Below are positions 1-64,000 of a stretch of 64,000 nucleotides of DNA, in pieces (within the stretch, counting starts at the first letter, position 1; each line of letters starts with the position of its first letter). Below the pieces are notes generated by a model. It did no database searches. It saw nothing but the letters and a program-made list of their open reading frames with translations, and was not told where the DNA came from. A program made the translations under genes and the position numbers. Source of the DNA: a virus (Duplodnaviria; Caudoviricetes); the IMG/VR virus record IMGVR_UViG_3300030098_005649, one strand, 5' to 3'.

Positions 1-36
1 AGTTTGAACCTATTTTAGTTTTTTACAAAAAATAGC

Positions 37-66
37 TTGACTTGTATGGGAATTTATTAGTAATTT
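37..66 (+). promoter_or_regulatory. Host sigma70-type early promoter
   Basis: TTGACT (37-42), 18-nt spacer, TAATTT (61-66), A-rich UP element upstream; AAGGAG SD then ATG at 90. The same GCTTGACTT core occurs at 3634 and 47749. Confidence 0.7.
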
Positions 67-89
67 ATAAGGAGAGTTTATAAGAAAAT

Positions 90-1886
90 ATGTTATTACC
101 AACAGAAAAAATTGAACAACACGATAGTGTAGAATTGACAGATTTGGATGGTAATCCATTTCAGTTTAATTATTATAATCTATATAATCACAAATCGATA
201 TTTTTTAAAGATAAGGGATTCAATAGAACAGATGAAGCTTGGGATTCTAACCGACACAACGGAAATTTCTTTTCAGTTGCTCAAGGTAAGAAGAGTGTAT
301 TTCTGATTTATGATTTACGGAGTAATTTACAATATGCAAAAGATTGTATAGCTAGAGGTGTATGTATTAGAGAAGCACAAGAAACAATAGAATATTGTGA
401 AGACTTAATTTCAAGGGGATACGCATATGTTATTGTTGATGGACAGAATAGAGAAACCAATAATACGAAATGGTATGAGGGTGATTTACCAAATACTTCT
501 CAGTATGGTTTCAAATCTTTTCATTCTTTTGTAAACCAAACTGATGTTATAAAAGTAGATGAAGATAGTTTACCAACAAAGAATGGTTCACGAGATGTTT
601 ATTATATACATCCTAATGCAAAACAAATAAGATTAGATAAATGGAGAAGTTTTTTATCTAAGTGTGGTGGTGATAAAGATAAAGCTAAAAAGTTATATAA
701 ACGACAAGGTAAGACTTATACATACGAGTATCCAGCTCCAAAGGATTTTGTTGAGTCATATGATAATCAAGATGTATCAGTACACATAGTTACAAATGCA
801 TTTTACTCACAGATAGAAGGTTTATATTGGAGATATAATAATCAAGACCAGAACAAACCAGTTGAGTTGAGAAATGCAATTCAAGGTAAGTTATCAAATT
901 ATAAAAAGTCATTGATGTGGAATGGTGAAGAAGATAACTTCACCACTATGGCAACAAATCAATTCAAAAAGTATTTACACGACTTTACTATTAAAGGAAT
1001 TGACCCAAGAGACGCTTATTATAATGATAAGATTAGTGATGGTGGTGAAAATCGTATGGGTGGTTTTTTATTAGCAGAAGAAGAGTTTACTTTTCTTGAT
1101 AATCCACATTTATTAGACTCTGCAGATGATGATACATTTAGAGATGTTCTTTATAAATATCATCACAAACTTCCTGATTGGATTGAGACACACAAAAATC
1201 TTGTCCACTTTAGGGCAAATTGTTTTACATCTTATAATCATAGTCAAGCTAAATTTAAAATGAAAAGAAAGAATGCTTTAGATTATTTTATATTTGGATA
1301 TGACTTACAAAATCCAATGGATATGTTTGAAGATTTAAATTTTTCACCACTAAGTTTAGTTCCAGATTCGGTTGTCGATAAAATGACCGATAAGGAAAAG
1401 GACGATTTTTCAGTTAATCCAATTGAAGTTATGGATTATACAGAATTTTCAAAGTGGATTTGTGATGATGTTTTATTAAAAGAGTATGATGAAAAATTAG
1501 ATGACGAAGATAAATGGAATACAGAAACTTCATACTTTAATAGATTGGGTTCTAATAAACATTGGAAGTTGAGAAGAATATTATTTAGAAAAAGATTTCT
1601 TGAAGATATTGGAGATTTATTAGATAGAGGTGTGATTAGAATTACACAAAAGAAAAGAGTTATCTCTGATAAGGATTTTAGAAAACTTGCAAGACAGAAT
1701 AGTATGTTAGATTCTTATGGTAATAAAATTAATTCATTTGAAGATTTATTTAAAGTATATGCTAAAGCACACGGAGAACCATTTTCATTTGGTATCAATA
1801 GGGGTGGAGTAACAACAAAGTCAAATACTGATATTGATACTAAAATAGATAATCAAAAATTAGGAGCAAAATCAAAGTATGTCTAA
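90..1886 (+). CDS. DUF262 (ParB/Srx-like, DGQxR) protein with degenerate C-terminal HNH; GmrSD-like
   Basis: YVIVDGQNR motif; LYWRYNNQDQNKPVELRNAI resembles the DUF262 IFxRLN...ELRNAI block; C-terminal AHGEP..GGVTTKSN..DNQKLGAK resembles an HNH without Zn cysteines. Confidence 0.55.
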   Translation: MLLPTEKIEQHDSVELTDLDGNPFQFNYYNLYNHKSIFFKDKGFNRTDEAWDSNRHNGNFFSVAQGKKSVFLIYDLRSNLQYAKDCIARGVCIREAQETIEYCEDLISRGYAYVIVDGQNRETNNTKWYEGDLPNTSQYGFKSFHSFVNQTDVIKVDEDSLPTKNGSRDVYYIHPNAKQIRLDKWRSFLSKCGGDKDKAKKLYKRQGKTYTYEYPAPKDFVESYDNQDVSVHIVTNAFYSQIEGLYWRYNNQDQNKPVELRNAIQGKLSNYKKSLMWNGEEDNFTTMATNQFKKYLHDFTIKGIDPRDAYYNDKISDGGENRMGGFLLAEEEFTFLDNPHLLDSADDDTFRDVLYKYHHKLPDWIETHKNLVHFRANCFTSYNHSQAKFKMKRKNALDYFIFGYDLQNPMDMFEDLNFSPLSLVPDSVVDKMTDKEKDDFSVNPIEVMDYTEFSKWICDDVLLKEYDEKLDDEDKWNTETSYFNRLGSNKHWKLRRILFRKRFLEDIGDLLDRGVIRITQKKRVISDKDFRKLARQNSMLDSYGNKINSFEDLFKVYAKAHGEPFSFGINRGGVTTKSNTDIDTKIDNQKLGAKSKYV

Positions 1887-2631
1887 ATTTTTAGATTATG
1901 GTTATGATGACATCAAGTGTGATGTAAAGTTACCGATACCAATCGTGGAAGAGTTTGATGGTATCAGAGTTGTTCGTGATGACTTACTTGATGGTGGAAC
2001 TAAACGAAGAGCATTCACAATGTATGTTGCATCAAGACCTGATGTGAAAGAGTTTGTATATGCCTCACCACGACAAGGATACGCTCAATTATCTTTGGCT
2101 TATGCTTGTCACGACTTGGGTAGAAAATGTACCGTAACCGTACCAAAGGGTGAGAAGACTTGGCTAACCATTGAGGCTGAAAAATTAGGTTGTAATATCA
2201 TACAAGTTCCAATGGGATACTTATCAAACATACAACACAAAGCCAGAGTTTATTGTGAGGAAACTGAATCACATCTTATTCCATTTGGTGGTGACCATCC
2301 CATAATCATAGAAGCAATGACTCGTGCAGCATTGAGTCTTGATATCCAACCTAAAGAGGTGTGGACGGTTATGAGTAGTGGTGTATTGAGTAGAGGATTA
2401 CAGAATGCTTGGCCAGACGCTAAAGTATATGGTGTTCAGATTGGACACAACACAACAGAAGAAGAGATGGGTAGGGCAGAAACATTTCGTTCTAAATATA
2501 CATTCCAACAAGAATGTAAGAAAGACGAAAGACCACCATTTCCAAGTTCATTGACTTATGATAGTAAGGCGTGGACTTTCATAAAAGAAAAGGCAACGGA
2601 AGGGGCATTATTTTGGAATGTGGGAAAATAG
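1879..2631 (+). CDS. PLP-dependent fold-type II enzyme (ACC deaminase / D-cysteine desulfhydrase-like)
   Basis: RDDLLDGGTKRR (Schiff-base Lys, cf. GGNKxR), SSGVLSRGL phosphate loop, LTYDSKA (cf. PVYTGKA), LFWNVG end. Confidence 0.8.
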   Translation: MSKFLDYGYDDIKCDVKLPIPIVEEFDGIRVVRDDLLDGGTKRRAFTMYVASRPDVKEFVYASPRQGYAQLSLAYACHDLGRKCTVTVPKGEKTWLTIEAEKLGCNIIQVPMGYLSNIQHKARVYCEETESHLIPFGGDHPIIIEAMTRAALSLDIQPKEVWTVMSSGVLSRGLQNAWPDAKVYGVQIGHNTTEEEMGRAETFRSKYTFQQECKKDERPPFPSSLTYDSKAWTFIKEKATEGALFWNVGK

Positions 2632-3770
2632 TAGTTACAAGACTACGAAGTTCAGAATATTATAAAGGAGAAGCATTGAATCATATAGTTGATTCTATGT
2701 ATCATCTATTGGATAACTTTATTGAGAAGAATGATGGGTGGCCACATATGATAGACACACATAATTGTTCGTTACCATCAAGAGAGAAAAATAGAAATAG
2801 TATCAGAGACTATCAAAGAATTACGGATTCTGATGTGTTGATTATACCAAGTGAAGCAGAATTTGCATATAATATCTATGGTAGAATTTCTAATTTTCAA
2901 ATGGGTAGAACTTGGGGATTGGTACAATACTTGAGAGAAGCTCTTTTAGAAAATGTCAAACCAAGAAAGGTTATTATATTATCAAGTGATAAGGCAGACA
3001 CGATAGAATTATACAGAGACAAAGTATTTAAGATGATACCTAAATTAAAATTTTATAGATTAGATGAGAGTGAATTTCCAGGTGGGATACATCATCTAAA
3101 ATATCTAAACATTAGAAAATTAAATCTTGATACAACAAAGAAAAAAGATTTTGGATATTGGGGAACATCAAAAAGATATAAGATTGATATGACTTCAAAT
3201 ACGAGGGATTATAAAGTAAAGGATTATTTTTTAAATGGTAAAATTGTAAAGTATGGAACAGAGGGTTGTGAGTTGAAAACTAAATTTGTTGAACCATTGT
3301 TTGTTGGAAAAGAATCTAAAGACGAAAGACATACGATACTAAGAGAAATAAATGAAAGTGATATTACCAATAATATGATTGGTTATTTTGATGGATTTAA
3401 ATATACACATAAGTTCGATAAAAATATGACAAAGATTCTACCATATATAGCAGAGTGTAATACTACTTTATGTTTCAACTGGCCAGGTCAAGAAAAACAT
3501 TTTACATCAAGATATAATGAGGCAGTAGCTTGTGATGTGATTCCATTAGTTTGGAAAGATTATGATTGTGATAATAAATTAGTTGCTACAGATTGGCAAA
3601 GATGTTATTCTTTTGAAGATATTGTAAAAAAGTGCTTGACTTTAAGGAAAAAAAGTCGTAAATTAGACCTAACGAAAACTATAAAAAAGAAGTATTTGAA
3701 AGTTACTAAACCTTTAGAATATTATGAAGAATCGTTTGATAAAAAATTAATGGACATTTTAGATGATTGA
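2571..3770 (+). CDS. GT-B glycosyltransferase resembling T4 DNA beta-glucosyltransferase (likely start TTG at 2613)
   Basis: TKKKDFGYWGTSKR and HFTSRYNEAVACDVIPLVWKDYDCDNKL align by eye with T4 BGT KKTLDVIYGGSFR and FITLRVWETMASDAVMLIDEEFDTKHRI; purine-rich SD precedes TTG 2613. Confidence 0.6.
   Translation: MDFHKRKGNGRGIILECGKIVVTRLRSSEYYKGEALNHIVDSMYHLLDNFIEKNDGWPHMIDTHNCSLPSREKNRNSIRDYQRITDSDVLIIPSEAEFAYNIYGRISNFQMGRTWGLVQYLREALLENVKPRKVIILSSDKADTIELYRDKVFKMIPKLKFYRLDESEFPGGIHHLKYLNIRKLNLDTTKKKDFGYWGTSKRYKIDMTSNTRDYKVKDYFLNGKIVKYGTEGCELKTKFVEPLFVGKESKDERHTILREINESDITNNMIGYFDGFKYTHKFDKNMTKILPYIAECNTTLCFNWPGQEKHFTSRYNEAVACDVIPLVWKDYDCDNKLVATDWQRCYSFEDIVKKCLTLRKKSRKLDLTKTIKKKYLKVTKPLEYYEESFDKKLMDILDD
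3636..3664 (+). promoter_or_regulatory. sigma70-type promoter embedded in the 3' end of the BGT-like gene
   Basis: GC-TTGACT, 17-nt spacer, TAAATT, about 100 nt upstream of the ATG at 3763. Confidence 0.55.
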
Positions 3771-4617
3771 TAAAATATATATACCTACACTTGGACGACC
3801 AGAAGAACAAGTAACTTGGGATAATCTACCAAGTCAATTACGAGAAAAAGTTTGTTTTGTAATACACGAAAGAGAAAAAGATTTATACAAATATGATGCA
3901 GAATATTTAGTACTACCTGATGAACTTGATAGGATTTCAAAAGTTAGGAAAGAAATTATATACCACGCTGATGAACAGAGATTTTGTATGTGGGATGATG
4001 ATGTTATTTTTTATAGGAGAAATAGAAAGTACTATGGTGACTTACGAATCAATGGTGTATACATTCCTGATGTATTGAAGGAAGATGGTAAACCAATGTC
4101 CAAATGGAAAATGGAATATAGAGACTTCGTAGAAATGTTTGCTCAGTTTAATGAGTGGTTTGATAAGGAAGAAACTTTATTACATATAGGACATAGGAGA
4201 ACAAACTTACCACCATTAGGTTCTATAGCAGATAATATATTTTTTAATTCTATGCATTGTATCGATGGTAAAAAATTAAAACCAATACGAGATGAAATAC
4301 TTTGGGATTGGTGTCAGGTTGGAGAAGACGCTAATTTTATGTTAGAGTATTTGACAAGAGGTTACACAAACAGAAGAACAGATTTATATTCAGCACATTG
4401 GGGTTCATACCAAGATGGTGGATGTTCTCTATATAGAGATGCTGAGTTCCACAATAAGGAACACGAAAAATTAATGGCAAGATGGCCAGAGTATGTTAGT
4501 ATTAGAAAAGAAATGATGGCACAAGGTCGTGATGGTGAGAACATTGGGATGATAAAAGAATTTAAATATAATATGAAAAAGGCATACAAAGATTCACAAA
4601 AGAAGATTGGAGAATAA
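3763..4617 (+). CDS. GT-A glycosyltransferase, TET-associated (TAGT/GREB1-like) family
   Basis: IYIPTLGR start, MWDDDV (DxD), GEDANF, GGCSLYR..L..RWP C-terminal block. Confidence 0.7.
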   Translation: MIDKIYIPTLGRPEEQVTWDNLPSQLREKVCFVIHEREKDLYKYDAEYLVLPDELDRISKVRKEIIYHADEQRFCMWDDDVIFYRRNRKYYGDLRINGVYIPDVLKEDGKPMSKWKMEYRDFVEMFAQFNEWFDKEETLLHIGHRRTNLPPLGSIADNIFFNSMHCIDGKKLKPIRDEILWDWCQVGEDANFMLEYLTRGYTNRRTDLYSAHWGSYQDGGCSLYRDAEFHNKEHEKLMARWPEYVSIRKEMMAQGRDGENIGMIKEFKYNMKKAYKDSQKKIGE

Positions 4618-4620
4618 CAA

Positions 4621-5394
4621 ATGAAACAATTGACACCAGAACAAATAGTAAATAATTGGAATGAACTGATTCAGTTGATTGAAGGTGAATTCGATGGAGA
4701 GAGAAAAGAAAAACTCTTAGAGATGTATAAATACTTTGAGGATAGAATGTCTATCGCACCAGCTAGTGGTAAAGAACATTACCATAATGCATATGTCGGT
4801 GGTTATGTTGAGCATGTTTTGCATGTTTACAGATGTGCAGTATCTATCAAACAACAATGGGAAGAGAAAGGTGCTACAATAAACTTCACAGACGAAGAAT
4901 TGGCAATGGCGGCTATCCACCACGACTTAGGTAAAGTTGGTGATTTATACAATGAATATTACACACCAAATGAATCAGATTGGCATCGTAAGAATCAAGG
5001 ACTAATATTTTCACATAATGGTGATTTACAATTTATGACTGTTACTGATAGGGCATTGTTCTTATTACAACACTTTGGGATACCATTGACAGAGAATGAA
5101 TACATTGGTTTGAGACTTACTGATGGACTTTATGAAGAGGCTAACAAACCTTATTACATTGGATATTCTCCTGATAGACAACTCAAAAGTAATATTGCTT
5201 ATATATTACATCAGGCAGACTCTATGGCCACTCACATTGAATACGATATGTGGAAAAGAGGAGAAGAGAAAATAACAAAAAACATCAAACAAGTTGTTGC
5301 TAAAGAAGTGAAGAAAGTAGAAAAAGAAGAAAAAGTTGTGACAAAAGGTGCTAACGATTTATTTGATGAACTATTCGGAGATATGGAGAAATGA
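4621..5394 (+). CDS. HD-domain phosphohydrolase
   Basis: APAS..YHNAYVGGYVEHVLHV, AAIHHDLGKVG, LHQAD. Confidence 0.85.
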   Translation: MKQLTPEQIVNNWNELIQLIEGEFDGERKEKLLEMYKYFEDRMSIAPASGKEHYHNAYVGGYVEHVLHVYRCAVSIKQQWEEKGATINFTDEELAMAAIHHDLGKVGDLYNEYYTPNESDWHRKNQGLIFSHNGDLQFMTVTDRALFLLQHFGIPLTENEYIGLRLTDGLYEEANKPYYIGYSPDRQLKSNIAYILHQADSMATHIEYDMWKRGEEKITKNIKQVVAKEVKKVEKEEKVVTKGANDLFDELFGDMEK

Positions 5395-5675
5395 TAGAAT
5401 TACCATTCGTAAATTATATCTTAGGTTTACTAATAATAACAAACTCAGCTTTCATCTATAGTTCAATAAACTTGATGAGAAAGAATGAGAAGTTAGAAGA
5501 TTGGTTGGTAGACCTTGAAAATGATTTACAACAAGTAGAGAACGAAATCACAGAAGCAGACTCATCGGGTGGATTTGCTGCTGATGATGAAGTTGGAACG
5601 ATTTGGAGAACGATAAAAACTTCTCTAAGGAAATTAGAAAAATACACAAAGGGAGATAATATAAATGCCTCGTAA
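5391..5675 (+). CDS. Small protein with N-terminal TM helix and coiled coil
   Basis: Hydrophobic residues ~5-27 followed by heptad-like acidic helix; ATGA overlap with the upstream gene. Confidence 0.6.
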   Translation: MIELPFVNYILGLLIITNSAFIYSSINLMRKNEKLEDWLVDLENDLQQVENEITEADSSGGFAADDEVGTIWRTIKTSLRKLEKYTKGDNINAS

Positions 5676-6435
5676 AAAAAGTAAAAAGAATATGTACTTC
5701 CACGATGGAACGGAAAAAGCAATCATTCGTTATAATAATTCAACAGACCCAAATCTGAGGAATACAATTTATAATGAACACATCAGATTTGCTTTTGAGA
5801 AACTCGCAGAAAATCTTATTCATACATTCAAGTTTTATTATTTTGATGTATCGAGTGAAGATGTAAAACACGAAGTTGTTTCTAATCTTGTAAGTAATAT
5901 ACATAAATTCAAAGAAGGAAAAGGTAAGGCTTTTTCTTACTTCAGTATTGTTGCAAAGAACTATTTGATTCTTCACAACAATAATAACTACAAAAGATAC
6001 AAACAACACAAAGATGAAAAGGCTGTTGAGTATGGTAGGAATCTATGGAATGAACATAAGGCTGATTCCTCAAGTAGTTCTAACTTATTGAATGATGAAT
6101 TTACTGAAGAGTTACTTGAATATTGGGAAAAGAATCTAAATAGAATCTTCAAAAAACCAAAAGATATAAAGGTTGCTGATTCTGTATTGGAACTTATTCG
6201 TAGAAGAAAATTCATCGAGAACTTCAACAAGAAGGCATTATATTTGATGATTCGTGAAATGACATCTGCAAAAACACAACACATTACAAGAGTTGTAAAT
6301 GTAATGAAGAAACATTTCAAAAAACTATATTGGGAATATTCCAAGTATGGTGGAATTGATTTGAACTATACAGGTTCTATAATTCAAGAAAGGTCATCGA
6401 GTAATTCACAAGTGACATATAATACACTTTTCTAA
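5665..6435 (+). CDS. gp55: Phage late sigma factor (T4 gp55-like)
   Basis: HKFKEGKGKAFSYFSIVAKNYLI resembles sigma region 2 of gp55-family proteins (KF...AFAYFTQI); about 250 aa. Confidence 0.7.
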   Translation: MPRKKSKKNMYFHDGTEKAIIRYNNSTDPNLRNTIYNEHIRFAFEKLAENLIHTFKFYYFDVSSEDVKHEVVSNLVSNIHKFKEGKGKAFSYFSIVAKNYLILHNNNNYKRYKQHKDEKAVEYGRNLWNEHKADSSSSSNLLNDEFTEELLEYWEKNLNRIFKKPKDIKVADSVLELIRRRKFIENFNKKALYLMIREMTSAKTQHITRVVNVMKKHFKKLYWEYSKYGGIDLNYTGSIIQERSSSNSQVTYNTLF

Positions 6436-6437
6436 AT

Positions 6438-6467
6438 AAAAAAAGGGGGAATATCTTCCCCCTTTTT
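6438..6467. terminator. Bidirectional rho-independent terminator
   Basis: AAAAAGGGGGAA-TATC-TTCCCCCTTTTT perfect stem with A/T tracts on both sides, between convergent genes. Confidence 0.9.
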
Positions 6468-6513
6468 AGTTTCTAAGATTACCATAGGCTAGTAATCTTA
6501 TGTTCCATTATGC

Positions 6514-6735
6514 CTATTTACGGAACAAACCCACCAACACCAATAGTGCGACAAGCCCAGCGAAACCCGACTCGCCGAACCTACTGATAATAGATGTTAG
6601 ATTTCCAATAACATTGACACCAAAGATACCTGTTCCGAAGATGACTTCACCAACAGCACCAATGGCTACAAAAGATATAAGTAAATGAGCAATGTCATCT
6701 ACCCATCCCTTTACATCTGTTATTAGCTCTTTCAT
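6514..6735 (-). CDS. Small membrane protein (73 aa, 2 TM), Gly-rich GFAGLVALLVL end
   Basis: GGAG SD upstream of ATG 6735 on the minus strand; fills the gap between terminator and divergent promoter; two hydrophobic segments. Confidence 0.8.
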   Translation of the reverse strand: MKELITDVKGWVDDIAHLLISFVAIGAVGEVIFGTGIFGVNVIGNLTSIISRFGESGFAGLVALLVLVGLFRK

Positions 6736-6794
6736 TTGTTTACTCCCGTTTGTTTTTAGCAACTTGGACCCCTCAAACTAAAAAAGGGTCTATA

Positions 6795-6848
6795 ATAACT
6801 ATAATATATATGGAATTTATAGGACAAATGCGGGTTTTCACTATTTAT
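6795..6848. promoter_or_regulatory. Back-to-back putative late promoters (ATAGTTAT on minus, CTATTTAT on plus)
   Basis: Both match the (A/C)TANTTAT motif seen before most late gene blocks. Confidence 0.5.
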
Positions 6849-6874
6849 TAACAATAATTCAACAGGTAACCAAA

Positions 6875-7273
6875 ATGGCAATAGACTTTGAAGTTTTTGA
6901 GGGAAAATCCTTATCGGATTTGTTCAAAGACATTTATGAAAATACAGAAAAAAACAGAACACAACTTGATGTACTGATGAAAGAAGTGGTTGGTTTTATC
7001 AAGGATGGTGATACTGCAGTTCAAATAATTCCTATGTTGAAAGAGTATTTAGAAATCAATGTAAAGAATGATGAACAATTAGTAAAGATTGCTGCAATCG
7101 TACAACGATTAGCAAGTTCTGATTCAAAAGGTGCTGAGGCTGAGTTTGGATTATCTGAAGAAGAGAAAGAACAGTTATTAGGTTCACTCGAAAGTGTAGC
7201 AAATGATATACAAGAAAAGAGTGATGAATTACAAAACAAGGTTGAAACAAAAATACCAAGTATCGGAAACTAA
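6875..7273 (+). CDS. Helical hypothetical protein (possibly terminase small subunit-like)
   Basis: All-helical 132 aa at the head of the late block; no diagnostic motif for function. Confidence 0.4.
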   Translation: MAIDFEVFEGKSLSDLFKDIYENTEKNRTQLDVLMKEVVGFIKDGDTAVQIIPMLKEYLEINVKNDEQLVKIAAIVQRLASSDSKGAEAEFGLSEEEKEQLLGSLESVANDIQEKSDELQNKVETKIPSIGN

Positions 7274-7276
7274 ATT

Positions 7277-8695
7277 ATGAACACAGGACTCAATTGGTAT
7301 GAGGCTGAGGTTGTAAAAGTTTATCTTGACGATAGAGTAATAATAAAAGATGTTGGTTTATCTAACATTTATGATGAGTCTGGACAAAAAATACAACCAC
7401 AAAAAGCTAACCCAATACATTATGGTACTATTAGAGTAAAAATATCTGCACTCGATACCAAATATACTGATCTTATCAGTAGAATAGTTAGACCATTAGA
7501 CCCACATATGGTATTTATGCCACTCGTGGGTGAAACTGTTTCTTGTGTACAGATAAGTAGTAATTGGTATTTCTTATCATCAGGAAGAAATAGTGGTCAA
7601 GTAAATAATAATATAAAAAGAAATAGAAGTAGTGATGGTGAGTCTCGGACAATGAATGACGATGGTACAATTGCTGGTAATCAATTAGATTTTGATGGTG
7701 GTGATTTTTTTAGACCTAAATTTATTTCGAGACCAAAAATAAATGAGGGTGATACTTTATTACAAGGTAGGTATGGTAATTTTATAAATTTCTCAAGTAA
7801 TGTAAATGTACTTGAAGATAGTAAAAACATTATAAGTAAAAAATTAGCAGGTGGTTCTATAAAAATAGTAAATTCGTTTGCTAGTGAAGATGTTGCAAAT
7901 AGAGATATAGAGTTTTATTCAGACCAAAAGGGAAATAAGAAAACTGAGAAGTTGGGTGATTATAGATACTCATCAAAAAAATATAAAAAGAATTTATTGG
8001 CAAGAGGATATGGACAGATAACTCCAGTACCAAAGGATATAAATTATGATGGTAGTTCAATTTATTTATTAAGAAATGAAGCTACAAATATAAGATTTGG
8101 TTCACCTGTACCAAAAGCTGCAACTGTAACTCAAGGTGGTAACCAAATTGTTATGAACTCAGACCATATGATTTTTAATTCTCGTAGACAATCACTTGTA
8201 TTTTCTGCAAAACAAAATGTATCAATACATTCAAACAAAGGAATTAGATTGTATGTGAATGATAAACCATCAGAAGATGATGTGTTGAATGGAAGAATCT
8301 TCTTAGGTGGATTACCTGGTAGAGTAGAATTATCAGATGGTAGTGTTGCAAAAGGTCAAGTTGGTGAGGGTGATGGAGCAAGAAAACCAGAACCCATAGT
8401 GAGAGGAGTACAACTTGCAAAATTTTTCAATCAATTAGGAAAAGCTTTAGATGGATTTGCTACAGCAGGTGAAACATCAAGTGGGGCATTAGCAAACATA
8501 CTTGGTATGGCAGGTCAAGATGTTGAGTTGAAATCTGCATTTGCAAATCTAAAACAATCAGTAAAATTTTTAAATGAATCAGACCTCATTGATTTAGATG
8601 CAGGTGCACCTGATGTTACAAAGTTCAAAGATGGTGGAGATGGTGAAGGTAAATCAATTGATAGATTATTTAGTAAAAAGGTATTTACGATATGA
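7277..8695 (+). CDS. Baseplate hub/spike protein (gp5-like, no lysozyme domain recognised)
   Basis: N-terminal OB-fold-like G.IRVK...PLDP...PLVGETV, EGD.LLQGRYGN, beta-helix-like QIVMNSDHMIFNSR; lies upstream of gp25/gp6. Confidence 0.55.
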   Translation: MNTGLNWYEAEVVKVYLDDRVIIKDVGLSNIYDESGQKIQPQKANPIHYGTIRVKISALDTKYTDLISRIVRPLDPHMVFMPLVGETVSCVQISSNWYFLSSGRNSGQVNNNIKRNRSSDGESRTMNDDGTIAGNQLDFDGGDFFRPKFISRPKINEGDTLLQGRYGNFINFSSNVNVLEDSKNIISKKLAGGSIKIVNSFASEDVANRDIEFYSDQKGNKKTEKLGDYRYSSKKYKKNLLARGYGQITPVPKDINYDGSSIYLLRNEATNIRFGSPVPKAATVTQGGNQIVMNSDHMIFNSRRQSLVFSAKQNVSIHSNKGIRLYVNDKPSEDDVLNGRIFLGGLPGRVELSDGSVAKGQVGEGDGARKPEPIVRGVQLAKFFNQLGKALDGFATAGETSSGALANILGMAGQDVELKSAFANLKQSVKFLNESDLIDLDAGAPDVTKFKDGGDGEGKSIDRLFSKKVFTI

Positions 8696-9852
8696 GTGTA
8701 TGGTGTGACCCAAATAAAGCAACACAATTACGAGTCGATGTACCAGATGGGTATGTCTTAGTATTTGGTGATGAGATAATAAGTGGACAAGTATTGGATA
8801 AGAATAGTGGTGCACTTTATAATGCACCATTTATCTGTCCTGATATAGATGGCCCATTTTGTACGGTTGGTGAATGTGTATTGATACCAACTATGGCAAG
8901 AAACTATTTTATTTTTTCAGACCAAGAAAAACTAAACATACCTGGTATTATGATAAACGGAACTGCATTTGATGAAAATGGTGAAATGTATCAGGCACCA
9001 TTTAGTGTTAGTGATTCTGATGCAAAAGCTGGTAAGTACACATCCAACGGAGAATCTACACTTTCTTCTGATGTGGAAGAAGAAGGAGATGAAGAAAAAC
9101 ACTATTGTCCTCCTGGTACTGCAGGTGAAGATGATGAGTTAGATTTTCTAAATGAATTTTTGGCAAAACTAACTATGCCAAATATTGACTTTCCACAGAT
9201 ACCAAGTATATTGGGACAAGTCGTAAAACTAACACAAAAGATTGATAGAGCTACAGGTAAACTAATTGAAAAAGTTCAAAATTTAGCAAACAGAGTTCAG
9301 TTCGATCCTGGTGTTGCTTGTGATTTGATTCGTGAGGTACAAAAACTTCTGATGATAATACAAAAATTACAAAGGTACATTCCTATAATTTTAGCAATAA
9401 TAAAAATAATACAAGTTGCTATAAAGGTAGGTAAACTTGCATTGTTCTTTATAAAGAATAATCCAATCACAGGACCTGCAGTAAGAGCAATGTTAACAGC
9501 AATTGCACTAAATATGTTGATACAAAGTGGTGGTATAATAATTGGGTCAGTAAAAAAGAATGTATCAAAACTAAAACAATCACTACCAGGTTTACAGGCA
9601 ATATTATTAGGTATTATATCACAATGTGATTTCAATCAAGGTGAGGGTGGTGAACCTTGTGACCCAACAGAAAGTTTAAAAGAATTAGGTAGAGTTGCAA
9701 CTGGTGATGGAGATGGTGATGCATCTGATGATTTAGAAGATGAGATAGATAATGATTTTGATGCAAACACAGATGATTTCAATAATCAGTTAGCAACCGC
9801 GTTTGATAATCTAAATAAATGTATAAATATGTTCGATACATTAGAAATATAA
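8692..9852 (+). CDS. Hypothetical virion-region protein with long hydrophobic helices and acidic tail
   Basis: ATGA-coupled to the hub gene; IILAIIKIIQVAIKVGKLALFF and AMLTAIALNMLI segments. Confidence 0.5.
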   Translation: MSVWCDPNKATQLRVDVPDGYVLVFGDEIISGQVLDKNSGALYNAPFICPDIDGPFCTVGECVLIPTMARNYFIFSDQEKLNIPGIMINGTAFDENGEMYQAPFSVSDSDAKAGKYTSNGESTLSSDVEEEGDEEKHYCPPGTAGEDDELDFLNEFLAKLTMPNIDFPQIPSILGQVVKLTQKIDRATGKLIEKVQNLANRVQFDPGVACDLIREVQKLLMIIQKLQRYIPIILAIIKIIQVAIKVGKLALFFIKNNPITGPAVRAMLTAIALNMLIQSGGIIIGSVKKNVSKLKQSLPGLQAILLGIISQCDFNQGEGGEPCDPTESLKELGRVATGDGDGDASDDLEDEIDNDFDANTDDFNNQLATAFDNLNKCINMFDTLEI

Positions 9853-9906
9853 ACGACCTTTTCAAAAAATAAATAATTATTATCATACAGAATATAGAGG
9901 TTTATT

Positions 9907-10386
9907 ATGACTAAAAAACAATTGGCATCATACATTAGAAAAATAGTTAAAGAAGAAGTAACTCTTGAGATGAATAAGTTACTAAAAGAAATATTTATTG
10001 ATGGTAAGAAGAAACAAATTTCTGAAACTAAAAAACAGAAACCAGTTTCTAAAAAACATTATACCAAAAATAAATCACTAAATGACATCTTGAATGAAAC
10101 AGTTGCTTTGAGTAAAAAAGATAGTGGTGATGAAGAGTGGCCAACAATGGGTGGTGGAACATTTGATTCAAGTAGAGCTACAGAACTTATGGGATACGGT
10201 GAGGGTTTTGGTGTACCTGCTAGTAAAGAAGTTCAGAGACAACATTTAGCAGCTCAAACATTGAAAGAAAAGAATGTAAATCCAGAACAGGTCGGTGAGG
10301 AAGTAGTAAATGCATTGACTAAGGATTACTCGGCAGTAATGAATGCTATGAATCTGAAGAGGTCAGCACCAAATGGCTCTAAATAA
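9907..10386 (+). CDS. Hypothetical protein
   Basis: 159-aa ORF with GAGG SD and ATAATTAT late motif at 9873-9880. Confidence 0.6.
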   Translation: MTKKQLASYIRKIVKEEVTLEMNKLLKEIFIDGKKKQISETKKQKPVSKKHYTKNKSLNDILNETVALSKKDSGDEEWPTMGGGTFDSSRATELMGYGEGFGVPASKEVQRQHLAAQTLKEKNVNPEQVGEEVVNALTKDYSAVMNAMNLKRSAPNGSK

Positions 10387-10885
10387 GAATTATTTAGTAC
10401 AGAGATTATATCGGTACAAAAATAGGTATACAATCCAAAAAGACCAACCAAAGAAGTTGAGGTTGAATATTATGAAAAACAATCTCAAAACTGCAACAGA
10501 AGAGGCTGATATTTTTATGGATTGGATTAGTGGAATAGATGGTAGTTTTGGTAGTAAGAAAAAATCACCATCTTTTTTGGAAGTAAATTACGAACAAGAT
10601 TTACCACCAGCAATTCAGTTTCCAAATGATGTCAAGGGTGACAATCTTAGGAAACCAGATGAGATACGAGCTGAGGTTTATTCGAGAGGGGAAAGAGATA
10701 ATAATTTTCAGAACGCTGCGGGTATACCAAGAAATAGAGTTCGTGTTGGTGTAAGTGGTGAAAGAAAAGCATATGTTGGTGTATGTAGATTACCAAACGG
10801 TAGAGAAGTACCATCCACATTAGATAATTGTGAGAGGTTGAGAGGTAGATTTAGAATGAAACCCAAAAGGGCAAAACTTAGATGA
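10373..10885 (+). CDS. Hypothetical protein
   Basis: 170-aa ORF overlapping both neighbours in an operon-like way. Confidence 0.55.
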   Translation: MALNKNYLVQRLYRYKNRYTIQKDQPKKLRLNIMKNNLKTATEEADIFMDWISGIDGSFGSKKKSPSFLEVNYEQDLPPAIQFPNDVKGDNLRKPDEIRAEVYSRGERDNNFQNAAGIPRNRVRVGVSGERKAYVGVCRLPNGREVPSTLDNCERLRGRFRMKPKRAKLR

Positions 10886-11301
10886 GTACATATGTACAAA
10901 TAGATAAAAATCCAGATAAATCTGTTGGTTTAGATTATCCTGTTAGATTGGGAAACAAAGGATATTTTAAACGAACATCTACTCTAATACAAGCTGCACG
11001 AGTAAATATAGAAAGTGTTTTATTGACTCGTAAAGGTGAGAGAGTATTTCAACCAGATTTTGGTAGTGGGATATATGATTTTTTATTTGACAATATATCA
11101 GATGAAACGATTGAAAATTTGAAGAGTGAAGTAGAAGAAAATATTTCTACACATCTACCATATGTTCAAATATTAGAACTCAATATTTCTCAAGATGAAA
11201 GAAATCTAAATCAACTAAATTGTATATTGAAATTTACAGTAGTGTCATCACCAGATGTTTATGATGCTGTAACTTTTTCAGTAGTAAGTAGCGGAGAATA
11301 A
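10882..11301 (+). CDS. gp25: Baseplate wedge subunit gp25 (GPW/gp25 family)
   Basis: NIESVLLTRKGERVFQPDFGSGIYDFLFD signature. Confidence 0.9.
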   Translation: MSTYVQIDKNPDKSVGLDYPVRLGNKGYFKRTSTLIQAARVNIESVLLTRKGERVFQPDFGSGIYDFLFDNISDETIENLKSEVEENISTHLPYVQILELNISQDERNLNQLNCILKFTVVSSPDVYDAVTFSVVSSGE

Positions 11302-11302
11302 A

Positions 11303-13321
11303 ATGCCACAAAAATACGGTGGAAATAAAGCAGATGAACGAAATATAAATGTAAAATATAATGGTAGAGATTTTGCAACTCTTCGTAAAAATCTTATAGA
11401 TTTTGCAAAAGAATACTATCCAAATACATATAATGATTTCAATGAAGCATCACCTGGTATGATGTTCTTAGAAAGTGCTGCATATGTTGGTGATGTTATG
11501 AGTTTTTATACCGACTTATCTTTCAAAGAAAGTTTATTACCTTTTGCAGAAGAATTAGAAACGGTTTATAAAATTGCACAAACATATGGGTACAAACCAT
11601 CACTATCATATCCATCACAGGCACAACTCGATGTCTATGTCGTGATACCAGCAAATGCAGAAGGTAATCCAGATTACGATTATGCACCAAGAATAAAAGC
11701 TGGAATGCAAGTTACTGCACAAGGTGGACAAACATTTAGAGTACCAGACCCTATAAATTTTCAGGCATCTGGTTCAAGGTCACCAATCGGTGTGACTATG
11801 TATGAACAAGATAGTTCAGGATTAGCCACTAAATATCTTTTACAAAAACAAGCAAATGCAGTTAGTGGTGAAGTTGTAAATGAAACATTTACATTTGAGT
11901 CCCCTAAAAAATATGATAAAGTAACATTACAACAAAATAATATTTTAGAAATTATATCGTGTGTAGATAGTGATGGAAACAATTGGTATGAAGTTCCTTA
12001 TTTAGCACAAGATACTATTTTTACTGAAGCACCAAATACACCAGAGTTTGATACTGAAACTTCCGTGTATGCATCAGATGTACCTTATATGTTGAAGTTA
12101 CTAAAGACATCAAAAAGATTTACACGATATGTGAATTCAAATGGTACTACTGAGATTAGATTTGGTGGTGGTACTGCAAATTCACCTGATGAAGAAATAA
12201 TACCAAATCCAGATAGTGTTGGTTCATCATTACCAGGTGGTACATCTAAGTTGGATATAGCGTTTGACCCAACCAATTTTCTAAATACAAAAACTTATGG
12301 TGAAGCACCAGCAAACACAACACTAACAATTAGATATAGTTATGGTGGTGGTGCAGAAGATAATGTTAGAAGTAATACAATAGATGCACCCACAAGAGTA
12401 GAGTATGATGATTTTCCAGATGGATTAGATGCAACAAAAATAAGTAATATGAAAAATACTCTTGCTACATCAAACAAACAACCATCAACTGGTGGTAGGT
12501 CTGGTGAAAGTATAGATGAAATCAAGAAAGAAGCAGCTGCATACTTTCAAGCACAAGGTCGTGCAGTAACTAAAGAAGATTATATGACAAGAATTGCATC
12601 ACTACCGACCAAGTATGGTAATATTTCAAAACTATACATCACAAAAGATTCAACTTTAGGTGGTAATGAAAAACAACTTGGATACGATACTAAAATAGAT
12701 GCACAATATTTAGATGATAATTTTGGTGGAGAAATAACTTTTGGTGATTTATTGGCACAAAAAGAAAATCCATTAGCACTAAATTTTTATACTCTTGGAT
12801 ATGATAATAACAAATATTGTATTCCTACAAATGAGGCAGTAAAACAAAACATAAGAACTTATTTGACACAATACAGACTTATGACAGATGCAGTAAATAT
12901 AAAAGATGCATATGTGATAAACATTGGTGTTAGATTCCAAGTACTTACTTTATCAAATTATAATAAACACGAAGTTGTATTGGCGTGTATAGAAGAAATA
13001 AAAAGATTTTTCCAAATAGACAAGTGGCAAATAAATCAACCTATAATTGTTGGTGAACTTTCATCTATTATCTCAAAAGTACCTGGTGTGGCTGCCATTG
13101 TACCGATAAAGAGTGATGGTAATCCAAACAATTTACCGATAGTGATTACAAACAAGTACGAATCATCCTCTGGATATAGTGGTAATTTGTACGATATAAA
13201 TGAAGCAACAAAAGGTGGAGTTATTTATCCATCACTTGACCCAGCAATTTTTGAACTAAAATTCCCTAATACTGATATTGAGGGTAGAGTTGTAGGCGAC
13301 ATAGAGTCGGCAACGGAGTAA
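11303..13321 (+). CDS. gp6: Baseplate wedge subunit gp6 / baseplate J-like
   Basis: GRDFATLRKNLIDFAKEYYP, YVGDVMSFY, QGRAVTKEDY motifs. Confidence 0.88.
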   Translation: MPQKYGGNKADERNINVKYNGRDFATLRKNLIDFAKEYYPNTYNDFNEASPGMMFLESAAYVGDVMSFYTDLSFKESLLPFAEELETVYKIAQTYGYKPSLSYPSQAQLDVYVVIPANAEGNPDYDYAPRIKAGMQVTAQGGQTFRVPDPINFQASGSRSPIGVTMYEQDSSGLATKYLLQKQANAVSGEVVNETFTFESPKKYDKVTLQQNNILEIISCVDSDGNNWYEVPYLAQDTIFTEAPNTPEFDTETSVYASDVPYMLKLLKTSKRFTRYVNSNGTTEIRFGGGTANSPDEEIIPNPDSVGSSLPGGTSKLDIAFDPTNFLNTKTYGEAPANTTLTIRYSYGGGAEDNVRSNTIDAPTRVEYDDFPDGLDATKISNMKNTLATSNKQPSTGGRSGESIDEIKKEAAAYFQAQGRAVTKEDYMTRIASLPTKYGNISKLYITKDSTLGGNEKQLGYDTKIDAQYLDDNFGGEITFGDLLAQKENPLALNFYTLGYDNNKYCIPTNEAVKQNIRTYLTQYRLMTDAVNIKDAYVINIGVRFQVLTLSNYNKHEVVLACIEEIKRFFQIDKWQINQPIIVGELSSIISKVPGVAAIVPIKSDGNPNNLPIVITNKYESSSGYSGNLYDINEATKGGVIYPSLDPAIFELKFPNTDIEGRVVGDIESATE

Positions 13322-13324
13322 TAA

Positions 13325-14461
13325 ATGCATTATTTTATATATCCAAATTCAGATTCAACCTTATATGAAGGTGGTGCTTCCTCAAGTATAAATTCTGGTA
13401 GGGACGAGATTTTAGAAGTAGTAAAACATATGAACGATGATGGTTCAGTTGTAAATGTTTCAAGAGTTCTTATCAAATTTGATTTGACAAGTATATCACA
13501 ATCCATAGAAGATGGGTTGATTCCATCTTCCGCTGATTTCTATCTAAAATTATATGATGCAAATCCAAGTGAATTGACAAGTGAGGATGAGTTATATGCA
13601 TATCCTGTTAGTCAATCTTGGACAGAGGGTAGTGGTAAAAGATTTGATAACCCAACAACCACCGATGGATGTTCTTGGAGATACAGAACTAATGAGACTA
13701 CTGCAGACCAATGGGTAAGTGGTAGTAACGAAAGTGGTGGAACTTGGTATAGTGGTAGTGTGACTAATTTAGATTCAGTTGCTCGTAGTGTTGAGGCTTC
13801 TCAATCATTTACAAATGAAACAGAAGATATGAGAATGAAAGTTACCAACATAGTACAACATTGGTTATCAGGTTCTCTAAACAATGATGGATTTATGTTG
13901 AAGAGAAGTGGTAGTATTGGTAATGAAGACACAAATCAACCCGAAGGTAACACTACACATTATGGTAATTTTTCTTTCTTCTCACGACAAACAAATACTG
14001 TATTCTCACCAAGACTTGAATTAGTATGGGACGATTCTTCCTTTACTACAGGTTCACTATCTGCATTTAGTTCTTCCGAACTTGATGATATAGTATTTTA
14101 TATGAAAGGTTTGAGACCTGAATATAAAGAAAATTCAAAAGTAAGATTTAGAGTAGCTGCTAGAAACAGATATCCAGCAAGAAGTTTTGCAACTGCATCT
14201 GTTGCAAGTGATATAAAATATTTACCACAAACTTCTTTTTACTCAATTAGAGATGCAAAAACTGAAGATGTAATTGTACCATTTGGTAGTGGGTCAAAAC
14301 TAAGTTTAGATTCTACTGGACATTACTTCAATGTTTGGTTGAATGGATTACAATCAGAAAGGTCGTATAGAATATTATATAAAGTTGTTAGTGGTAGTGG
14401 TACACTTGATGAAACCAATGAAATATATGACAACGATTTTCAATTTGATGTTACGAGGTAA
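13325..14461 (+). CDS. Putative baseplate/virion structural protein (beta-rich)
   Basis: Between wedge genes; SRVLIKFDL, W.EG.G, FFSR.T.T...PRLE..WDD pattern. Confidence 0.5.
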   Translation: MHYFIYPNSDSTLYEGGASSSINSGRDEILEVVKHMNDDGSVVNVSRVLIKFDLTSISQSIEDGLIPSSADFYLKLYDANPSELTSEDELYAYPVSQSWTEGSGKRFDNPTTTDGCSWRYRTNETTADQWVSGSNESGGTWYSGSVTNLDSVARSVEASQSFTNETEDMRMKVTNIVQHWLSGSLNNDGFMLKRSGSIGNEDTNQPEGNTTHYGNFSFFSRQTNTVFSPRLELVWDDSSFTTGSLSAFSSSELDDIVFYMKGLRPEYKENSKVRFRVAARNRYPARSFATASVASDIKYLPQTSFYSIRDAKTEDVIVPFGSGSKLSLDSTGHYFNVWLNGLQSERSYRILYKVVSGSGTLDETNEIYDNDFQFDVTR

Positions 14462-14463
14462 AA

Positions 14464-14817
14464 ATGCCATATACACCAGAAGAACTAAAATATAGTGCTC
14501 TTTATCAAGAAATAACAACTCGTGATGAAAGAGCATATAGACAAAACTATGAAAAAATAGTAGCAGAGTGGATTGCAAAAACTTTTCCATTAGGTAATGG
14601 AGATGATCCAGGTTATCAGATAAATACACAAACATCACTAAAAGGTGATGATGGACGAATACAATTATATTCAGAAATTGTCGGTGACTTGGATGTAAAT
14701 GAAGCACCTCGTTCACAAGATTTTCATCAGTTTGCATACATAAAAAAATCAAAACCAAAATATCGTGGTGGGGACGAAATGAATCTAATTATATCAAGAC
14801 AATTTGAGGAATTCTAA
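14464..14817 (+). CDS. Hypothetical protein
   Basis: 117-aa ORF translationally coupled to the downstream gene. Confidence 0.5.
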   Translation: MPYTPEELKYSALYQEITTRDERAYRQNYEKIVAEWIAKTFPLGNGDDPGYQINTQTSLKGDDGRIQLYSEIVGDLDVNEAPRSQDFHQFAYIKKSKPKYRGGDEMNLIISRQFEEF

Positions 14818-17800
14818 TGGCATTAGAGTATAACGAAAAAACAGGTCATTACAGCAGAATACCAAATAGTATTGAAGATTTACTAATTGTAGATTCTGTG
14901 GATCCTGTAATTGTAGACCCACCATATGGTACACACGAAAATGATTTTATTGAAGTCATTATAAAAGATGAGGATGATAATTTTCTAAAGAGTGTAAAAC
15001 ATTATTGGTTAGACCAAATAGATAATCCATATATGAATATCATACAACCTGATGGTACAGGAGATGCATCTTTTGATGGTGGATTAGAAAAAATTAGGGT
15101 TGATGTTCATAGAATACTGAATGAGGCTGACTATGTTATTGGTAACTATAATGTAGAGGTGTATTTCTTTAGAGCAACTGGTGGTAGAGATGAATTCATA
15201 TTAGTTGATTCAAGTGATACTCCATATGATGGAGATTATTGGGTAGATGTTGATGGTAGAATATATGCTGGTATAAAACCAGAAATAAGTTTTGAGTTAT
15301 TTCTAAAACCTTATGCATATATGATTCACGAAGTTTCACCAAACCAAACTGAAGCACGAATAATACCACACTTTATAAACGATGATAAATTCAAAGAAGA
15401 TTTTAGACTACTTGGATACACTTGTGTTTACTATGAGGGTCTTGGTAAACCTGATTTTGGTGGTGGTAGATTCGAGACATACGGAACAAATATTGATGAA
15501 CATAATACATTCAGACTAACAAATAGACATCCTGATGATCCAGGTTTTACAAGTAAATTCAAAGGTGGTAGATTGTTGGTAAGGGATTCAATATATCTTG
15601 GAGAAGAAATAGACCCATCTGAATCAGAAACTTTATCACCAACAATAGAAACTGAAATTATAGACCCAACTGTAAATTTAGCAAGAAACAATACATTCTT
15701 AGAGGACTTTGGTATATCACAAGGTGCTGGTAAATTTACACAAACAGAATTTTTAGAAAATAATTTTAATGGATTTCCAACATTTCAACTAACATATGAA
15801 ACTCCTTGGGCACCAATAAGACCTGTTTTCAAAAGAAAAGTAGCCTTTGGAGATGATGTAAGTAATCCAAATGCACTTTATGAGTTAGACAACGGATTGG
15901 TAGAACTAACATATTTACCAGCAGATACTGAACTATTGAATTTACCTGAAGGTAACAATAATCCAAGATTTGATATTTTTAGAAAAACTCCTATAAGTAA
16001 TTCTGTAGTGAGAATGAGAGTTGCACAAGAAAGAGCAGACTTACCTGGTCAGATTGCAGCATCAAACAATTATGTTTGGATGTATGGTATAAGAAAAGTA
16101 TTTGATTTGAAAACTCCACTAACAGATGGGCCTTTTACAATTTCCTATTATGTTGCTGCATATGAATTGGGAAATCAAACATCATTTCCATTTGAAGACC
16201 ATAATGTTTCTGATGATATTTTAGGAAGAGAAGTCAGAATCAGAACTGAAATAAGTAATATGGATGGTTCAAATGACCCATCAAGAGTTGTGGATGTTAC
16301 AACATATAGTGCGTTAGAAACCGATGATAAATTTAGATACATAAGAATCTCAAAAACATATCGTGGTTCTGAAGAATCAACGAAAGGTTCTCCAAGTAAT
16401 ATGATGGTTTCTATATCACATTTAGACCCACAGGCTGGTTCTAATTTATTTCTAACAGGATTTCAGATTGAAAGTGGTGAAGAGGTAACAGATTTTGTTA
16501 GAACTGCTAGGTCTGAAGAATTAGAAAAACAAACAACAGGTACTGCAAGATTTATACAAACAGAAAATTCAAATCTATCTGAAAATAAAATACAACTTAC
16601 TTTATCAGACACAGATTCACTAAATGAAAAGATGAGTCAAGGTGGTATGATAACTTTGAAAAAATCTGTTGTAAAAACTGAACAACTCGAAAGAGATAAT
16701 AGTGAGAATAGAGTTGAAATACCTATGATTGATGATAGTTTTGGTGACTTTGAACAACAAGAAACACGAAGACCTTTATCAAGAAGATATAAGTGGGATA
16801 ACACATTACATAAAAATTCAATAAGAGTTCAAAATTGGACACCTGGTTTTAATTATTTTACAAGAGGTGTACATAGAGGAACTTCAACTTCAGGATATCA
16901 CGCACATTTTACTGATGGGAAAGGAGCAGAAGGAGATATTGCAATGGTATTTCCTAACCTAAACGACCAATTTCAAACAGACGATGGTTGGCAAGGTACA
17001 GCACAAGATCCAGTAGGTGCATCTAACCCAAGAAGATGGTTAGGTTTATCCTCAAGAATACAACCATTGACTTCTAATTATTTGAAAAATGGTGATAAGG
17101 TTAGATTAGATTTCAAAATGTCAGCAACAAAAGCTGGTGGTGGTGTGCATGTTGGATTATATCACTATGAACCAAGAGCAAATATATCACAAACTCCACA
17201 AGAACCACCAGTAAACCCACCATCAGGATTTAGAGGAGTTTGGTTTGGTAATCCAAGATTTATAAGAAATCAAGATGTTGGTAATGGTAATGGTCAAAGA
17301 CTAACCAATCAAGGAAGTGACGATAAACGATACTATTTGTACATATCAGATGATGATGTGGAAGCAGGAACAATAGATGTTGAGGTTGGTGTATTTAGTT
17401 CACAAACAGAACAAAAACCTGTAACATTTACTTGGTTTATAAATGGTAATGATGTGACTAACGAGTCTTGGGCTGGCCCAAATAGATTGTTGAGAGTTCC
17501 TGTAAGTGTCTTGAATGAAAATGATGAAATAACAGTAGAGGCAAATGTAAACAGATTCGATCCTGAACCAGAAGATTTTGGAATTGATTTTGATGCTGAA
17601 GATATAGAAGACATCATCACGGATGATGCAATTGCTTTAGCTAAAGAACCTTTACCACTTGCTACATTCAATAGTTTATTAACACCCGAAACATTAGAAA
17701 GTGACCAATCACTTGTGATAAAATTTCTTGTACCCGATACAGATGCAACTATCTCATTTCCTGAGGCAAAATCTGAACTTGAGATAAGATGGGGTGGTAA

Positions 17801-20800
17801 AGATAAGATTCCAACTACTAAAAATATGCCAAGACTACAACCTAAAAATCTTCTTGCTTTAGCTGCAGTAGGTGCTGGTCTTTTTGCAACCACAACAGCT
17901 GCTTGGTATGCATATGCATTTAGAAGATTTAGAGAATTGATAAGAAGAAGAAATGAAGTACGAAGAGCTAGAAGATTGTACTTCTCTTTCATCTTAGGTG
18001 CTATCAGATTTGGTAGACAAAATATGAGAAGAGGTACACTAACTTCAAGTAATGAGTATGAGTGGAGAGGTTGGAATTGGAGACTAAATGATGACCACTT
18101 TTTTGTAAGAACATTTGGTCAAATGTCAAGTGATGTAAATCCAGAACAAACTCCAAAGGCATTAAAATTAGTTCAAGTAAATAAAGTAAATGAGTTTGGT
18201 GATTACTTTGTTGAATTTCCAGTTGGAAGTGCATGGGTAATAAACAGAGATATACAACTTTATTTTTATGGTCATAGACAACCAATACCAATAGGTAACA
18301 CAACCTTTGTTAGTGGCCCAATACTTGCTACTGGTATTATGGATGAAAGAGAAGATGGTGTACAAGTAGCAACACCAACACTTGGTGATATGAAGATACC
18401 AATTACTGAAGTTGATATAGAAAACAATACAATTACTGTACCTGATAACTCGTACACAGATGGTGTTTTAGGTATGAGTGGAGTTGCTAGAAATATTGCT
18501 GGTGTGAATCAATTCAATTCATTTGAATTCATTATAGAATATACCTCGAAAGAAGAATCTTCTTCACCTGTATATGCAGATTTTGAAGCAAATATTACTG
18601 AGATAATAACTCCAGACCTAATAAGATTGGAGAGTACTTATGAGTCAAAGGCAACACCATTGGGTTGGGAAACAAATGATGTTGTACCAACTGAAAAAGT
18701 ACATTTGAATTGGGTATCTCGTTACAATATAACAAAAGAAGATAACCTAAACACAATATTGAACTTTGGTAATGGTAAACATTATCTAACTACAAATTTT
18801 AAAGCGGACAAAGATACAGTTCCAAACTATCCATACTCAGTAGTATACAAAACATTAAATTCTATGACAGATGTAAATCCACAAGATAATGTTTATGTAT
18901 GTGAAGAGATTGTTTCACCAATGGTAGAAAAAGTTAGGTTGAATCCATTTATAAATGCACCTAATCCCACAAGTGTTTTGAGGTTACCAAATCTTGGTAC
19001 GGGATTAGATTCACCAGTTCGTGATAGAACTACAAAATTTGAAAATTATTATGATGTGGTTGGGTTGAGTGGTTCTTCTGTACAAGAGGCGATAGAAAAT
19101 AAATACATTAGTGGTAGTGATTCGGCTACTATGAATGTTGATTTTAGTAGATTTGAAAATTTTATAAACTTATCAAGTGTTGAGGACAGAATAAAAATAT
19201 TTAGAGACAAACTGATAAGGATGGAAACATTTGCAAATTATAGTTCTTCTTTAGTTGGTACATATAGTGGTAGTGGATATTTAGGAAATGCTGCAAACAC
19301 ACCAGCTACTGGTTCTATAGTAAAAGACGAAATCAAAAAGTGGGCAAAATTACGAAGAGAAGTACTAAATAGTTTTGACCCATTTGAAACTTATATGTAT
19401 GAACAATCTTCTTCTTACCTATCAAGTTCAAATGGTGAATTTTACGATAATGCATGGCCAAAAATTGGTGGTAGTGGTACTTATTTCGACCCATATGTTC
19501 TTGCACCAGTTTCAACTTCACAGGCACAAACTTGGCTAACATCACAGATTACAAGTGCATCATTATTTGATACAAATAACTTTGGTTCATTGGATAATAA
19601 TTTACCATTATATGTACAAGAAAATATAGACAATACAGAATTTGTCAAATTATTCAAAATGGTTGGTCATTTCTTTGATAACGAAAGAGCATACATTGGT
19701 GGATTGACACAAACTTATGATAGAGAAGACGATGTAAACAAAGGATTGTCTAAAAACTTAATTACTTCAGTTGCAAAATCATTTGGTTGGAAATTACAAC
19801 AAGGTAGAGATTTAGTAAAACTTGACAAAATAGCATTAGGTGCTTATGTGAGTGGTAGTGGTGACCAAAGAAAATATGCACAAAGTTCACTCACACCAGA
19901 AGAAGACATTACAAATGAAATTTGGAATAGAATACTAAATAATATGCCATTATTTTTGAAGTACAAGGGTACTCCAAGAGCAATGAAATATATTTTGAAT
20001 TGTTATGGTATACCAAGTACAATATTGAGAGTCAGAGAATATGGTGGCCCAGCTGTTGGTGGAGATGTTACTGCAGACCCAACCTTTGAGATAACTCGTA
20101 AGTTTACAAAGGCATTAGAGTTCAAGAGAAGTGGTGGTACTTATATAAAAGTTCCAAATCCAATTGATGACCAATCAAGTAGAAAGTTTGAAACCTTACA
20201 ATTTAGATTTAGGTCAGAACTATCGAGTTCAAATCAAATGTTGATACAGGCTGATAATGATAAAATGTTCGTAGTTCTAAATGACAATGGTTCTTCTGAT
20301 AATATGGGTTCTGTTGGATTATTTCTTGAAGATTCCAATGGTAAGAATCATTTTGTAACATCATCAATAATGCCAGTATATGATAATGAATTTTATTCTG
20401 TAATGATTACGAGAGGTTCTGGTTCATACTTGTCACCAATCACAAGTGATTCAGTTCCATCTAATGTACAATATGATATGTTTGTCAAAAAATACGATGC
20501 AAGTAGAGAAAAAATTCAATACTCATCGCATGTCAGTTTTAGTTTTGATGGTAATGTTAGTGCTCTAAGTGGTAGTGTAAATACTGCATGGACTGGTAGT
20601 GACTTTTTACAATTTGGTGGTAACGGAACTCCAACATTACTCACAACATATCAATCTGGTAGTGTGAATTATTTACCATTTAGTGGTTCGATGATGGAGA
20701 TGAGATTATGGACAGAACCATTGAGTGAAAGTGTGTTCAATAATTTTACTCGTGCACCAAAAACATATAATGGTAATGATTCCGATTCACATTATGATAA

Positions 20801-22367
20801 ATTGATTTTGAGAATATCAGGTGATGATGATAAAAATTTAGACGAGAGTGGTAATGCGTTTTTAAATGATGTAAGTTCTCGTCAAACTGCAGTTTATACT
20901 GCAAGTGTACATAATTACACAAGTGGTAATAGACCACACTTTTCATCTGTGGTGGATAAACAACAGATGCAAACACCTAATCTCGGTCCTAATCGTAGAA
21001 GTGCAGTAAAGGTTAGAATAGAAAGACAAAGACCAAAAGATTCATTTGATGGTGGTGGTACTGCTCCACCTTTATCTGTTGATGAGAGTAGAGAACAAAG
21101 TTCTTTAGATTATGCACCATTGGATAGTAATAAGGTTGGGGTATATTTTGCACCAACTGATGTTATCAATGAAGACATAATATCAACAGTTGCTAATTTA
21201 GATTTTGATAATTACATTGGTGACCCACAAGATTTAGAAAAAGAATTTTATCCAACATTGAGATACATAGGTGATAGGTATTGGAGAAAGTACTCAAGTC
21301 CAAATAACTTTTTTGACTATTTGAGATTATTGACTTACTATGACCAAACATTATTTGACCAACTGAGACAAATGATTCCTGCTCGAGCTAATGCAACATT
21401 AGGTGTATTGGTAGAACCTAATATTTTAGAGAGGTCAAGAGTAAAAACTTCACTAACACCAATACCAGAAAAACTTATTTTAGAAGATACTATATTTTTG
21501 AACCAAAGACAAGAATATGTTACTGATGATTTTCCTGATGAGAGAAAAACTGCATATGGTAATCAAATAACATCAAGTATGCATACTGATAAGAATGAGT
21601 TCTTGAGTCAAAGTATAGATGTGTATAATGAAAATGTAAGTGGTTCACACCACTTTATATCTGGTTCGTTACCTGATTTAGTAAGAATATCAGAATCTAT
21701 TTCTGCACAAACAGATGGTATAGTACAATACGAGTCAAGTGCAAGTGGATTATCAAGTAATATAGAGGTAACAGATTTCAACAGAGCAGTTACTGGTAGT
21801 AGTAATTACTTCGGATTAGATTTAGCAAGAGGAACTGGTAGTTTTGGTCACATAGGAAATGTAAATGGATTGGTAAATATAACTTCATCAAAGGATGAAA
21901 TTGTATTGGATAGTGGTTCAAACATTAGTTGGACATACAGATTAGGTTCACTAAAAGGATTGGATTTCGATGGTACATTGTATGGTTCAGAACATAGTGG
22001 TTCAATGGTAGTTGGTACACCACCAAAATTTTTCTATGAGGCAACTTGTTCAGTAGCACAAGATGCTCCACTAAAAAGAGGTGTACAAAAAACTATATTG
22101 AATTATAGTAGTTCATTAGATGAAGTTACAAATCAACCATATGTTTATTCTTCATCATTAGTAACTTCTGATGTCAAACCTTGGTATGATGAGTTTGAAT
22201 CTACATTCCGTTCATTTTATGGTGGAGTAAAGAATAGTGAAATGCCAGACGAATCCTTACCAGTAGAAATAAACATAGTTTCACCAACATCTGTTCAAAC
22301 TGAGGCTGACAATGGAACAGATATTTCAGTACAAGGTGATAATCTAACAGACATAACAACTATATAA
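14817..22367 (+). CDS. 2516-aa baseplate wedge/tail protein with ConA/LamG-like and Ig-like segments
   Basis: LKYKGTPRAMKYILNCYGI (gp7/P2 gpI-like block), LamG-like TLQFRFR...MMEMRLW, GVLVEPNILER; position in the baseplate cluster. Confidence 0.6.
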   Translation: MALEYNEKTGHYSRIPNSIEDLLIVDSVDPVIVDPPYGTHENDFIEVIIKDEDDNFLKSVKHYWLDQIDNPYMNIIQPDGTGDASFDGGLEKIRVDVHRILNEADYVIGNYNVEVYFFRATGGRDEFILVDSSDTPYDGDYWVDVDGRIYAGIKPEISFELFLKPYAYMIHEVSPNQTEARIIPHFINDDKFKEDFRLLGYTCVYYEGLGKPDFGGGRFETYGTNIDEHNTFRLTNRHPDDPGFTSKFKGGRLLVRDSIYLGEEIDPSESETLSPTIETEIIDPTVNLARNNTFLEDFGISQGAGKFTQTEFLENNFNGFPTFQLTYETPWAPIRPVFKRKVAFGDDVSNPNALYELDNGLVELTYLPADTELLNLPEGNNNPRFDIFRKTPISNSVVRMRVAQERADLPGQIAASNNYVWMYGIRKVFDLKTPLTDGPFTISYYVAAYELGNQTSFPFEDHNVSDDILGREVRIRTEISNMDGSNDPSRVVDVTTYSALETDDKFRYIRISKTYRGSEESTKGSPSNMMVSISHLDPQAGSNLFLTGFQIESGEEVTDFVRTARSEELEKQTTGTARFIQTENSNLSENKIQLTLSDTDSLNEKMSQGGMITLKKSVVKTEQLERDNSENRVEIPMIDDSFGDFEQQETRRPLSRRYKWDNTLHKNSIRVQNWTPGFNYFTRGVHRGTSTSGYHAHFTDGKGAEGDIAMVFPNLNDQFQTDDGWQGTAQDPVGASNPRRWLGLSSRIQPLTSNYLKNGDKVRLDFKMSATKAGGGVHVGLYHYEPRANISQTPQEPPVNPPSGFRGVWFGNPRFIRNQDVGNGNGQRLTNQGSDDKRYYLYISDDDVEAGTIDVEVGVFSSQTEQKPVTFTWFINGNDVTNESWAGPNRLLRVPVSVLNENDEITVEANVNRFDPEPEDFGIDFDAEDIEDIITDDAIALAKEPLPLATFNSLLTPETLESDQSLVIKFLVPDTDATISFPEAKSELEIRWGGKDKIPTTKNMPRLQPKNLLALAAVGAGLFATTTAAWYAYAFRRFRELIRRRNEVRRARRLYFSFILGAIRFGRQNMRRGTLTSSNEYEWRGWNWRLNDDHFFVRTFGQMSSDVNPEQTPKALKLVQVNKVNEFGDYFVEFPVGSAWVINRDIQLYFYGHRQPIPIGNTTFVSGPILATGIMDEREDGVQVATPTLGDMKIPITEVDIENNTITVPDNSYTDGVLGMSGVARNIAGVNQFNSFEFIIEYTSKEESSSPVYADFEANITEIITPDLIRLESTYESKATPLGWETNDVVPTEKVHLNWVSRYNITKEDNLNTILNFGNGKHYLTTNFKADKDTVPNYPYSVVYKTLNSMTDVNPQDNVYVCEEIVSPMVEKVRLNPFINAPNPTSVLRLPNLGTGLDSPVRDRTTKFENYYDVVGLSGSSVQEAIENKYISGSDSATMNVDFSRFENFINLSSVEDRIKIFRDKLIRMETFANYSSSLVGTYSGSGYLGNAANTPATGSIVKDEIKKWAKLRREVLNSFDPFETYMYEQSSSYLSSSNGEFYDNAWPKIGGSGTYFDPYVLAPVSTSQAQTWLTSQITSASLFDTNNFGSLDNNLPLYVQENIDNTEFVKLFKMVGHFFDNERAYIGGLTQTYDREDDVNKGLSKNLITSVAKSFGWKLQQGRDLVKLDKIALGAYVSGSGDQRKYAQSSLTPEEDITNEIWNRILNNMPLFLKYKGTPRAMKYILNCYGIPSTILRVREYGGPAVGGDVTADPTFEITRKFTKALEFKRSGGTYIKVPNPIDDQSSRKFETLQFRFRSELSSSNQMLIQADNDKMFVVLNDNGSSDNMGSVGLFLEDSNGKNHFVTSSIMPVYDNEFYSVMITRGSGSYLSPITSDSVPSNVQYDMFVKKYDASREKIQYSSHVSFSFDGNVSALSGSVNTAWTGSDFLQFGGNGTPTLLTTYQSGSVNYLPFSGSMMEMRLWTEPLSESVFNNFTRAPKTYNGNDSDSHYDKLILRISGDDDKNLDESGNAFLNDVSSRQTAVYTASVHNYTSGNRPHFSSVVDKQQMQTPNLGPNRRSAVKVRIERQRPKDSFDGGGTAPPLSVDESREQSSLDYAPLDSNKVGVYFAPTDVINEDIISTVANLDFDNYIGDPQDLEKEFYPTLRYIGDRYWRKYSSPNNFFDYLRLLTYYDQTLFDQLRQMIPARANATLGVLVEPNILERSRVKTSLTPIPEKLILEDTIFLNQRQEYVTDDFPDERKTAYGNQITSSMHTDKNEFLSQSIDVYNENVSGSHHFISGSLPDLVRISESISAQTDGIVQYESSASGLSSNIEVTDFNRAVTGSSNYFGLDLARGTGSFGHIGNVNGLVNITSSKDEIVLDSGSNISWTYRLGSLKGLDFDGTLYGSEHSGSMVVGTPPKFFYEATCSVAQDAPLKRGVQKTILNYSSSLDEVTNQPYVYSSSLVTSDVKPWYDEFESTFRSFYGGVKNSEMPDESLPVEINIVSPTSVQTEADNGTDISVQGDNLTDITTI

Positions 22368-22392
22368 AAATGATTGATAATTCTAAAAACAA

Positions 22393-22400
22393 ATATTTAT
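22393..22400 (+). promoter_or_regulatory. Putative late promoter ATATTTAT
   Basis: Intergenic, 55 nt before ATG 22455, followed by AGGAG SD. Confidence 0.55.
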
Positions 22401-22454
22401 TACAAATGGTTACAAGTCATCCGTTAAAACTAAATTACAATAGGAGAGAAAGAA

Positions 22455-23168
22455 ATGGGATTTCTTAATAATACTAGCCAGACTATTGATGCAATTCTCA
22501 CCAAACGAGGTAGGGAAAGACTTGCACAAACTGGCCAGTTAAATATAACAAAATTCGCATTAGCTGATGATGAAGTCGATTACGCTTTGTGGGATCCTTC
22601 ACATCCTAATGGAACAAATTCTTATGGTACGGTAATTGAAAATATGCCCGTACTTGAACCTGTACAAGACCAATCTTTATCATTGAGATATAAACTTGTC
22701 ACTCGTGCAGACGAACCTGAAAAATTAGCATTTATTGATTCTTCAGGATTAGAGTCTCAGACAATATCATATTTTCCAAATAATAGTGGTCAAAAATTTA
22801 CAGAGGCTCAATTGACAATTGGTCAAACACAAAATTCACCAGTTGATAGTGAGTCATATACCGTGACTGTTCAGAACTCAATTGTTTGTGTAATACCACA
22901 ACAGGCTGGAGTTACTGGAGATTTCAATCAGTATGCTGTAGGTGGTGCTCTTGCAAATGTACAAACCGCTCAAACTGTAAAAATTGCAGCTGGTACAACA
23001 TCATTTTCAGTTAGGTCTAAACCAATTCTGATAGGTGATACTGATGTAACAGGAAATAATGGTGGAAGTGGGTCAAGGTCTACTAACATTATTATACAAG
23101 GTGATTTATCAGGTGCAGTCTTCGTTACTTCTATAGAAGTACACGCTAAACAAGGTACAGCATTATAA
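22455..23168 (+). CDS. Tail/baseplate structural protein, paralogue of 23185..24018
   Basis: IDAILTKRGRERLA..ITKFALADDEVDY shared with the next gene. Confidence 0.6.
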   Translation: MGFLNNTSQTIDAILTKRGRERLAQTGQLNITKFALADDEVDYALWDPSHPNGTNSYGTVIENMPVLEPVQDQSLSLRYKLVTRADEPEKLAFIDSSGLESQTISYFPNNSGQKFTEAQLTIGQTQNSPVDSESYTVTVQNSIVCVIPQQAGVTGDFNQYAVGGALANVQTAQTVKIAAGTTSFSVRSKPILIGDTDVTGNNGGSGSRSTNIIIQGDLSGAVFVTSIEVHAKQGTAL

Positions 23169-23184
23169 AATAAGGGATAAGTAA

Positions 23185-24018
23185 ATGGGATTCATTTCAG
23201 ATGATAAATTAGTCGTAGATGCAGTAGTGACCAAAGTTGGTCGTACAATGCTTGCTGAAAATAATTTCTTTCCAGTAAAGTTTGCATTAGCGGATGACGA
23301 AGTAGACTATAATCTATGGGATGAAACTCATCCTCAAGGTCCTGATTTTTACGGAGCAATAATTGATAATATGAGAATTTTAGAGGCAAACCCAAATGGT
23401 GAACCTATTGAAATGCAATATAAATTATATACTCCAATTGACGAGGAAACTGGTCAAGTTGAACAAATAGAACAAGCACCACAAATAGAAGGTGTAAGTG
23501 AAACAGTAACACTAACTGGTGAAGATGATTTCTTAGACCTTACTCCATTTATAGGTGGTAGTGATGAGGCAGTTGATTTCATATTGGAAAATACAAATTA
23601 TGCATACTTAGAAGTAATAACAGAGGATGATGGATTATCTTCAGACTTTGAAAGTATTTTTGTATTCAACAATGGTACGGAAGTCACATCAGCACAATTA
23701 CTTGGTTCTGTAGACTTGACAGATTCTCTATTGACAGCATTAGGTTTACCTGGTGGTATTACAGGTATTTCACAAATATCACAATTAGCATCACCTGAAG
23801 AAGTTGAGAACTTCAAAGAGTGGGTAAATTCTGGATATAAGAATGACCCACCAAACCCAACTAAGGGAATGAAACCAGGTGTCAAACCACCTACACCAAA
23901 AGATATTCCTCAATTTCAAAGTGGATTGATAAGTACCGAAAAGGGAGAGGCTGATACTAAGTCTGATAACCTTACACCTCCAGGATTTGATAGTAAGGAA
24001 ACAGGAGGAGGAAAATAA
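23185..24018 (+). CDS. Tail/baseplate structural protein, paralogue of 22455..23168, with Pro-rich tail
   Basis: VDAVVTKVGRTMLA..KFALADDEVDYNLWD..HPQG. Confidence 0.6.
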   Translation: MGFISDDKLVVDAVVTKVGRTMLAENNFFPVKFALADDEVDYNLWDETHPQGPDFYGAIIDNMRILEANPNGEPIEMQYKLYTPIDEETGQVEQIEQAPQIEGVSETVTLTGEDDFLDLTPFIGGSDEAVDFILENTNYAYLEVITEDDGLSSDFESIFVFNNGTEVTSAQLLGSVDLTDSLLTALGLPGGITGISQISQLASPEEVENFKEWVNSGYKNDPPNPTKGMKPGVKPPTPKDIPQFQSGLISTEKGEADTKSDNLTPPGFDSKETGGGK

Positions 24019-24632
24019 TGGCAAAAACTTTTAGTGCAAGTAATATAACAAAAGGTGATGTTGATAAACTTGTACAAGCTGCAATAGATGGTTCTCCAGC
24101 ATTTGGTGATAAAGTAACCAAAACAAAACCTTTGATAAAAAAAGGTAAGGAACAAACCAAAAAGGCAAAAAATACAGAGTTTGCTACAACAGACCCATTG
24201 GTTGTTACTGGTAAATCTGTAAGATTGATTGCAAAACCTGTATCACAAGATAGAGAAGTGGTAGTGGTTTTGAAGGGTAGAAAAAGTGGAGCAACTAAAA
24301 GAATAGTCGTTACTATAAAAAAAGGTGACAAGAAAAATGTCAAACCTATACAAGATTTTGATTTCAAAGGAACAACACCATTTATCAGTACACCAAAACC
24401 TGATACGGGTACTTTGGAAGATAAATCAAAAGATTTTAGTATGTTGAGTAATGACGAACAAGTCAAACAAGAAAAACAAGTTTTACAACAAAAACAGGCA
24501 GAGGCTGACCAATTGATACAACAACTTGAGACAATGAAGGAACAAGGAATTGATAAGACTTCAGTACCACCAGAATTTGGTGGAACAAAAGATGATGGTG
24601 TTGATGATGGCATCCTCAATATGGAAAAGTAG
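24018..24632 (+). CDS. Hypothetical Lys-rich protein
   Basis: GGAGG SD, coupled start, 204 aa. Confidence 0.55.
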   Translation: MAKTFSASNITKGDVDKLVQAAIDGSPAFGDKVTKTKPLIKKGKEQTKKAKNTEFATTDPLVVTGKSVRLIAKPVSQDREVVVVLKGRKSGATKRIVVTIKKGDKKNVKPIQDFDFKGTTPFISTPKPDTGTLEDKSKDFSMLSNDEQVKQEKQVLQQKQAEADQLIQQLETMKEQGIDKTSVPPEFGGTKDDGVDDGILNMEK

Positions 24633-24653
24633 AAACAAATTTAAAATTAACTA

Positions 24654-24661
24654 ATATTTAT
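24654..24661 (+). promoter_or_regulatory. Putative late promoter ATATTTAT
   Basis: Intergenic, directly before AGGAG SD and ATG 24679. Confidence 0.55.
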
Positions 24662-24678
24662 TCGTAGGAGTAATTAAA

Positions 24679-25713
24679 ATGGCAACATTCAAAACAATAG
24701 AAAGTGTAGTACCAAGTCAAAGAAGTACAGTTTCCGCGGGTATATGGAGTGGTGGAACAGGTACACTTACTACATTTTTCATAAACACAACACAATCTGG
24801 ATCGAGTGGTAATTACTACTACGATGTTTATAAGGATAACCCAGCAACTGATACCACCGCAACCGCTCAGTTTGGGATTACTTATGGACATTTTCAAGGT
24901 AGTGGTTCATTCAACACAGTAGATGGTAATAATCCAAGTAAGGCAATTTACAGACAATTGTCAAATGTCTTATTATCTCCTGGTGGGAATCGTAGATTCA
25001 AAATCACCAAAGGTGGAACTGTAACAGACTTTGATGGTCTATATGCTATAGTACTGAATAGGTCTCGTATGAGAGAAAAGATGGATCCAGGTAATTGGGA
25101 ACTTCGTCTTTCTGGTAGTTTCGGAGCAACTGCAGCAGATAATGGTATCGTAAAACTAATTGACGATAGTAATGCTACAACAGACCCAAGTGTCGCAAGA
25201 ACACAAACGGTATTCAATGTTGTTAGTGGTTCTATTGCAAGTGGTGATTCTGTATTTGATAGTGATACCAATCCACTTGGTTTATTTTTTCCAAATCACG
25301 GAATTATTGTTCTATCTCAAGATGAGTTAGGTGGTAGATACGATGTATCTGAAATAAATCCAATCAATTTTGCAGCTTCTTCTTCAAATGCAAATGACAA
25401 TAATGCATTCAAATTATTTAGTCAAGTTTCTGCATCACAATACTTTGTGGCAAGAAGAGAAGAGTCTGTAAAATCTACACATTATTTCTGTAGGGTGAAT
25501 CACGATGAGTTCAATTATAGTTCTAATCCAACTTATCAAACTGGTAGTGGTGATTTTGTAGTACCATCTTTCAAACAAGACCCAAAGGCATACATAACTA
25601 CTGTCGGTCTTTACAATGAGAGTAATGACTTATTAGCTGTGGCTAAGTTGAGTCAGCCGATATTGAAATCAAGTGCGAGAGAAGCAGTAATAAAGGTACG
25701 ATTAGATTTCTAA
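24679..25713 (+). CDS. Tail/baseplate structural protein
   Basis: C-terminal YITTVGLYNESNDLLAVAKLSQPI..IKVRLDF shared with the next gene. Confidence 0.65.
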   Translation: MATFKTIESVVPSQRSTVSAGIWSGGTGTLTTFFINTTQSGSSGNYYYDVYKDNPATDTTATAQFGITYGHFQGSGSFNTVDGNNPSKAIYRQLSNVLLSPGGNRRFKITKGGTVTDFDGLYAIVLNRSRMREKMDPGNWELRLSGSFGATAADNGIVKLIDDSNATTDPSVARTQTVFNVVSGSIASGDSVFDSDTNPLGLFFPNHGIIVLSQDELGGRYDVSEINPINFAASSSNANDNNAFKLFSQVSASQYFVARREESVKSTHYFCRVNHDEFNYSSNPTYQTGSGDFVVPSFKQDPKAYITTVGLYNESNDLLAVAKLSQPILKSSAREAVIKVRLDF

Positions 25714-25731
25714 ACATAATAGAGGATTGAA

Positions 25732-26865
25732 ATGGGAGTATTTAGAACCGTTGATCCTGAAGACATAAATCTACGAGAGTACACAGCCCATAAGGATTTT
25801 TCTCTAACACAAAAAGATAGTGGTAGTGGAGTATTTGGACTACGAGGGATAACTGGATCTACTCATTTATTCGTTTCAGAATCTGCGGCAAGTCAGAGTT
25901 TTTTTAGTGGTAGTACAGAGTTGGCTACATTCTATGATATACCAACATACTATACGGTAAAACATATGTTTTATGAATATGACCAATTACCGAACAGACA
26001 AAGTATATCCAATAGATATGCACCATTTGTATTCAATCCACCAAATATGTTCTATCCTTATAATAGACCATCTGGCTCGTTACGAAATATCAAACCAATA
26101 CACGACCACATCAATGTAATCACATTACCTCAATCTCATTTTGGTGAAAATATAAAACCTAAATCGATAAAACTAACAGATAATTCTGGAGATTCGACAG
26201 TTACCATAAAAGATGATGGATTTGGTAACCTATATGATAACGATTTTTCTGCAAGTTTTGCAGCTGGTGAGATAGCAAATGGTTCGGGTTCTGTAATCGG
26301 TAATGTATTTTATGATGCTGGATTATTATGTTTTACTCATACTGGTTCAAGATATAGAAATATTGGATTGGGTGATGGAACAGATGGATTTGAAATAGAT
26401 TTTGAAGGTACTCAGAAAATATTTGAATACGAATACTTAGTTACTGCAAAACAAGGTCAATTCAATTCCACAAACAATCCAAGTGCGTGGACAAACAACA
26501 CAAATAATCCTACATCATCCATTGTAATGTCTTCTGGAGTTAGTTCGTCCTTATTAGATGAAGTAGATGAACTTACAGGTAAGTGGATATTAGATGGTAG
26601 AGTTCCAAATTTTTGGGGATATGACTCACAATCTTGGTTTCTAACTGATGATGGACAAACCTTTGACCATACCAAATATAGTGTTGATAATGTTGCAAAA
26701 GCATCTCTTAGGTCAGAATTGACCTCATCTGAATGGCAACCCTACATTACTACGGTTGGGTTATATGACGATGAGGGTAATTTATTAGTAATTGGTAAGA
26801 CATCGAAACCAATAAAGAATTTTGAAGACCTATCCCTATCATTTATCCTTAGATTCGACACATAA
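25732..26865 (+). CDS. Tail/baseplate structural protein, paralogue of 24679..25713
   Basis: C-terminal PYITTVGLYDDEGNLLVIGKTSKPI..FILRFDT. Confidence 0.65.
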   Translation: MGVFRTVDPEDINLREYTAHKDFSLTQKDSGSGVFGLRGITGSTHLFVSESAASQSFFSGSTELATFYDIPTYYTVKHMFYEYDQLPNRQSISNRYAPFVFNPPNMFYPYNRPSGSLRNIKPIHDHINVITLPQSHFGENIKPKSIKLTDNSGDSTVTIKDDGFGNLYDNDFSASFAAGEIANGSGSVIGNVFYDAGLLCFTHTGSRYRNIGLGDGTDGFEIDFEGTQKIFEYEYLVTAKQGQFNSTNNPSAWTNNTNNPTSSIVMSSGVSSSLLDEVDELTGKWILDGRVPNFWGYDSQSWFLTDDGQTFDHTKYSVDNVAKASLRSELTSSEWQPYITTVGLYDDEGNLLVIGKTSKPIKNFEDLSLSFILRFDT

Positions 26866-26877
26866 TAAAATTATATA

Positions 26878-26885
26878 ATATTTAT
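26878..26885 (+). promoter_or_regulatory. Putative late promoter ATATTTAT
   Basis: Intergenic; precedes the envelope gene cluster (GGAG SD, ATG 26924). Confidence 0.55.
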
Positions 26886-26923
26886 ATTAGAATGGGAAAT
26901 CCCATTTTATATGGAGAAAAAAT

Positions 26924-28216
26924 ATGAAATACGGTTTACTAATTACACTATTGACTTCTTCTTTGTTGTTTGGTGAAAACGAAATTTGGAAGTTTTTTAA
27001 ATACTCTACTGCGTATGGTAGTTTCAGTTTAAATGCACCACGATATCAAGACGATAGATTTGCAATAACTGGTGGATTATCTACAGGAGCACTTGAGGTA
27101 AAAAGAACTGAAAGAGAATTGAAACCTGATTTCCAAACATCTTTTGGTCTTCGTAAGATAGGTAGATTCCAATACGAACCAAAGAGAGGTGTAAAGTCTG
27201 CTGGTAAGGGTGGAACTTGGTATGATGGTTCAGAACAAAATGCAAATGAAAGTGCTACATTCGGACCTGTAAAGGGATGGGAGTATCTCATCAAATTTTC
27301 TGAGGGTAGACAATGGGGTAATGATTATAAAAACCAAGAGTTTTGGGTAAGATATATTGGACAATATCTAATGGCTAAAATTGGTTGGACAGATTTAGGT
27401 CTTGAAGATATTAGTTATGGTCAAGGTGATATTAGATTACATCTAACACCTGAGGTATTGGGAAACAAACTACATTTTTCTATTGGTGCTAAACACAGAC
27501 AACATCCTGTATATGGATTCGATGCTATGGTATTGGATACAACTTGGTATAAAGGACAATGGTGGAATTTTGCAGAAGATGCTTTTGGTATCGATGATAA
27601 TATGTGGTATGACCCAACAATGCAAGATGAAGACGGAAATTGGATTCATCAAGATTTATATGAAGTAGATCCTGTAACAGGTGAACTTAGACTCATAGAA
27701 GGTGACGGCCCTTTTTGGAATGAAGGTGGACAATATTGGGGACACGATTGGTTGTGGAGAGATGAGAATGGTAGAATATTTGCATATACCGATAGAGAAT
27801 ATTTCTTATATCATTTTCCTGGTATGTTAGAGGAATATGTAGATGGTGTAAAGAAAGACTTAGGTTATCAGAGTGAAACATCTTTAGTATTAGGTATTGA
27901 TTTTTATCATTATGGTGAGAATTGGTGGATACATACTTGGGGTAATTGGATGCCTGTTCATTATGGTCATTCAAAACACGCATACCATAACGCAGCTCAT
28001 TACCAAACTCACTTAGAAGAAGGTAGACCTGCTCATAAATTTATGTATATGGAGCCAATGTGGCATGATTGGAATGATTATGATGTTGGTGCTATATTTG
28101 GTGTAAAACTAAAAGACAACTTAGGAGTATTTACTGAGGGTAGATATTTATATTATTGGGAACGACCAGCATATGATGTGAAGTTTGGTATAAACTATCA
28201 ATTTGTAGGTTGGTAA
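26924..28216 (+). CDS. Secreted Trp/Tyr-rich protein, predicted outer-membrane beta-barrel
   Basis: Sec signal peptide MKYGLLITLLTSSLLFG; alternating amphipathic strands; C-terminal YDVKFGINYQFVGW beta-signal-like end. Confidence 0.6.
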   Translation: MKYGLLITLLTSSLLFGENEIWKFFKYSTAYGSFSLNAPRYQDDRFAITGGLSTGALEVKRTERELKPDFQTSFGLRKIGRFQYEPKRGVKSAGKGGTWYDGSEQNANESATFGPVKGWEYLIKFSEGRQWGNDYKNQEFWVRYIGQYLMAKIGWTDLGLEDISYGQGDIRLHLTPEVLGNKLHFSIGAKHRQHPVYGFDAMVLDTTWYKGQWWNFAEDAFGIDDNMWYDPTMQDEDGNWIHQDLYEVDPVTGELRLIEGDGPFWNEGGQYWGHDWLWRDENGRIFAYTDREYFLYHFPGMLEEYVDGVKKDLGYQSETSLVLGIDFYHYGENWWIHTWGNWMPVHYGHSKHAYHNAAHYQTHLEEGRPAHKFMYMEPMWHDWNDYDVGAIFGVKLKDNLGVFTEGRYLYYWERPAYDVKFGINYQFVGW

Positions 28217-28229
28217 ATAGGAGAATCTG

Positions 28230-28301
28230 ATGTCCGAATGTGGATGTAAAGACTGTATTTGCAATGGTGGATGTATGAATTGCAAATGTTGTAAGTGTTA
28301 G
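28230..28301 (+). CDS. Metallothionein-like micropeptide MSECGCKDCICNGGCMNCKCCKC (23 aa, 9 Cys), absent from the ORF track
   Basis: AGGAG SD at 28219-28223, ATG 28230, TAG overlapping the next gene's SD; fills the whole intergenic gap. Confidence 0.75.
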   Translation: MSECGCKDCICNGGCMNCKCCKC

Positions 28302-28310
28302 GAGATAAAA

Positions 28311-28925
28311 ATGAATCACGAAGAAGTATATAATGTAGTAAGAACGATTTGTGGCTCAATATTGTTATCAACAATGTTTTTGATGTCAAGTTGTGAGGAC
28401 GACAAAGTAGAAGAACCATTAGTCGAAAGTATTGAGATGTGGGTAAATGGTGCAGAGATTGTAGCTCGTGAATATTACGAGAGTATAACCTCATATGGAG
28501 CATCCTCAGTACAAGAAGATGGTTCTATAAAAAAAGTATTTGTATTACACTTCCAAAGGGAAGATGGTAGAGTTACACCTGAGAAAGAACATTACGCTTT
28601 GATTATGTATGATAATGATGGTGCAGATAATGGACAACTGATAGATGAAAAATTGTACATAGGTGGAACAGCGGTTGATTCACTTAGACCTGATTTACTT
28701 GAAAGTACAAGTGGTAGGGTAACATTAGAGATTGTTGGTCTATCTGATTTTACAGAATTTGGTCAAGGTGCAATCACTAAGTATGAGGATGGACTTGTTG
28801 ATGGTATGGTAGATGGTTACTTCTTCAATCCTTACAGAAATGAAATGCAACACGGTATAATTATTTTCGAGAACTTAGAAGTAGGTACAGATCCTGAGGC
28901 TACTTTTTATCAAGGAGTTTATTAG
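28311..28925 (+). CDS. Lipoprotein
   Basis: Hydrophobic stretch ending in lipobox-like LMSS-C followed by EDDK. Confidence 0.7.
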   Translation: MNHEEVYNVVRTICGSILLSTMFLMSSCEDDKVEEPLVESIEMWVNGAEIVAREYYESITSYGASSVQEDGSIKKVFVLHFQREDGRVTPEKEHYALIMYDNDGADNGQLIDEKLYIGGTAVDSLRPDLLESTSGRVTLEIVGLSDFTEFGQGAITKYEDGLVDGMVDGYFFNPYRNEMQHGIIIFENLEVGTDPEATFYQGVY

Positions 28926-29602
28926 TGAGTGATGGTGTCAAATTAGGACAATTGTTATGTGATGCTGATATCATCACAAAGAGACAATTGAGTAAAGCCT
29001 TACAAGAACAAGTCAAAGGTCGTAAAGGGACTATTGGTGAAATTCTTGTAGATATGGGTTTTTGCTCATTTGATGACATTACAGATGCCTTGATGAACTC
29101 TTCAACAGATACTAAACAACACGAAGAGAAACACGAGGAGATTCATAAAGAACCAATTCAACCTGAAATGGTTACAGGACTTCCACCAAATAAACCTGAA
29201 CCTGTAAGAGAAGAACCAAAGGAAGAAGAACCAATAGAAGTATCCGAAGAAAAGATTATGGGTACAAAGTTCACTATGTCTTTACAAACATTAGGAGCTT
29301 TAGTTGCTTTATTGGCAAGTGGTATCGGTGGATACTATATGTTACTACAAGAAATAGAAGAAGCTAAAAATTTACCAGAACCACCATCTATTGAATCTAT
29401 ATTTGGTGATGAGTATCCATCTAAACCTGATGGACATAACTGGCCTCGTTCCTACGAACAATATAAAACACAGGTCGGTGGTCTTCAAAAAGATATGGAC
29501 GAAGTATATGAATACATTGAGGAGTTTGAAGAAAAAATAGAAGATTTAGAAAAATTAGTATCCAACCTTAGAGTTGAAGTTGCTAAAAAGAAAGATAAAT
29601 AG
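28925..29602 (+). CDS. MshEN-like domain + Pro/Glu linker + TM helix + coiled coil
   Basis: KLGQLLCDADIITKRQLSKALQEQ...TIGEILVDMGFCSFDDITDAL tandem motif; TM LGALVALLASGIGGYYMLL; heptad C-terminus; GTG start. Confidence 0.65.
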   Translation: MSDGVKLGQLLCDADIITKRQLSKALQEQVKGRKGTIGEILVDMGFCSFDDITDALMNSSTDTKQHEEKHEEIHKEPIQPEMVTGLPPNKPEPVREEPKEEEPIEVSEEKIMGTKFTMSLQTLGALVALLASGIGGYYMLLQEIEEAKNLPEPPSIESIFGDEYPSKPDGHNWPRSYEQYKTQVGGLQKDMDEVYEYIEEFEEKIEDLEKLVSNLRVEVAKKKDK

Positions 29603-29611
29603 GAGTTATTT

Positions 29612-29986
29612 ATGAGATACTTATTGGGATTGTTACTACTTCTTTCTGTTACTTTAGGTCAAGTAAATGATAAGAATTTCAAAGAAACAATAAATGGTGG
29701 ATTGGTCGTAGTGGTAGTGACAGCAGAATGGCAAGAACAAGACTTTGATAAGGACATCCTAAAAGGTGTCAAGGGATATCAAGATTGTGAAATAGTTACT
29801 GTAAAAAGTGAGGACGCACCAAAGGTTGTCAAGAAACTTCGGTTCAGAAACTTTCCATCATTAGCTTTATTTTACGATGGCTCTAAAAAAGAAACTTGGA
29901 AGGCTGATATGGATGGTGAATTGGATATTGACAATAAAGATATAAAAGGTGCCATTGATGATGTATTAGCGGAGGATGTATTCTAA
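29612..29986 (+). CDS. Secreted thioredoxin-fold protein lacking CxxC
   Basis: Signal peptide; VVVVVTAEW replaces WCxxC; cis-Pro loop NFPSLALFYDG retained. Confidence 0.7.
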   Translation: MRYLLGLLLLLSVTLGQVNDKNFKETINGGLVVVVVTAEWQEQDFDKDILKGVKGYQDCEIVTVKSEDAPKVVKKLRFRNFPSLALFYDGSKKETWKADMDGELDIDNKDIKGAIDDVLAEDVF

Positions 29987-30330
29987 TGAATAAAAAAACT
30001 AAATTAGCTCTCGAAATAATAAAAGATAATATATGTATTCATTGTGGTGAACTAACAAATGAAGATTTGAGAAAATGGTTCAAAGACAAATGGGTAAACA
30101 TTGGTAAGAAAGATAAAAGTGGTAAACACCCACCTTGTGGAACAAGTGGTAAGAAACGAGGATATGCAAAATGTGTACCTGCTAAGAAAGCTGCAAGTAT
30201 GACGAAAAAACAAAAGGCAAGTGCAACAAGACGGAAGAGAGCGGCACAAAATAAAGCTGGTAGAGGTGGTTCTCAATCAAGAGGTCAAGGTAAGAAACCA
30301 ATAATGGTAAAAACAAAGGCCAAAAAGTAA
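29986..30330 (+). CDS. Basic hypothetical protein (T4-like phage module)
   Basis: NEDLRKWFKDKWV...PCG...KCVP module, very Lys/Arg-rich. Confidence 0.65.
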   Translation: MNKKTKLALEIIKDNICIHCGELTNEDLRKWFKDKWVNIGKKDKSGKHPPCGTSGKKRGYAKCVPAKKAASMTKKQKASATRRKRAAQNKAGRGGSQSRGQGKKPIMVKTKAKK

Positions 30331-31184
30331 TGTATGAAGTAATAAAAAAAGTTGGTAACAAATATGTACTCTACCCAAAGAAAGGTGGGAAAAGATTAGG
30401 TACACACAATACCAAAAAGGCTGCAAGAAACCAAGAAAAGGCTGTAAAGGCTAGTAAGTATGAACATATAGTCGTAGAGAAAACTGGATGTGATTGTATG
30501 TATGTTAGTGTCTATGAAAGAGTTGATGAAAATCAATGGAGTAAAAAATATAAAAAGAAAATTAGTTGTTCCAATCCAAAAGGATTTAGTCAGAAAGCAC
30601 ATTGTGCTGGTAGAAAGGCAAGACAACGAGGTGAGAAAACTATTTCAAAATCAGTAAGTGAAGGAATAAAATATCATTTAGAAAATAAAATTCCATTCCA
30701 CGATAATATATACAGAATGTATAGTGAAAATTACTTCAGATTTTTCAACGAGTCAAGAAAAATTTATAAAAAAGGTAAGTTAGAAAATCTACATTGGTTT
30801 GATGAAGAGTTACTAAAAACTGATTTAGGTAAGGTTGGTATCTACGAGGGTAAAAGAGTACCATTAGATATTCCTATGAAAGAAGCTGAATATCGAGGTC
30901 GTAAAGTAAATCTGAACAAACCAATGAGACAATCAAGTGGTAAAAAATTTAAAGTTTATGTAAAAGACCCAAAGAGTGGTAATGTTAGAAAAGTAAGTTT
31001 TGGTGCATCTGGAGGTGGTGGTTCTTTATCAGTAAAACTCAAAGACCCAAAAGCTAAAAAGGCATTCAAAGACAGACATAATTGTGAACAAAAAAAGGAC
31101 AAAACAAAAGCTGGATATTGGGCCTGTAGGTTACCACGATATGCAAAATCACTTGGATTGAGTGGTGGGGGACAATGGTGGTAA
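30330..31184 (+). CDS. Basic multi-module hypothetical protein
   Basis: Concatenated modules NQWSKKYKK..CSNPKGFSQKAHC, GIKYHL.., AEYRGRKVNLNKP..YWAC. Confidence 0.65.
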   Translation: MYEVIKKVGNKYVLYPKKGGKRLGTHNTKKAARNQEKAVKASKYEHIVVEKTGCDCMYVSVYERVDENQWSKKYKKKISCSNPKGFSQKAHCAGRKARQRGEKTISKSVSEGIKYHLENKIPFHDNIYRMYSENYFRFFNESRKIYKKGKLENLHWFDEELLKTDLGKVGIYEGKRVPLDIPMKEAEYRGRKVNLNKPMRQSSGKKFKVYVKDPKSGNVRKVSFGASGGGGSLSVKLKDPKAKKAFKDRHNCEQKKDKTKAGYWACRLPRYAKSLGLSGGGQWW

Positions 31185-31453
31185 GTCCGTATAAAGAATA
31201 TCCAACATCAAATGGATTTATACGAATGTTTGAACCAAATGTAAATGAATCTGAATTGGTTTGGCATAGAGACAAAAAAGATAGAAAAGTTTCGGTAGTA
31301 AAAGGTAAAGGTTGGAAATTCCAAATGGATAATGAACTACCAGTAGATTTGAAAATCGGAGATGTATTTGAAATAAAGAAAAATATATTTCATAGATTAC
31401 ATCAAGGTAAAGATAGACTTATATTACATATAAAGGAGTACGATGGAAGTTAA
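31175..31453 (+). CDS. Small cupin-fold protein
   Basis: LVWHRD...W.FQMD..P..L..GD.F.I....FHRL two-His cupin pattern. Confidence 0.6.
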   Translation: MVVSPYKEYPTSNGFIRMFEPNVNESELVWHRDKKDRKVSVVKGKGWKFQMDNELPVDLKIGDVFEIKKNIFHRLHQGKDRLILHIKEYDGS

Positions 31454-31757
31454 GAATATGATGACCAAAGACCCTCGTCTAAATCAAAAACATTTTATCA
31501 ATACTAAATTAGTAGAGATAATGGAATACAGACAATCACGGAAGTGGTATGTGAGTATTGCTGTTGTGGGATTGTTTTCCTTTATATTAGCACTTATGAT
31601 TTTCTTTATGGCTCAAGGTAAGGATGTTACTGAGGGATGGAAAGAAATTTTATTATTGATGTTAGGTGGATTTGTAGGTTCGTTTGCTAAAGTCATTGAC
31701 TTTTGGTTCAACAACCAAGAGAATGATAACAAGTTATTAGAACACGCAGATGACTAA
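31443..31757 (+). CDS. Two-TM membrane protein, holin candidate
   Basis: Two hydrophobic helices; LMLGGFVGSFAKVIDFWF motif. Confidence 0.5.
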   Translation: MEVKNMMTKDPRLNQKHFINTKLVEIMEYRQSRKWYVSIAVVGLFSFILALMIFFMAQGKDVTEGWKEILLLMLGGFVGSFAKVIDFWFNNQENDNKLLEHADD

Positions 31758-31893
31758 ACATCTAAAAGAATCTAAAATGGGATATTGGGAACATTGGTAT
31801 CGTGCAATAAAACTAAGTGGGGCATTATTTATACACGCTTGGTTACCTGATGTACTTACCACATATGCAAGTGAGACACTAAAAGATGACTAA
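31750..31893 (+). CDS. 47-aa small protein MTKHLKESKMGYWEHWYRAIKLSGALFIHAWLPDVLTTYASETLKDD (DUF6356-like), absent from the ORF track
   Basis: Overlaps both neighbours by 8 nt; HL....Y.EH......ALF.HA.LP.....AS pattern. Confidence 0.65.
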   Translation: MTKHLKESKMGYWEHWYRAIKLSGALFIHAWLPDVLTTYASETLKDD

Positions 31894-32263
31894 AAGAATA
31901 ATGGAAAGAATTGACTACCTTGATGTGGCCCAACAATTCGTAAAAAAATATAAACTAAAATCTAAAGTAGTATTTGTGAACACAAAAGACTATGGTGATT
32001 ATGTTGTAGAGACAGACGAAATACAATTACGAAGAAGTTATCCAAGTGTCAAAGAATTTTTGATGACCGTATTACACGAAATACATCACGCACTAATGGC
32101 ACAAAGACACGGAAAAAGAAAGTTTTTAAAAATGTACAACCAAGCTGGTACTATGGCAGCTTATAGAGGATTGAACCCACACGATGATAACAAGTGGGAA
32201 GAGAAGGCTGAGTCATTTGCACGAAATGAGTTAAAGAAATATCAGTCTTTTCTAAAAAAGTAG
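31886..32263 (+). CDS. HExxH zinc metallopeptidase-like protein (ImmA/IrrE/SprT-like)
   Basis: TVLHEIHHAL followed by WEEKAESFA (third Glu ligand pattern). Confidence 0.65.
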   Translation: MTKRIMERIDYLDVAQQFVKKYKLKSKVVFVNTKDYGDYVVETDEIQLRRSYPSVKEFLMTVLHEIHHALMAQRHGKRKFLKMYNQAGTMAAYRGLNPHDDNKWEEKAESFARNELKKYQSFLKK

Positions 32264-32360
32264 ACTACTTATATATATACAAATATTTGTTACTTTGAAA
32301 GAAATGGTTATGTTCTGAACAATATAACTACGCTCTGATTGAAAATTGCCAATTAACTGT

Positions 32361-32418
32361 TTAAGCTTAATGCATTTAGCAACTTAGCAGTTTAGCACTT
32401 AGCAACTTAAGATCTTAA
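32361..32418. repeat. Four TTAGCA direct repeats at 7-8 nt spacing, flanked by palindromes; putative origin or protein-binding site
   Basis: TTAGCA at 32376, 32384, 32392, 32399; palindromes TTAAGCTTAA (32361-70), AATGCATT (32369-76), TTAAGATCTTAA (32407-18). Confidence 0.7.
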
Positions 32419-32448
32419 ATCAAAGTAACAAATCAATATCGAGGATAA

Positions 32449-32793
32449 ATGAGTACACCAAGAAGTCGAAAATCTAAAGGACGAAGATTACAAAACAAAG
32501 TAAGAGATACTCTGTATGAAAATTTCAAGAGTAGAGGTTTAGAACAAGATGACATCCGTTCTGCAATAATGGGTGAATCGGGTGAAGATATAAAATTATC
32601 ACCTGCAGCTCGTAAAGAAATCCCTTATTCCTTTGAATGTAAAAATCAAGAATCTATAAATATATGGAAATCATTAGAACAGGCTAAAGAAAATTCTAAT
32701 GGTTACACTCCTTGCTTGATATTTAAAAGAAATAGAAGTAAAATATACGCAGTTTTAGAATTAGAGGATTTTGTAAATCTTATAAAAAAATAA
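32449..32793 (+). CDS. Holliday-junction resolvase-like PD-(D/E)xK nuclease
   Basis: KSKGRRLQ..., GESGED, YSFECKNQE. Confidence 0.75.
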   Translation: MSTPRSRKSKGRRLQNKVRDTLYENFKSRGLEQDDIRSAIMGESGEDIKLSPAARKEIPYSFECKNQESINIWKSLEQAKENSNGYTPCLIFKRNRSKIYAVLELEDFVNLIKK

Positions 32794-33720
32794 ATGAATC
32801 AGTTATTATTATCGTTCCTAAATAAAGTGATAGGTAATAATGGTAGACCACTAAAGAAACAAAATGAATATATGTTTTGGTCACCATTTGTATCACATCA
32901 TAAACCTAAATTACAAATAAACATAGTTACTCAGAAGTGGCATTGTTGGGTTAGTAATGAGGGTGGTCGTAACTTTTATCAATTACTAAAAAAGTTAAAT
33001 TCATCAAGAGGTTATTATAAAGAGTTATCCGAAATACTCGATGATGATTTTTATACCTATTCAGACGAAAAACCACAAACCGAAGAAGTACTAACTTTAC
33101 CAAAAGAATATAAAACCATTTGGCCTAACTTTATTGATAACATTTTAGGTAATAAGATTTACCGATATCTACAAAGTAGGGGAGTTGAGGCTGAAGAAGT
33201 ACTGAGATATAGAATTGGATTTTGTCAAGGTGGATTGTATGATAATCGTATAATAATTCCAAGTTATGATTCAGATGGTAAACTAAATTATTTTGTAGGT
33301 AGAGACATTGATAATTCTAAACTAAAATATAAAAATCCACCTGTATCCAAAGATGTGATTGGATTTGAATTATTTATAAATTGGGATTTACCAATTGTAT
33401 TATGTGAGGGTGTATTTGATGCAATTGCAATCAAGAGGAATGCAATACCTTTATTTGGTAAAACTATACCAAGAAAATTACTAAAGAAAATAATAGAAAA
33501 TGGTGTTAGTAAAATAACAATAGTATTAGATAGTGATGCAACTATAGATTTGGTAAAACTAACACAGAAACTAAAATCCTATGGAGTGGAATGTAATATA
33601 GTACCATTGAAAAATGGTGACCCAAGTGAAATTGGTTTTGAAAAAATTACAAGGAAAATAATGAACTCATCTTCTCTAAAGTTTATAGATGAAGTAAAAT
33701 TCAAAATGGATTCAATATGA
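32794..33720 (+). CDS. DNA primase (Toprim, gp61/DnaG-like)
   Basis: WHCWVS, NRIIIP, LCEGVFDAIAI, LDSDA Toprim motifs. Confidence 0.88.
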   Translation: MNQLLLSFLNKVIGNNGRPLKKQNEYMFWSPFVSHHKPKLQINIVTQKWHCWVSNEGGRNFYQLLKKLNSSRGYYKELSEILDDDFYTYSDEKPQTEEVLTLPKEYKTIWPNFIDNILGNKIYRYLQSRGVEAEEVLRYRIGFCQGGLYDNRIIIPSYDSDGKLNYFVGRDIDNSKLKYKNPPVSKDVIGFELFINWDLPIVLCEGVFDAIAIKRNAIPLFGKTIPRKLLKKIIENGVSKITIVLDSDATIDLVKLTQKLKSYGVECNIVPLKNGDPSEIGFEKITRKIMNSSSLKFIDEVKFKMDSI

Positions 33721-36700
33721 TAAATAAAAAAGTAAAAGTACCTTTTCGTAAACTAAAACATATACATCATATTTCAGATATACAAATTAGAAATCTGAAA
33801 AGACATAAAGAGTATAATGAAGTATTTGAAAGGACATATGAAGAAATAAGAAAAAATAAAGACAATTCAGTTGTTTATATTGGTGGTGATATAGCTCACT
33901 CAAAAACCGATATGAGTCCTGAGTTGATACAAATGTTATCGGACTTATTTGTAAATCTGGCAGACATATGTCCTACAATTTTGATTGCAGGTAATCACGA
34001 TTGTAATCTAAATAATCGTTCTCGATTGGATGTACTTTCCCCAATAGTAAATAATTTACAACATCCTAATTTACATTATTTCAAAAATACTGGTGTGTAT
34101 AAAGTTGCTGATGTATCTTTTGTGGTATGGGATTGTTGGGATGATGAAAAAGATTTTATACTTGCTAAAGATGTAGAGGGTGATACTAAAGTAGTACTAT
34201 TTCACGGAACTGTAGATAGTTCAAAAACCGATTTGGGTTATCACTTACCATCCGATGTGAAAATATCTAAATTCAAAGGATATGATTTAGGATTACTTGG
34301 TGATATACATAAACGACAATTTCTAAATCGAAAGAAAACAATTGGTTATTGTGGTTCATTGGTACAACAGAATCACGGAGAGGGATTGAGTCACGGATAT
34401 TTACTATGGGATGTACCAAAGAGAAAATCCAAATACATAGAAATACCAAATGACTATGGTTATTATACATTGGATATTGAGAATGGTAATGTTCCAAAGG
34501 TAGATGATATGCCAAAGAAAGCAAGATTGAGATTGAGAGTGTCTGATACCACTCCATCTGATTTGAAAAAGGCACTCACATACATACATTCCGAATATGG
34601 TGTACACGAAATCACGATAAACAAAGTTGGTGGTATAACTACTGAAAAGGTAAGAGGTCAAACTATCGAGGTTGGTGATATTGGTGATACTGATTATCAG
34701 TTCTCATTGATTTCAGAGTATCTTGAACAGAACTATGCTATGGACGAAGAAACCTTGTTGAGAGTAAAGAAGATAAATGAGGAAATAAACTCACAAATAC
34801 CAGAAGAACAATATCAAAGAAATGTAAATTATAAATTGAAGACATTTGAATTTGATAATATGTTTAGTTATGGAGAAGGTAACAAAGTTGATTTTACAAA
34901 ACTAAATGGTATTGTGGGATTGTTTGCAAGTAATGCAAGTGGTAAGTCTTCATTATTAGATGCTTTATCTTTCTGTTTATTTGATACATCATCAAAAGCA
35001 TTCAAAGCGGATTCGGTATTGAATACAAGAAAAGATACATTTCATTGTAAGGTAAATTTTGAGATTGATGGTCAAGATTATTTTATTGAGAGAACAGCTA
35101 AAACTGGATACAAAGGGCATGTCAAGGTAGATGTAAACTTTTGGACTATCGATGATTCAGATGAAATAGTTAGTTTGAATGGAGACCAAAGAAGAACAAC
35201 AAATGTAAATATTAGAAAAGTTATTGGTACATATGAAGACTTTGTATTGACTGCAATGTCATTACAAAATAACTTTACTGTTTTTATTGATAAGACTCAA
35301 AAAGAAAGAAAAGACTTATTGGCTCAATTTATGGGTATTAGTATTTTTGATAAATTGTATGTCAAGGCTTCTGAGGAATCTCAAGATGTAAGAGTATTGT
35401 TGAAAAACTTTAAACAGACAGATTATGAAATAGAACTAAATAGAATAAAAGACGATTATAAAATATTCAACAAAACTTTGAAAGAGTTAAAATCTGAAAG
35501 AGAAGAACTGAAAGTATCTAAAGATAAAATAGATACTAAGATAAAAACATTGATGAAAGATATACAGAAAGTAGATACTAATGCTGTGGATATAGATTCA
35601 TTGAAAGAAGAAAAACAGAAGTTGGTTGAGTATGTAGACACATCAATCGATACTGTTACTGAATTTCAAGGTTCATTATCATTACTTTCATCAACAGAAA
35701 AACAATTACAGACTCAAATTCTCATATATAATAAAGAGAAGACTAATGAGAATTATGCAAAACTAATAAAACTTGAAGAAGATAAGTCAGGTCTAAAAGT
35801 AGAGATTGATAAACTAAAAATTGAAGTTAGAAATAAACTTGATAAATTAGAAAAATTGGGTGACTTGGAATATGATTCCGAATGTTCTTATTGTATGAGT
35901 AATCCATTTACCTTAGATGCAATTGAAACAAAAGATAAACTACAATCAGACAGAGAAAGAGCTGGTGAATTGGTAAAGTCAATTGATAGTGTAGATGACC
36001 AACTTGTAAAGTCTTCTATTTTTAGAAATAAGAAAGACGAATTAGAATCTAAGATAATAGAACTTGAGGGTGTACGAAATGAAATTGAAAAATCAAGAAA
36101 CTCTTCCGAATTGTTAGAAGAAAGAATTGAGAATTCAAAGGAAAGAATTAGTTCTGTTGAATCAAAGATAAGTCAATACTATATACAAAAAGAAACAATA
36201 GAATCTAATAAAAAGATTGAAGACCAAGTAGACCAATATACTACTGAGTTGGATAATCAAGTATATCAACTTGATATGTTAGACCAAAAGATTACAGACT
36301 TGAGTGGACAAATACAAGTTCTAAAATCTCGTAAGAAAGAAATACTCAACAATATAAAGAAAGTAGAAGAACTTGAAGACAAGTATCAGGCATACGAATA
36401 CTATCTTGATTCTGTGAAAAGAGATGGTGTACCATATGAGTTGATTTCAAAATCACTACCAACTATCGAGGGTGCTGTAAATGAGATATTAGCACAGATA
36501 GTTGATTTCTCAATTATATTTGAGATGGATGGTAAGAATATAAATAACTATATCGTATATGATGATGATAGAGTATGGCCATTAGAGTTGTCGAGTGGTA
36601 TGGAAAAGTTTTTGAGTTCATTGTCAATGAGAGTTGGACTAATGAGTGTTTCTAATCTACCTATGTGTAACTTTTTGGCAATCGATGAGGGTTGGGGAAC

Positions 36701-36863
36701 TATGGATTCAGATAATCTAAACTCAGTTTATAATCTGTTTCAATATCTCAAAACTCAGTTTCAGTTTACTTTGATAGTATCCCACATAGATACGATGAGA
36801 GATGCAGTTGATACTTTATTGGAAATCAAAAAAGAAGAAGGATTTAGTTCCGTAAAAAATTAA
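33717..36863 (+). CDS. Fused Mre11/SbcD nuclease - Rad50/SbcC ATPase (gp47-gp46 fusion)
   Basis: HISDIQ, GGDIAH, AGNHD, LGDIH; Walker A SNASGKSS, CSYC zinc hook, LSSGME signature, Walker B IDEG, SH; one 1048-aa ORF. Confidence 0.9.
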   Translation: MINKKVKVPFRKLKHIHHISDIQIRNLKRHKEYNEVFERTYEEIRKNKDNSVVYIGGDIAHSKTDMSPELIQMLSDLFVNLADICPTILIAGNHDCNLNNRSRLDVLSPIVNNLQHPNLHYFKNTGVYKVADVSFVVWDCWDDEKDFILAKDVEGDTKVVLFHGTVDSSKTDLGYHLPSDVKISKFKGYDLGLLGDIHKRQFLNRKKTIGYCGSLVQQNHGEGLSHGYLLWDVPKRKSKYIEIPNDYGYYTLDIENGNVPKVDDMPKKARLRLRVSDTTPSDLKKALTYIHSEYGVHEITINKVGGITTEKVRGQTIEVGDIGDTDYQFSLISEYLEQNYAMDEETLLRVKKINEEINSQIPEEQYQRNVNYKLKTFEFDNMFSYGEGNKVDFTKLNGIVGLFASNASGKSSLLDALSFCLFDTSSKAFKADSVLNTRKDTFHCKVNFEIDGQDYFIERTAKTGYKGHVKVDVNFWTIDDSDEIVSLNGDQRRTTNVNIRKVIGTYEDFVLTAMSLQNNFTVFIDKTQKERKDLLAQFMGISIFDKLYVKASEESQDVRVLLKNFKQTDYEIELNRIKDDYKIFNKTLKELKSEREELKVSKDKIDTKIKTLMKDIQKVDTNAVDIDSLKEEKQKLVEYVDTSIDTVTEFQGSLSLLSSTEKQLQTQILIYNKEKTNENYAKLIKLEEDKSGLKVEIDKLKIEVRNKLDKLEKLGDLEYDSECSYCMSNPFTLDAIETKDKLQSDRERAGELVKSIDSVDDQLVKSSIFRNKKDELESKIIELEGVRNEIEKSRNSSELLEERIENSKERISSVESKISQYYIQKETIESNKKIEDQVDQYTTELDNQVYQLDMLDQKITDLSGQIQVLKSRKKEILNNIKKVEELEDKYQAYEYYLDSVKRDGVPYELISKSLPTIEGAVNEILAQIVDFSIIFEMDGKNINNYIVYDDDRVWPLELSSGMEKFLSSLSMRVGLMSVSNLPMCNFLAIDEGWGTMDSDNLNSVYNLFQYLKTQFQFTLIVSHIDTMRDAVDTLLEIKKEEGFSSVKN

Positions 36864-37055
36864 CTACAATCTTTGCGGATTTTTCCCAGAATCCGTTTGT
36901 GAAGTAAAAGTCTTCAATGTAACATCGTGCTGTTTCTTGTGTTCGTATAACAAACCAGTAATTACAGACGACATATTTGTATAATTGTCTTTTGACCAGT
37001 CTCTTAACCAAGAAACAAGGTCAGGAGGTAGTGTAAATGTATATCGGTATTTCAT
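36864..37055 (-). CDS. Ribbon-helix-helix (CopG/Arc-like) DNA-binding protein, 63 aa
   Basis: MKYRYTFTLPPDLVSWLRDWSKDNYTNMSSVITGLL matches the beta-strand + two-helix pattern; ATACTTAT motif upstream on the minus strand (37085-92). Confidence 0.65.
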   Translation of the reverse strand: MKYRYTFTLPPDLVSWLRDWSKDNYTNMSSVITGLLYEHKKQHDVTLKTFTSQTDSGKNPQRL

Positions 37056-37110
37056 ATGTACTTTCTCTATATGTTGTTCATACAATAAGTATCCATAATT
37101 TAAGTTTTAG

Positions 37111-37118
37111 ATATTTAT
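37111..37118 (+). promoter_or_regulatory. Putative late promoter ATATTTAT
   Basis: 4 nt before ATG 37123; no SD between. Confidence 0.5.
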
Positions 37119-37122
37119 CAAT

Positions 37123-40100
37123 ATGGGAATTTTACGAAAAACAGTCCGTACTCAAAATTATAATCAAGCAAATGTAGCATATCAAGACACCACATTGACT
37201 TCTGAAGTCTTCAATGTCGGTCAATTACCATCTACATTTCCAATAGGAAAGTCTGCATTTACTATTGCAGGTTCTACTTTACTTCGACCTAAAATAAAAT
37301 TACAAATAGAGTTGTTGGATGGAGATGGTAATGCAATTTATATCGAACCAGTAAAGGCTAATTATAATGAAAATTTTATTTATGTTAGTGTTGAGGTGTA
37401 TGATACGACAAAGAGTGGTGAGGGAACTATCACCATACTTGGTGAATTATCTGAGGCTGGATATACACAACTAACAGGACAATCATTACCAAGTGGATTT
37501 ATTGGTACTTATAATGTAAAGTGGGTACAACCAATCGTAATAGATGTAACTGAAAAAAATACTCAACCAATACGATTTTACAAACAACCAAAGATAGATA
37601 TATTTGAAGACCAAGGCTTTTATACCGAAACAAACGACCCAGCACCAGTAACTCAAAGTGTAAATGTAAAGTCAAATCCACCACAGCATGTGTTGAGTAA
37701 AATTTACACACCAACCGAAATAGAACTAATACGAAAGAACTCAAGAGTCTCTACATTGAGAGAGTTGATTGGTGGTGGTTCTTCACATATTCAACAAGTT
37801 TCTGATGAACCTCTTGTAAACTATCCAATAACAAGAGTTCAAGGTAATGCAGATTTTTCTTCAAGACATATAGGTCAAAATATTCAGATAGGATTATCGA
37901 CAAGTGATATAAAAGAAGACTTGGAATCTTATGAAGAATTAGAGACAAATTATACATCATCAATCGTAAGGGTTGATAATAAAGATACTGCATATCCATT
38001 ATTACCACCATTTGCAGTAGACACGAGAAATGGTAATCGTAGACCAGTTTCTATAAAATTTACAAAAATTGCAAGTGTAATATCACAAGATATAGGGACA
38101 CCAACTGCAGCTGGATATAATGTTGTTAGTTATGTTGATTTGAGATTGAATAGTATTAGAACATTTTCTGGTGAGGTAAATAGAGTAAAAGTTTATATGA
38201 GGTCTGCTGGGAGTACGGCAGACTTTGAACAAATTTATGATTCACCACTTGAATCTGGCGAGTTATTCAACGATGATACAATTGTTGGGGATGCTAAAAG
38301 ATTAGGTTGGTTTTATAGTAAGACTCATCTCAATAATAAATTTTCATTTCAAATAGGTTCAGAGGACGATCCTGAAGATATAAATCCTGGCTCTACAGAT
38401 CCTTATTTTCCTGTTACATCAAGTGTGTATTTGACAGATGCTGTAAACATATCAGGAAGTAATGCAGATACTTTCTCTAATCTAAAATTTCAAAATAGTA
38501 CATTGATGGATTTCAAAGGAGATACTGATTATGTAATATCTGCAAATGTATATGTAAAACAAGGTAAAAAAATAGGTGCACCAGCACATCTCGATGGAGA
38601 AAAAGGTTCTGTATTAGAATTTAGAATAAGTGGTTCTGCATTTCAAGTACAAAGTAATAATGTTTTGAAACATTATGGACAACGAGTTATGCAAATGTCA
38701 AGTGGTCTTGGACAATTTTTTACACCTAACTATCCTGAATCATTACCACCAGGAACTAATCAAGGATATGCATTTGGTGGACTTGGTAAAGTTACTGCAA
38801 CATTCAGACCTAACTCTGATGGTAATGGTAAACTATCAATACTATCAAGAATTGGAAGTCATCACATATCTGATGTGTCAATAAAACCACTAAGGTCTGA
38901 TGGGTTTAGTCCAAATTTTTATAGAACAAGAATACCAGTACCACACTTATTGACACGACCTGATAGTGTAACTTTTTTAGTTGAGTTTTATGATAAGAAT
39001 AATAATATTGCAGATGTAACTATTGTTAGTGAACCAAAAACATTTGAAGGACCTAATCTAACAATTGAGGGAACTGATAATGTATTGAGTGGTTCTATGT
39101 TTCTTGGAGATGCAAGTGGTTCGGGTATTGAACAATCTGGTACAAACTCAGGATTGATTCGTTCTATTGGATATCAAGGATTTGCAAGTGCATCAATGGG
39201 AAGTGGTTCAGGATTCTTATTATATTCTGGTTCTGTTTTACCTGAAAGTGGTGACAATTATGATGGTGTTGGATTAGAATTACACGATGGTGTTAGTGGT
39301 TCTATGAGATTTAGAACAGACTTGGGTGTATTTGAGGTAAACACACCAGCATTTTTCTTAGGTAGTAATTCACAATTTGTTAGTGGTTCAAATGGAAACA
39401 TAGAAATAAGTTCGAGTGACTTTCATTTGACTACGGATGGTGATGTCACTGCATCAAAATTTTTATTAGAAGGTGGTAGAATAACAGGTGATGTTACGAT
39501 TGAGGCAAGTCTTACTGCAAACTCAATTTCTACACCAACAGGTGCAGCAACACCAAGTGCATCTATATCTGCAGATGGACTTGCAAGTTTTGTATCTGCA
39601 TCAATCGGTGGATTTGATGTATCTGCACAAGGACTTACTGTACTTCCATCAGGACCATCACCTGGTGAATATGACCCTGCAATAGACCTCGATACGAGTA
39701 ACAGAAGAATTGCTATAAATCCAAGTAACTCTCAAGGTACATCTTACGGAGATACAGGAATACAATTAGAATTTAATAGTGGAAATCCAAGAGCATTTAT
39801 TGGAAAGAGTAATGCTGGATTTATGAAGTTTGATGATGGAATTCTTGAAATTAGTTCTTCAGCATTTATACTTGGTAAGGTAGGAGATGGTGGTCAGTTC
39901 ATAAGTGGTAGTAATGGTAATGTAGAAATAAGTTCAAGTAACTTTCATTTATCTGCAAGTGGTGATGTTGTGATGGCAGGAGAGATAACTGCACAAAGTG
40001 GTGAAATTGCTGGATATACTATAGGAACAGGAAAACTAACAGTTGGTGATAGTCCTGGTGTAAATATTAGTGGTAGTGGTGTTATAGTTGCTGGAGATAT

Positions 40101-42654
40101 TACAGATCCAGGTGGTCAAGCTGCAGCTTACTTTGGTGTTCTTAGAGAGAATGGTGGAACTTCAGGAGTTTCTGCATCACTTTTCGATGATGTTGGTGAA
40201 CCTGTACCTGGACTTGGTAATGGTACTTTTACAGGAGGTACACATTTAGGATTTCAAGTTGATGCTGGAAATTACTTCAAACTTGTAAATTCAGAACCAC
40301 AATTCAGAGTAGGTGATAGAGGACAAGAAAATTATATTGGTTATGATGGTGGTGAACAAGTACTAACCATAACCTCATCTGTAGCAGATATTAGATTCTC
40401 GGAAACATATGATGATTCACATTTTCGTATTAGTGGTTCTGATGTTAGATTATCAGCTCCAAGATTTTACTTGGGTGGTAATACACAATACATTAGTGGT
40501 AGTAATGGGTTCATAGAAGTAAGTTCAAGTAACATTCATATAGAACGAGATGGTAATTTGACGGTTAGACGAGTTACCGCAAATGACGGATTTATTGGTG
40601 GTAGTGGTGGATTTGGAATTAAAGATTCATTATTACACTCACCTGCTAGTGCAATAAATTCTCCAATTTCACAACCACCACCAAATCAATTGAATTTTGA
40701 AACAGGTGGAAACAAAACTGGTAGAAGATTTGCAATTTTGGCAGATTACACTGGTTCTTTTGGTTATTATATGATAGATGCTGGTATAGATGGAGACCAA
40801 ATTGCAGTAGCTATGATGTCGGCCTCTACTAAAACAACAGAAGATGATGATGGTGCTGTAACTGCACATAGTGAGTTGGGATTCTATGGACAAGGTAATG
40901 CAAAATCTATAGAGGGTAAGGAACAAAAAGTATATCGGAAGATGATAGTAAGTGCAATAACACCTGAAACCACACCTTCTTGTTTTCTAAAAAACACTAT
41001 GATTACTATGGCGGATGGTAGTGAGTTACCAATACAAGATATAGAAGTTGGAATGAGAGTATTGTCATATAATGAAGATTTAGATGATGTTGTTGCAAGT
41101 AAAGTAACGGAAGTATTTTATCATCCAGCCGAACACACCGATGAATATTTTATAATAAATGATAAAATTTTTGTCACGGGTAATCACGAGATTTATACAC
41201 CAAATGATAGATATAATATTATTACTGGTGATGTCTATAAAACTGATTGGAGTAAGTGGTTACGAGTAGATAGGATGCAAGTTGATGATGTATTGGTTGA
41301 TTCTGATTTGGTAGAACATAAAGTAGAATCTATAGAAAAAATTATACGAACACCAATAGAGACTTGGAACTTGGAAGTAGAGAATACCCATACATATTTT
41401 GCAGAAGGATATATTGTACACAATGGTGCACCAGCATCACCATCTGGTAAGAATGTTGCAAGTGGTGAGTTTTCAACCATACCTGTTAGAGATGAATACA
41501 ATATGCACACCTCAGGATCTGCAAATAACATTACTGGTGCAAGAGAAGGTGATGTGTTTGGTCACAAAAATGCAACTATGCAAATTAGAGATATAATGAG
41601 AGTGGTATCTCAAAGTGTTGTAAAGGCAGCTGCTCATACTCTGGTTAGTGACCATAGTGGTTCGATATTTGCAGTTGGTGATAGAAATATTACAAATCTT
41701 GGTGCAAAAAGAGAAGTTAGTAGGTCTTATGCGGCTGCATCTACACTAAAAGGATTTTTTGTACAAAAAACTGCATACTATGTAGAGAGAAAAACTTCTC
41801 CAAATATAGGAAATGCAACCTTTCCAGCTTTTTCTGCATTTATGGGTTCTTTTGGTAGTGGGGGTACATCATTTGGTATATTTATGGATGAACCAGAAGC
41901 GATTATTAGAACTACTTCAGACCATACATTTCGTCTTACTGGACTAACATCATTACAAATACCACGAAGTCTTGCTTCATTTAGTGATACTACCGACCAA
42001 GACTATCAAGAAAGATGGAGAGTTGGTGGACATTTAGCAAATGGTATGATGTATTATAGAGAGCATGACAATTCACTTCGTATTTATGAGGGTGGATGGT
42101 TAGGTGAGACTTTTACATTCACAGGTGCTCACCATTCATTACCCAACGATAATGATATAAATCATTATACTGCATCAATTGATAGAAAAGGTGATATAAC
42201 TGATAGTGATTATAGAGGAAAGATTGTGGTGGCATCTGATGGTTATATGTATAAAAACAACATAGAAAATAAAGATGCAATTATGATTAGTCAGGCGTGG
42301 ACAAAAGTAAATCTATCCACTACACATAAGGATAAAAAAGTATATGGTGTGATTTCAGATTATTCAGAAAGAGTGAGTGGAAGTGATATGTTGGTTGTCA
42401 ATTCTGTTGGTGAGGGTGGTATTTGGATATGTGATGCAAGTGGTAGTTTTGAAAATGGTGATTATATAACAACTTCAAAAATACCTGGATATGGATGTAA
42501 ACAAGATGATGATTTGTTACATAATTATACGGTTGCAAAAATAACAAACGATTGTAATTTTGAAAGTGGAAGTCAGTATATTACTGGTTCTGTAACACAC
42601 GATGGTGTTGAGTATAAAACTGCATTTATTGGTTGTACTTATCATTGTGGATAA
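37123..42654 (+). CDS. Long tail fibre/spike (1843 aa) with Hint domain and C-terminal peptidase-G2-like auto-cleaving chaperone
   Basis: Beta-rich Gly/Ser repeats; Hint CFLKNTMI...IVHN; C-terminal FTGAH..KVYGVIS..VNSVGEGGIWICD..GDYITTS..GYG.KQ.D..HNYTVAK..CTYHCG. Confidence 0.75.
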   Translation: MGILRKTVRTQNYNQANVAYQDTTLTSEVFNVGQLPSTFPIGKSAFTIAGSTLLRPKIKLQIELLDGDGNAIYIEPVKANYNENFIYVSVEVYDTTKSGEGTITILGELSEAGYTQLTGQSLPSGFIGTYNVKWVQPIVIDVTEKNTQPIRFYKQPKIDIFEDQGFYTETNDPAPVTQSVNVKSNPPQHVLSKIYTPTEIELIRKNSRVSTLRELIGGGSSHIQQVSDEPLVNYPITRVQGNADFSSRHIGQNIQIGLSTSDIKEDLESYEELETNYTSSIVRVDNKDTAYPLLPPFAVDTRNGNRRPVSIKFTKIASVISQDIGTPTAAGYNVVSYVDLRLNSIRTFSGEVNRVKVYMRSAGSTADFEQIYDSPLESGELFNDDTIVGDAKRLGWFYSKTHLNNKFSFQIGSEDDPEDINPGSTDPYFPVTSSVYLTDAVNISGSNADTFSNLKFQNSTLMDFKGDTDYVISANVYVKQGKKIGAPAHLDGEKGSVLEFRISGSAFQVQSNNVLKHYGQRVMQMSSGLGQFFTPNYPESLPPGTNQGYAFGGLGKVTATFRPNSDGNGKLSILSRIGSHHISDVSIKPLRSDGFSPNFYRTRIPVPHLLTRPDSVTFLVEFYDKNNNIADVTIVSEPKTFEGPNLTIEGTDNVLSGSMFLGDASGSGIEQSGTNSGLIRSIGYQGFASASMGSGSGFLLYSGSVLPESGDNYDGVGLELHDGVSGSMRFRTDLGVFEVNTPAFFLGSNSQFVSGSNGNIEISSSDFHLTTDGDVTASKFLLEGGRITGDVTIEASLTANSISTPTGAATPSASISADGLASFVSASIGGFDVSAQGLTVLPSGPSPGEYDPAIDLDTSNRRIAINPSNSQGTSYGDTGIQLEFNSGNPRAFIGKSNAGFMKFDDGILEISSSAFILGKVGDGGQFISGSNGNVEISSSNFHLSASGDVVMAGEITAQSGEIAGYTIGTGKLTVGDSPGVNISGSGVIVAGDITDPGGQAAAYFGVLRENGGTSGVSASLFDDVGEPVPGLGNGTFTGGTHLGFQVDAGNYFKLVNSEPQFRVGDRGQENYIGYDGGEQVLTITSSVADIRFSETYDDSHFRISGSDVRLSAPRFYLGGNTQYISGSNGFIEVSSSNIHIERDGNLTVRRVTANDGFIGGSGGFGIKDSLLHSPASAINSPISQPPPNQLNFETGGNKTGRRFAILADYTGSFGYYMIDAGIDGDQIAVAMMSASTKTTEDDDGAVTAHSELGFYGQGNAKSIEGKEQKVYRKMIVSAITPETTPSCFLKNTMITMADGSELPIQDIEVGMRVLSYNEDLDDVVASKVTEVFYHPAEHTDEYFIINDKIFVTGNHEIYTPNDRYNIITGDVYKTDWSKWLRVDRMQVDDVLVDSDLVEHKVESIEKIIRTPIETWNLEVENTHTYFAEGYIVHNGAPASPSGKNVASGEFSTIPVRDEYNMHTSGSANNITGAREGDVFGHKNATMQIRDIMRVVSQSVVKAAAHTLVSDHSGSIFAVGDRNITNLGAKREVSRSYAAASTLKGFFVQKTAYYVERKTSPNIGNATFPAFSAFMGSFGSGGTSFGIFMDEPEAIIRTTSDHTFRLTGLTSLQIPRSLASFSDTTDQDYQERWRVGGHLANGMMYYREHDNSLRIYEGGWLGETFTFTGAHHSLPNDNDINHYTASIDRKGDITDSDYRGKIVVASDGYMYKNNIENKDAIMISQAWTKVNLSTTHKDKKVYGVISDYSERVSGSDMLVVNSVGEGGIWICDASGSFENGDYITTSKIPGYGCKQDDDLLHNYTVAKITNDCNFESGSQYITGSVTHDGVEYKTAFIGCTYHCG
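39350..40541 (+). repeat. Three diverged ~27-aa repeats F.LG...Q(F/Y)(V/I)SGSNG.(I/V)E(I/V)SSS.(F/I)H in the tail fibre
   Basis: Copies near 39350, 39862 and 40461. Confidence 0.7.
40981..41424 (+). other. Hint (intein-like/BIL) auto-processing domain, 148 aa, no homing endonuclease
   Basis: Cys1 CFLKNT, block B TGNHEI, block F TWNLEVENTHTYF, terminal VHN; next residue is Gly. Confidence 0.85.
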
Positions 42655-42668
42655 CATAGGAGAAAATA

Positions 42669-43151
42669 ATGTTAGTAAATTTCGATGAAATAATTGAAGT
42701 CGTATTACATCACGAGGGTGGATATGTAAACGACCCAAAAGATCCAGGTGGAGAAACTAATTTTGGTATAGCCAAAAGAAGTCATCCTGATGTGGATATC
42801 AAGAACCTCACAAAAGATGGGGCAAAAGAAATCTACAAAGAACACTATTGGGATAAAAATAAGGTAGAATCTTTACCATTACAACTCAGACACATTTATT
42901 TTGATATGTGTGTGAATCAAGGTAAGGGTAGGGCTGTAAAAATATTACAAAGAGCAGCTAATGCAAAGGGTGCTGAATTGAAAGTAGATGGTGGGTTAGG
43001 ACCTAAAACAATTGGTGCAATATCTGATTCCAATGTAGAGTTAGATAGAGTTAGGGCATATAGAATCAAATACTATGCTGACTTGGTAACTCGTAGACCA
43101 GAATTGGAAAAATTTTATTTTGGTTGGTTCAAGCGAGGATTAGAAGTATAA
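42669..43151 (+). CDS. Endolysin, glycoside hydrolase family 108 with C-terminal PG-binding region
   Basis: HEGGYVNDPKDPGGETNFGI; DGGLGPKT; FYFGWFKR. Confidence 0.92.
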   Translation: MLVNFDEIIEVVLHHEGGYVNDPKDPGGETNFGIAKRSHPDVDIKNLTKDGAKEIYKEHYWDKNKVESLPLQLRHIYFDMCVNQGKGRAVKILQRAANAKGAELKVDGGLGPKTIGAISDSNVELDRVRAYRIKYYADLVTRRPELEKFYFGWFKRGLEV

Positions 43152-43202
43152 AAAAATATTATACTGATATTTATAAATGTAACTCATTATAGGGAAAATT
43201 AT

Positions 43203-43529
43203 ATGTCTGCATACAAACAATTTTTTACAAAAGCATTGAAGAAATTTGGAATAAAATCTATCAATGATATAACACCTGCAAAGAAAAAAGAATTCTTCAA
43301 TTACATTGATAAAAATTGGAAGGGTAAGAATGAGAATATGTATGAAAATATGTATGACGATTCACAAAAACAATTGGCTATTTCACGAATAGGAATGTTT
43401 GAGGATAATATCAAAAAATCCATAAAAAGTATAGCCATAAGAGATAAGAAAAAGGCTACAGAAATAATGAGACTTTATAAAAAACATATTATAGAATTTA
43501 AACTTGGTGTCCAAAAGGTACTCAATTAA
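43203..43529 (+). CDS. Hypothetical T4-like head-region protein
   Basis: YKQFF.KALKKFG......KKKEFFNYIDKNW module; ATATTTAT at 43167-74. Confidence 0.6.
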   Translation: MSAYKQFFTKALKKFGIKSINDITPAKKKEFFNYIDKNWKGKNENMYENMYDDSQKQLAISRIGMFEDNIKKSIKSIAIRDKKKATEIMRLYKKHIIEFKLGVQKVLN

Positions 43530-45601
43530 TGAAGAAAGGATACCACACTTGACCATATAGTGGGGAAGAACATCCAGTTGGGATGAAACACGAGGAGCAA
43601 CTTATGACAATGTTTGGAAAAAGAGTAGAAGAAGGTATAGACTTATTTTTAGAAAAGAATGTACCTACTAACCCAAGTAAGTGGGCCTACTATAAAGCAC
43701 AAGCAAAAAAGAAATTCGATGTCTATCCATCTGCATATGCCAATGGATGGGCTGCAAAACAATATAAGGCTGCTGGTGGTGGATGGAGAAAAGAGAAAAA
43801 GAAGAAGAGAGAAGTGGTTGAAGATGTTGGTATTTACAAAGAAGTAAAAATAGGTCGTTATGATATTGGTATGGGTTCAAAGGGTAATGGTATTACATTA
43901 TGGAATCGTAATGTAGAGAAGGCTGGTGATTATAAAAGTATTGCTCATATTGCACCTAATGGAAAAGTTACTAACTATGAAAAAAGACAACCTAAAGAAG
44001 TTACTGCTTTTATTATGAAAATTGCTCAAGGTATGAAAGATAAACCAGTTGGTGAAGTAAATGAGAAAAAGGGAGATTTTCTTGACTCATTATTTCCAAA
44101 GGCAAAAGTACAGAAAGCAATCAAGATAGCAAAAAAGATGAGTGGTAATATGACAGGTGCTGTAAAGGCTATTGAGAAGTTTTTTCCTGGTATGTCTAAA
44201 CATACCCAAGTTCAAGATGCTCTTCGTGCTGCAAACGAGGGACTTGGTGATATGATTGGTAAGAAAGTTTCTAAACATAAAGGTTCTCGAAATATTCTAT
44301 CTAAAGCCGATGGTATAAAAAAAGTCAAATCAATGCAAAAAACTGGTGGGGCAAAAATTTATAAAGTTGATAAGGTAAAAACTCGATTGGGTGGAGAACT
44401 TATCACTATGTATAATTTATATACTAAAAATACAAATCATTCTTCTATGTCAAATCCATATGGATTGGAAATGATGAGAAGTGGTAATAAGGCTGCATAT
44501 CTTGTACCAGTAAAAGAATCTATAAACGAAGAAAAATATGTTGTTTATACTGGTAGTGGAGTAAAGGGTAGAAAGATTGTAAAACACGGATTGTCTCATA
44601 TGGGTGCAAAAAGACTATATAATAAGTTAGTCAAGACAGATAATTATGATGAAGTTGGATTTGATGACCATAAGAGTTGGAATCAAAACAATATACGAAA
44701 GGTAGATGAGTTGGTAACACCAATGGCTGTAAGTAATCCAACTGCATATAATGCATTATTGAATAAACAGATTGCAAAAGATACAAAAGTAAAAACTGCT
44801 TTGAATAATAAAGACCATAAAATGCACGGTAAGGCAAAAAGTTTAGTTCAAAGATTCTTAGATAAATTCAAAAAGAAGAATGGTAAGAAAGACGATAAAC
44901 CAAAAAAGATGTCTAAAACAGACCAAGATTTTTATAAGAAAATGTACAATATCGGTGAGGGTTTTGGTGGAGAACTAAAAGGAAAAGATAAAGAAAAATT
45001 TGAAAAGTGGAGAAAAGAAAATGCCACTCAGTTAGGTATGGAACTTTTAGAATCCTCAGAAAAATTTGCAAAAATGGCAAAAAAAAGAGGATTTGTAAAA
45101 AGAGGACAAAGTGAAAAAGAAAGAGAAAAGGGTATTGTAGATTATCTAAAAAAACATGCTAATAAAGATATCAAAGGTGCTTATCCAGACCCTTATGTGA
45201 GAAGATTACAGATACCAGGTCACGGTCCCGCACAAGATTGGTGGATGGATACTTGGTCAGTAGTCAAAAAGGTATTGGGTGAATCAATATTAGTAACTGA
45301 AGGAGTACCTGAAACTATACATCAACAACTTGGTGGTAAAAGATTTAATATGATGACTGGTGTAAAACAATTAGTCAATATAAAAAATAAAGGTCTCGGT
45401 ATAAAAATCGGTGGTGGTGCAAAAAAGAAAATAAACTATGTCGAAATAATGTATGACCGAGGTAAAGATTTATACGATGTGACATTTCACAAAATATTCA
45501 AAGGTAATTTGAAAAAAGTATCTGGACCATTCAAAGGTTTGGATGTAGAACAAATGATAAGAGTCTTTGAAAAAGAAACTGGTTTTTACACCAAATTTTA
45601 G
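43529..45601 (+). CDS. Lys-rich multi-module protein; track start 43583, probable true start 43529 with an in-frame TGA at 43550
   Basis: TAATG coupling at 43527-31 opens MKKGYHT*PYSGEEHPVG in frame with ATG 43583. Confidence 0.6.
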
Positions 45602-45611
45602 GAGAATAAAA

Positions 45612-45821
45612 ATGCAATTTTTTAGAGAAATGCTTTCAAGTGATGCAAAAATTTCAAGTAAGAGGTTTGTTGGTTTTATGGCTTTTGCTATGTTGATAGC
45701 AAGTTGGGGAGCTGATACCTTTTCTTCATTTGAAGTGAAGGATAAAATTTTAGAATGTTTTATGTACATATCAGTAGTTGGACTTGGAGTTACTGCAGCT
45801 GAAAAATTTGGGAAAAAATAA
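45612..45821 (+). CDS. Two-TM membrane protein, holin candidate (69 aa)
   Basis: GGAG SD before ATG 45612; SSKRFVGFMAFAMLIA and ISVVGLGVTAAEKF. Confidence 0.5.
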   Translation: MQFFREMLSSDAKISSKRFVGFMAFAMLIASWGADTFSSFEVKDKILECFMYISVVGLGVTAAEKFGKK

Positions 45822-46850
45822 ATGAAACTTCGTACTATAGCAATATCACTTATCAAGAATCTGAACAAAGAATTTAAAAAGTTCGATCCTGATAAAGTTG
45901 CAGACTTCAATAAGGTCGTAAAGTTTTTGGCAAAAAAGATGCCTACTTTGGCAAAAAGAGCACCAATTGCAATAGGACATATTGCAGAAGAGTATAGACT
46001 TTACAGAGCACAAAGACCATATCCATTTGTTGATGTTGATACCATAGAATCTGTTATGAAGAGATTGAAAAAATTAGGTATGGGTAAGATGAAAGAGATG
46101 TTGAATTATCCTAATTATCTAAAGAATGTAGGTAATGTACCTGGTATACAAAAAGATGGTGAACATCGATATTATAATCCTAAAACATCAAAGAAGAAGA
46201 AAAAGGTAAGTGAAAGAGTTTGGACTCCAGCACAAGAAAAAGCTGTAAATAAACTTGATATTGAATTCAATAAGTTGAGGAATAAAAAGGGAATAGAACC
46301 TTATTCCTATGAGGCATCACAATTATGGACAAGTGCTGGATTTAGAAAAAAGATGAGAAAGATATTTGGTAAGGACGAATCTATATCAGAATTGAAAGAC
46401 CACGAAGGTTCTATGGCAAAATCTCAACTTGAAAGAAGTATGAAGTATGCTAGAATGATTTATAAAATAATTGATAATGTTGGTAAGGGTGGAGAAGTAG
46501 GTTTTCCAGCGTGGGTTCAATCTAAATTGACTAAGGCTGAAGATTACCTACAGAGTGTTTATAATTACTTAGATGGTAAGGATGGGTTGGATGATAAGTT
46601 CCAAGAAAACTTGGGAGAGTCATTACCAAATAAAGTTAGTGATAAATTCAAAAAAATGAAACCAGCTCCATCGAGCGAAAAAAAAAGACTAAAACAATTC
46701 TATAAACATCACAAGTCACATTCGGGACCTCATATAACTGGACAAGGTGCAGAACCTGATACATATGATTGGGATGACCAAGATGGTAAAGAGGGTGGTG
46801 TTCAGAACAAAGAAAAAGACAAGAAAAAACGAGGCTATGAACCAGTATGA
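45822..46850 (+). CDS. Basic multi-module hypothetical protein
   Basis: Contains DHEGSMAKSQL...PAWVQSKLTKAEDYLQSVYNYL module. Confidence 0.6.
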   Translation: MKLRTIAISLIKNLNKEFKKFDPDKVADFNKVVKFLAKKMPTLAKRAPIAIGHIAEEYRLYRAQRPYPFVDVDTIESVMKRLKKLGMGKMKEMLNYPNYLKNVGNVPGIQKDGEHRYYNPKTSKKKKKVSERVWTPAQEKAVNKLDIEFNKLRNKKGIEPYSYEASQLWTSAGFRKKMRKIFGKDESISELKDHEGSMAKSQLERSMKYARMIYKIIDNVGKGGEVGFPAWVQSKLTKAEDYLQSVYNYLDGKDGLDDKFQENLGESLPNKVSDKFKKMKPAPSSEKKRLKQFYKHHKSHSGPHITGQGAEPDTYDWDDQDGKEGGVQNKEKDKKKRGYEPV

Positions 46851-49800
46851 AATTAGGAGAATGGTTGGCCAATAATTTACTTCTCGGACAATCATCTGAG
46901 ATTACCGAGGATGTAAAGTTACCTATCAATGTTGGTGATACGGTAATGATGGGTCGTTTCAAGAATAAAAAAGTTATAGTAAAATCCATTGATTATAATG
47001 AAAAAGGAGACCTACTAATCAATGGGAGACCTGCATTAAAATTTAGAATGGTAAAATCCGTAAAGGAAAGTAAAGAACAAATTGGTAACATACTTAGACT
47101 TCTACAGATGTATGGACAATCTAAAAATGCAGCTTCAAAAATGATAAAGAAAAATTATAAAAAGGTTGCACAAAAGTTCAGAGGAGATTCAGATAGAGAT
47201 TTGGCAATGGCACTCATAGGATATGATGTTATAGGTGAATCATATTGTGGGGAATGTCTATGTGAAAAATGTTGGAAAGGATATAAAATACATCCTACTC
47301 GTAAGACAAAAATATTGTTTGGTAAGAGATATCCTAATTGTATAAAGAATGAGGCAGATAGAAAACCTCGTAAGAAAGGACAACATAGAAACTCACCAAA
47401 TCATTCAGATTTATATACAGACGAGAATCCAAAAGGTACAATACACGGATTGAAATTTGCAACCGTAAAGGACGCAGAAAAATCTGTAAATAAAATAAAG
47501 AGTAGTGGTAAATCTCACGCTCATAAAATACAAGCAGCAGTTGCTATGGAACAAAGAGCAAAAGAGATGGGAAAGAAAAGTGCTGCAGGAGTTTATAGAA
47601 AATACATCAATCAGATGAAAGAGAAGACCAAAAAGAAAAACGAAATTGGAATACCATCACCAAGTCGTAAGATGGTAAAGAAGATGAAAAAGAAAGGACA
47701 TACTTCTGTTCCATATGGTAGTGGTTACAAAAAAATGAATGAAAAAAAGCTTGACTTATATAGTGAAAATGATGTATATTTAGGTATGGAAAATGAGAAA
47801 AACGCCTTAAATGAAAATAAAATAAAAAAAGTAATTGGTGTGTATGGTGGTAGGTTTCAACCATTTGGCCCACATCATAAAAAAACATTTGAGTGGTTAC
47901 AATCAAAAACAGATGATGCATATATAACTACAAGTGATATAAAGAAACCACCAAGACATCCATTGAATTACAAAGAAAAAATTAGACATATGTCTAAAAT
48001 GGGAATATCACCCAATAAAGTCATAAAAGAAAAATCACCATTGGTTGCAAATAATCTTTTATCTAAATTTGACCCAAAAACAACTGCAGTAGTTTATATA
48101 TTTGGTGAAAAAGATGCAGGTAGATTAGCAGGTGGTCGAAAGAAAGATGGTTCATTAGGATATTTTCAGGATTATAAAAAACATAGAGGTAATCTAAAGG
48201 GATTTGAAGAACACGGATATTTCTTGACTGCACCACATATTAGTATGAAAATTGCTGGTATGGAAATATCAGGTACTACGATGAGAAAAGTATTGGGTTC
48301 TTCCAAGATAAAAGATTCGGATAGACCAAAAGTTTTCAAAAAATTATTTGGATACTATGATGAGGGTATTTATAAGATGCTAACTAACAAGTTCAAAGGA
48401 CTTGTAGACCATATAATACCAGATAAAAAAATAGAAGAATTTTTGATGAAAGAAGGTTCTGTAAGTGTTCCAAATTTATCAGACGAGGGACTATATGACT
48501 TTTTCAAATCATACGATGATTACGAAAGAGTTTCACCAAAACACGCCAATATATTGGCAGGATTTGAGGTAATTGGACATTTGATTGATAAAAAAGATGT
48601 TATGGAAAACGACTTTACATATGAATATGAAAGAACACCAACGGTAACATTCGGAAGAACTGTAAATCAAAATACTAAGAACTTTGCAAGTTCTGATAAT
48701 CCATTTCCAAAACACATTTCATATATGAAAGAATTAGCAAATACTATGGGAATGAAAATTCTAAAATTTATTGGAACTGAAAACAAAGGTGTTGGTGGTC
48801 AAAAAGTAGATGGTGTGATAGAATCTGAGATTGATTTTTATTTGGGTTTGGATGAACAACTTGATATTTATACTAAGGAGATAGTTGAAGTATTATCTAA
48901 CGAAGATTATAAAGGAAAAGAGTTATTACTTATGGGTGGTGCATACGGACATATGGCACATCCCTTTGACGATAAAAATTTGACATTTGGGGATATAAAA
49001 AATATTATTGATTTAGGGTTACAAGGTAAACTTGATGCTGAAGCTGGAGTACAAGAAAAATTAGATGGACAAAATCTAATGATAAGTTGGAAAGGTAAGA
49101 ATCTCGTAGTTGCTAGAAATAAAGGAGATATAAAACGAGGTGGTGCATCAGTTGGTTCTATAAAGGCAAAATTTAAAGGTAGAGGTAATATTGAAAAAGC
49201 TTTCTCATATGCACTTGATGACTTGAGTAAGTCCATCGGTAAATTAACTGATGCACAAAAGAAAAAGATATTTGATGATGGTAACAATTATATGAATTTA
49301 GAAGTTATGTATCCAGCATCAGCTAATGTGATAAATTATGACGCACCAATAATTGTCTTTCACGGAGCACTAAAGTACAGAGGTGGAGAGGCAATTGGTG
49401 AAGTACCAGGTAGTGGTAGAATATTGGCAGGAATGATAAAACAAATTGGTGCTAATATCGGTAAGAAGTTTAGTATTAGAGGGCCAAATGTATTGAAGAT
49501 GACTAAATCACAAGATTACTCAAAACAAAGAGCTTACTTTTTTGCTAAATTAGACAGATTGAGAAATCAATATAAACTATCTGATAGTGATAAATTGTCA
49601 GTTTATCATCAACACTATTGGTTAGAGTGGATACTCAATGGTGCAAACCAAACCGATTATCCAAATCCACCTGATAATGTTGTATATGCACTAATGAAGA
49701 GATGGGCATTTTTTGACAAGAGTTACACAGTACCGATGATAAAAAGAGACCTAAAAGAACATCCTAAATTTTTAGATTGGGTGTTGAGTACCGATAAACA

Positions 49801-50149
49801 AGACCACTCAAAAATGGTAAAGAAAAATATGAAACCATTTGAAACTTTATTGTTTGAAGTTGGTGCAGAAATACTAAAGAACTTGAGTGGATTCTTGGCA
49901 GTAAATCCAAAAGCTTCAGTACAGAATGTCAAGAAACAAGTTGAAAAGGCAATCAATGTAGTGAAAAAAGGTGGAGACCTAAAGAAATTAAATACACTAA
50001 AAGCACAAATGGAGAAACTAAATGCCATTGGTGGTTTGGGTGCAGTAGTTCCAACAGAGGGACTTGTTTTTAAATATAACGGAAATACATACAAACTAAC
50101 AGGTGCATTTGCCCCAATCAATCAGATTACGGGACTAATGTACTTTTAA
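46847..50149 (+). CDS. Modular protein: basic modules + HIGH-class (NMNAT/cytidylyltransferase-like) domain + ATP-dependent ligase-like nucleotidyltransferase domain
   Basis: VYGGRFQPFGPHH and ISGTTMR; QEKLDGQN (KxDG), NLEVM, TEGLVF, YKLTG ligase motifs. Confidence 0.65.
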   Translation: MKLGEWLANNLLLGQSSEITEDVKLPINVGDTVMMGRFKNKKVIVKSIDYNEKGDLLINGRPALKFRMVKSVKESKEQIGNILRLLQMYGQSKNAASKMIKKNYKKVAQKFRGDSDRDLAMALIGYDVIGESYCGECLCEKCWKGYKIHPTRKTKILFGKRYPNCIKNEADRKPRKKGQHRNSPNHSDLYTDENPKGTIHGLKFATVKDAEKSVNKIKSSGKSHAHKIQAAVAMEQRAKEMGKKSAAGVYRKYINQMKEKTKKKNEIGIPSPSRKMVKKMKKKGHTSVPYGSGYKKMNEKKLDLYSENDVYLGMENEKNALNENKIKKVIGVYGGRFQPFGPHHKKTFEWLQSKTDDAYITTSDIKKPPRHPLNYKEKIRHMSKMGISPNKVIKEKSPLVANNLLSKFDPKTTAVVYIFGEKDAGRLAGGRKKDGSLGYFQDYKKHRGNLKGFEEHGYFLTAPHISMKIAGMEISGTTMRKVLGSSKIKDSDRPKVFKKLFGYYDEGIYKMLTNKFKGLVDHIIPDKKIEEFLMKEGSVSVPNLSDEGLYDFFKSYDDYERVSPKHANILAGFEVIGHLIDKKDVMENDFTYEYERTPTVTFGRTVNQNTKNFASSDNPFPKHISYMKELANTMGMKILKFIGTENKGVGGQKVDGVIESEIDFYLGLDEQLDIYTKEIVEVLSNEDYKGKELLLMGGAYGHMAHPFDDKNLTFGDIKNIIDLGLQGKLDAEAGVQEKLDGQNLMISWKGKNLVVARNKGDIKRGGASVGSIKAKFKGRGNIEKAFSYALDDLSKSIGKLTDAQKKKIFDDGNNYMNLEVMYPASANVINYDAPIIVFHGALKYRGGEAIGEVPGSGRILAGMIKQIGANIGKKFSIRGPNVLKMTKSQDYSKQRAYFFAKLDRLRNQYKLSDSDKLSVYHQHYWLEWILNGANQTDYPNPPDNVVYALMKRWAFFDKSYTVPMIKRDLKEHPKFLDWVLSTDKQDHSKMVKKNMKPFETLLFEVGAEILKNLSGFLAVNPKASVQNVKKQVEKAINVVKKGGDLKKLNTLKAQMEKLNAIGGLGAVVPTEGLVFKYNGNTYKLTGAFAPINQITGLMYF
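47751..47780 (+). promoter_or_regulatory. sigma70-type promoter inside the ORF, before in-frame ATG 47786
   Basis: AAAAAAAGC-TTGACT, 18-nt spacer, TATATT. Confidence 0.65.
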
Positions 50150-50162
50150 TGAAGAGGTTATT

Positions 50163-50735
50163 ATGAGTAAAAATCCAATGATGGATGCTTCTCTCAAGGA
50201 GAGAGCCAAGCAAATGAAAGCTATGAAATCTATTCTTGCAGGAGAAGAGGTTGAAAAGACTATACAAGTTGGTTATGAGGGAAAGAAACAACCAAAAGGT
50301 GATATCGAAAGTCCACTAACAGACATAATGAAAGAGGTAAGAATGCCAATGTTTTGTCCTAAGTGTGATGTTGTGATGAAAAAAAGACTTGATAATAAAA
50401 TGTGGAGATTATATGGTCATTGTTTTGATTGTCAGATAGACTTTGAACACAAACTTCGTGTAGAAGGAAAATATGACGAATGGGAAAAAACAAAGGTACT
50501 TGAGAATAAAAAGGCATTTCTAAAAGACCAAATACAATCTGTAGAGGAGTGGATAACTCAATCTCCATTAAAATTTTTAAACCAAACTGCCGTAGATACT
50601 CGTGTTATTGATGAAGAAAAGTGGGAAGATAATATAGATAGACCAAAAGTAGGTGGTGAGGCAATAGAAGAGTTTCAAAAAGAGTTGGAAAAGATTGAAA
50701 AAGAACTCAAAGATATTTATAATCAAGGAGAATAA
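50163..50735 (+). CDS. Hypothetical protein with CxxC...CxxC zinc-binding motif
   Basis: FCPKC..., HCFDC. Confidence 0.6.
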   Translation: MSKNPMMDASLKERAKQMKAMKSILAGEEVEKTIQVGYEGKKQPKGDIESPLTDIMKEVRMPMFCPKCDVVMKKRLDNKMWRLYGHCFDCQIDFEHKLRVEGKYDEWEKTKVLENKKAFLKDQIQSVEEWITQSPLKFLNQTAVDTRVIDEEKWEDNIDRPKVGGEAIEEFQKELEKIEKELKDIYNQGE

Positions 50736-50736
50736 A

Positions 50737-51042
50737 ATGAAATTTTGGAAACTTATACTTGGATTTCTTGGTGTAGTTGGTGGACTATTTGCAGCTTCTC
50801 AGGCCAAAAGTAAAGAGGTAAAGAAACTGAAAAAAGTTATTGACCAAAATAAGAAAGAAGAGAAAAAAGTTGAAAAACAAATCAAAGAATTGGAGAAGGC
50901 TAAAACTGCATCCAAAAGAGAAATTGGTAATATAAAACGAAAACTTACTAATTCCAAGAAAAAAACTCAGAAACTACAAGAAATATATGATAATGATGAA
51001 GTGGAATCTGCGGAAGAATTTTTAAGGAAGTTTAGTAAATAA
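50737..51042 (+). CDS. N-terminal TM + coiled-coil protein (i-spanin-like candidate)
   Basis: AAGGAG SD, ATG 50737; WKLILGFLGVVGGLFAA then Lys/Glu coiled coil. Confidence 0.5.
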   Translation: MKFWKLILGFLGVVGGLFAASQAKSKEVKKLKKVIDQNKKEEKKVEKQIKELEKAKTASKREIGNIKRKLTNSKKKTQKLQEIYDNDEVESAEEFLRKFSK

Positions 51043-51059
51043 ACTATATATTTATATTT

Positions 51060-51476
51060 ATGAAAAATTACTTTAGTATAAAAATAATCAAATACTTTCT
51101 AATATCTTTTTTTGTCCTAACAATTGTTGATGGTCAAGAAATAAAGAAAGATGGAAAGACACCAAAGACATTTACCTATGATGAAGCATTAGAAATGTTG
51201 AAAGCTCGTGATGCACAATGGGAATCTAAATTATCAAAAGCAGATTCATTGATAGAATCTCAAAAAGTTACCATTAGTGATTGTGAAACTTTGGTGGTAA
51301 AGTTAGAAGAACAAGCAAAATTAGATACATTAGTATTACTTGCTCAGAAAAAACAAATTGATTTATTGAAATCTCGTGATGAGGCAAATGAAAAATTGGT
51401 AAAATTAGTAGAACCAAAATGGTATGAAAATCAATACCTTTGGTTGGTTATAGGTTTTATATTCGGAAAGCTGTAA
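51060..51476 (+). CDS. Signal peptide + coiled coil + C-terminal TM protein (spanin-like candidate)
   Basis: FLISFFVLTIVDG; long heptads; PKWYENQYLWLVIGFIFG. Confidence 0.45.
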   Translation: MKNYFSIKIIKYFLISFFVLTIVDGQEIKKDGKTPKTFTYDEALEMLKARDAQWESKLSKADSLIESQKVTISDCETLVVKLEEQAKLDTLVLLAQKKQIDLLKSRDEANEKLVKLVEPKWYENQYLWLVIGFIFGKL

Positions 51477-53047
51477 TGAAACCCGAAAGACTAAAAAAAG
51501 TAATTCGGGAAGAATACCTAAAATCTGCAAAAAATCCTGTATACTTTTTAAAAAAATATTGTGTTATTCAACACCCATTGAGAGGTAAGATACCATTTCA
51601 TCTATATCCATTTCAAGAAAAATCAATTCAAGAGTTTGAACAAAATGATTATAATGTCGTTTTAAAAGCTCGTCAGTTGGGTATTTCAACTCTTGTTGCT
51701 GGATATTCATTATGGATGATGACATTTCATCAAGATAAAAATATATTGGTAATCGCTACTAAACAAGATACTGCAAAAAATCTTGTTACTAAAGTACGAG
51801 TGATGCATGCAAATCTACCATCTTGGTTGAAGAATATGTGTGTTGAGGATAATAAGTTATCATTACGATATAAAAATGGTTCACAAATAAAAGCAGTAGC
51901 AAGTAGTGGTGAGGCAGGTCGTTCAGAAGCTCTATCATTATTGATACTTGATGAGGCGGCATTCATAGATAAGATTGACACAATATGGGCTGCAGCACAA
52001 CAGACATTATCTACTGGTGGTCAATGTATTGCACTATCTACACCAAATGGTGTTGGAAATTGGTTTCATAGAACTTGGGCAGATGCAGAGGCTGGTACTA
52101 ATAAATTTAACTTTATCAAACTTCATTGGACTGTACATCCTGATAGAGATGAAAGTTGGAGAAGAGAACAAGATGGATTGTTAGGTCCTTCATTAGCTGC
52201 ACAAGAGTGTGATTGTGACTTTATTACTTCTGGTCAATCTGTGGTTGATGGTGTACTTTTAGAGGAATGTAGAAATACCACGGTTAGAGAACCTATGGAG
52301 AAAAGAGGAATTGATAGTAATATTTGGATATGGGAGCCTCCAAATTATACAAAAGACTATATAGTATGTGCTGATGTTAGTCGTGGTGATGGTCAAGACT
52401 ATAGTGCATTTCATATCATTGATGTGGAAAAGGTAGAACAAGTTGGTGAATATAAAGGAAAAGTGTCTCCCAAAGATTTTGGTAATATGTTGGTAAATAT
52501 ATCAACAGAGTACAACAATGCCTTACTAATTATTGAGAATGCATCAATTGGTTGGGCTGCAATACAACAATGTATAGACAGACAATACGATAATCTGTTT
52601 TATATGAGTAAAGATTTACAATATGTGGATACACTAAATACAATAAATAATAAAATAAATCGTTCAGAAAGACAAATGGTACCTGGTTTTTCTATGACTA
52701 TGAAGACAAGACCATTGGTAATTTCTAAATTAGAGGAATTTTTTAGAGAAAAGTCAGTAATTGTACATTCTAATCGATTAATTGATGAATTGTTTGTATT
52801 TATATATAATGGACAGAAAGCCGAAGCTATGGGTGGATATAATGATGATTTAGTAATGAGTTTGGCTATTGGACTTTGGGTTCGTGAAACTGCTCTTCGT
52901 CTAAGACAAGAGGGAATTGAATTGACAAAAAAATCACTTTCTTACTTTAGTTCTAATGAGGGAGTTTATTCTAACAATACAAATCAGAATGACTCTTGGA
53001 ATATGAATGTAGGAAAGGAAACAGAAAAATTAGATTGGCTACTTTGA
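51476..53047 (+). CDS. terL: Terminase large subunit (gp17-like)
   Basis: LKARQLGIS (Walker A region), LILDEAAF (Walker B), LSTPNG, ADVSRG.DYSA, NDDLVM nuclease motifs; TAATG-coupled start at 51476. Confidence 0.95.
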   Translation: MKPERLKKVIREEYLKSAKNPVYFLKKYCVIQHPLRGKIPFHLYPFQEKSIQEFEQNDYNVVLKARQLGISTLVAGYSLWMMTFHQDKNILVIATKQDTAKNLVTKVRVMHANLPSWLKNMCVEDNKLSLRYKNGSQIKAVASSGEAGRSEALSLLILDEAAFIDKIDTIWAAAQQTLSTGGQCIALSTPNGVGNWFHRTWADAEAGTNKFNFIKLHWTVHPDRDESWRREQDGLLGPSLAAQECDCDFITSGQSVVDGVLLEECRNTTVREPMEKRGIDSNIWIWEPPNYTKDYIVCADVSRGDGQDYSAFHIIDVEKVEQVGEYKGKVSPKDFGNMLVNISTEYNNALLIIENASIGWAAIQQCIDRQYDNLFYMSKDLQYVDTLNTINNKINRSERQMVPGFSMTMKTRPLVISKLEEFFREKSVIVHSNRLIDELFVFIYNGQKAEAMGGYNDDLVMSLAIGLWVRETALRLRQEGIELTKKSLSYFSSNEGVYSNNTNQNDSWNMNVGKETEKLDWLL

Positions 53048-53056
53048 GGTTAAATT

Positions 53057-54919
53057 ATGGCAGATAAAAATATATACACAAGACTAAGAAGACTTTTTTC
53101 TTCCAATGTTATCGTAAGAAATGTTGGTGGTAGAAAGTTAAAGGTTACTGATACATCAAGAATTCAGACTAATCCAAAAGCAAGTCTTGTTGATAGATAT
53201 ACAAAATTATACACATCATATGCTGGTACGAGTGGATATAATTATTCATTATATCAGAAGACTCAAAGACTTGGGTTGTTCAGAGATTATGAGGCTATGG
53301 ATGTAGACCCAATTATTGCTTCTGCACTTGACATATATGCAGATGAATCAACAATGAAATCAGAGTATGGTGATGTACTAAATATTACTTCTGATAATAA
53401 TGATTTGAAAGATATTTTACATAACCTATTTTATGACATACTGAATATAGAATTCAATTTATGGCCTTGGGTTCGTAATATGGTGAAGTATGGTGACTTC
53501 TTTTTGAAATTGGAAATCAATGAAAAGTATGGTATAACAAATGTTATCCCAATGTCTGCTTACGATATCACTCGTGTTGAGGGTGATGATCCAGAAAATC
53601 CTGAGTATGTAAAATTTATCTTGGAATCAACAGACCAACGACATCAAAACAATGCTGCAAAAGAAGAATTTGAAAATTATGAAGTAGCACATTTTAGAAT
53701 GTTATCAGATTCAAATTATCTACCATATGGAAAGTCTATGATTGAACAGGCAAGACAGATATGGAAACAAGTTACATTGATGGAAGATGCTATGTTGATA
53801 CATCGTATTATGAGAGCACCAGAAAAGAGAATATTCAAAATTGATATAGGAAATATTCCACCTGCAGAAGTTGATAACTATATGCAAAGAATCATCAACA
53901 AGATGAAAAAGGCACCTGTTATTGATGAGGCAACTGGTGAGTATAATCTAAAATATAATATGCAAAACCTAACAGAAGATTTTTATCTACCAGTTCGTGG
54001 TGGAGATAGTGGTACACAATTAGAAAATCTACCTGGTCTTGAATTCAATGCAATAGATGATATAGAATATTTGAAAAATAAACTATTAGCTGCATTGAGA
54101 GTACCAAAAGCATATCTTGGATATGAGGAAGAGGTTGGTAGTAAGGCAACATTAGCTGCCGAAGATGTTAGATTTGCTCGTACTATCGAGAGAATACAGA
54201 GAATTGTAGTTAGTGAATTGACTAAGATTGCAATTGTTCATTTATATGCACAAGGTTATCAAGATAAAGACCTTGTAAATTTTGAGTTGGGTCTAACTAA
54301 TCCATCTACAATATATGAACAAGAAAAACTTGAATTATGGAATACTAAATTAGGATTGGCAGAAACTGCAAAAAGAGATAATTTGGTATCTTCACTTTGG
54401 ATATATAAAAATGTTTTTGGATTTACAGATGCAGAAATATCTAAAATGAATGACGAGATGATATTTGATAAATTCAATGCCTTTAGACAATCTCAGATTG
54501 AAAATGAAGGTAATGACCCAGCAAAAAGTGGTCAATCACAAGGAACTCCCGCAGATTTAGCAATGGGAAGAACAGGTCGTGAGTTAGAATTTGATGCTCG
54601 TGATTTGGATAAAGATTTAAAACCAGAAGAAGTAGGTGGAAGACCTGAAGAGGGCCCTAAGTATGGTAAGGATGGAAGTGCTCGTGGTAGAGACCCACTT
54701 GGTAAAAGAGATTATGAAAAGAATTCTACTGGTAAGTATCAAAGAGGAAGAGATGGAGAGTTCAGAGGTGGTAGTCCACTAGCTCTTGCACACTTTGATG
54801 CAATGGAAAAGAATATGAAAAAGTACAAAGGAAAGTCAATATCAGTATTGAATGAGGAGTTGAACGACACTCAAACAGAGTATGATAAAGATATTGATGA
54901 AATGAAGATAGATAAGTAG
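53057..54919 (+). CDS. gp20: Portal protein (gp20-like)
   Basis: MEDAMLIHRIMRAPEKRIFKIDIGN, EDFYLPVRGG, DIEYLKNKL.AALRVP. Confidence 0.95.
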   Translation: MADKNIYTRLRRLFSSNVIVRNVGGRKLKVTDTSRIQTNPKASLVDRYTKLYTSYAGTSGYNYSLYQKTQRLGLFRDYEAMDVDPIIASALDIYADESTMKSEYGDVLNITSDNNDLKDILHNLFYDILNIEFNLWPWVRNMVKYGDFFLKLEINEKYGITNVIPMSAYDITRVEGDDPENPEYVKFILESTDQRHQNNAAKEEFENYEVAHFRMLSDSNYLPYGKSMIEQARQIWKQVTLMEDAMLIHRIMRAPEKRIFKIDIGNIPPAEVDNYMQRIINKMKKAPVIDEATGEYNLKYNMQNLTEDFYLPVRGGDSGTQLENLPGLEFNAIDDIEYLKNKLLAALRVPKAYLGYEEEVGSKATLAAEDVRFARTIERIQRIVVSELTKIAIVHLYAQGYQDKDLVNFELGLTNPSTIYEQEKLELWNTKLGLAETAKRDNLVSSLWIYKNVFGFTDAEISKMNDEMIFDKFNAFRQSQIENEGNDPAKSGQSQGTPADLAMGRTGRELEFDARDLDKDLKPEEVGGRPEEGPKYGKDGSARGRDPLGKRDYEKNSTGKYQRGRDGEFRGGSPLALAHFDAMEKNMKKYKGKSISVLNEELNDTQTEYDKDIDEMKIDK

Positions 54920-54991
54920 ATTATTTGTAGTTTTTTATACTTTCATATATTTATTATCAACCAAGAAGTTAGTGATTAGAACGAGGACAAA

Positions 54992-55864
54992 ATGTCAAAA
55001 ATAAAACATAATAAAATCAAAAATACAGGAATATTATTCGAGTTACTAACAAGACAAATTACTGCAGATATCCTTGAGGGTAAGGATGACAATAAGTCTG
55101 CATCTGTTTCTCTTGTTAAAGAATTTTTTTCCAAGAACACATCTATGGGGAAGGAATTAGACTTGATAAAATTACTTTCTGAAACAAAGTATAAGTCAGT
55201 TACTAAGGCAGAACAATTGATTGAATTGACATTGACTGCTCGTAAGAAAATTTCCAATTCAAAATTGAGAAATGAAAAGTATAATCTTATCAAAAAGATA
55301 AGAGAAAACTACAATCCTACAGATTTTTTCAAAACCACTATACCAAATTATAAACTATATGCTTCTATTTATAAATTATTTGAGACAAGAAGTGAGGATA
55401 GTGCTACTATAAATGATATCATTAGTTCAAAATCTGTAATAATAGAAAATATAACATCTAAAAAAGTCACTAAGAAATTTGAAAGTGAAAAACTCAAAGA
55501 ATTCAAAGAACAGAATGAGGATGTAAGACTACTAACCTATAAAGTATTAGTTGATAACTTCAATAAGAAATATAATGGTTTAGATGAAAGTCAAAGAAAA
55601 TTACTCAAAATGTACATCAACAATGTTGCAAATACAGGTACATTGAAAGAGTTCATATCCAAAGAAGTTGTCAGTATCAAAAAATATATAAAGGACAACA
55701 TATCTAAAGTAGACGACAAGATTGTAAAAATAAAACTCTCTGAGGCCTCCAAATTATTAGAAAAACTAAATAGTGGTGGTGTCGTAAAGGATAGTCAAGT
55801 TGTTTCTTTGATGAGATGGTATCAATTAGTCAAAGAGATAAAAGATGTCGTTTCCTCTAAGTAA
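54992..55864 (+). CDS. Helical head-region hypothetical protein
   Basis: Follows portal; KHNKIKNTGILFELL; ATATTTAT at 54947-54. Confidence 0.6.
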   Translation: MSKIKHNKIKNTGILFELLTRQITADILEGKDDNKSASVSLVKEFFSKNTSMGKELDLIKLLSETKYKSVTKAEQLIELTLTARKKISNSKLRNEKYNLIKKIRENYNPTDFFKTTIPNYKLYASIYKLFETRSEDSATINDIISSKSVIIENITSKKVTKKFESEKLKEFKEQNEDVRLLTYKVLVDNFNKKYNGLDESQRKLLKMYINNVANTGTLKEFISKEVVSIKKYIKDNISKVDDKIVKIKLSEASKLLEKLNSGGVVKDSQVVSLMRWYQLVKEIKDVVSSK

Positions 55865-56282
55865 ATTAAAAGAAATAATAAGAGAACTTATAAGACAAGA
55901 GTTAGCCGAAGCATCTACTACTGGTGCTCTTGATGGTGGAGAAGGACCACCAAGAACTCCATACGCTTTTACTAAAAAGGGTGATGAGAAAAAGAAGAAA
56001 AAGAAAATGGTAAAAGTTTCTGGCGGTTATGAGTTAGCAGAAAATCGATATTATAAATATAAAAACGATCCTGATAGAACTCCTAAAGTAAAAATTGGAC
56101 AATCAGTAAAGGAGATAAGAGACGCCATAAAGGAACTCGATAGAGTTATTGCTATGAATGTTCGTTTGAAAAAAGAGATGAATGTTGATTCTCGACAATA
56201 TTGGAAACGAACACATAAACAATTACAAACTGTTTCTGAAAAACTTATCACAATGGCTCAAAAGCTTGGACAACTATACTGA
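55845..56282 (+). CDS. Head-region hypothetical protein (possible core/internal protein)
   Basis: ELAE-ASTTG...PRTPYAF; basic coiled coil. Confidence 0.55.
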   Translation: MSFPLSKLKEIIRELIRQELAEASTTGALDGGEGPPRTPYAFTKKGDEKKKKKKMVKVSGGYELAENRYYKYKNDPDRTPKVKIGQSVKEIRDAIKELDRVIAMNVRLKKEMNVDSRQYWKRTHKQLQTVSEKLITMAQKLGQLY

Positions 56283-56288
56283 TGAACA

Positions 56289-56603
56289 ATGAGACTAAAA
56301 AGATTACTATTTCCCCATACTAACGAATTTCAAAATGTAAATATAATTTCTGATTATATGCAAAATGACTCTGCATTCTACAGAGCAAGACTATCCCCAT
56401 TTTATAAAACACATACGGTTATTTACAAAGAGGGAAAGTACAGACGAAATAGAGCTATAAAGAATATGGAAGGAATCGTTAAAGATGCATATAGAAAGTA
56501 TATGAGAAAATTTGATGACACATTTGTATTGATGCAAAATGAGGTAAAACAAATTGCCACTATATTTATAGATGAGTTAGAAAAAAACTTTTCAGAGGAA
56601 TAA
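56289..56603 (+). CDS. Hypothetical protein
   Basis: 104-aa ORF in the head operon. Confidence 0.55.
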   Translation: MRLKRLLFPHTNEFQNVNIISDYMQNDSAFYRARLSPFYKTHTVIYKEGKYRRNRAIKNMEGIVKDAYRKYMRKFDDTFVLMQNEVKQIATIFIDELEKNFSEE

Positions 56604-56607
56604 CGCT

Positions 56608-57222
56608 ATGAGTAAAAATTTATTATTAGAATACAGGCCATTTGAGGCCAAAACAATATCGGAGGGTGTTCACGACAATAAACCCTTTACCGTTACTGGT
56701 GTCTTACAAAGAGCAGACTCCAAAAACCAAAATGGTCGTGTCTATCCAAAAGACATATTGATGAGAGAGGCCAAAAAATATTCGGATACATTTATAAAAG
56801 AAAAAAGAGCGTTAGGTGAATTAGACCATCCCGATTCCTCTGTGGTTAATTTACAAAATGTTTCACATAATGTTACTGGTATGAAGTGGGACGGAGATGA
56901 TTTAGTTGGTACGGTAGAAGTTTTGACAACACCAAGTGGTAATATTCTAAAAGAGTTATTCAAGGCTGGTATCAAGTTGGGAATTAGTTCTCGTGGACTT
57001 GGTTCGGTAGAGACAATAAAATTTGAAGGTACTGAGGCAAATAAAGTTGGGGATGATTTTGAACTAATTGCGTTTGACTTTGTATCCAATCCATCTACTC
57101 AAGGTGCATTTTTACATCCTGTAAATGAGTCAATCGATAAGTCAAGAAGACAACTTGGTGAGTCTTGTGATAAATGGTGTAAAGTAGAGTATACATTGAG
57201 AGACATTATCGGAGGAAAATAA
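56608..57222 (+). CDS. gp21: Prohead core protease (gp21-like)
   Basis: NQNGRVYP, ALGELDHP, NVSH, LGISSRGLGS, DFVSNPSTQGA. Confidence 0.95.
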   Translation: MSKNLLLEYRPFEAKTISEGVHDNKPFTVTGVLQRADSKNQNGRVYPKDILMREAKKYSDTFIKEKRALGELDHPDSSVVNLQNVSHNVTGMKWDGDDLVGTVEVLTTPSGNILKELFKAGIKLGISSRGLGSVETIKFEGTEANKVGDDFELIAFDFVSNPSTQGAFLHPVNESIDKSRRQLGESCDKWCKVEYTLRDIIGGK

Positions 57223-58790
57223 TGGCTAATTTTGAGGTAGATATATACAAAGATATTAGTACAAGAGGAAGAAGACCATTCCCTATTCCTATGAATGGAA
57301 CTAAACTAAAAGTTGTAATACCTAAAATAACAAAATATGTCTCAAAGAAAAACAGAGTTGGTGGAGATATAGGGTATGTAGAAGTATACTTGAATCTTGG
57401 TAGAGGTGATTCTCAGTTTCTTGGAAGTATGCAAAAGAAGAAAAAATGGAAATGGGAACCTGGTGATGCTCTAAAAAAGAATAAAGATAATTTAGCAAAT
57501 AGAGTAGAAGAACACTACGAACCTATCAAAGAATCTAAAGAAAAAATAAAAGAAAATTTACAATCGTTTTACCGATATATGCAAGACTTTTATGGTCAAA
57601 AAGGTATATATCCTGATAAAAGGGGAAGACCTCTCAAAGTAAATGATATAAATGTTGCACTATCGGTATATCTTAAAAAGTATTCCGCTGACACCTTTAC
57701 TGGTGATAGTTTAGATAGAGAAAGAGTTCGTGATATTCTAATCAAGATGAAAAAAATTGACCCTCAATATAAAAAGAATGAGGGAGTCAGATTATCAATG
57801 AAAGAACATTTACTTACCGAAAGAGATTTCTTGGTATATGATGTACAACCAAAAAGAGTTGAGGCATTTCTAAAGAAATATAAAAAAGTTGAACCATCTA
57901 TGAAACCATATTTGAAAGGTAACTTGATGAAGGCTTATGTCAAGTGGTTAGATTGGAAAGGTAAGAATGAAGATAAACTTGGTGGTAGACCAGAAAAGGT
58001 AGATTCAGATACCTTTGGTTCAAAAACATTTTATAAATTTGATGGATTACCAGGTTGGGCAAATGTATTTCAGTATTTGTATAAGAAAAAAAATGAAATA
58101 ATTGAAAACAGAATTGATGGAGTTGAGGTAAAGGATGAACACATAAAAGGATTCATTGATAAGGCACTAAAACTTTCAGGAATCAAAGTTGTAAAATATC
58201 AACCTATGAAGAAATCATTTATCCAAAGTCAGATTTGGGGTGGATTCTATACTGTAAAATCTGCTAACGGAACTGATGTATTACCATTTTATGTAAATTC
58301 TAAAGGTATGATTGACTTGGGTGTGTCTTCAGACCAATTCATAGTAGGAAAGTATGGTGCAATTCTAAAGGTAATAAAGAATCTAAAAAGTTTCAAGAAA
58401 ACAGATTTAGACCAAAAATATTACGAAGAATCTTTTGGTAGAGGACCCGCTCCAACTCCAAAGGGATATGATGCGGCTATGAAGAAAATGTTGAAGTATA
58501 TGCAAAAGAAAGCCGAAGACTACTATAAAAGAGAATTACCTAAATTATATGATATGGGTGCATGGGAATATCCAGATTTATTGAGACCTGGTATAAAATT
58601 TGATAAGATTGTAAATGTCAGAAACAAAAGAGCTGGTGCAGTTTCATTTTTTGTAGATAGAGCAACAGGTGATATTTACAAACCTGCAAGTTTTAGAGCA
58701 CCCGCTAAAGGTGTAAGAGGAAACATATTCAAATCAGACACTTGGAAGAAGTATGATGTCCACGGTGGTTGGTTGTATAGATATAGGTAA
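57222..58790 (+). CDS. Basic multi-module hypothetical protein
   Basis: Modules separated by xxE sites; C-terminal FVDRATGDIYKPASFRAPAKGVRGNI. Confidence 0.6.
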   Translation: MANFEVDIYKDISTRGRRPFPIPMNGTKLKVVIPKITKYVSKKNRVGGDIGYVEVYLNLGRGDSQFLGSMQKKKKWKWEPGDALKKNKDNLANRVEEHYEPIKESKEKIKENLQSFYRYMQDFYGQKGIYPDKRGRPLKVNDINVALSVYLKKYSADTFTGDSLDRERVRDILIKMKKIDPQYKKNEGVRLSMKEHLLTERDFLVYDVQPKRVEAFLKKYKKVEPSMKPYLKGNLMKAYVKWLDWKGKNEDKLGGRPEKVDSDTFGSKTFYKFDGLPGWANVFQYLYKKKNEIIENRIDGVEVKDEHIKGFIDKALKLSGIKVVKYQPMKKSFIQSQIWGGFYTVKSANGTDVLPFYVNSKGMIDLGVSSDQFIVGKYGAILKVIKNLKSFKKTDLDQKYYEESFGRGPAPTPKGYDAAMKKMLKYMQKKAEDYYKRELPKLYDMGAWEYPDLLRPGIKFDKIVNVRNKRAGAVSFFVDRATGDIYKPASFRAPAKGVRGNIFKSDTWKKYDVHGGWLYRYR

Positions 58791-58794
58791 GATT

Positions 58795-59091
58795 ATGATA
58801 AAACTAAAAAAATTATTAACAGAAAGTGAATACCTAAAAAGAGAGTTTGGTGAATCATTACCTACATTGGATAGTGTTATGAAATTACACCAAGAGGCAT
58901 CCGAAAGTGGAGTTGATTTGGCCAAAAGAGTTTTGAAGAATCAAACGATGGAAAAGGGTATGGATATGCAAACTGCAAATCTAATCGTAACGATAGATAA
59001 GGCATACGATAAAAATCCAAGACTACAAAAGATGTTTCGGTCAATGCCACCAAAGAAAATGATAAGGATTGCTCAACAATTTCGTAAGTAA
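58795..59091 (+). CDS. Small protein starting MIKLKKLLTE (putative internal head protein)
   Basis: ATG 58795 directly after the upstream stop; shared N-terminal motif. Confidence 0.6.
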   Translation: MIKLKKLLTESEYLKREFGESLPTLDSVMKLHQEASESGVDLAKRVLKNQTMEKGMDMQTANLIVTIDKAYDKNPRLQKMFRSMPPKKMIRIAQQFRK

Positions 59092-59095
59092 TAAT

Positions 59096-59608
59096 ATGAT
59101 AAAACTAAAAACATTATTATCTGAAGGCCCAATACCATATCAGAATTATGCAACAGATTCTAAAGATGGTGCGTCAAAGGGTGCAATAAAAGATTTTGAA
59201 AAAGTATTCAAGAAAGTATCTTTAGAACAAGGTAGACACCCAAAAAATTCTTGGTGGGCAGGTGGTCAAGGTCAAGGTATAAAGGCAGGAACTTCAAGAA
59301 TAGATAAAAAAGAATCGAGATATCAAGTATCTGAACCTGCAGGATTTGATAAACCAATAAAATTTGAAAAAATTAAGACTATAGAATCTTCCATACAAGT
59401 AGGAAGTGATGTAGTACCAGGTAATGAAGAATATGCATTATATACACTTAAAGACTTTTTGAAAGATGTAAAAAAGATGGGTGGATATAAATTGAAAAAG
59501 ACTTCTGTAAGAACTCATTTTACACTACACAAGGGTGGTAATACATATGCATTATATTTTACACCATCAATGGCTGGAACATATGTAAGTTTGAAATCGA
59601 GGTTATAA
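59096..59608 (+). CDS. Protein starting MIKLKTLLSE (putative internal head protein)
   Basis: ATG 59096; 5' DNA nearly identical to that at 58795. Confidence 0.6.
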   Translation: MIKLKTLLSEGPIPYQNYATDSKDGASKGAIKDFEKVFKKVSLEQGRHPKNSWWAGGQGQGIKAGTSRIDKKESRYQVSEPAGFDKPIKFEKIKTIESSIQVGSDVVPGNEEYALYTLKDFLKDVKKMGGYKLKKTSVRTHFTLHKGGNTYALYFTPSMAGTYVSLKSRL

Positions 59609-60498
59609 TGAGTAAGCAATATTTAGATGCTGAATTTGTTGGTGATGTAGATTTTAGACCTGTTAGAAAAGCTTGGGTGTACAAAAAAGATAAACCTAAA
59701 AATGATTATTTTGGGGTTGTTATAGCAAAAAGTAAAGCAAGATATGAAATAGAGTTGGGTAGACATAGTAGTGATGATAAGGCAAAAAAGTATTTCTTAT
59801 CATATTTGAAAAGAAAATTTACACCAATGGAATCAATATCAAAAGAAGATTTGAGAGTATTATTAGAAGAATATGGAATTGATGGATTAGCAAAACTTAT
59901 AAATGAGTACTCAGGAACACTAACAGGATATGGATTGAACACAGGTGATGCTTGGCCTGATGGTATTTTTACAAAGTATGGTGAGGAAAGAATTGTAGGA
60001 CCTGGTGGGATGCCACGAGGTATGGTTCAAGTAGATGTACCAAAGGCTGATGTGGTCTATGGTGGAGATGGTGGAAGAAAGACCATAACACAATCTAAAA
60101 TGAATCCTGAGAATAAAAAGAAAATGGTAGTGATAGACCCACACGAGTTGAGGGATGATACACCACCATTGTCACCTAAACAAAGAATTTATGGAAGAAG
60201 AGCTTTTGGTAAGAATCCAGAGTACACTATTCCTTTAGAAACACACGATATGGTACACACTGCAGATGTTTTGAAAAAACCAACCACACCACCTGAGGGA
60301 AGTGTGAGTGGTGGAATACCTGCAACACCCGAACCAGGATCGAAAAAAGCTGGTAGTTCAAGTGGATATAGACAATTTCAAAAGGGTGGAAAGAGTGTGA
60401 TGCACGATGTAGATAAATTGTATGTACATAAGAAACTAAAAGAATCTACTTACAAAAATGTGATGTCACAATTACTTGGTAAAAAAACTAAAAAGTAG
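59608..60498 (+). CDS. Hypothetical protein with Pro/Gly-rich C-terminal half
   Basis: 296 aa, coupled start. Confidence 0.55.
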   Translation: MSKQYLDAEFVGDVDFRPVRKAWVYKKDKPKNDYFGVVIAKSKARYEIELGRHSSDDKAKKYFLSYLKRKFTPMESISKEDLRVLLEEYGIDGLAKLINEYSGTLTGYGLNTGDAWPDGIFTKYGEERIVGPGGMPRGMVQVDVPKADVVYGGDGGRKTITQSKMNPENKKKMVVIDPHELRDDTPPLSPKQRIYGRRAFGKNPEYTIPLETHDMVHTADVLKKPTTPPEGSVSGGIPATPEPGSKKAGSSSGYRQFQKGGKSVMHDVDKLYVHKKLKESTYKNVMSQLLGKKTKK

Positions 60499-60528
60499 AT
60501 ATTTATACTTATATAACGGAGAACAACA

Positions 60529-61059
60529 ATGCCTAAATTAAAAGACTTATTAGAAGAACACTTTATCGCTGGTGGGATAGTATCAACACCTGCACTTGGA
60601 GTTGGACAAACTTTCAAGACAAATATGAAAGATAAACCCATCGTTGAGGTTGAAGACGAAGAAAAAGAAGAACCTATCGATGAAAAGAAATTTATGGAAT
60701 CCGTAAATAATTTCAATAATATCGGTGAAGAACTTTATAGAAAGACATCCTTGAAAGAACTTGCATCCCATTTAGGCTGGGTTTGTGAAACTGCTTCAAG
60801 ACATGCAGTAAATGAGTTAGATGGATGGTTTGATAAAGTAACCGTTTCTCGTAATATGAAAGAATTGAAAAAACTTGGTGGTAACTTTGGAAAGATTGCT
60901 ACTGAGGCACAAGACCTACAAGAAAGAATGGCTGTTTTGTATGAAGATATGGGACACATTTTAGGTCGTTATTATACAATTGGTGAGGACACAAATTCAA
61001 AAGTAAAAGAACAGAAAGTAAAGTTCTCAAAATTGATTACACAGAAAAATAATAAGTAG
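60529..61059 (+). CDS. Helical head-region protein starting MPKLKDLLEE
   Basis: GGAG SD; ATATTTAT at 60499-506; YEDMGHILGRYY. Confidence 0.6.
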   Translation: MPKLKDLLEEHFIAGGIVSTPALGVGQTFKTNMKDKPIVEVEDEEKEEPIDEKKFMESVNNFNNIGEELYRKTSLKELASHLGWVCETASRHAVNELDGWFDKVTVSRNMKELKKLGGNFGKIATEAQDLQERMAVLYEDMGHILGRYYTIGEDTNSKVKEQKVKFSKLITQKNNK

Positions 61060-61067
61060 AGGTATAA

Positions 61068-61268
61068 ATGGCAACAAATGTCTCTGTAGTTGTAAAAAAC
61101 AACAGTGTTGAAAAGGCTCTCAGTATTTTCAAAAGAAAAGTAAAAGAGAGTAAGGTGTTAGTAGAGTATAAAGAACGACAATTTTATACTAAAAAATCTG
61201 AAGTAAAGAGAAGAAAGAATATAAAGGCTAAATTACGATTTAAAAAAATATTAGCCGAAATGGACTAA
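61068..61268 (+). CDS. rpsU: 30S ribosomal protein bS21 (phage-encoded)
   Basis: V.VKNNSVEKAL..FKRK..ESKVL.EYKERQFYTKKSEVKRRK matches the bS21 pattern; 66 aa. Confidence 0.88.
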   Translation: MATNVSVVVKNNSVEKALSIFKRKVKESKVLVEYKERQFYTKKSEVKRRKNIKAKLRFKKILAEMD

Positions 61269-61283
61269 TTTTCTAAATTCTAT

Positions 61284-61368
61284 ATATTTATATAAAAATA
61301 AATACACTATTTTTTCTTTATAGTGTACCTGAAATAATAATTCTATTATTGTTCCCCTAATAACAATA
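61284..61368 (+). promoter_or_regulatory. Late promoter motif plus two-hairpin 5' leader of the scaffold/capsid transcript
   Basis: ATATTTAT 61284-91; TACACTAT/ATAGTGTA stem 61303-27; TATTGTT/AACAATA stem 61347-68. Confidence 0.5.
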
Positions 61369-61392
61369 CTAAAATCCAATCTGGAGATTAAA

Positions 61393-62502
61393 ATGGATGA
61401 CCTTTTAAAAGAGGCCATTGCAGATGCTAAAGTAGTCAGAGATACAGCTGTTGAAAACGCTCGTCTTGCACTCGCTGAAGCTTTTACACCTAAAATCCAA
61501 TCGATGTTAACACAGAAGATTCGTCAGGAAGTCGAAGATGAAAATCAAGAAGATGAAATGAAAGATGAAGCTATGGATGACGAAGTTGAAGATGAAGGTG
61601 AAGAGAAGAAAGAGGGATACGGAGATGAGGGTGAGCACGAAGACGAAGGCGAAGAGATGAAAGAAGTCGAAGATGAAGTCCACGATGAAGTTGAAGATGA
61701 AGTCCACGATGAAGTTGAGGATGAAGTCCACGATGAAGTTGAGGATGAAGTCCACGATGAAGTCGAAGACGAAGGTGAACACGATGATGAAGATGACGAC
61801 CTTGACCTTGAATCTATCTTGAGAGAGTTAGAAAAAGAAGTTGAGGACGAAGACGATGAAGTCGAAGAAGTCTCACACGCTGATGAAGATGAAGAACTTG
61901 AAGAAGAACTTAAGTCTTCTGAAGTCGGAGCTGCTGATAATAAACTTGACAAAGATGCTGAATCTTCTTCTGATATCGGTAAAGCTGATAAAGCTAAACA
62001 TACCGAAGGTGTAGAAGACGAAGGTGAGCACGAGGATGAAGATATGGAAGAAGATATCGACCTTGAAGAAATCTTGAAAGCTTTATCTGAAGTCGAAGAC
62101 GAAGATGAAGAAGTCGAAGAGAATGTCGAGGAAATCACTCAGTTGAAATCTGAACTCGAAGAGTATCGCAATGCCGTCAAATATATGCGAGGCAAACTTA
62201 ATGAAGTTAACTTGCTAAACGCGAAACTTTTATTCACTAACAAATTATTCCGTGCATTCGGATTATCTGAAGGTGACAAGTATCGTGTCGTAGAGACTTT
62301 TGACAGAGCAAAGAATTTGAGAGAAGTGAAACTTGTTTACGCTACTCTTGCTGAATCCTTTGGTCAAAAGCCTAAAATTCAAGAATCCAAAGGCAAATCT
62401 TCTAAACCTGTTGCTTCAACCCAACCTAAGAATGAATCGAAAGTGATTTCTGAAGGTAATGATTTGAAGAATAGGTTTAAGAAATTAGCTAACATAATAT
62501 AA
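61393..62502 (+). CDS. Prohead core scaffolding protein (gp22-like)
   Basis: Highly acidic; LNEVNLLNAKLLFTNKLF, FDRA...EVKL; directly upstream of the capsid gene. Confidence 0.85.
   Translation: MDDLLKEAIADAKVVRDTAVENARLALAEAFTPKIQSMLTQKIRQEVEDENQEDEMKDEAMDDEVEDEGEEKKEGYGDEGEHEDEGEEMKEVEDEVHDEVEDEVHDEVEDEVHDEVEDEVHDEVEDEGEHDDEDDDLDLESILRELEKEVEDEDDEVEEVSHADEDEELEEELKSSEVGAADNKLDKDAESSSDIGKADKAKHTEGVEDEGEHEDEDMEEDIDLEEILKALSEVEDEDEEVEENVEEITQLKSELEEYRNAVKYMRGKLNEVNLLNAKLLFTNKLFRAFGLSEGDKYRVVETFDRAKNLREVKLVYATLAESFGQKPKIQESKGKSSKPVASTQPKNESKVISEGNDLKNRFKKLANII
61669..61764 (+). repeat. 4 x 24-bp tandem repeat encoding (EDEVHDEV)4
   Basis: gaRgatgaagtccacgatgaagtY units at 61669, 61693, 61717, 61741. 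Confidence 0.95.
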
Positions 62503-62513
62503 GGGAGACTATA

Positions 62514-64000
62514 ATGTCTAATTTTGATTCAATTAAAGGTATAATGGATGGGTATAACCCACACCGTGCCTTAATGGAACAGACCCGTAAGTTAGTCAAG
62601 AAGTGGGAGCCAACTGGTTTATTGGAAGGTATTACCGAAGAGAACAAGACACACGGAATGGCTGTTCTTTTGGAAAACCAAGCTCGTCAATTAATTGATG
62701 AGTCTTCCAAAACTGGTACTCAATCTAATTCTGAAGAATGGGCAGGTGTTGCTTTACCATTAGTTCGTAGAATTTTTGGTGAATTAGCTGCACAAGACTT
62801 TGTTAGTGTTCAACCTATGAACCTACCAAGTGGTCTTATCTTCTATCTTGACTTCAAGTATGGTAGTGCACAACCTGGTTTCACTCAAAACTCTGATGTG
62901 TTTGGTAACACTTCAGGTTCTGGTGATGCAACAGGTGGTCTTTATGGTGCTGGTAAATTCGGATATTCTATAAACGAAGCCGAATCAGGTAACCATGCTA
63001 TCGCTGCTCTTACTGGATCTGCAACTCTTGCAATGATTGATTTTGATAACACTGTTTCAGAATCTATTGCTAACTTAAAGTACTATCTACTACCTATTTC
63101 TGGTTCTTCCAATGGTGACATTGGTGGCATTCGTGCTTGGGAACCTGTTGGTAACGATAGTGCACTAACAACTTGGTATCCTGCATTTACCAAACCAGCT
63201 AACTCTTCTAATGAAGTTGTTGCTGCTGATGCTGCTACTCACATTCGTTTTGTCGTTGATGAGAATGCGAAGAATGATACAGCAAAATTCAAGTATCATA
63301 AACAACCTACCGATATCACTCGTGGTGACTTTGAAGCTTCACCAACTCCTGGTAACGATGGTGGTTTCTCTGGTGAAGGTGATGTTGGAATACCAGAAAT
63401 CGATATTTCTCTAAGAAGTATTCCGATTGTTGCGAAAACTCGTAAGTTGAAAGCTGTCTGGACTCCAGAACTTGCTCAAGACCTAAATGCTTATCATAGT
63501 GTTGATGCAGAAGCTGAATTGACTTCACTTCTATCCGAGTACATTTCAATGGAAATCGATTTAGAAATCCTTGACTTGTTATTGGTAAATGCTAACGCTA
63601 AGACAGAATACTGGTCAGCAAAAATTGCTAATGAGTATAATTCTGGTACTGGTGCTTTCGCTGAGACTGCAACAAACCAGTCTGCTTACACTAAAGGAAC
63701 TTGGTTCCAGACTCTTGGAAACAAGTTACAATCTGTTTCAAATGCAATTCATCAGAAGACCCTCAGAGGTGGTGCTAACTTTATCGTAGTTTCTCCTGAA
63801 ACTGCTACCATCATTGAGTCTATTCCTGGATTTGCAGCTGATTCCGATGGTGCTGCAACTAACAATCAATACGCGATGGGCGTACAAAAAGTAGGGGCTC
63901 TAAATAACAGATATACTGTTTACAAGAACCCTTATATGATCGAAAACCAGATTCTATGTGGATTTAGAGGTTCTAACTTCCTCGAATCAGGTGCCGTGTA
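62514..64000 (+). CDS. gp23: Major capsid protein (gp23-like), truncated by the window end
   Basis: Own translation: KW..TGLLEG, AVLLENQ, LPLVRRIFG, VSVQPMNLPSGLIFYLDFKYG, TRKLKAVWTPELAQDLNAYHSVDAEAELT; GGGAG SD; no stop in the window. Confidence 0.97.
   Translation, partial: MSNFDSIKGIMDGYNPHRALMEQTRKLVKKWEPTGLLEGITEENKTHGMAVLLENQARQLIDESSKTGTQSNSEEWAGVALPLVRRIFGELAAQDFVSVQPMNLPSGLIFYLDFKYGSAQPGFTQNSDVFGNTSGSGDATGGLYGAGKFGYSINEAESGNHAIAALTGSATLAMIDFDNTVSESIANLKYYLLPISGSSNGDIGGIRAWEPVGNDSALTTWYPAFTKPANSSNEVVAADAATHIRFVVDENAKNDTAKFKYHKQPTDITRGDFEASPTPGNDGGFSGEGDVGIPEIDISLRSIPIVAKTRKLKAVWTPELAQDLNAYHSVDAEAELTSLLSEYISMEIDLEILDLLLVNANAKTEYWSAKIANEYNSGTGAFAETATNQSAYTKGTWFQTLGNKLQSVSNAIHQKTLRGGANFIVVSPETATIIESIPGFAADSDGAATNNQYAMGVQKVGALNNRYTVYKNPYMIENQILCGFRGSNFLESGAV

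Follow-up and report, generated by a model that had tools for sequence, protein, structure and literature searches.

The closest described counterparts of the locus reported here are the two-component spanins (lambda Rz/Rz1; T4 PseT.3/PseT.2), in which a type-II inner-membrane helical protein is paired with an outer-membrane component, and whose presumed role is the last step of lysis. Spanin genes normally lie beside those of the holin and the endolysin. Single phage proteins are also delivered to the host outer membrane: lambda Lom and Bor and T5 Llp have roles in exclusion or serum resistance, with bor adjoining the lysis cassette and llp the receptor-binding gene. Since accessory 'moron' genes such as lambda bor can be found next to lysis cassettes, adjacency by itself is no proof of a lysis role. 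A further parallel is provided by the T4 holin T and its antiholin RI, an N-in/C-out single-pass protein with a secreted periplasmic partner. Spanins were not found in 13% of the phages of diderm hosts, including Rhodothermus phage RM378, Croceibacter and Bacteroides phages and many marine phages, and the same survey allows for an outer-membrane protein (OMP) serving as o-spanin and describes periplasmic disulfides as relied on by most spanins (Kongari et al. 2018; PMC6139136). Envelope-directed genes of uncultured aquatic phages have been reported as the 1,603 OMPs of huge phages, where Lom blocking LamB is cited (bioRxiv 10.64898/2026.10.24.761521), and as the CsgG/CsgF curli-like cluster of pelagimyophages (PMC7029224). 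Neither of these two reports contains the combination of barrel, transmembrane coiled-coil and thioredoxin-fold proteins described below, or its position in lysis cassettes.

The DNA analysed here (the window; 64,000 nt, IMG/VR record IMGVR_UViG_3300030098_005649, Caudoviricetes) comes from an uncultured marine T4-like phage. Its positions 26878-29986 contain five ORFs in one direction, confirmed here at the positions given for them earlier, which encode a beta-barrel (B), a Cys-rich micropeptide, a lipoprotein, an inner-membrane coiled-coil protein (C) and a thioredoxin-fold protein (T). Each of them has GGAG/AGGAG 6-10 nt 5' of its start or is coupled to the preceding gene, in agreement with an earlier note on this DNA; the chain does not end at 29986 as that note had assumed, because coupling by TAATG or overlapping starts runs on to 32263. 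Contigs from marine RNA libraries of four studies cover all five genes, with fragments of each, and these contig-level data say nothing on the timing of expression. The five genes are real. Stretches lacking an RNA-library contig in four runs (e.g. 29298-29558 and 31125-32168) carry no weight. No tRNA was found as a pointer to the host, and the five proteins did not match the curli families in Pfam.

The motif TATTTATA at 26879..26886 (+ strand), 38 nt 5' of the start of B, is possibly a phage late-promoter element, judging from its distribution. It also precedes genes at 43203, 51060, 56608, 60529 and 61393, at a distance of 11-108 nt; head-morphogenesis genes are among those so preceded, and some of the genes adjoin the terminase and major capsid genes. 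The + strand of the window holds 14 copies and the - strand 6. The late promoter motif proposed earlier would be TATTTATA; the canonical T4 late promoter TATAAATA was not found on the + strand upstream of B. Scanning for sigma-70 and terminator consensus sequences performed no better than on shuffles.

What is conserved in related viruses is smaller than the five-gene system that had been proposed. The core unit is the triad of B, C and T; the lipoprotein, the Cys-rich micropeptide and an MshEN-like domain of C are lineage-specific additions. The gene order B, C, T was found in each of the 126 related viral loci that have 2.5 kb or more of downstream DNA and spans three barrel clusters with a mutual identity of approximately 25-35%, in surroundings that vary between tail genes, PhoH and giant proteins. 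The T gene always adjoins that of C, usually with an overlap (median gap -7 nt). Structural genes resembling those of tail fibres precede the module in the window's own lineage. This order, together with the 27 of 28 Cys-rich micro-ORFs situated beside B, is more than chance would give, and the expectation that the genes co-occur in related phages holds for the triad. A layout of this kind was not found among described phage systems in PHROGs, Pfam, isolated phages and the literature searched, as the earlier note had suspected.

The lipoprotein (28311..28925, + strand, 204 aa), the sole one in the window, has the lipobox LMSSC followed by EDD. Its C28 is invariant in 15 diverse homologues, nearly all of which have acidic residues after the Cys, a pattern that we take to resemble the surface-export signal of Bacteroidota. 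The AF2 model (pLDDT 84) shows a lipocalin/YceI-like beta fold and matches lipoprotein, YceI-like, DUF5689 and DUF4843 entries among the AFDB clusters (TM 0.4-0.5); Foldseek returned no PDB structure at E <= 0.001, and nothing significant was obtained from PHROGs or Pfam. Members of this family (approximately 180-240 residues with a folded domain, 36-100% identity) were found at 51 loci, where the gene sits either between those of B and C or behind T. They are present at 35 of 41 own-lineage versus 9 of 108 distant loci (44 of 149 triad loci). The Cys-rich micropeptide (28230..28301, + strand, 23 aa with 9 Cys, AGGAG upstream) was found in the window's own lineage only, in 18 distinct versions of 14-43 aa. 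Within 821 kb of DNA from this lineage, 27 of 28 Cys-rich micro-ORFs lie <=150 nt from B, 24 of these 27 with a Shine-Dalgarno sequence, and one lies elsewhere. The description of the peptide as metallothionein-like holds for its composition (CxC/CC, no aromatics) but not for its family, given that the window peptide has no metallothionein match in Pfam and the best match of any relative is at E 0.49; PHROGs likewise yielded nothing significant for the peptide.

B (26924..28216, + strand, 430 aa) combines a signal-peptide-like N-terminus with the C-terminal aromatic beta-signal FGINYQFVGW, both read from the sequence. In the AF2 model (pLDDT 73) approximately 14 long strands form what appears to be a closed antiparallel barrel, and Foldseek and VIA-align returned outer-membrane barrels exclusively (OmpG Z 10.8, TamA 10.4, LpxR 9.3, OMPLA 8.8), with OmpG, Tsx and NanC among the best neighbours. 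Signals and model would thus place B in the outer membrane, and the barrel predicted earlier withstood this comparison. No specific OMP family stands out, since Z scores of 8-11 are spread over many unrelated barrels (porin, OmpG, FadL, OMPLA, LpxR, Omp85). On account of signal peptide, beta-signal and barrel fold we rejected the idea that B, which follows tail-like genes, is a structural protein of the virion. All 665 homologues are metagenomic or viral; B-type barrels across relatives measure 340-445 aa, and identity within the window's own lineage is 73-100%. Relatives were found neither in isolated phages (tblastn of 50,697 phage records, with three divergent barrels as queries) nor, as confirmed matches, in species genomes (pattern scans with two barrels, 185,579 genomes), a scan of viral contigs with the barrel P0135 gave no match, and PHROGs and Pfam yielded nothing significant for B.

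A large, variable and indel-rich insert occupies residues ~195-315 of B. Under the standard OMP topology with a periplasmic N-terminus it would form an extracellular loop, which suits a surface-exposed function. B, with the surface lipoprotein where present, might accordingly hide or block a phage receptor, so that the infected cell is protected and progeny are kept off debris, with C and T assembling or anchoring the barrel. Phage-encoded OMPs are common and exclusion is their usual reading; the position of the own-lineage module behind tail-fibre-like genes and the high variability and acidic residues of the lipoprotein point in the same direction. We nevertheless regard such superinfection exclusion or receptor masking as unlikely, because a strict three-gene linkage with periplasmic and inner-membrane partners is unlike known exclusion proteins, because the lipoprotein is missing in approximately 90% of the distant loci, and because some distant triads are located between holin-like and endolysin genes and not at the edge of the cassette. 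The known exclusion proteins, as far as we are aware, act alone. Lom, Bor and Llp in particular are encoded by single genes for an 8-strand barrel or a small lipoprotein, have no dedicated periplasmic or inner-membrane partners and are unrelated in sequence to B, which is far larger.

The general-porin-like size of B and its neighbours OmpG, Tsx and NanC, together with the metallothionein-like composition of the Cys-rich peptide, would also be compatible with a porin or channel for nutrient or metal import during infection, for which T would be the periplasmic binding protein and the peptide a cytoplasmic metal sink. This auxiliary uptake is the least probable of the alternatives considered here: the peptide is confined to one lineage and matches no metallothionein family, T no longer has the cysteines with which to bind metal, no transporter of the inner membrane accompanies the triad and C has one TM helix, and the lysis-gene context would be left unexplained.

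T (29612..29986, + strand, 124 aa) carries a signal peptide, an invariant cis-Pro (P82) and an aromatic C-terminus. The single sequence matches PF00085 at E 5e-4, and the profile finds thioredoxins and PDI in the PDB (TXNDC5 E 2.9e-20; bacterial thioredoxins ~1e-10). Sequence homology and the cis-Pro loop assign T to the thioredoxin superfamily. CxxC is present in none of 19 sequences of the family, the aligned position reading EWQEQD, EWNAGN, FNKxN or similar, in line with the earlier description as a periplasmic thioredoxin-like protein without CxxC. The assignment of the genes to the different layers of the envelope likewise stands up on the basis of sorting signals and folds.

C (28925-29602, + strand, 225 aa) begins with a GTG that overlaps the preceding stop (TAGTG). 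Its conserved core (29096..29602, + strand) consists of a juxtamembrane motif, a TM helix, an LQxxIxEAKxLP motif and a predicted periplasmic coiled coil. A hydropathy scan indicates a single TM helix at residues ~117-140, followed by the amphipathic motif and a heptad-rich tail, and matches to coiled-coil families are weak. Across 19 diverse sequences E108, T122, I144, A147, L150 and P151 are invariant; E108 and T122 sit in E-x-(S/G)-E and T-K-(F/V)-T-like motifs on the cytoplasmic juxtamembrane side. The cytoplasmic N-domain and the charge distribution suggest an N-in topology, with approximately 55-85 aa, none of them Cys, in the periplasm. The defining layout of an i-spanin is an N-in TM helix and, behind it, a helical or coiled-coil domain in the periplasm; C is predicted to have this layout, with short forms in distant lineages (91-103 aa) that are near the size of T4 PseT.3 (117 aa). 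C had no spanin or holin match in PHROGs, and its short forms gave nothing significant in PHROGs or Pfam.

The MshEN-like N-domain (28925..29095, + strand) is an addition to this core. The first ~57 residues of C match the N-domains of PilF, PilB and MshE only (phmmer E 8e-7, profile E 1.7e-14), all 11 PDB matches of the profile are domains of this type, and there was no match to Pfam PF05157; the homology is real on these sequence matches. MshEN, in the description attributed to Wang et al. 2016, reportedly consists of two 24-residue motifs with the consensus RLGxx(L/V/I)(L/V/I)xxG(L/V/I)(L/V/I)xxxxLxxxLxxQ. Most hydrophobic positions of both tandem motifs are kept in C. Motif 1 retains the K/R-L/I-G start and the Gln but has an invariant Asp for Gly at position 10, whereas motif 2 has T/K/S/A instead of Arg and has lost the final Gln. 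In contrast to MshE, PilB and PilF, where the domain is attached to an ATPase, in C it is joined with a TM helix and a coiled coil, and it is missing in most relatives of C, including the 91-103-aa forms; most versions have approximately 17 cytoplasmic residues. Because both this domain and the Cys-rich peptide are lineage-specific, the complex gated by c-di-GMP or metal that had been put forward cannot be the general mechanism; gating of this kind found no support here.

Among the functions proposed earlier, the one favoured by the genomic context is lysis control. A recognised, i.e. Pfam/PHROG-supported, endolysin or holin lies <=2.5 kb from the triad in 45 of 76 and 23 of 29 loci of the two distant barrel clusters. 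Such a gene (a holin) is found in 8 of 41 loci of the window's own cluster, two of them directly after T; in loci L020 and L036, 14 nt separate T from the start of a phrog_3427 holin. Examples from distant loci are tm2-B-C-T-endolysin (PG_binding_1 + Amidase_2)-holin (PF05105), tm2-B-C-T-182aa-endolysin (Peptidase_M15_3, phrog_894)-holin (GTA_holin_3TM, phrog_3427) and holin-B-C-T. Several unrelated families are represented among the lysis partners, in keeping with a mosaic lysis cassette. In the window itself, the endolysin (GH108 + PG_binding_3; 42669..43151, + strand; Pfam E 9.7e-27 and 8.8e-14, phrog_315 E 1e-50) is situated 12.7 kb downstream of T, and no known holin was found in the 64 kb. 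Two endolysin queries for isolated-phage relatives lacking the triad revealed widespread endolysin families and no informative synteny.

Small proteins with two TM helices accompany the triad. The tm2 family adjoins it in approximately 55 distant loci, and a homologue in the window (45612..45821, + strand; tm2 HMM E 7.9e-9) follows the endolysin at 2.4 kb. The positional partner in the window's own lineage is g31443 (31443..31757, + strand, 104 aa), whose family is found directly before B or after T in 6 related loci and 0.7-2.9 kb away in others. The two are positional analogues only, as a common family was rejected by BLASTP (E 0.08) and hhalign (probability 1%). Their tight linkage, the cassette context, the invariant cytoplasmic juxtamembrane motif of C (E108, T122), which could touch a membrane partner, and the MshEN homology would suit a control of lysis timing, in which an envelope signal, such as superinfection or the state of the envelope, passes from B through T to C and C modulates the holin, as RI does with the T4 holin, with c-di-GMP perhaps as an additional cytoplasmic input in the window's own lineage. 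Even so, we consider this control still less likely than exclusion. Most C proteins offer approximately 17 cytoplasmic residues and no MshEN domain, and where present the domain deviates at position 10 of motif 1, and its motif 2 is without Arg and the closing Gln. The triad has no homology to RI, RIII or T4 T, the T and rI genes of T4 lie apart from each other and have no outer-membrane partner, and one would expect a regulator to be dispensable and of patchy occurrence, whereas the triad is invariant.

We give a probability of roughly 40% to the reading that the triad is a late envelope-spanning lysis module, probably for disruption of the outer membrane, with the barrel in the role of the o-spanin. 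B would be inserted in the host outer membrane as the anchor in place of the usual lipoprotein, C would be the i-spanin-like partner, a type-II protein of the inner membrane whose periplasmic coiled coil is short, and T, having lost its redox cysteines, may serve as a connector in the periplasm or assist B as a chaperone. After removal of the peptidoglycan mesh by the endolysin, the outer membrane would be disrupted by the assembly of B, C and T. The lipocalin-like lipoprotein, the cytoplasmic Cys-rich micropeptide and the MshEN-like domain may tune the module in the window's own lineage. The physical complex, its late timing and the disruption itself are what we infer. This lysis role is favoured by the strict linkage of B, C and T across contexts, the endolysin and holin neighbours in distant lineages, the i-spanin layout of C and the RNA-library contigs over all five genes. 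It is also favoured by the scarcity of conventional o-spanin candidates at the distant loci, 92 of 109 of which had no lipobox-bearing candidate within 4 kb by a crude regular expression. Furthermore, the spanin-less RM378 is among the relatives of the phage by portal, more distant (32.5%) than the nearest isolates, Flavobacterium phage immuto and Microcystis Mel-JY01 at 55%.

The same lysis role is weakened by the 12.7 kb between the window's triad and its endolysin and by the missing holin, by the short, Cys-free periplasmic part of C, and by the conservation of B together with its large, variable, surface-type insert. Nor does any component resemble known lysis families, since B, C, T and the lipoprotein showed no similarity to spanin, holin or other PHROG lysis families in Pfam and PHROGs. 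We know of no precedent for membrane fusion in which the outer anchor is a transmembrane barrel. The triad also differs from all spanin families in sequence, in an outer-membrane component that is a barrel of approximately 14 strands instead of a small lipoprotein, in the obligatory third, periplasmic protein T, and in the absence of periplasmic cysteines from C. Instead of a small lipoprotein gene within, overlapping or after that of the i-spanin, the constant partner of C is the barrel gene upstream.

As a tentative proposal, the triad may be an unrecognised three-component spanin-like disruptor, in which a beta-barrel replaces the lipoprotein o-spanin, of abundant uncultured marine phages, probably those of Bacteroidota. 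Widespread, confined to viruses and, in two distant lineages, neighbouring the genes of holin and endolysin, this three-gene module is a concrete candidate for the way in which spanin-less phages, approximately one in eight of those with diderm hosts, breach the outer membrane; if true, a barrel-based disruptor would explain how some of them complete lysis. The hypervariable Cys-rich micropeptides flanking B constitute a family of small phage proteins in their own right. If the triad is not a lysis device, it is a conserved and dedicated means for ocean phages to equip the host outer membrane with a beta-barrel of their own, and such a barrel bears on superinfection, receptor landscapes and the envelope biology of abundant marine bacteria.

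The five co-directional genes described in the earlier note are present at 26924-29986 of the window. The first encodes a 430-aa protein (B) with a signal-peptide-like N-terminus and an aromatic beta-signal at the C-terminus. Its AlphaFold2 model, based on 36 homologues (pLDDT 73), has some 14 long strands and contains a large insert (residues ~195-315), and structural matches (Foldseek against PDB and AFDB; an exhaustive VIA-align search) were outer-membrane barrels only, in agreement with the predicted barrel fold. Neighbours included OmpG (Z 10.8), TamA (10.4), LpxR (9.3) and OMPLA (8.8), and no single barrel family stood out among the Foldseek and VIA-align matches. Solute or metal uptake as the task of the barrel and its partners appears improbable to us. 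The barrel gene is followed by a micro-ORF of 23 residues, nine of them Cys, with AGGAG upstream, and by a lipoprotein gene (lipobox LMSSC, then EDD), whose product is modelled (pLDDT 84) as an all-beta domain of the lipocalin/YceI-like type, with weak likeness to unnamed lipoproteins and to DUF5689/DUF4843 proteins. The inner-membrane coiled-coil protein (C) starts with a GTG overlapping the lipoprotein stop; its first ~57 residues gave profile matches only to MshEN domains of PilF, PilB and MshE (E 1.7e-14), and one TM helix and a heptad-rich tail follow. The last protein (T) carries a signal peptide and matches thioredoxins and PDI domains (E 2.9e-20), with the cis-Pro kept and CxxC replaced.

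A large protein collection contained 665 homologues of B (222 cluster representatives), all metagenomic or viral and none of them named. Among 175 loci fetched around three divergent barrels, a C homologue and then a T homologue followed B in every one of the 126 loci that extend 2.5 kb or more beyond B, nine of which were confirmed by inspection, so that the expected co-occurrence in related phages holds for B, C and T in constant order. The median B-C gap is 13 nt and the median C-T gap -7 nt. At 60% identity the barrels form three clusters and two singletons, the clusters sharing only about 25-35% identity, and the flanks of the triad differ wholly between loci (tail-like genes, PhoH or 2,000-aa giant proteins). 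Given the constant order, the divergent barrels and the differing flanks, we conclude that the triad moves as a module. Conserved in C are a juxtamembrane motif, the TM helix, an LQxxIxEAKxLP motif and the C-terminal coil. In one related locus (L029:10001-12545), two barrel paralogues stand in tandem (77% and 45% identity to B of the window) before the lipoprotein, C and T.

The remaining genes of the proposed five-gene unit turned out, by their lineage distribution, to be accessories. The lipoprotein family occurs in 35 of 41 loci of the window's own lineage (30 between B and C, five after T) and in only 9 of 108 distant loci. Cys-rich micro-ORFs are confined to the window's lineage and come in 18 different versions (14-43 aa). 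Of the 28 copies in 821 kb of own-lineage DNA, 27 are no more than 150 nt from B, 24 of these with a Shine-Dalgarno motif, and one is elsewhere. In the distant lineages, C occurs in forms of 91-103 aa that have neither the MshEN-like domain nor its acidic and proline-rich linker. Of 25 own-lineage loci, 9 have three or four type IV pilin/pseudopilin-like genes (GFTLIEL N-termini, Pfam N_methyl) in the 6 kb after T (L001:14884-16834; also L014, L016, L021 and L023); the distant lineages and the window have none. Together with the MshEN-like domain of C, these genes hint at a connection to the type IV filament machinery.

The distant lineages have the triad inside lysis cassettes. Contigs of the L106 type (~164 kb) show the order tm2 (a two-TM protein), B, C, T, endolysin (PG_binding_1 and Amidase_2) and holin (Phage_holin_4_1), while those of the L069 type show tm2, B, C, T, a secreted 182-aa protein, endolysin (Peptidase_M15_3, phrog_894) and holin (GTA_holin_3TM, phrog_3427). 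A DUF5675 protein and a phrog_3427 holin lie upstream of B in L087-type contigs, and a phrog_33083 endolysin-like protein follows T in L103 and L152. With HMMs built from seeds in the distant-lineage cassettes, an endolysin or holin was recognised within 2.5 kb of the triad in 45/76 and 23/29 loci of the two distant clusters and in 8/41 of the own cluster, where the phrog_3427 holin of L020 and L036 starts 14 nt after T. The tm2 gene adjoins the triad in about 55 loci; its homologue in the window lies 2.4 kb after a GH108 endolysin, and an unrelated two-TM protein (g31443, 31443..31757, + strand) holds the same triad-adjacent position in several own-lineage loci. Most loci of the P0139-type cluster (L069:9661-10209; L087:9656-10183; also relatives) encode, between T and the M15 endolysin, a 169-196-aa protein that is secreted or anchored, carries a conserved FVECTxGxYPxEIxW motif and is matched by neither Pfam nor PHROG; it may likewise belong to the cassette. 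In the 164-kb contigs, a 141-aa protein just after the holin (L106:12534-12959) has a signal peptide and a beta-signal-like C-terminus (LQLGFGLKF); it is possibly a second, 8-strand OMP of the cassette.

Inner-membrane spanins (i-spanins) are recognised as type-II inner-membrane proteins whose periplasmic tail is helical and whose genes adjoin those for holin and endolysin. C shows this membrane layout and, in most loci of the two distant clusters, lies near an endolysin or holin gene; what constantly accompanies it is an outer-membrane barrel plus a thioredoxin-fold protein of the periplasm, not a lipoprotein. In 92 of 109 distant loci, a crude search of all frames for a lipobox turned up no lipoprotein within 4 kb of the triad, and the accessory lipoprotein is the only credible one in the window. 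Kongari et al. (PMC6139136) found no spanin in 13% of 677 phages, including RM378 and Croceibacter and Bacteroides phages, and stated that 'an OMP could act as an o-spanin'. We regard the triad as a concrete candidate for such an arrangement, to which we assign a probability of about 0.4, because the physical complex is one that we infer and because of the endolysin distance, the conservation of B and its insert, and the accessories beside cassettes. The triad of the window lies 12.7 kb from its endolysin, which speaks against a role in lysis; lysis genes are scattered in T4-like genomes. Accessory genes, too, can adjoin lysis cassettes, which weakens the argument from position, and a control of lysis timing by the triad seems quite unlikely to us. 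B is also unusually conserved, and standard topology places its variable insert outside the cell. Superinfection exclusion or receptor masking is, in our estimate, a rather unlikely function of the triad.

Translational coupling does not end with the fifth gene but runs past 29986 to at least 32263. Six more small genes at 29986-32263 are chained to T by TAATG or overlapping starts, including a DUF5872-like basic protein, a cupin-like protein, g31443, a DUF6356 peptide and a zincin-like HExxH protein; their place beside the triad is not fixed in relatives. Regarding the late promoter motif named in the earlier note, a motif does lie upstream of B, namely TATTTATA, while the T4 late consensus is not on the + strand: the octamer is the reverse complement of the T4 late promoter TATAAATA. 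It occurs 14 times on the + and six times on the - strand (including copies at 26879, 43168, 51049, 56563, 60500 and 61285), also upstream of several head-morphogenesis genes, with several copies 11-108 nt before gene starts near head and packaging genes, and may be a late-promoter element of this phage group. Four marine metatranscriptome runs, from four studies, yielded RNA-library contigs that align at 90-100% identity to parts of B, C, T and the lipoprotein gene; the micro-ORF is also covered, together with the adjoining end of B and beginning of the lipoprotein gene. The contigs document presence only, neither timing nor strand, and DNA carry-over is possible.

The window stems from the genome of a T4-like myophage and encodes a T4-type portal (PF07230, E 3e-74), the large terminase and a Gp23 major capsid protein; nearly all its long ORFs are + strand, with a GC content of ~33%. 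Flavobacterium phage vB_FspM_immuto and Microcystis phage Mel-JY01 are the closest isolates by portal (both 55%), and the Rhodothermus phage RM378 portal is a remoter match (32.5%). Near-identical DNA was found in many marine metagenomes and IMG/VR contigs (L007, L009). The AQ/SQ signal-peptide ends, the acidic residues after the lipoprotein Cys, which resemble the Bacteroidota lipoprotein export signal, and the Flavobacterium-phage relatives suggest a host among the Bacteroidota. Just upstream of B lie two pairs of paralogous, probably structural genes (22455-24018 and 24679-26865): g22455 and g23185 share 47% identity over 88 residues, and g24679 and g25732 a C-terminal TTVGLY...K motif. The number of copies differs among relatives and reaches four or five, as one would expect in a fibre or host-recognition region. 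A 1,048-aa ORF at 33717-36863 combines calcineurin-like phosphoesterase (Mre11/SbcD-like) and AAA_23/SMC_N (Rad50/SbcC-like) domains, functions whose equivalents T4 keeps on two proteins, gp47 and gp46.

Phage-encoded barrels are known as a class, from Lom to the 1,603 OMPs of huge phages (2026 preprint, bioRxiv 10.64898/2026.10.24.761521), and pelagimyophages carry a curli-like CsgG/CsgF cluster (PMC7029224). The B-C-T triad is absent from both reports, and B was found in no isolated phage. If spanin-like, the triad would be a known kind of device built from new parts; if its function is unrelated to lysis, it would stand further from anything described.

Follow-up and report, generated by a model that had tools for sequence, protein, structure and literature searches.

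We identified a 23-codon gene, missed by gene finders, that encodes a peptide with 39% cysteine in an ocean phage. The gene belongs to a conserved, undescribed family of tiny cysteine-skeleton peptides found in abundant ocean phages. Based on sequence evidence alone, its predicted product most likely binds metal ions like a miniature metallothionein, a reading to which we give a probability of about 0.5.

The nine-cysteine micro-ORF and its genomic context

The window analyzed here is a 64,000-nt stretch of viral DNA (IMG/VR record IMGVR_UViG_3300030098_005649). A first-pass annotation made from the sequence alone had pointed to an unannotated 23-aa, nine-Cys ORF with its own Shine-Dalgarno (SD) sequence and a stop codon overlapping the next SD. 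This observation was confirmed. The micro-ORF encodes MSECGCKDCICNGGCMNCKCCKC, which contains no F, W, Y, or H, and the relevant features are as follows:

26924..28216 (+), upstream 430-aa gene with a signal peptide, an outer-membrane-barrel-like C-terminus (...YQFVGW), a conserved His-rich motif, and no Cys
28219..28223 (+), SD sequence AGGAG of the micro-ORF, with a 6-nt spacer to the ATG
28230..28301 (+), micro-ORF of 23 codons (ATG at 28230, TAG at 28299-28301), with the skeleton CxCxxCxC-x3-C-x2-CxCCxC
28300..28304 (+), SD sequence AGGAG of the downstream gene, formed by the micro-ORF stop codon and the following GAG, 6 nt before the next ATG
28311..28925 (+), downstream 204-aa gene with a lipobox (LMSSC followed by EDD), a predicted lipoprotein

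Such an ORF is not expected by chance. With a TGY trinucleotide frequency of 0.023, the probability of finding at least 9 TGY in 22 codons is 7e-10 per start, or about 9e-5 expected in the window. The long ORFs of the window hold only 99 Cys in 18,582 residues (0.53%). A scan of the window plus 58 related loci (506 kb, both strands) found hydrophilic, ATG-led, Cys-rich micro-ORFs only in this module, the other hits being antisense or hydrophobic and almost all with TTG starts. The claim that standard gene callers miss the gene also held, as none of six family peptides of 20 aa or more is an exact entry among about 15 billion predicted proteins.

The window derives from a large T4-like uncultured marine myovirus. 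All long ORFs are on the + strand, and the GC content is about 33%. PHROG hits include a baseplate wedge, a portal, and an SbcC-like nuclease, and the portal is 55% identical to those of Flavobacterium phage vB_FspM_immuto and Microcystis phage Mel-JY01. An SD-like motif precedes 31 of the 54 long ORFs (57%), compared with 9% of random positions. Neither the 430-aa protein, nor the lipobox protein, nor the other neighbors matched Pfam or PHROG families in any informative way, and the 430-aa gene had no match in cultured phages. In the 204-aa protein, the lipobox Cys is followed by acidic residues (C-E-D-D-K-V-E-E), a feature conserved in relatives (SCEDD/SCDDR). This resembles the surface-export signals of Bacteroidota lipoproteins and could hint at the host.

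The stretch is widespread, as at least 14 marine metagenome runs from several studies contain most of it. Contigs of three metatranscriptome runs from three studies (28166-28395, 28134-28284, and 28158-28321) span the micro-ORF and both gene junctions without any difference inside the micro-ORF; only parts of the stretch covered by such contigs were interpreted. As the depth is only 2-4 and DNA carry-over cannot be excluded, this is weak support for co-transcription and none for translation.

Conservation and selection in related phages

The 430-aa protein was used as a synteny anchor and retrieved 58 IMG/VR loci at 71-100% identity (below, L numbers denote retrieved loci and G numbers denote contigs). 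Of the 47 loci judged, namely those with a complete gene and enough flank, the window included, 29 carry an SD-led Cys-rich micro-ORF and 18 lack it, indicating that the gene is dispensable. In the window's lineage (group A), these comprise 22 unique peptides of 11-43 aa with 4, 6, 7, 8, 9, or 17 Cys (33-56%). All are on the coding strand, and an (A)GGAG located 6-9 nt upstream is present in nearly all 33 catalogued homologous micro-ORFs. They occupy three slots of the same module: before the 430-aa gene, after it, or after the lipoprotein gene. At least five different genes follow them, and the distance from the micro-ORF stop to the next start is -14 to +58 nt across all catalogued relatives, mostly 0-28. 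A second anchor, the 225-aa membrane protein, gave the same picture. On a tree of the 430-aa protein, the micro-ORF occurs on both sides of the midpoint root and is missing from several clades. A read-through fusion to the downstream gene was rejected because, although the next ATG is in frame in the window, the spacing is often not a multiple of 3 across relatives.

The loci without a micro-ORF have abutting genes or a Lys/Arg-rich small ORF in the slot. The slot corresponding to 28217-28310 of the window holds other small ORFs in relatives (L013, L014, L021, L030, L032, and L041, at about 5290-5450; L006 and L008). One is a roughly 50-aa Lys/Arg-rich ORF (MPNRTAKDRKRKR...), and another is a 64-66-aa signal-peptide protein with a poly-Lys tail, making this slot a hotspot for small accessory genes. 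In addition, both ends of the 120-kb contig G003 (IMGVR_UViG_3300030085_004215; loci L012 and L058) lie in the 430-aa gene region but carry different arrangements, one with a micro-ORF before the gene and none after, the other with one after. This suggests a circularly permuted assembly that joins two strain variants.

The 430-aa protein carries a His-rich motif, H[YF]GH..[HY].YHN..HY..H, with 4-6 His at residues about 345-362 (+ strand gene 26924-28216), which may be a metal site. This motif is conserved in all 47 relatives and does not track the presence of the micro-ORF. All but two of these proteins (L021 and L030, 2 Cys each) contain no Cys.

Several results point to selection on the encoded peptide. 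In cleanly alignable pairs, Cys codons show 43 identical, 3 synonymous, and 0 non-synonymous states (0/46), while other codons show 48, 12, and 12 (12/72; Fisher p = 0.003). TGY triplets fall 183:19:7 by frame. In a clade whose 430-aa proteins differ by 4% or less, the peptides already differ by substitutions and by indels of 3, 9, and 3 nt, all of which keep the frame, while the 36 nt upstream are almost invariant. Non-Cys residues are 87% D/E/N/G/K/S/Q/T, compared with 53% in the phage proteome, and F/I/L/M/V/W/Y make up 9% compared with 32%, with F, P, and W absent. Family-wide, 3 Y and 1 H occur among 211 non-Cys residues. The frame, the cysteines, and a hydrophilic filler composition are thus selected, while the exact sequence is free.

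A tRNA-Cys(GCA) gene was found in 3 of the 4 lineage contigs that hold any tRNA (L232:1500-1574 (-), L233:1500-1571 (-), and L234:1501-1575 (+); contigs G003, G006, and G009). These contigs carry only 1-2 tRNAs, and tRNA-Cys is the sole tRNA on the contig with the 17-Cys peptide, although the proteomes are only 0.5-1.1% Cys. This is circumstantial and may reflect demand from the Cys-rich peptides or replacement of a host tRNA-Cys. The link is not strict, as one contig with tRNA-Cys (82 kb, about 45% complete) shows no micro-ORF. On another contig of this lineage (G005), ARAGORN predicted a candidate tmRNA-like gene (L231:218-620 (+), tag peptide EYDYSPMVAVTNDEPTYAYA) next to a tRNA-Gly.

A wider family with a fixed cysteine skeleton

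A scan of IMG/VR for an SD followed by M-C-x-C-x-x-C-x-C returned at least 118 loci. Fifty-one of those returned were micro-ORFs of 60 aa or fewer with at least 30% Cys, and they fall into recurrent subfamilies.

Group B (19-20 aa, nine Cys) occurs in more distant relatives of the same phage group, in which homologs of the window genes at 24679 and 25732 are 32-50% identical. Here the micro-ORF directly follows a 289-aa signal-peptide protein with a barrel-like C-terminus, and a membrane protein and a lipoprotein come next, the same position and architecture as in the window. The 289-aa and 430-aa proteins have no detectable similarity (E = 0.62), and the membrane proteins match only weakly (E = 0.002). 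Since this set was partly defined by its own pattern, we resampled it through the 289-aa neighbor. All 11 loci retrieved carry a nine-Cys micro-ORF immediately after it, including one whose neighbor is only 39% identical. The shared skeleton is CxCxxCxC-x(2,3)-C-x(1,2)-CxCCxC, in SD-led ORFs of about 19-23 codons. The window peptide fits it (spacing 2-3-2-4-3-2-1-2), as do group B (2-3-2-3-2-2-1-2), L571 (2-3-2-4-2-2-1-2), and L575 (2-3-2-3-3-2-1-2). The 43-aa, 17-Cys form (L035:5298-5426:+) is a tandem duplication of the unit. In groups A and B, successive Cys are separated by 0 residues 39 times, 1 residue 128 times, 2 residues 30 times, and 3 residues 13 times; the spacing is more variable in the window's own lineage.

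A sister class, group D, contains fourteen six-Cys peptides of 14-18 aa (CxCxxCxCxPCxC, for example MCKCKDCNCKPCTCK) that share the spacing 2-3-2-3-2 with an invariant Pro. They lie in other phages, on contigs unrelated to the window, and often overlap the stop codon of a phage iscU gene (NifU_N, Pfam E about 1e-50), with a terminase-like gene coming next (L269:1443-1860 (+); also L365-L374, L339, and L349). When IscU loci were sampled independently, 10 of 80 carried such a micro-ORF on the same strand, six of them overlapping the iscU stop by 8-14 nt. No cultured phage was found to carry the module of the window or a close marine iscU.

Two further groups came from the same scan. A micro-ORF class with a Cys-rich N-terminus and a conserved polar tail (for example MCGCNDCNCGCSTINITY and MCCCVDCKCSCCTNHIAD; L336:1552-1608 (+), L311, L323, L254, L281, and others) lies about 950 nt (center to start) from homologs of the window gene at 4621-5394, in phages of 37-41% GC, and may be a different family. 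A 68-86-aa Cys-rich protein family (starting MCTCPECGCCCDYGRECC...) recurs in many viral contigs of 52-62% GC (L252, L257, L290, L301, and about 25 more loci).

Other searches were less informative. A tblastn search of the 23-aa peptide against cultured phages, with the low-complexity filter on, found nothing. The generic pattern CCxCCxCxCxC in IMG/VR was swamped by TGC/TGT simple repeats and recovered only one true family member. ESM Atlas look-alikes of the 43-aa form scored 0.80 or less and comprised unnamed clusters only. A protein homolog search with the 43-aa form gave two near-identical 43-aa entries and, among longer proteins, one 104-aa variant (P0003, on a 592-nt ENA contig) in which the ORF has lost its stop codon and reads into a downstream DUF1330 (PF07045) protein. 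This is an isolated case and not a general fusion. A partial scan of cellular genomes for MCxCxxCxCxxCxC returned mostly noise, with at least one CxPC-type peptide on a Saccharibacteria MAG contig and a conserved 12-codon ORF (MCRCSPCGCHAC or close variants) behind an almost identical upstream sequence in four Rhizobiales genomes (L467, L493, L538, and L561), without a visible SD.

Possible functions of the peptide

The first-pass annotation had equated the nine Cys with the M3Cys9 cluster of the mammalian metallothionein beta domain and proposed a minimal viral metallothionein. This interpretation is partly supported. The peptide has metallothionein-type properties: small size, very high Cys content, CxC, CC, and CxxC motifs, almost no aromatic residues, and Cys conserved in register while other residues vary (PMC4101491, PMC1808422). 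The nine-Cys count is not a coincidence of this one phage either, as it recurs in the 11 group B loci. However, the variable Cys count in the window's own lineage means that an M3Cys9 cluster is not a general rule, and no single cluster stoichiometry is conserved there. The peptide is not a sequence member of any metallothionein family, since no Pfam family (including Metallothio* and SmtA/BmtA PF02069) was matched at E<=10 by the window peptide or by three of four relatives tested. The fourth, L016, gave Metallothio_Euk at E=0.49, with 10.8 bits against a cut-off of 22. No PDB sequence matched at E<=10. No metal sensor, metalloregulator, or transporter was found within about 6 kb, a linkage that is common but not obligatory for metallothioneins.

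In our favored view, the ORF is a real protein-coding micro-gene, co-transcribed and translationally coupled with a set of envelope-targeted late genes. Its product would be a 23-residue cytoplasmic peptide whose only conserved feature is the nine-Cys skeleton, with thiolates wrapped around a small cluster of soft metal ions (Zn(II), Cu(I), Cd(II), or possibly Fe). Short 4-Cys relatives would hold one ion or act as oligomers, and the 17-Cys form would hold two clusters. The existence of the gene, its conservation, the selection on its frame and Cys codons, the skeleton, and its presence on RNA-library contigs are established by our analyses, while translation, metal binding, the identity of the metal, and the benefit to the phage are inferred. 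That benefit could be to buffer or deliver scarce trace metals to phage or host metalloproteins, or to withhold them from the host, during late infection. This reading draws on the fixed Cys spacing with free hydrophilic filler, the lack of aromatic residues, growth by module duplication, odd Cys numbers, and the lack of a signal peptide, which together match the definition of metallothioneins (PMC4101491, PMC1808422). It also draws on the coding selection, independence from any one downstream gene, the iscU-associated sister class, which ties such peptides to metal-sulfur metabolism, and, circumstantially, the tRNA-Cys genes of the lineage.

Among known systems, the Tetrahymena metallothioneins of subfamilies 7a/7b are built from the elementary blocks CKCXXCKC and CXCXXCXCCK (PMC1808422), which equal the phage core CxCxxCxC and resemble the C-terminal CxCCxC. 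Both grow by tandem duplication of Cys modules, both have Lys next to Cys, and in both the Cys stay in register while other residues vary. The Tetrahymena proteins, however, are eukaryotic, consist of many 27-59-aa modules, and are metal-inducible with measured Cd/Cu responses, whereas the phage peptides are single units of 11-43 aa with no shown homology and no shown metal response. Short fungal Cu(I)-thioneins of the Neurospora crassa type (Lerch 1980, cited in PMC6337107) and mycobacterial MymT (4.9 kDa, Cys-X-Cys, 4-6 Cu(I); PMC6337107) are also very small, single-domain, dominated by CxC, and devoid of aromatic residues. The Neurospora-type peptides have about 25 aa and 7 Cys. These proteins show that peptides of this size can form a metal-thiolate cluster, but they are cellular, copper-regulated, and experimentally shown to bind Cu(I). 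No sequence relationship was found, and the phage peptides have more Cys per residue and acidic or amide filler residues. The beta-domain of vertebrate metallothionein, which forms a trinuclear thiolate cluster (PMC4101491), has nine Cys in about 25-30 residues with CxC and CC motifs, but its spacing differs, it is half of a two-domain protein, and the match in number holds only for the nine-Cys subfamily.

It remains possible, though less likely, that the peptide is made and selected for a role other than metal storage or buffering, such as a thiol/redox buffer, a small adaptor or inhibitor docking (perhaps through one metal ion) onto a phage or host protein of the envelope module, or a virion-packaged peptide. 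The micro-ORF is persistently linked to an envelope-targeted gene set in two module versions whose barrel-like genes share no detectable similarity, it evolves rapidly compared with its neighbors, and no metal-homeostasis genes were found nearby. However, this link is by position only. Without a signal peptide, the product is predicted to stay in the reducing cytoplasm while the neighboring proteins are exported, and a conserved Cys skeleton in known biology means metal-thiolate or disulfide chemistry.

A cysteine-sensing leader, in which ribosomes would stall on Cys codons when charged tRNA-Cys is scarce and change translation of the downstream gene, is unlikely. Mycobacterial polycysteine short ORFs are proven Cys-responsive attenuators (bioRxiv 10.1101/834739) and are likewise unannotated, very short, Cys-rich, and upstream of operon genes, and the tight coupling to the next gene keeps this reading alive. 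Those ORFs, however, are leaderless, come first in cysteine-metabolism operons, act through an RNA duplex that hides the next ribosome-binding site, and need only 2-3 consecutive Cys codons. The phage micro-ORF is SD-led and internal to an operon, and the genes that follow it (a lipoprotein, membrane proteins, or a barrel-like protein) differ among relatives, with none related to sulfur. The surrounding RNA has no unusual structure (MFE -17.4 kcal/mol against a shuffle mean of -17.39; z = 0.0), the downstream SD is unpaired, and no terminator was found. The window peptide has one CC pair, some relatives have CC or CCC, and the 4-Cys forms have none. Fixed Cys spacing, hydrophilic filler, and the invariant Pro of the sister class are not needed for stalling, and the lineage brings its own tRNA-Cys.

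A RiPP precursor or a disulfide-knotted secreted peptide is more doubtful still. Many RiPP cores are Cys-rich, and the class with a polar tail described above lies next to another gene in other phages. However, the Cys skeleton starts at residues 2-4, leaving no leader peptide, no radical-SAM, cyclodehydratase, DUF692, or other maturase was found within about 6 kb, the odd Cys counts (7, 9, and 17) do not fit all-paired disulfides, and there is no signal peptide, which does not fit a secreted peptide. Finally, a non-functional, slippage-prone TGT-rich stretch, which the variable length, fast evolution, and absence from 18 of 47 loci might suggest, is contradicted by the conserved Cys codons, the frame-keeping indels, the SD and ATG, the hydrophilic composition, and the skeleton retained at 39% neighbor identity.

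We found no paper describing phage-encoded metallothionein-like peptides. Metallothionein-like peptides are already known; those described here differ in being viral, minimal, and unannotated. If the peptide binds metals, it would be among the smallest gene-encoded metallothionein-like molecules and the first family of this kind assigned to viruses. The finding also shows a systematic blind spot, as these genes fall below gene-caller length limits, while the conserved skeleton gives a simple search key and the peptide is short enough for chemical synthesis. A broader and more tentative reading is that abundant ocean phages of several unrelated lineages carry a hidden class of 11-43-residue cysteine-skeleton peptides, located next to envelope modules in myoviruses and coupled to iscU in another phage group, that would act as virus-encoded trace-metal or metal-sulfur handlers during infection. 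Since trace metals limit marine microbes, a phage-encoded metal buffer would be a new type of auxiliary metabolic gene, one that could influence Zn/Cu/Cd/Fe partitioning in infected marine bacteria.
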